From Escherichia coli (GTDB taxonomy: Bacteria > Pseudomonadota > Gammaproteobacteria > Enterobacterales > Enterobacteriaceae): a stretch of DNA of 64,000 bases. Under the pieces are notes generated by a model. That model worked only from the letters and a program-made list of their open reading frames with translations. It made no database searches and was not told the origin of the DNA. A program made the translations under genes and the position numbers. Shown here one piece after another: positions 1 through 64,000 of the stretch. The stretch lies in assembly GCF_003334385.1 (NCBI RefSeq), contig NZ_QOWN01000005.1; one strand, written 5' to 3'. How positions within the stretch are numbered: position 1 is the first letter of the stretch; each line of letters starts with the position of its first letter.

Positions 1-14712: not shown

Positions 14713-14735
14713 GTGCCGGATAGTTTATCCGGCAC
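14713..14735. terminator. Hairpin between convergent yadS and erpA
   Basis: gtgccggata-gttt-atccggcac perfect stem. Confidence 0.5.
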
Positions 14736-14747
14736 ATGAACAACAGA

Positions 14748-15092
14748 TTAGATACTAAAGGAAGAACCGCAACCGCAGGTGCTTTTCGCGTTCGGGTTGG
14801 TCACGATGAAACGAGAACCTTCCAGACCTTCGGTATAATCAACGGAACCGCCGACCAGATATTGCAGGCTCATCGGATCAACCACCAGGCCAACGCCCTG
14901 TTTTTCGATGGTCATATCGCCTTCGTTCACCTGATCATCAAAGGTGAAACCATACTGGAAGCCGCTGCAACCGCCACCGGTGATATACACGCGTAATTTC
15001 AGATTCGGGTTATCTTCGTCAGCGATCAGGCTTTTAACTTTGTTGGCTGCTGCGTCGGTAAACTCCAGCGGCAGTGCTACGTCATCACTCAT
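14748..15092 (-). CDS. erpA: Fe-S cluster A-type carrier ErpA (114 aa)
   Basis: ORF 14748..15125; start set to [20 protein letters not shown]...; C-terminal CGCGSSF motif. Confidence 0.93.
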
Positions 15093-15173
15093 ATTTTGCT
15101 CCAAACGACATCGGCAATTGGGCAAATTCTAACCCAATAATAATCGCCATTATCTAATACCCTGGTATTTCGT

Positions 15174-16613
<1,440 letters not shown>

Positions 16614-16819
16614 TCATACAAATAAGATGACGGCATTTTACTCGCACGTTCCATGAAAATCCTTTGCAAAGCGTAATGTTTCAAATGCACAAAACTTTTA
16701 TACTCTAAGAAATCAGGATTGCACCAGTACAAGCAGCCTGATGTTTGACGAGTATTTAACTTGTTATGAATAACATAGAATAGCAGCCATTCACTTTTTC
16801 TACGAATCAGGAACCCTCC

Positions 16820-18100
16820 ATGAGTAAGTCTGAAAATCTTTACAGCGCAGCGCGCGAGCTGATCCCTGGCGGTGTGAACTCCCCTGTTCGCGCCTTTACT
16901 GGCGTGGGCGGCACTCCACTGTTTATCGAAAAAGCGGACGGCGCTTATCTGTACGATGTTGATGGCAAAGCCTATATCGATTATGTCGGTTCCTGGGGGC
17001 CGATGGTGCTGGGCCATAACCATCCGGCAATCCGCAATGCCGTGATTGAAGCCGCCGAGCGTGGTTTAAGCTTTGGTGCACCAACCGAAATGGAAGTGAA
17101 AATGGCGCAACTGGTGACCGAACTGGTCCCGACCATGGATATGGTGCGCATGGTGAACTCCGGCACTGAAGCGACCATGAGCGCCATCCGCCTGGCCCGT
17201 GGTTTTACCGGTCGCGACAAAATTATTAAATTTGAAGGGTGTTACCATGGTCACGCTGACTGCCTGCTGGTGAAAGCCGGTTCTGGCGCACTCACGTTAG
17301 GCCAGCCAAACTCGCCGGGCGTTCCGGCAGATTTCGCCAAACATACCTTAACCTGTACTTATAATGATCTGGCTTCTGTACGCGCCGCATTTGAGCAATA
17401 CCCGCAAGAGATTGCCTGTATTATCGTCGAGCCGGTGGCAGGCAATATGAACTGTGTTCCGCCGCTGCCAGAGTTCCTGCCAGGTCTGCGCGCGCTGTGC
17501 GACGAATTTGGCGCGTTGCTGATCATCGATGAAGTGATGACCGGTTTCCGCGTAGCGCTAGCTGGCGCACAGGATTATTACGGCGTAGTGCCAGATTTAA
17601 CCTGCCTCGGCAAAATCATCGGCGGTGGAATGCCGGTAGGCGCATTCGGTGGTCGTCGTGATGTAATGGATGCGCTGGCCCCGACGGGTCCGGTCTATCA
17701 GGCGGGTACGCTTTCCGGTAACCCGATTGCGATGGCAGCGGGTTTCGCCTGTCTGAATGAAGTCGCGCAGCCGGGCGTTCACGAAACGCTGGATGAGCTG
17801 ACAACACGTCTGGCAGAAGGTCTGCTGGAAGCGGCAGAAGAAGCCGGAATTCCGCTGGTCGTTAACCACGTTGGCGGCATGTTCGGTATTTTCTTTACCG
17901 ACGCCGAGTCCGTGACGTGCTATCAGGATGTGATGGCCTGTGACGTGGAACGCTTTAAGCGTTTCTTCCATATGATGCTGGACGAAGGTGTTTACCTGGC
18001 ACCGTCAGCGTTTGAAGCGGGCTTTATGTCCGTGGCGCACAGCATGGAAGATATCAATAACACCATCGATGCTGCACGTCGGGTGTTTGCGAAGTTGTGA
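16820..18100 (+). CDS. hemL: Glutamate-1-semialdehyde 2,1-aminomutase (426 aa)
   Basis: [26 protein letters not shown]... Confidence 0.96.
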
Positions 18101-18109
18101 TCCAGCATG

Positions 18110-18240
<131 letters not shown>

Positions 18241-18257
18241 GCCGTTATATGGAAAAA

Positions 18258-20240
18258 TTAACGGCTCTGCTTTCTCAACAAATAGATAAAATATGGCGCG
18301 CCGATAAAGGTTGACAGCAGCCCCGCCGGGATCTGGAATGGAAACAGCACCATCCGCCCACACCAGTCAGCGAACACCAGCAGTAAACCACCCACCAGCG
18401 CCGAAATTACGATGTGTGGCATCGTCCGTCGAAAGCCCATCATCCGCGCAATATGCGGTGCCATTAAACCAACAAAACTCAACGGTCCAATAGTCATCGT
18501 CGCGGTCGCCGTCAGGCAAGCCGCTAACAGCAGCAGCGCAATTCGCGTCGGCGTCAGCGCCATTCCTACGGCTCGGGCGGTATCACCACCCAGCGGTAAA
18601 ATGGTCAGCCAGCGGCGGCACAGCGGGGTAATCGCCAGCAAAATCACCATCACAATTCCGGTGCGCCAGACCTGCGCATCGGTCGCGTTGTAGGTCGAAC
18701 CGGAAATCCAGGTCAGCACTTGCGCCATTCGCGGGTCACCACTTGCCTGCAACATCATCAAAAGCATGGTGAACGCGGTGCTTAACGCCATCCCCGCCAG
18801 TAACATACGGTGTGGGGAAAATCCACCGCGGCCGGCGGCGATCATAATGATCAACAGCGTCACCGCCGCGCCGAGACTGCCTGCAGGTAACAGCCAGCCA
18901 AAGGCATTACCCGGCACCAGAAACAGCATCAACACCACGCCAAACGCCGCGCCGGAGCTAATCCCCAGCACTTCCGGGCTTGCCATCGGGTTTCCGGTCA
19001 GTCGCTGAATAATACAGCCCGCCACCGCCAGCATGACGCCCGCAAACAGCGCCGCCATAATTCGCGGCCAGCGCCAGGGCATTAAATCCTCGAGCAACGC
19101 CCCGCTCGCCCACGTCCAGCCGTGCGCATCACGACCAAACGACAGCGCCACCACCACAGCCATCAACAGCAGCACGCCGCCCGCGAGGGCAAACGCCAGC
19201 ACATGTTGGCGTTCAGCCGCGACACGATCGTTGACCTTCATATCCGGCGCGCTAATGCTGCGTAAACGCGGCAACAGCCACAGTAGCAGCGGCGCACCGA
19301 TCAACGCAGTGACCGAACCGGTGGACACTTCCATCCACACGCGAGTCAGCCAGAGGATGATTTGATCGGAAAGCCAGAGGATCAGCGCACCAATCAACGA
19401 CGCCAGCATCAGTCGTGGCAGCAGACGCCGCGCCCCCAGCATTTTTGCCAGCAGCGGCGCGAACAACCCGATAAAGCCGATAATCCCCACAGCGTTCACC
19501 AGCAGCGCACTGATGACAATCGCCAGCGACAGCGCCGCCAGACGCGCAAGCGACAAGGCCAGCCCGAGATTGCGCGCCACGCCATCATCAAGCCCCATCA
19601 GGGTTAACGGACGAAGTAGCAGCAACGTCAGCATCACACCGCCCAGCAGCTGCGGCCATAAACGCTCAACGCCGCCCCAGTCGGTTTGCGTCAGCGTTCC
19701 AGTGCTCCACAGAAACATGCTTTGCAGTTGGTCATGATGGAAGATAACCAGTAACTGATTGATTGCGCCGCAATAAAGGCTCACTACCAACCCCGCGAGA
19801 ATCAGCGTTACCGGCGACAGCCGTTTCCCCCACGCGACGCCAAAGACAATTAAGCCAACAACACAAGCCCCTGCCAGCGCAGCAAACTGGCTCGCCATCG
19901 CACCAGGGATCGCCCAGAGCGTAGTGACGGTAATCCCCAGTTGCGCGCCTGTAGCAACGCCAAGCGTCGTCGGCTCCGCCAGCGGGTTACGCAGCACTTG
20001 CTGAAACAGCACGCCCACCAGCCCCAGACCCGCGCCCACCAGCAGCGAAATCGCCAGACGCGGCAACAAGCTGTAGTGAAAAATCATCTGCTCGATGACG
20101 TCAATATCCGGCGACCAGGCAGCCTGCGCCCACTGGCTACGCGGCAGCGCCTGCGAGAAGTTCATCCAGGTGAGCGCCGTAGCGACAATCACTAACAGCG
20201 CCAGCAATAACGCCGGGAAAAGCGCAATTCGTTTACTCAC
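18258..20240 (-). CDS. fhuB: Ferric hydroxamate ABC transporter permease FhuB (660 aa, duplicated FecCD-type)
   Basis: MSKRIALFPALLLALLVIVATALTW...; overlaps fhuD by 4 bp. Confidence 0.95.
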   Translation of the reverse strand: MSKRIALFPALLLALLVIVATALTWMNFSQALPRSQWAQAAWSPDIDVIEQMIFHYSLLPRLAISLLVGAGLGLVGVLFQQVLRNPLAEPTTLGVATGAQLGITVTTLWAIPGAMASQFAALAGACVVGLIVFGVAWGKRLSPVTLILAGLVVSLYCGAINQLLVIFHHDQLQSMFLWSTGTLTQTDWGGVERLWPQLLGGVMLTLLLLRPLTLMGLDDGVARNLGLALSLARLAALSLAIVISALLVNAVGIIGFIGLFAPLLAKMLGARRLLPRLMLASLIGALILWLSDQIILWLTRVWMEVSTGSVTALIGAPLLLWLLPRLRSISAPDMKVNDRVAAERQHVLAFALAGGVLLLMAVVVALSFGRDAHGWTWASGALLEDLMPWRWPRIMAALFAGVMLAVAGCIIQRLTGNPMASPEVLGISSGAAFGVVLMLFLVPGNAFGWLLPAGSLGAAVTLLIIMIAAGRGGFSPHRMLLAGMALSTAFTMLLMMLQASGDPRMAQVLTWISGSTYNATDAQVWRTGIVMVILLAITPLCRRWLTILPLGGDTARAVGMALTPTRIALLLLAACLTATATMTIGPLSFVGLMAPHIARMMGFRRTMPHIVISALVGGLLLVFADWCGRMVLFPFQIPAGLLSTFIGAPYFIYLLRKQSR

Positions 20241-21127
20241 GCTTTACCTCCGATGGCGTTATCCAGAACGCGCACAAAGTGCATTGCCGAGAGCGTCGCA
20301 CCATAAAACCAGACTGCAGGTACGCGCTGAAAGCGTCCGGCGCGGACAAACGGCATGGCCTGCCACAGCGGCGTTGCCATTAGCGCATCCATGTCTTTGC
20401 TGTTGTCGTGATCAAAATAGAGCACATCAACGTCTTTATACGCCGCCAGACGATCGATACTGACGGCGGTACTGCCCCAGAAGTTGGTTTCCCCTTGCCA
20501 GGCATTTGGGATGCCGTACTCATCAAGAATTTCCTGGAACAAGCTGTTTGGACCGAAGACCAGCATATGGCGCGGATCGATAAGCGTCGTCAGCAATAAC
20601 GGACGCGCACCACGCTTCACAAAGCGGGGTTTCATGCTGCGGATAAAGTCTTCATATTGCACTAAATGCGTTTCCGCTGCGCTTTGCAGGTTAAGTAAAT
20701 CTGCCATTTCCGTCAGCGATTTACGCGCCATCGCCAACGGCTGTTTGCCGTCACTGAAGTTAAATCCGCGACCCGGCGCAATACGAGCCAGCATTTCTGG
20801 TGAAGGGCCATATCCTGCCGACCAGACCATAAACGATGGTTTCATTTCGGTCAGCAGTTCAAGGTTAGGTTCTGTGCGCAAACCGACGTCGATCACTGAG
20901 TCCGGCAATGGTGGTTCGCTGACCCACAGGCGATAGTTGATGGTATCCGCCACGCCGTAAGGCACGATGCCGAGCGCCAGCAGTAATTCCACCGGCAACC
21001 ACTCCAGCGCCACAATACGATTGGGATCAATAGCCGCCGCGTGGGCGGTATTCATCTGCCATAACAACGGAGAAAGCGCCATCGCCGTTAACAGTCGACG
21101 GCGCGAAATAAGAGGTAAGCCGCTCAT
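20237..21127 (-). CDS. fhuD: Ferric hydroxamate periplasmic binding protein FhuD (296 aa)
   Basis: ORF 20237..21130; start set to MSGLPLISRRRLLTAMALSPLLW... Confidence 0.93.
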   Translation of the reverse strand: MSGLPLISRRRLLTAMALSPLLWQMNTAHAAAIDPNRIVALEWLPVELLLALGIVPYGVADTINYRLWVSEPPLPDSVIDVGLRTEPNLELLTEMKPSFMVWSAGYGPSPEMLARIAPGRGFNFSDGKQPLAMARKSLTEMADLLNLQSAAETHLVQYEDFIRSMKPRFVKRGARPLLLTTLIDPRHMLVFGPNSLFQEILDEYGIPNAWQGETNFWGSTAVSIDRLAAYKDVDVLYFDHDNSKDMDALMATPLWQAMPFVRAGRFQRVPAVWFYGATLSAMHFVRVLDNAIGGKA

Positions 21128-21924
21128 CAATAAACAAAACTCACAGGTGCAGCACCCGCCGGATGCGGCAAAATACCCATCGGGATGCCATAAATCATTT
21201 CGAGGGTTTCGCCGCGCATAATTTCCGCAGGCGTTCCCTGAGCAATCATTTCACCGCCGCGCAGGGCGACCAGATAATCACAGTAGCGTGCCGCCATATT
21301 GATATCGTGCAACACGGCAATGACCGTCAGGCCACGCTCCTGACTTAAACGGTGCACCAGCGACAGCACATCAACCTGGTGGGCGATATCCAGCGCCGAG
21401 GTCGGTTCGTCGAGCAACAGACAACGGCTATCCTGCGCCACCAGCATGGCGATCCACGCCCGCTGACGTTCGCCGCCAGAGAGACTATCGACCAGCCGAT
21501 GCGCCAGCGGTTTTAAGCCAACCAGCGAGATAGCTTCCTCGACTTTTTCGCGATCTGCCGCCCCAAAGCGCCCCAGCGCGCCATGCCACGGGTAACGACC
21601 AATCGCCACCAGTTCACGCACGGTCATCCCTTCTGCCGGAGGAAGCTGCTGCGGCAAATAAGCCACTTTGCGGGCAAACGCTTTGCTGCTCCAGCTTTCC
21701 AGCGGTTGGGCATCAAGAAGAATCTCCCCTTCCGACGGCGGCTGATGACGGCCAAGCATTTTGAGCAGAGTGGATTTACCAGAACCGTTGTGACCAATCA
21801 GACCGGTCACTTTCCCGGCAGGAAAGGTTAACGACAGCGGATGCAAAAGCGTGCGCCCGGGCACACGAAAGGAGATATTACGCAGTGCAAAAGTGGTATC
21901 GGAATGATTCGTGTATTCCTGCAT
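21127..21924 (-). CDS. fhuC: Ferric hydroxamate ABC transporter ATPase FhuC (265 aa)
   Basis: ORF 21127..21966; start set to MQEYTNHSDTTFALRNISF...; Walker A GHNGSGKST, LSGGERQR signature. Confidence 0.93.
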   Translation of the reverse strand: MQEYTNHSDTTFALRNISFRVPGRTLLHPLSLTFPAGKVTGLIGHNGSGKSTLLKMLGRHQPPSEGEILLDAQPLESWSSKAFARKVAYLPQQLPPAEGMTVRELVAIGRYPWHGALGRFGAADREKVEEAISLVGLKPLAHRLVDSLSGGERQRAWIAMLVAQDSRCLLLDEPTSALDIAHQVDVLSLVHRLSQERGLTVIAVLHDINMAARYCDYLVALRGGEMIAQGTPAEIMRGETLEMIYGIPMGILPHPAGAAPVSFVY

Positions 21925-21974
21925 AACAGCCAACTTGTGAAATGGGCACGGAAATCCGTGCCCCAAAAGAGAAA

Positions 21975-24218
21975 TTAGAAACGGAAGGTTGCGGTTGCAA
22001 CGACCTGACGTTCTGCGCCCCAGAAGCAGCCATAAGTGTTAAAGCAGCTGGCGACGTATTCACGATCGAACAGGTTGTTAACATGCAGCGCCACGTTGGA
22101 GCCAGCCATGCCGACTCGCGCCAGATCATAACGTACTAACGCATCCACGACCGTATAACTTCCCACTTTAAAGGAGTTAGCCGGATCACCATAACTGGAG
22201 CCAGTATAACGACCACCGGTGCCCAGCGTCAGACCTGAAAGCGGACCGTCAAAGAAGGTGTAGTCAGCCCACAACGAAGCCATGTGTTTTGGCACCTGTG
22301 CAGGCGTATTGCCTTTATAGGTAGTATCGGTGGTGTATTCCGCATCGGTGTAAGTATAAGAACCGACTACGTTAACACTCGCCGACAGCGCCGCTTTCGC
22401 TTCGATTTCTACGCCACGTGCGCGGATCTCGCCACCTTCAACCGAGAAGAAGGAACCCTCAGGGTCCGCCATCAGGTTGTTGGTTTTAGTGAGATTATAC
22501 ACGGCACCAGTAACTACAATCGGACGATCTTCCGGTACATATTTCACGCCGACTTCATACTGCTTACCTTTAGACGGTGCGAAAATATTACCATCCTTCC
22601 CAACTTGCGAAGAAGGTTCAAACGATTCGCTATAGCTGAAGTAAGGTGTTACACCATTATCAAACAGGTAGTTAACACCACCACGCCAGGTAAACTGTTT
22701 GTCATCACGTTTATCGGTCGTCCCGGCAACGCGGTTAAGAGATTCTTGATCTGCCCAGTCATAACGACCGCCTAGGGTGACCAGCACTTTATCCCACTGC
22801 GCCTGATCCTGAACATAAACGCCCGTTTGTTTCTGTTTATTCAGAATGCGGTAAGGGCCGGAGTTTGCCGGATCTTTGGCATTGAAGTCGAAATCGGTAT
22901 TCACCGGATTGTACAGATTGAGCAGTGGCACAGAGTCGTCGTAACCAAACCAGGCGTTGATGTCATTACGCATACGCATAAAGTCGACACCGGTCAGCAG
23001 GGTGTGGTCGATATCGCCAGTGGCAAACTTGCTCTGCAACTGGGTATCAACGGAGAAGTTTTGCAGCTTCTCATCATCAACGACGTATTTACGTGCCAGA
23101 TAATGGCCTTTATCCGCTGGCGCTAATGCCGCACACTGTTTGCTGTAAGCATTCGCCGGATCGGAGCAGACGCCGTAACCATAAACGCTGTTTTGCGAGG
23201 TTTTGTTTTCAGCAAAGCGCAGGTTCTGACGCACAGTAAAGGTGTCGTTAAATTCGTGATCGAAGCTGTAGCCGACCATCTTCTCATTACGAGAATAGGT
23301 GTTGTTCTTCGCCCCTTCATTAAAGTCTGTCGGCAGACGCTTACCGTTCGGCAGCGGCTCAACGGTTCCCTCTTTCGGCAACCAGCCGTAATAACCGGTT
23401 TCCGGCTCGTTCTGGAAGTAAGAAAGGAAGGTAAAATTGGTTTTATCATCCGGACGCCAGGTGAACGCCGGTGCAATAGCATAACGCTGCTCTTCTGACC
23501 CTTTCTGCTGGGCATTGGCAGAACGCGCAAGACCGGTCAGGCGATAAGAGTAAACACCGTCATCATCCAACGAATCGCTAAAGTCAAAACCAGTCTGGAA
23601 CAGGCTGTCAGTACCGGCTTTAAACTGAACTTCTTTCAGCGGTTCGGTGGTCGGACGCTTGCTGACCATATTCAACAGGCCGCCAGGACTGCTTTTACCG
23701 TAAAGCACGGAAACCGGGCCACGCATAATTTCAGCGCGTTCCAGCATATACGGGTCAATGACCGCATCGTTATAGAAGTTGCCCTGCAACTTCAGGCCAT
23801 TCAGATAGTTATTCTGGCTTTGGCCTTCTGCCGCAAAGCCGCGAATGATCAGGTGGTCATAGGTGTTGGATGCGCCACGCGTACCAACAGAGACACCCGG
23901 CGTGTAGCTAAGCGCTTCTTTTACCGACTTCGGCTGATGCAGCGCCATCTCTTCGGCGGTCACAACAGAAATAGACTGTGGCACTTTTTGAATCGGCGTA
24001 TCGGTTTTAGTGCCGGTAGCAGACTGTCGCGCCGCAATAGTTGCAGCAGGCCCCCATGCGCTTTCTTGCGGCGCAGGTGCAGCGGTAACGGTGATAGTGT
24101 CTTCTTTCGGTTCAACCGCTGCCTGTGCATAAACAGACATGCCGCTAACCGCTGTGGCTACTACAACTGCGATTTTACGCAGTGAGTGTTTTGGCTGAGC
24201 AGTTTTGGAACGCGCCAT
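21975..24218 (-). CDS. fhuA: Ferrichrome outer membrane TonB-dependent receptor FhuA (747 aa)
   Basis: MARSKTAQPKHSLRKIAVVVATAVSGMSVYAQA signal; C-terminal ...ATATFRF. Confidence 0.96.
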   Translation of the reverse strand: MARSKTAQPKHSLRKIAVVVATAVSGMSVYAQAAVEPKEDTITVTAAPAPQESAWGPAATIAARQSATGTKTDTPIQKVPQSISVVTAEEMALHQPKSVKEALSYTPGVSVGTRGASNTYDHLIIRGFAAEGQSQNNYLNGLKLQGNFYNDAVIDPYMLERAEIMRGPVSVLYGKSSPGGLLNMVSKRPTTEPLKEVQFKAGTDSLFQTGFDFSDSLDDDGVYSYRLTGLARSANAQQKGSEEQRYAIAPAFTWRPDDKTNFTFLSYFQNEPETGYYGWLPKEGTVEPLPNGKRLPTDFNEGAKNNTYSRNEKMVGYSFDHEFNDTFTVRQNLRFAENKTSQNSVYGYGVCSDPANAYSKQCAALAPADKGHYLARKYVVDDEKLQNFSVDTQLQSKFATGDIDHTLLTGVDFMRMRNDINAWFGYDDSVPLLNLYNPVNTDFDFNAKDPANSGPYRILNKQKQTGVYVQDQAQWDKVLVTLGGRYDWADQESLNRVAGTTDKRDDKQFTWRGGVNYLFDNGVTPYFSYSESFEPSSQVGKDGNIFAPSKGKQYEVGVKYVPEDRPIVVTGAVYNLTKTNNLMADPEGSFFSVEGGEIRARGVEIEAKAALSASVNVVGSYTYTDAEYTTDTTYKGNTPAQVPKHMASLWADYTFFDGPLSGLTLGTGGRYTGSSYGDPANSFKVGSYTVVDALVRYDLARVGMAGSNVALHVNNLFDREYVASCFNTYGCFWGAERQVVATATFRF

Positions 24219-24257
24219 TGGTATATCTCTGATGTAAAGTGAATGATAACGTAAACG

Positions 24258-24290
24258 AGAATGATTATTATAAAGATAAGATAATATTCG
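24258..24290 (-). promoter_or_regulatory. Fur-box-like AT-rich palindrome in fhuA promoter region
   Basis: gaatgattattataaagataagataatattc resembles GATAATGATAATCATTATC; about 40-70 bp upstream of fhuA start. Confidence 0.5.
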
Positions 24291-24437
24291 AAACGCTGGC
24301 GGGTTCGCAAGCGGTACGCAATCTGAGCGTTCCTGAAGGGTTAATAAACAACCAGATGAAAAGAAAGGGTTAATATCTTAGATGGGATGTTATTTTACCG
24401 GATGGCAACTCGCCATCCGGTATTTCACGCTTAGATG

Positions 24438-26972
24438 TTAATTACTACCAAACATATCCTTGATCCAACCGGCTACACCGTCGCTGTCTTTCTGCTCTTG
24501 CTGAGCAGGTTGCTGTTGCGGCTGTTGCTGCGGCTGAGAAGACTGATCAAACGGATTGCCTGACGGCTGCTGCTGCATCTCGCTCTGCTGGCACAGCGAT
24601 TGCGGATCGCTGGTCCAGACCGGCAAGATACGCATGCCACCGCTGCAAACAAAGTTGCCGTCGTAGTCCACGCCCATATCTGCAATATCTTCTGGCGGAA
24701 CAAGATTCAGCGGCGTTGGCGTCTGGTTAGCCAGATAACGCTGATAAATCGACATTGCCCCGCTGGCACCATACAGTTTGGTCGGCTGGTTGTTATCACG
24801 GCCGACCCAGGTGATGGTCACCGTGCTGCCGTCAATGCCCGCAAACCAGGTATCTACGTTATTGTTGGTAGTCCCTGTTTTCCCTGCCAGATGCAGGTTC
24901 GGGTATTTCGCCCCAAGCTGACGACCCGTACCGCGTTGTACCACCTGCTGCATGGTCCATAGTGTCAGATACGCCGCCTGCGCCGGAACAGCGCGTTCCG
25001 CCTGCGGGAAGCTCTGATACAGCACTTTGCCATCTTCCGCGATTACCGAACGCAGCGCAGAAAGCGGTGCACGGTTACCACCGCTGGCGATGGTCTGGAA
25101 TGCCTGCGCCACTTCGATTGGCGTTAAGTTCAACGCCCCCAGCAGCATTGCCGGAACCGGATGCAACTGATCTTTCGGTACGCCCAGTTTAATCCAGGTC
25201 TCCGTAACCGCAGGCAGCCCCAGCGCCATCCCCAGATTTACCGTCGGCACGTTCATCGAACGGGTCAACGCATCCACCAGCATCACTCTGCCGCTTTCGC
25301 TATAACGACGGTCATCATTCTGCGGTGACCAGACCTGGCCATTCGGCTGACGCAGCGCAATTGGCGCATCCGCAATCCACGTATTCAGACGATAGATTTT
25401 CGGCTGGCTTAAGGCCGTCAGATAAGTCGCTGGTTTTGCAAGGGAACCAATCGAACGACGCGCCTGCATCGCACGGTTGTAGCCCGCAAACTGCGGCTCA
25501 GAACCTCCGACCATCGCACGAACTTCACCACTAAAGCGGTCGACGACCACAATCGCAGTTTCAAGATCGCTCAACTTACGCTGTTTCTTCAGTGCCGGAA
25601 TGCCTTCCACGGCGGCTTTTTCTGCCGCGTCCTGGGCCACCGAGTCAAAGGTAGTGAAGATCTTCACGCCGGAGAGATCTTTTACCTTATCGCCCAGTTT
25701 TGCCTGCAGCTCCTGACGCACCAGTTGCATAAAGGCTGGCTGAGGAGAGATCACCCCACCGCGCGGCTGAACCCCCAGCGGACGGGCACTCAACATGTCA
25801 TAGAGTTCTTGATCAATAATCTGTTGCTGTTGCAGCAGACGCAGCACCAGATTACGTCGCTCCAGCGCCAGTTTTGGGTTACGCCACGGGTTGTAGATGG
25901 ACGCCCCTTTCACCATACCGACTAACAGCGCCTGCTGGTCGAGGCTTAGCTCTTCTACCGGGCGACCAAAGTAATACAAGCTTGCCAGCGGGAAGCCGCG
26001 GATTTCGTTGTCGCCGCTCTGACCGAGATACACCTCGTTCATATACAGCTCAAGAATACGGTCTTTGCTGTAACGCGCGTCCATGATCAGCGCCATGTAA
26101 GCTTCGTTCGCTTTACGCCAGTAAGAACGCTCGCTGGAGAGGAACAGGTTTTTCACCAGCTGTTGCGTCAGCGTACTCGCACCCTGTACCGTGCGTCCGG
26201 CGGTCAGGTTTGCCAGCACCGCACGTCCGATTGAGTAGAGACTGATTCCATCATGCTCGTAAAAATGACGGTCTTCTGTCGCCAGCAAAGTATCCACCAG
26301 CAAATCCGGGAAACCACTGCGCGGCACAAACAGACGCTGCTCACCGTTTGGCGAAGAGATCATGGTGATCAGACGCGGATCAAGACGGAAGAAACCGAAC
26401 TGACGGTTGTTCTCCATATTGACGATCGTCGCCAGATGATCGCCATCAAAGGTCAGACGCGCGCGCACCTGTCCTTCTTTACTGTCCGGGAAATCAAACG
26501 GACGGCGAATCATCTCAATGCTGTTGGCCTGCACGGTAAATTCGCCAGGACGGGTCATTTTCGACACCTGACGATACTGGGTCGCCTCCAGCAGCTTCAC
26601 CATCTCGTTCTTGCTGATGGTCATGTCTGGCTCAAGATTGACCATTCGGCCATAAACTGCCGCAGGCAGTTGCCAGACCTTGCCATCAATACGGCTACGA
26701 ATTTTTTGATCGAGATAAACGCCGTAAATGGCGATCAGCACGGCAAAAACGATAGCCAGTTTTAGCAGTAGCCATAGCCAGCCGCGTTTGCCACGAGGCT
26801 TACGCCCTTTGCCTTTGCCCTTACCTTTGCGCGGCATCGGTTCTTCATCCTCATAGTCATCATAATCGTCGTAATCATCGTCATCTTCGTAACGACGACG
26901 GCTTACCTTTTGTTTGACCGGACGCGTCGGTTTCCCTTTGCGTCCAATTGGCTCGCGGTCATTCCCGGCCAT
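24438..26972 (-). CDS. mrcB: Penicillin-binding protein 1B (844 aa)
   Basis: ORF 24438..26987; start set to [19 protein letters not shown]...; acidic [15 protein letters not shown] and [10 protein letters not shown] stretch. Confidence 0.95.
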
Positions 26973-27069
26973 GCTTTTTCTCCGCAATATTCAGGCGCAA
27001 AAGCCCGATTTTCTGTTCTTCTGTTACAAGACAGAAGAAGATATCTCTCAAAATTTGTGCTCGATCGGT

Positions 27070-27156
27070 CCCCTCTCCCTTGAGGGAGAGGGTTAGGGTG
27101 AGGGTGAACGTGCGCGCTGATGCCCTCACCCCGGCCCTCTCCCACAGGGAGAGGGA
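27070..27156. repeat. GC-rich triple-hairpin intergenic element between hrpB stop and mrcB promoter
   Basis: ccctctccc-ttga-gggagaggg (27071-27092), gggtgaggg...ccctcaccc (27096-27131), ccctctccc-aca-gggagaggg (27135-27155). Confidence 0.6.
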
Positions 27157-27167
27157 GAAAACCAACC

Positions 27168-50476: not shown

Positions 50477-52867
50477 ATGGCAATTAACAATACAGGCTCG
50501 CGACGATTACTCGTCACGCTAACAGCCCTTTTTGCAGCGCTTTGCGGGCTGTATCTACTCATTGGCGGAGGCTGGCTGGTCGCGATTGGCGGCTCCTGGT
50601 ACTACCCTATCGCTGGCCTTGTGATGCTCGGCGTCGCCTGGATGCTGTGGCGCAGTAAACGCGCCGCGCTTTGGCTATACGCAGCCCTGCTGCTCGGCAC
50701 CATGATTTGGGGCGTCTGGGAAGTTGGTTTCGACTTCTGGGCGCTGACTCCGCGCAGCGACATTCTGGTCTTCTTCGGCATCTGGCTGATCCTGCCGTTT
50801 GTCTGGCGTCGCCTGGTCATTCCTGCCAGCGGCGCAGTTGCCGCACTGGTGGTCGCACTGCTGATTAGCGGTGGTATCCTGACCTGGGCCGGATTTAACG
50901 ATCCGCAGGAGATCAACGGCACCTTAAGCGCCGATGCCACACCTGCTGAAGCTATCTCCCCCGTAGCCGATCAGGACTGGCCTGCCTATGGTCGTAATCA
51001 GGAAGGTCAACGCTTTTCGCCGCTGAAACAAATTAACGCCGATAACGTCCATAATCTGAAAGAAGCCTGGGTGTTCCGTACTGGCGATGTGAAGCAGCCG
51101 AACGATCCGGGTGAAATCACCAATGAAGTGACGCCGATTAAAGTGGGCGACACCCTTTACCTGTGTACCGCTCACCAGCGCCTGTTTGCGCTTGATGCCG
51201 CCAGCGGCAAAGAGAAATGGCATTACGATCCTGAGCTGAAAACCAACGAGTCTTTCCAGCACGTAACCTGCCGTGGTGTCTCTTATCATGAAGCCAAAGC
51301 AGAAACCGCTTCGCCGGAAGTGATGGCGGATTGCCCGCGTCGTATCATTCTTCCGGTCAATGATGGTCGACTGATTGCGATTAACGCTGAAAACGGCAAA
51401 CTGTGCGAAACCTTCGCCAATAAAGGCGTGCTCAATCTGCAAAGCAATATGCCAGACACCAAACCGGGTCTGTATGAACCGACTTCGCCACCGATTATCA
51501 CCGATAAAACCATCGTGATGGCCGGTTCAGTTACCGATAACTTCTCAACCCGCGAAACGTCTGGCGTGATCCGTGGTTTTGATGTCAACACCGGGGAGCT
51601 GCTGTGGGCTTTTGATCCCGGCGCGAAAGATCCGAACGCAATCCCGTCTGACGAACACACCTTTACCTTTAACTCGCCAAACTCCTGGGCACCAGCGGCC
51701 TATGACGCGAAGCTGGATCTGGTCTATCTGCCGATGGGCGTGACCACGCCGGATATCTGGGGCGGTAACCGCACACCGGAACAGGAACGTTATGCCAGCT
51801 CGATTCTGGCGCTGAATGCCACTACCGGGAAACTGGCGTGGAGCTACCAGACCGTTCACCACGACCTGTGGGACATGGATCTTCCGGCACAGCCGACGCT
51901 GGCGGACATCACCGTTAATGGTCAGAAAGTGCCAGTTATTTACGCTCCGGCGAAAACCGGCAACATTTTTGTGCTCGATCGTCGTAATGGCGAACTGGTG
52001 GTTCCGGCACCGGAAAAACCGGTTCCCCAAGGTGCAGCGAAAGGCGATTACGTAACCCCAACTCAACCGTTTTCTGAACTGAGCTTCCGTCCGACGAAAG
52101 ATTTGAGCGGTGCGGATATGTGGGGAGCCACCATGTTTGACCAACTGGTGTGCCGCGTGATGTTCCACCAGATGCGCTATGAAGGCATTTTCACCCCGCC
52201 ATCTGAACAGGGTACGCTGGTCTTCCCGGGTAACCTGGGGATGTTCGAATGGGGCGGGATTTCCGTTGATCCAAATCGTGAAGTGGCGATTGCCAACCCA
52301 ATGGCACTGCCGTTTGTTTCGAAACTGATCCCGCGTGGTCCTGGCAACCCGATGGAGCAGCCGAAAGATGCCAAAGGCACGGGTACGGAATCCGGCATTC
52401 AGCCACAGTACGGTGTACCGTATGGTGTCACGCTCAACCCGTTCCTCTCACCATTTGGTCTGCCATGTAAACAGCCAGCATGGGGTTATATCTCGGCGCT
52501 GGATCTGAAAACTAATGAAGTGGTGTGGAAGAAACGTATTGGTACGCCGCAGGACAGTATGCCGTTCCCGATGCCGGTTCCGGTGCCGTTCAATATGGGT
52601 ATGCCGATGCTGGGCGGGCCAATCTCCACGGCGGGTAACGTGCTGTTTATCGCCGCTACGGCAGATAACTACCTGCGCGCTTACAACATGAGCAACGGTG
52701 AAAAACTGTGGCAGGGTCGTTTACCAGCGGGTGGTCAGGCTACGCCAATGACCTATGAAGTGAATGGTAAGCAGTATGTGGTGATCTCCGCAGGCGGTCA
52801 CGGTTCATTTGGTACGAAGATGGGCGACTATATTGTGGCTTATGCGCTGCCGGATGATGTGAAGTAA
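50477..52867 (+). CDS. gcd: Quinoprotein (PQQ) glucose dehydrogenase, membrane-bound (796 aa)
   Basis: ORF 50459..52867 opens at TTG; start set to MAINNTGSRRLLVTLTALFAALCG...; N-terminal TM helices plus PQQ beta-propeller. Confidence 0.94.
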   Translation: MAINNTGSRRLLVTLTALFAALCGLYLLIGGGWLVAIGGSWYYPIAGLVMLGVAWMLWRSKRAALWLYAALLLGTMIWGVWEVGFDFWALTPRSDILVFFGIWLILPFVWRRLVIPASGAVAALVVALLISGGILTWAGFNDPQEINGTLSADATPAEAISPVADQDWPAYGRNQEGQRFSPLKQINADNVHNLKEAWVFRTGDVKQPNDPGEITNEVTPIKVGDTLYLCTAHQRLFALDAASGKEKWHYDPELKTNESFQHVTCRGVSYHEAKAETASPEVMADCPRRIILPVNDGRLIAINAENGKLCETFANKGVLNLQSNMPDTKPGLYEPTSPPIITDKTIVMAGSVTDNFSTRETSGVIRGFDVNTGELLWAFDPGAKDPNAIPSDEHTFTFNSPNSWAPAAYDAKLDLVYLPMGVTTPDIWGGNRTPEQERYASSILALNATTGKLAWSYQTVHHDLWDMDLPAQPTLADITVNGQKVPVIYAPAKTGNIFVLDRRNGELVVPAPEKPVPQGAAKGDYVTPTQPFSELSFRPTKDLSGADMWGATMFDQLVCRVMFHQMRYEGIFTPPSEQGTLVFPGNLGMFEWGGISVDPNREVAIANPMALPFVSKLIPRGPGNPMEQPKDAKGTGTESGIQPQYGVPYGVTLNPFLSPFGLPCKQPAWGYISALDLKTNEVVWKKRIGTPQDSMPFPMPVPVPFNMGMPMLGGPISTAGNVLFIAATADNYLRAYNMSNGEKLWQGRLPAGGQATPMTYEVNGKQYVVISAGGHGSFGTKMGDYIVAYALPDDVK

Positions 52868-52905
52868 GACTTGCTCAGATTGCTGACAACGTGCGCGTTG
52901 TTCAT

Positions 52906-53005
52906 GCCGGATGCGGCGTGAACGCCTTATCCAGCCTACAAAATTGTGCAAAATCAATGGATTGCACAGCTAGCGTAGGCCTGATAAGCGTAGCGCATCA
53001 GGCAG
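52906..53005. repeat. REP pair flanking an IHF-like site (RIP/RIB-type BIME)
   Basis: tgccggatgcggcgtgaacgccttatccagcctac ... aatcaatggattg (WATCAANNNNTTR) ... tagcgtaggcctgataagcgtagcgcatcaggca. Confidence 0.7.
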
Positions 53006-53068
53006 ATTTGCGTTTGTCATCAGTTTAATGCCCGGAGAGATCCGGGCATATTTCCGAATACGGTCTTT

Positions 53069-54619
53069 TTATACCGTAAACCCTAACATCATCCCCGTAT
53101 CTTCATGCTCCAGCAGATGGCAGTGCGCCATATAAGCATGTTCTTTCGGTGCATCGTGATTAAACTTCACCAGCACTTCGCTGACATTACCTTCTACCTT
53201 AACGGTATCTTTCCAGCCCGCGCGATGAGCCGCTGGCGGTTTGCCATTTTCTGACAAGATACGGAACTGCGTGCCGTGGATATGGAACGGATGCAGCATC
53301 ATGTCGCCCACGCCAGAGATAACCCAACGTTCGTATTGCCCTTTCGCCGCCGCAAACATCGGCTTGTTCATATCAAACGCCTGACCGTTGATTTTGTTGG
53401 CATGGTGGAAATCGAACTTCCCGCCGTGGTTCATATGATTCATATTGCCGTGCCCCATATGGCCCATCATCTGGCTGTGATCCATCCCGGCCATCGCCTG
53501 ATCGCCATATTTCTCCATTAGCATCTGCATCCCCATCATATCGAGCATCGGGTCCATAGAGAGTTGCAGCTTGCGTACCGTCAGCCCTTCCAGCGAAGGT
53601 AACGCAGGCAGGCTACTTAATGTGTCTGGCAAAGCACCGGAGGCACTAATAGCAATCGGCTGAATCCGCATTACCGGATGAGGCTTATCAAACGGCGCAA
53701 TCGCCATCCCCATCTGGCTGACCGGCAGCGTCACCAGGTCAAAGGGTTTGTTATCGTTAACCTCCACCAGCACTTCAAAACGCTCGCCCATCAGCACCGG
53801 CAGTTCGCTCACCTTCACTGGTTCAGGTAGCAGACCACCGTCGCTGGCAATCACATACAGCGGGCGATTGTCGCTGGTGGCGAAATTGAGCGAACGGGCA
53901 TTACAGCCATTGAGCAAACGCAGGCGCAGCCAACCACGCGGGGCAGCGTGTTGCGGGTAGATTGCACCGTTGGTCAGCAACGTATCGCCAAACCAGCCCA
54001 CGGCGGCGGTCATCACATCCAGTTGATAATCAATCTGCCCGTCGGCGCTAAATTTCTTATCCTGAACGATCACCGGAACATCATCGATACCCCACTGTTT
54101 TGGCAGCATTAATTTCAGGATCTCGTCATCTTCAATCACCACCAGCCCAGCCAGCCCCATCGCCACCTGTCGCCCGGTTTTGCCGTGCTGATGCGGATGG
54201 AACCAGCAGGTAGCGGCAGGTTGATCAACGTTCAACGTCACCGAGCGCTTGCCACCTGGCGGAATAATTCCCTGCGGGCCGCCGTCGACTTCACCCGGTA
54301 CTTCCAGCCCGTGCCAGTGCAACGTTGTCTCTTCCGTCAGTTGGTTGTAGATATCAACCGTTACCGCTTTGCCGCGCTGTAATTTCACCGCCGGCCCCAG
54401 CAGATTGCCGTTATAGCCCCAGGTAGTTGCAGTTTTCCCGCCAAAGGTGGACTGGCCTGCGCCAATAGTTAACTGAATGCGATTACGGGCATCGGTCGTG
54501 AGCAAATCAGGGATCGGTAACGTTGGGCGTTCTGCCGCAAATACTGCGCGGCTCCACAGCGGCAAAGCCGAAGCCACACCCAGCGCGACGGAATATTTTA
54601 AGAAATCACGACGTTGCAT
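53069..54619 (-). CDS. cueO: Multicopper oxidase CueO (516 aa), Tat-secreted
   Basis: ORF 53069..54658; start set to [28 protein letters not shown]; HWHG copper motifs and a Met/His-rich segment. Confidence 0.94.
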
Positions 54620-54672
54620 AGTTATTTCCTTATTCTTAAGCAGGCGAAACAAAATCAAACGTTGAGCATAGT

Positions 54673-54691
54673 CCTTCCCCTTACGGGAAGG
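54673..54691 (-). promoter_or_regulatory. CueR-type operator dyad in cueO promoter
   Basis: ccttcc-ccttacg-ggaagg inverted repeat about 55 bp upstream of cueO start. Confidence 0.6.
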
Positions 54692-54784
54692 TCAAGCCGC
54701 AGACACAATTTAATCGACAATAATGGTCGTCGCCTCGCTCGCAGTGTGCTAACGTTTATCTTCTTTAAGCCCCTGGTAGAAGCA

Positions 54785-55132
54785 ATGAAGACGTTTTTCA
54801 GAACAGTGTTATTCGGCAGCCTGATGGCCGTCTGCGCAAACAGTTACGCGCTCAGCGAGTCTGAAGCCGAAGATATGGCCGATTTAACGGCAGTTTTTGT
54901 CTTTCTGAAGAACGATTGTGGTTACCAGAACTTACCTAACGGGCAAATTCGTCGCGCACTGGTCTTTTTCGCTCAGCAAAACCAGTGGGACCTCAGTAAT
55001 TACGACACCTTCGACATGAAAGCCCTCGGTGAAGACAGCTACCGCGATCTCAGCGGCATTGGCATTCCCGTCGCTAAAAAATGCAAAGCCTTGGCCCGCG
55101 ATTCCTTAAGCCTGCTTGCCTACGTCAAATAA
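54785..55132 (+). CDS. yacC: Periplasmic protein YacC (115 aa)
   Basis: ORF 54614..55132; start set to MKTFFRTVLFGSLMAVCANSYA signal peptide. Confidence 0.88.
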   Translation: MKTFFRTVLFGSLMAVCANSYALSESEAEDMADLTAVFVFLKNDCGYQNLPNGQIRRALVFFAQQNQWDLSNYDTFDMKALGEDSYRDLSGIGIPVAKKCKALARDSLSLLAYVK

Positions 55133-55237
55133 TCCCTGATACCTTTTTGTAGAAATATTGACCGTGCATCCGCGGTCAATGTTAGCTATTATGTTGCGCC
55201 CTTTTTTTACGGGTGTTAACAAAGGAGGTATCAACCC

Positions 55238-56104
55238 ATGGCCGAAAAAAAACAGTGGCATGAAACGCTACACGACCAGTTTGGGCAGTACTTTGCGGTA
55301 GATAACGTTCTGTATCATGAAAAGACCGATCACCAGGATCTGATCATTTTTGAGAACGCTGCATTTGGTCGCGTAATGGCGCTGGATGGCGTAGTACAAA
55401 CCACCGAGCGCGACGAGTTTATCTATCATGAGATGATGACCCATGTTCCGCTACTGGCCCATGGTCACGCGAAACATGTGCTGATTATCGGCGGCGGCGA
55501 CGGTGCCATGCTGCGTGAAGTAACCCGACATAAAAACGTTGAGTCAATCACGATGGTGGAAATCGATGCGGGTGTCGTATCGTTCTGCCGTCAGTATCTA
55601 CCCAACCATAACGCCGGTAGCTACGACGATCCGCGCTTTAAGCTGGTGATCGACGATGGCGTCAATTTCGTTAATCAAACCAGCCAGACCTTTGATGTCA
55701 TTATCTCCGACTGCACCGATCCTATCGGTCCCGGCGAAAGCCTTTTCACTTCGGCATTTTATGAAGGCTGCAAACGTTGCCTGAATCCTGGCGGTATCTT
55801 CGTCGCACAAAACGGCGTCTGCTTTTTACAGCAGGAAGAAGCCATCGACAGCCATCGCAAACTCAGCCATTACTTCAGCGACGTTGGCTTTTATCAGGCG
55901 GCGATCCCGACCTATTACGGCGGTATCATGACTTTTGCATGGGCGACAGATAACGACGCCTTACGCCATCTCTCAACCGAAATTATTCAGGCGCGTTTTC
56001 TCGCCTCTGGCCTGAAATGCCGTTATTACAATCCGGCAATCCATACGGCAGCTTTTGCCTTACCTCAGTATCTGCAAGACGCACTGGCTTCACAGCCGTC
56101 CTAA
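55238..56104 (+). CDS. speE: Spermidine synthase (288 aa)
   Basis: [40 protein letters not shown]...; GGGDG motif. Confidence 0.96.
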
Positions 56105-56119
56105 GGAGAAGATAAGAAA

Positions 56120-56914
56120 TTGAAAAAACTGAAACTGCATGGCTTTAATAATCTGACCAAAAGTCTGAGTTTTTGTATTTACGATATCTGCTACGCCAAA
56201 ACTGCCGAAGAGCGCGACGGTTATATTGCTTATATCGATGAACTCTATAATGCCAACCGTCTGACCGAAATCCTGTCAGAAACCTGTTCCATTATCGGGG
56301 CTAATATTCTTAACATCGCCCGCCAGGATTACGAACCACAGGGTGCCAGCGTCACTATTCTGGTGAGTGAAGAACCGGTTGACCCGAAACTCATCGACAA
56401 AACAGAACACCCCGGCCCACTGCCAGAAACGGTCGTTGCCCATCTTGATAAAAGTCATATTTGCGTACATACCTACCCGGAAAGTCATCCTGAAGGCGGT
56501 TTATGTACCTTCCGCGCCGATATTGAAGTCTCTACCTGCGGCGTGATTTCTCCGCTGAAGGCGCTGAATTACCTGATCCACCAGCTTGAGTCCGATATCG
56601 TAACCATTGATTATCGCGTGCGCGGTTTTACCCGCGACATTAACGGTATGAAGCACTTTATCGACCATGAGATTAATTCGATTCAGAACTTTATGTCTGA
56701 CGATATGAAGGCGCTGTATGACATGGTGGATGTGAACGTCTATCAGGAAAATATCTTCCATACCAAGATGTTGCTTAAAGAGTTCGACCTTAAGCACTAC
56801 ATGTTCCACACCAAACCGGAAGACTTAACCGACAGCGAGCGCCAGGAAATTACCGCTGCGCTGTGGAAAGAAATGCGCGAGATTTATTACGGGCGCAATA
56901 TGCCAGCTGTTTAA
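56120..56914 (+). CDS. speD: S-adenosylmethionine decarboxylase proenzyme (264 aa), TTG start
   Basis: (M)[32 protein letters not shown]...; RBS overlaps speE stop. Confidence 0.94.
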
Positions 56915-56919
56915 CGGCT

Positions 56920-56953
56920 CTGGCGGAGCTCCCAGGCTCCGCCAGATTTATTT
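56920..56953. terminator. Hairpin terminator between convergent speD and yacL
   Basis: ctggcggagc-tcccag-gctccgccag stem followed by atttattt. Confidence 0.6.
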
Positions 56954-57314
56954 ACTTCTGCTGCACGAAATTGCGGTAAGCCGCCACGACCTGCAGAAAA
57001 TCCTCAACGCCGCATAGCGACAGGCTTTCTTCGTCGTAGTAGTTCATCCCCTCTTCCATTTCATCGCCAGCGAATTCCAGTTGATTGGCGCGAACCATCA
57101 CCTCTTCACCGTCCATCCACAGGGTGTATTCATGCCCTGCCCGTTGCCAGGACCGTTCGCTACCTTTCAGTGCGTGCGCTGCTTGTTCCACTTCATCAAG
57201 CAAGGCCAGGTTTTCTTTCACCTCTTCATTAAACCAGTGCCCGACCACTTCATGCCCCATGGACATACGCACCTTTACCACTCCGGTAATATCGCGCAGA
57301 AATTCGTAATCCAT
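56952..57314 (-). CDS. yacL: UPF0231 family protein YacL (120 aa)
   Basis: ORF 56952..57362; start set to [31 protein letters not shown]... Confidence 0.9.
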
Positions 57315-57421
57315 AGTGTGTTCCTCTGCTCCCGGCAATGCACCGAAATCGCATTGCGCCATTGATGTAATTATCGCAGCCTTACCGGAGAAAAACAGCG
57401 GAACGGCGATGGTTTAGAAAT

Positions 57422-57454
57422 AAAAAAATGCCCGGGAATCTCATTCACCGGGCA
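57422..57454 (-). terminator. Rho-independent terminator after acnB
   Basis: Minus strand atgcccgg-tgaatgagattc-ccgggcat followed by T7. Confidence 0.65.
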
Positions 57455-57489
57455 TTGTGTCGTTTATGCGCAGCGCGTGCGCTGACTTT

Positions 57490-60087
57490 TTAAACCGCAG
57501 TCTGGAAAATCACCCCATCGGCTTTCTCGGTGTACTGAGAAAGCTGGTTGAAGTTCAGATAACGGTAAGTATCAACGGCTGTTTTATCTACCTGCGCCAC
57601 GTAGGTCTGGTACTCTTCCGGCGTCGGCAGTTTGCCAATCAGCGCCGCAACAGCCGCCAGTTCCGCAGAAGCCAGGAAGACATTCGCGCCAGTACCCAGA
57701 CGGTTCGGGAAGTTACGGGTAGAGGTGGAAACCACCGTTGCACCGTCCGCCACACGCGCCTGGTTACCCATACACAGGGAACAGCCAGGGATCTCGATAC
57801 GCGCACCACTCTTACCGAAGACGCTGTAGTAGCCTTCTTCGGTCAACTGTGCGGCGTCCATACGGGTTGGCGGTGCCACCCACAGGCGGGTCGGCAACTG
57901 ACCTTTATGCGCATCCAGCAGTTTACCCGCAGCACGGAAGTGACCGATGTTGGTCATGCAGGAACCGATAAACACTTCGTCGATCTTCTCACCCTGTACC
58001 GCAGACAGCGGACGCGCGTCATCCGGGTCGTTCGGAGCACACAGGATTGGCTCTTTAATATCCGCCAGATCGATGTCGATCACTGCCGCGTATTCCGCAT
58101 CTGCATCGGCTTCCAGCAGCTCAGGATTCGCCAGCCATTTTTCCATGCCCTGAATACGACGTTCCAGGGTACGACGATCGCCGTAACCTTCCGCGATCAT
58201 CCACTTCAGCAGGACGATGTTAGAGTTCAGGTATTCGATGATCGGTTCTTTGTTCAGCTTGATGGTACAACCAGCGGCAGAACGCTCGGCGGACGCATCG
58301 GTTAGCTCAAAGGCCTGCTCAACTTTCAGATCCGGCAGACCTTCAATTTCCAGGATGCGGCCAGAGAAGATGTTTTTCTTGCCTTTCTTCTCAACGGTCA
58401 GCAGACCTTGTTTGATCGCATACAGCGGAATAGCGTGTACCAGATCGCGCAGGGTGATGCCCGGCTGCATTTTGCCTTTGAAGCGCACCAGAACGGATTC
58501 CGGCATATCAAGCGGCATTACGCCAGTTGCGGCAGCAAACGCCACCAGACCAGAACCCGCCGGGAAAGAGATACCGATCGGGAAACGGGTATGGGAGTCA
58601 CCACCGGTACCGACGGTATCCGGCAGCAGCATACGGTTCAGCCAGGAGTGAATGACGCCGTCACCCGGACGCAGCGACACACCGCCACGGTTCATAATGA
58701 AGTCCGGCAGCGTGTGGTGCGTGTTCACGTCAACTGGCTTCGGATACGCCGCGGTGTGGCAGAAAGACTGCATCACCAGGTCAGCCGAGAAGCCCAGGCA
58801 CGCCAGGTCTTTCAGTTCATCACGGGTCATCGGGCCGGTGGTGTCCTGGGAACCTACAGAAGTCATTTTCGGTTCACAGTACGCGCCCGGACGAATGCCT
58901 TTCACGCCACAGGCACGGCCTACCATTTTTTGCGCCAGCGAGAAGCCGCGATCGCTCTCAGCGACATCTTTCGCCTGACGGAACACATCACTGTGCGGCA
59001 GACCAAGTGCTTCACGCGCTTTGGTGGTCAGGCCACGCCCGATAATCAGCGGAATACGGCCACCAGCACGCACTTCATCAATCAGCACGTCGGTTTTCAG
59101 TTCGAAGGTCGCCAGCAGTTCGCCGGTTTCGTGGTTACGCACTTCACCTTTGTACGGGTAAACGTCAATCACGTCGCCCATGTTCAGGTTAGAGACGTCG
59201 ACTTCGATTGGCAGTGCACCCGCGTCTTCCATCGTGTTAAAGAAGATGGGTGCAATTTTACCGCCGAGGCACAAACCACCGCCGCGTTTGTTCGGCACAT
59301 GTGGAATATCATCGCCCATAAACCACAGAACGGAGTTAGTGGCGGATTTACGCGAAGAACCCGTACCCACAACGTCACCGACGTACGCCAGCGGGAAACC
59401 TTTCTGTTGCAGAGCTTCGATTTGCTTGATCGGACCAACAACACCAGGCTGGTCTGGCTCAATACCTTCACGGGCGTTTTTCAGCATCGCCAGCGCGTGC
59501 AGTGGGATATCCGGGCGTGACCACGCATCCGGTGCCGGAGAAAGGTCATCGGTGTTAGTTTCGCCAGTGACTTTGAAGACAGTAACGGTCAGTTTTTCAG
59601 CCAGCGCCGGGCGATTCAGGAACCATTCGGCATCCGCCCAGGACTGCATAACCTGCTTCGCATATTCGTTGCCTGCTTTCGCTTTCTCTTCTACGTCATA
59701 GAAGTTATCGAACATCAGCAGCGTGTGAGAAAGTGCTTTGGCAGCAATAGGTGCCAGTTTGGCATCATCCAGCGCGTCGATCAGCGGATGAATGTTGTAA
59801 CCACCCTGCATGGTGCCCAGCAGTTCGATGGCTTTTTCCGGAGTCAGCAGAGGGGATTTGGCTTCGCCTTTCGCGATAGCAGCCAGGAAGCCTGCTTTGA
59901 CATAGGCGGCTTCATCGACGCCTGGGGGAACACGGTTGGTTAACAGATCTAACAGGAATTCTTCTTCGCCCGCGGGCGGGTTTTTCAGCAGCTCTACAAG
60001 TGCGGCCATTTGGTTTGCATCCAGGGGTTTGGGCGCAATCCCCTCAGCGGCACGCTCAGCTACGTGCTTACGGTATTCTTCTAGCAC
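57490..60087 (-). CDS. acnB: Aconitate hydratase B (865 aa), GTG start
   Basis: ORF 57490..60240; known N-terminus (M)[22 protein letters not shown] begins at GTG 60087. Confidence 0.94.
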
Positions 60088-60441
60088 GACGGTTCTCCTC
60101 GCTCTCATTGTCATAGTGCGGCAGGCGATTCTCTTCACGCTCCTGTGAGACAGCAGTTTGTAGGGTAAATGCCCAGTACCGCAACGGGCAGAATAGCAGG
60201 ATTTTGACGAGGTGTTAATCTGTTTACAAAAAAGCAACATAAAAAAGTGGCTGAATCGTTAAGGATGGTCTAGAGATTGTTTCCCTCCGTAAAAACTTCG
60301 TTAATTCGCATGGTGATAATCACCTTTCTCAACGAATCCCAAGATTAGTCAAAATTTAAACTACCGCCTCTTTATACTCGGATTCACAGCACCTGCGGGT
60401 GGCAGTTCGCCGACCATTGCGATTTCCTTGAGATCCGAATT

Positions 60442-64000: not shown

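What the first reader, a model, noticed from the sequence alone, without database searches (positions are those of the whole stretch)
27013..27160. GC-rich triple-hairpin element between hrpB and mrcB
Three consecutive perfect hairpins built from polypurine/polypyrimidine arms (CCCTCTCCC/GGGAGAGGG twice, flanking GGGTGAGGG/CCCTCACCC) start 2 bp after the hrpB stop, with a further small palindrome (27013-27040) near the mrcB start. It is not a REP sequence. It generates spurious ORFs on both strands and could act as terminator, RNA stabiliser or insulator for the mrcB promoter.
Basis: seen in the sequence. Interest (0 to 1): 0.35.

Follow-up and report, generated by a model that had tools for sequence, protein, structure and literature searches.

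The report
Known Box C repeat pair, hrpB–mrcB
The "triple hairpin" between hrpB and mrcB is a real but already catalogued copy of the E. coli Box C (PIT / TM-ECO) intergenic repeat, which a quarter of E. coli strains lack and which marks a mapped end of the hrpB transcript.

Summary
Window 27071-27155 holds three perfect 9-bp hairpins and folds far better than shuffled sequence (z about -8 to -9).

It is not new. It is two inverted units of the Box C / PIT / TM-ECO repeat family. These are entries 1 and 2 of Table 1 in Holder et al. 2015 (K-12 164547-164580 and 164631-164597). They are also HPG2 no.5 and HPG1 no.6, "hrpB>>>mrcB", in Kaplan et al. 2016.

The family is dispersed: a median of 11 BLAST places per genome in 5332 of 5426 E. 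coli genomes.

At this locus the element is accessory:
- 1471 genomes (27%) have a clean 93-nt empty spacer, as do E. albertii, E. whittamii and a further Escherichia sp. genome.
- At least 3153 genomes carry the window's form.
- 32 genomes carry it in reverse orientation.
- Repeat-mediated deletion derivatives also exist.

Public Term-seq data place an RNA 3' end at window 27066(-), 5 nt after the last stem. Two other K-12 Box C loci show the same geometry.

The small palindrome at 27016-27039 is a separate feature. It is a covarying hairpin in a deeply conserved block upstream of mrcB.

A 68-aa ORF across the element is annotated publicly and is very likely spurious.

The parts
27071..27105 (+). 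Box C / TM-ECO unit, type A (second loop TTA): CCCTCTCCC-TTGA-GGGAGAGGG-TTA-GGGTGAGGG-T. This is Holder Table 1 no.2 (K-12 164631-164597) and Kaplan HPG1 no.6.
   Evidence: Sequence; regex hit identical in the window and in NC_000913.3; published table.
27122..27155 (-). Box C / TM-ECO unit, type B (second loop CCG): CCCTCTCCC-TGT-GGGAGAGGG-CCG-GGGTGAGGG-C. This is Holder Table 1 no.1 (K-12 164547-164580) and Kaplan HPG2 no.5.
   Evidence: Coordinate map: K-12 x = 191702 - window w, checked against the hrpB end.
27106..27121 (.). Central 16-nt spacer GAACGTGCGCGCTGAT between the two inverted units. The part next to unit B (CATCAGCGCGCAC on the - strand) recurs at a solo type-B locus in K-12 and in other genera, so it appears to be part of the extended unit.
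27156..27161 (-). Conserved outer flank of the B end (TTTTCT before CCCTC), shared by the B ends of other K-12 Box C loci.
27057..27070 (-). Conserved outer flank of the A end (G-ACCGATCGAGCAC; family pattern GGGGACNG...GAGC).
   Evidence: Alignment A2 of the composite elements.
27066..27066 (-). Mapped RNA 3' end of hrpB-sense transcripts (K-12 164636 +), 5 nt downstream of the last stem.
   Evidence: Adams et al. 2021 Term-seq, supplementary file 1, sheet 'M63 0.4', average read count 986.8, class 'orphan'.
26959..27165 (-). 68-aa ORF with a TTG start that runs through the whole repeat and the mrcB leader. It is annotated as a hypothetical protein in public records and is very likely spurious.
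   Evidence: The ORF cannot exist in the empty, deleted or inverted alleles.
27016..27039 (-). NOT part of the repeat. This is the small palindrome, the core of a covarying hairpin inside the conserved block upstream of mrcB (26973-27051). That block also holds the published predicted sigma-70 promoter TTGAGA (27051..27046) -17- TGTAAC (27028..27023).

Best explanation
The element is a composite copy of the Box C repeat of Enterobacteriaceae. The same family is published as PIT elements, as TM-ECO, and as the HPG1/HPG2 G-quadruplex motifs. It consists of one type-A and one type-B unit in inverted orientation, making an 85-nt near-palindrome in the 195-nt hrpB-mrcB spacer.

Shown here:
- It is identical to the published catalogue entries.
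- The family is dispersed through the genome.
- It is accessory at this locus. There is an empty 93-nt allele in 27% of E. coli genomes, in E. albertii and E. whittamii, and in a further Escherichia sp. genome. There is also a reversed allele, and there are deletion derivatives.
- An RNA 3' end maps at the foot of the structure.

Inferred:
- It was gained by an ancestor of most E. coli lineages that do not carry the empty allele, by an unknown insertion or recombination route.
- It is not needed by hrpB or mrcB.
- Its main local effect is at the RNA level. Transcribed as the hrpB 3' UTR, it folds into a very stable hairpin or set of hairpins. These stop 3'-to-5' exonucleases, or less likely pause and release RNA polymerase. 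The result is a defined hrpB 3' end about 15 nt upstream of the predicted mrcB -35 hexamer.
- At the DNA level, its direct and inverted repeats promote slippage deletions.
For: Identity:
- Both units match Holder Table 1 nos. 1 and 2 base for base and by coordinate.
- The locus is named in Kaplan Table 1.

Family:
- BLAST gives a median of 11 places per genome in 5332 of 5426 E. coli genomes, and only 43 of 58417 places are on plasmids.
- Four K-12 composites align over roughly 110-120 nt including their flanks.

Accessory status:
- The empty junction occurs in 1471 genomes.
- The window-type junction occurs in at least 3153 genomes.
- The reversed junction occurs in 32 genomes.
- E. albertii, E. 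whittamii and Escherichia sp. MOD1-EC7003 have the same 93-nt empty spacer.

Instability:
- A 64-nt deletion between the two direct CCCTCTCCC copies in strain N5D43 leaves one hairpin.
- Strain A11 has internal deletions and a truncated hrpB 3' end that is annotated as a pseudogene.
- L030 carries a single-hairpin remnant.

RNA effect:
- Folding energy is -66.3 kcal/mol, z = -8.9.
- A Term-seq 3' end lies at 164636(+), 5 nt after the stem.
- The same offset of 4 nt occurs at the Box C hairpins downstream of lldD (3781065+) and ppiC (3959467-).
Against: - The 3' end is weak (about 987 reads) and was seen in one of three growth conditions.
- 15 of the 18 K-12 Box C loci have no curated 3' end in that data set.
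- There is no U-tract. PIT elements showed no terminator activity in reporter tests, as reported second-hand in Holder et al..
- Neither stabilisation nor any effect on hrpB or mrcB expression was measured here.
- No target-site duplication or clean insertion boundary could be defined, so how the element arrived is unknown.
- 24 of 113 other Enterobacteriaceae species carry Box C in the same spacer. That could mean selection rather than neutrality.
Confidence: 0.6

Rival explanations
1. The element acts at the DNA level as a non-B structure. When a strand is unpaired, its purine-rich blocks fold back on the hairpin as an intrastrand triplex, or the four G-tracts form a G-quadruplex. This stalls polymerases and makes the locus a hotspot of rearrangement or a topological switch.
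For: - Holder et al. showed stable triplex formation by the consensus oligonucleotide (CD, NMR) and more sequence variability around TM-ECO loci than around control loci.
- Kaplan et al. showed ion-dependent switching between G-quadruplex and hairpin forms by CD.
- GGGAGAGGGTTAGGGTGAGGG is a textbook G3N3G3N3G3N3G3 motif.
- The natural alleles at this locus show deletions and a truncated hrpB.
Against: - In vivo DMS footprinting gave no protection of the guanines.
- Holder et al. report that Maher's follow-up study found no in vivo effect on replication, transcription or conjugation.
- The deletions seen here end in plain direct repeats, which slippage explains without any triplex or quadruplex.
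- In a perfect palindrome, the Watson-Crick hairpin or cruciform competes strongly with these structures.
Confidence: 0.2
2. The element is a selected cis-regulator of this locus. It could be a read-through barrier shielding the mrcB promoter, or a structured RNA recognised by the upstream gene product HrpB, a DEAH-box RNA-dependent NTPase.
For: - Box C units occupy the same hrpB-mrcB spacer in 24 of 113 Enterobacteriaceae species. In 23 of these the G-rich core is antisense to the genes. Cores were scarce elsewhere in the fetched loci (8 outside the 450 nt upstream of mrcB, in 4 of 120 loci).
- The RNA 3' end lies just upstream of the predicted -35 hexamer TTGAGA.
Against: - The element is absent from 27% of E. 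coli genomes, from three other Escherichia genomes examined, and from most genera sampled.
- Salmonella and Citrobacter hold REP-like sequence at this position instead.
- The majority E. coli orientation is opposite to the one seen in other genera.
- Shared descent within the Enterobacter-Leclercia-Lelliottia group inflates the species count.
- No data link HrpB to this RNA.
Confidence: 0.12
3. The region encodes a real 68-aa protein (probably D8B36_18480 in one MG1655 annotation). Its overexpression represses curli genes.
For: - The ORF exists and its exact sequence is deposited many times as a hypothetical protein.
- A pUC19 clone of the 68-aa coding sequence D8B36_18480, located between mrcB and hrpB, lowered csgA expression 18-fold.
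Against: - The ORF has a TTG start 2 nt after the hrpB stop, with no properly spaced Shine-Dalgarno sequence.
- The peptide is a read-out of the repeat (…TFTLTLTLSLKGEG…).
- It runs through the mrcB promoter and leader and ends inside mrcB.
- It cannot exist in the empty (27%), deleted or inverted alleles, or in other Escherichia genomes examined.
- Current RefSeq annotation lists no gene there.
- The cloned fragment also carries the repeat and the mrcB leader, either of which could cause the phenotype.
- That D8B36_18480 is this ORF is inferred from its length and position only.
Confidence: 0.03

Closest known systems
Box C, also published as PIT (potential intrastrand triplex) elements, TM-ECO, and the HPG1/HPG2 G-quadruplex motifs of E. 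coli
   Same: Everything that can be checked in sequence is the same: the three-block unit, the type A and type B loops, the inverted A+B pairing, the intergenic position and the dispersed copies. This exact locus is listed in both published catalogues.
   Different: Nothing at the sequence level.

Added here:
- The allele spectrum at this locus (empty, reversed, deleted).
- An RNA 3' end mapped at the foot of the structure, at this and two other loci.
- The same spacer occupied by Box C in other genera.
REP / BIME (PU) elements of enterobacteria
   Same: Both are short GC-rich palindromic intergenic repeats, often found in inverted pairs and located in 3' UTRs. REP hairpins are an established block to 3'-to-5' exonucleases (established knowledge). 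The 3' ends at +4 or +5 nt seen here fit the same mode of action.
   Different: - The consensus is unrelated, and no REP match falls in the spacer.
- No associated transposase of the RAYT type is known for Box C (my own knowledge).
- The copy number is far lower: 23 units against several hundred.
Miniature inverted-repeat elements of other bacteria (for example the Neisseria Correia/NEMIS elements and ERIC/IRU)
   Same: An element of about 100 nt bounded by inverted repeats, polymorphic for presence, found in either orientation, co-transcribed with neighbouring genes, and folding into a long hairpin.
   Different: No target-site duplication or defined termini could be shown, and no mobilising enzyme is known. 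Solo half-units are more common than full composites.
Intrinsic (Rho-independent) terminators
   Same: A GC-rich stem in a 3' UTR, with an RNA 3' end a few nucleotides after it.
   Different: There is no U-tract. The consensus scan found none, and PIT elements were reported as not terminating in reporter tests.

Membership tests
Box C / PIT / TM-ECO | A unit of three 9-nt blocks: pyrimidine block CCCTC(T/G)CCC, a short loop, purine block GGG(A/G)GAGGG, a loop of TTA (type A) or CCG (type B), then GGGTGAGGG. | tested here: met
   Both units fit exactly. There is one type A and one type B.
Box C / PIT / TM-ECO | Identity with a catalogued member. | tested here: met
   The sequences and K-12 coordinates equal Holder Table 1 nos. 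1 and 2 and Kaplan Table 1 HPG2 no.5 and HPG1 no.6. The coordinate map was checked.
Box C / PIT / TM-ECO | Many dispersed copies in one genome, always intergenic. | tested here: met
   Median of 11 BLAST places per genome. 12 units at 6 K-12 loci were recovered by regex at the published coordinates, all between genes. This copy lies between hrpB and mrcB.
Box C / PIT / TM-ECO | Paired sites combine one type A and one type B unit on opposite strands. | tested here: met
Box C / PIT / TM-ECO | A single strand folds as an intrastrand triplex or G-quadruplex in vitro. | not testable with these tools
   Published for consensus oligonucleotides, not for this copy. The folding tools used here model Watson-Crick pairs only.
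REP / BIME | The REP consensus GCC(G/T)GATGCG(G/A)CG… forming an imperfect palindrome of about 35 nt. | tested here: not met
   There are 14 loose matches in the window, and none lies between 26973 and 27167.
Intrinsic terminator | A GC-rich stem directly followed by a run of U. | tested here: not met
   0 terminator-like sites in 26850-27300. The stem is followed by GACCGAUCGAGC.
Mobile miniature inverted-repeat element | Presence/absence polymorphism with a clean empty site. | tested here: met
   An empty 93-nt allele occurs in 1471 E. coli genomes and in three other Escherichia genomes.
Mobile miniature inverted-repeat element | Target-site duplication and defined termini. | tested here: inconclusive
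   The filled alleles replace about 8-10 nt (AGACCAAAGC) of the empty site. No duplication is evident.
Rfam RNA families | A match to a curated covariance model. | tested here: not met
   Only far-sub-threshold hits to animal microRNA hairpin models were found, none reaching half of its gathering score.

The most novel reading that the evidence does not exclude
The pyrimidine/purine hairpins of Box C are general in vivo determinants of RNA 3' ends, working like REP elements. The copy behind hrpB is retained or repeatedly regained across Enterobacteriaceae because it does something for this gene pair. It could close the hrpB transcript just ahead of the mrcB promoter, or serve as a structured RNA handled by the DEAH-box protein HrpB, whose natural substrate is unknown. 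On this reading, the reported curli phenotype of the "68-aa protein" clone would be an effect of the RNA or DNA, not of a protein.
Probability: 0.12. Interest if true: 0.55.

Novelty: already known. Interest (0 to 1): 0.2.

Why it matters
As a discovery it matters little, because the element and this very copy have been in the literature since the 1990s-2010s.

It has practical value in four ways:
1. Annotators should mask it. It yields a 68-aa "hypothetical protein" that has entered databases, and a 2024 study of curli regulation appears to have treated that ORF as a real protein.
2. The natural filled, empty and reversed alleles give a ready-made experiment on what Box C does. That question is still open after 30 years.
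3. Public Term-seq data tie three Box C hairpins to RNA 3' ends at a fixed offset. This is a testable function that earlier reporter assays did not find.

Tried and rejected
- Rfam with permissive E-values gave only chance-level hits to microRNA hairpin models.
- The promoter and terminator consensus scan found nothing in the spacer.
- The REP consensus has no match in the spacer.
- The K-12 RefSeq record carries no repeat annotation here.
- I looked for other Box C copies or fragments in the 64-kb window. There are none. One unrelated 11-mer match lies at 63754-63764.
- I looked for target-site duplications by comparing the empty, window-type and reversed alleles. No clean boundary emerged, and I could not decide between one gain followed by inversion and two separate gains. 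Both filled types share a TAA stop and a TTTT run that the empty alleles lack. However, their A units and outer flanks differ.
- I looked for Term-seq 3' ends at all 18 K-12 Box C loci. Only 3 have one.
- I tried to confirm which ORF D8B36_18480 is, but no supplementary files are held for that paper. The identification rests on its length (68 aa) and position only.
- Two literature searches were not run because the service was busy, and one was rejected for syntax.
- The original Box C papers (Bergler 1992; Bachellier 1990s) and the Hoyne and Maher papers were not readable here. Their content is cited second-hand from Holder et al. and from PMC2267715.

Full report
**1. What is in the sequence**

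Both flanking genes read on the minus strand. hrpB is 27168..29642, with its TAA stop at 27170..27168. mrcB starts at the ATG 26972..26970. These positions match the K-12 annotation of a 195-nt spacer.

The spacer holds three perfect 9-bp inverted repeats at 27071-27092, 27096-27131 and 27135-27155, and a fourth at 27016-27039. The first three are also nested. Arms 27078-27104 and 27123-27149 are 81% complementary, so the 85 nt form one large near-palindrome.

As RNA in the sense of hrpB, the 96-nt stretch folds into a single long hairpin of -66.3 kcal/mol. Shuffled sequences average -37.8 kcal/mol, giving z = -8.9. The three hairpins folded separately sum to -58.0 kcal/mol. DNA energy parameters give the same architecture. 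The motifs are far above chance.

The gap to the hrpB stop is 12 nt rather than 2. The "triple hairpin" is the less stable of two possible folds.

**2. What it is**

BLAST of 27060-27165 against 5426 complete E. coli genomes finds a median of 11 places per genome, and up to 26. Matches occur in 5332 genomes and are almost all chromosomal. The sequence is therefore a dispersed repeat.

A full-text search for the two purine blocks led to Holder et al. 2015 (PMC4666352). Table 1 of that paper lists the 23 "TM-ECO" motifs of MG1655. Entry 1 is CCCTCTCCCTGTGGGAGAGGGCCGGGGTGAGGGC, 164547-164580, type B. Entry 2 is CCCTCTCCCTTGAGGGAGAGGGTTAGGGTGAGGGT, 164631-164597, type A. These are exactly window 27155..27122(-) and 27071..27105(+).

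The authors state that this motif is the "BoxC" palindromic repeat of the 1990s and the "PIT" element of Hoyne and Maher. They also note that five K-12 sites pair a type A unit with a type B unit in inverted orientation, and motifs 1+2 are one such pair.

Kaplan et al. 2016 (PMC5100583) rediscovered the same blocks as conserved G-quadruplex motifs. They list this locus by name: hrpB >>> mrcB, HPG2 no.5 and HPG1 no.6. An independent survey records BoxC as a known E. coli family of about 56 bp with 32 copies.

I checked the family myself. I fetched five other K-12 regions and recovered 10 further units at the published coordinates. The composite elements at ygfF-gcvP, alx-sstT and fepB-entC align with this one over roughly 110-120 nt, including the outer flanks TTTTC(T/C) at the B end and GGGGACNG…GAGC at the A end.

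It is not a REP element. It matches no Rfam family and has no terminator or promoter consensus.

**3. The locus is polymorphic**

A 621-nt query across the spacer matches all 5426 genomes but in several forms. Representative alleles were aligned:
- An empty site with a 93-nt spacer and no trace of the repeat (M160133, AR_0017).
- The window's form, and an O157 variant with point differences.
- A 64-nt deletion between the two direct CCCTCTCCC copies that leaves one hairpin (N5D43).
- A form with internal deletions and loss of the hrpB stop, annotated as a pseudogene (A11).
- A form with the whole composite in the opposite orientation (SWYHX138), confirmed in alignment A2.

Junction-specific queries count the alleles:
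- Empty: 1471 genomes.
- Window-type: at least 3153 genomes. This is an undercount, because megablast misses the O157-like variants.
- Reversed: 32 genomes.

I then scanned one genome per species with a degenerate pattern for the mrcB N-terminus, which returned 120 loci. E. albertii, E. whittamii and Escherichia sp. MOD1-EC7003 have the same 93-nt empty spacer as the empty E. coli allele. Within Escherichia the empty state therefore looks ancestral and the repeat looks like a gain.

I could not define a target duplication. I also could not decide whether the reversed allele is a second gain or an in-place inversion.

**4. How it probably works**

In the curated Term-seq table of Adams et al. 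2021 (PMC7815308), sheet "M63 0.4", there is a 3' end at 164636(+). It is classed "orphan", has an average of 986.8 reads, and its context is …CCCTCAAGGGAGAGGGGACC**G**|ATCGAGCACA. This is window 27066(-), 5 nt after the last stem of the composite. It lies 15 nt upstream of TTGAGA, which Shimada et al. 2014 give as the -35 hexamer of a predicted sigma-70 promoter (TTGAGA-17-TGTAAC) in this spacer.

I checked the other 17 K-12 Box C loci in the same tables. Two have a 3' end at the same offset:
- 3781065(+), downstream of lldD, 4 nt after GGGAGAGGG.
- 3959467(-), downstream of ppiC, 4 nt after GGGAGAGGG.

The remaining 15 loci have none. My own rough estimate is that three hits at a fixed offset among about 23 hairpins, in tables of roughly a thousand ends per condition, is far more than chance would give.

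There is no U-tract, and Maher's reporter tests reportedly showed no terminator activity. I therefore favour a REP-like mechanism, in which the hairpin arrests 3'-to-5' exonucleases after termination further downstream. This step is inferred, not shown.

The DNA-level readings rest on in vitro work by others. Their in vivo footprint was negative. The deletions seen here are explained by plain repeat slippage. These readings remain possible and are not exclusive of the RNA effect.

A required role for mrcB is unlikely, given how widespread the empty allele is.

**5. Things around it**

(a) The small palindrome is a different feature. The 82 nt upstream of the mrcB ATG are conserved across 105 distinct Enterobacteriaceae sequences. 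Its stem keeps pairing through compensatory changes: 4 pairs and 37 cells show double changes. Overall, 91.8% of cells are paired, against 44-57% when the partner columns are slid. It has no Rfam match.

(b) The 68-aa ORF 26959..27165(-) is a read-through of the repeat and the mrcB leader. It nevertheless sits in public databases as a hypothetical protein. It is probably the "D8B36_18480" whose multicopy clone reduced csgA expression 18-fold in a 2024 study. It cannot exist in the empty or rearranged alleles.

(c) hrpB-mrcB synteny holds in 113 of the 120 sampled species, and in 24 of those the spacer contains at least one full Box C core. In 23 of the 24 the G-rich core is antisense to the genes. 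This is the arrangement of the rare reversed E. coli allele, not of the window. Cores were scarce elsewhere in the fetched loci: 8 outside the 450 nt upstream of mrcB, in 4 of 120 loci. Shared descent explains part of this. The remainder suggests either a preferred landing site or retention by selection.

(d) Salmonella and Citrobacter hold REP-like sequence at this position instead.

**6. Verdict**

The feature is real and correctly described. Its identity is settled and already published, so its novelty is nil and its interest is low.

The open questions concern the family as a whole rather than this copy: what Box C does, how it spreads, and why this spacer attracts it. The natural alleles found here would make good material for answering them.

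Noticed in passing
window 26973-27051 (-), hairpin core 27016-27039: The 82 nt upstream of the mrcB ATG are conserved across 105 distinct Enterobacteriaceae sequences. The block contains a hairpin with compensatory base changes (91.8% of cells paired, against 44-57% in slid controls) and a second 5-bp hairpin (CRGGC…GCCTG). There is no Rfam match. A published predicted promoter, TTGAGA-17-TGTAAC, puts its -10 hexamer in the variable loop, and that hexamer is not conserved in other genera.
   Followed up: partly
window 26959-27165 (-): A 68-aa ORF made of the Box C repeat plus the mrcB leader is deposited in public records as a hypothetical protein (for example E. coli W WFL_00720). It is probably the 'D8B36_18480' reported in 2024 to repress curli genes when cloned on pUC19. 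The phenotype may come from the RNA or DNA rather than from a protein.
   Followed up: partly
L018, L023, L040, L043, L093, L109, L126, L032, L096, L042, L091, L049, L065, L098, L026 (spacer upstream of mrcB): Box C units sit in the same hrpB-mrcB spacer in 24 of 113 Enterobacteriaceae species. They are almost always in one orientation, directly next to the conserved TTTTGAGAGAT block. Phytobacter diazotrophicus and the strain labelled Enterobacteriaceae bacterium RIT691 carry tandem copies.
   Followed up: partly
L005 345-485; L087; 32 E. coli genomes: A rare E. coli allele carries the composite in the opposite orientation, with a different A unit (CCCTCGCCCC…) and different outer flanks. Whether this is an inversion or a second gain is not resolved. 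L030 carries a single-hairpin remnant of this form.
   Followed up: partly
K-12 3781065(+) in L012, and K-12 3959467(-): Term-seq 3' ends lie 4 nt after the Box C pyrimidine/purine hairpin downstream of lldD and of ppiC. This is the same geometry as at hrpB.
   Followed up: yes
L072, L032, L042, L091, L049, L067, L070 (between the Box C unit and the mrcB block): Several genera carry an extra palindromic module of about 45 nt (ACTAAAG-stem-loop-stem-CTTGCTGTTTATTTT) that looks like an intrinsic terminator. It is duplicated together with Box C in some species.
   Followed up: no
L064, L130, L014 (hrpB-mrcB spacer): Salmonella enterica subsp. arizonae and subsp. diarizonae and Citrobacter werkmanii have REP-like sequence (…GCCGGATAAGGCG…) at the position where E. 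coli has Box C.
   Followed up: no
L018, L040, L126 and others; window 27106-27124: The inner flank of the type-B unit reads GCGGCCTGATGC in Enterobacter and GCGCGCTGATGC in the window. This resembles the GCCTGATGCG start of Z-type REP units. It may be coincidence, or it may hint at a link between the two repeat families.
   Followed up: no
L004 (strain A11): A short deletion next to the repeat removes the hrpB stop codon. The gene is annotated there as a pseudogene lacking its C-terminus.
   Followed up: no
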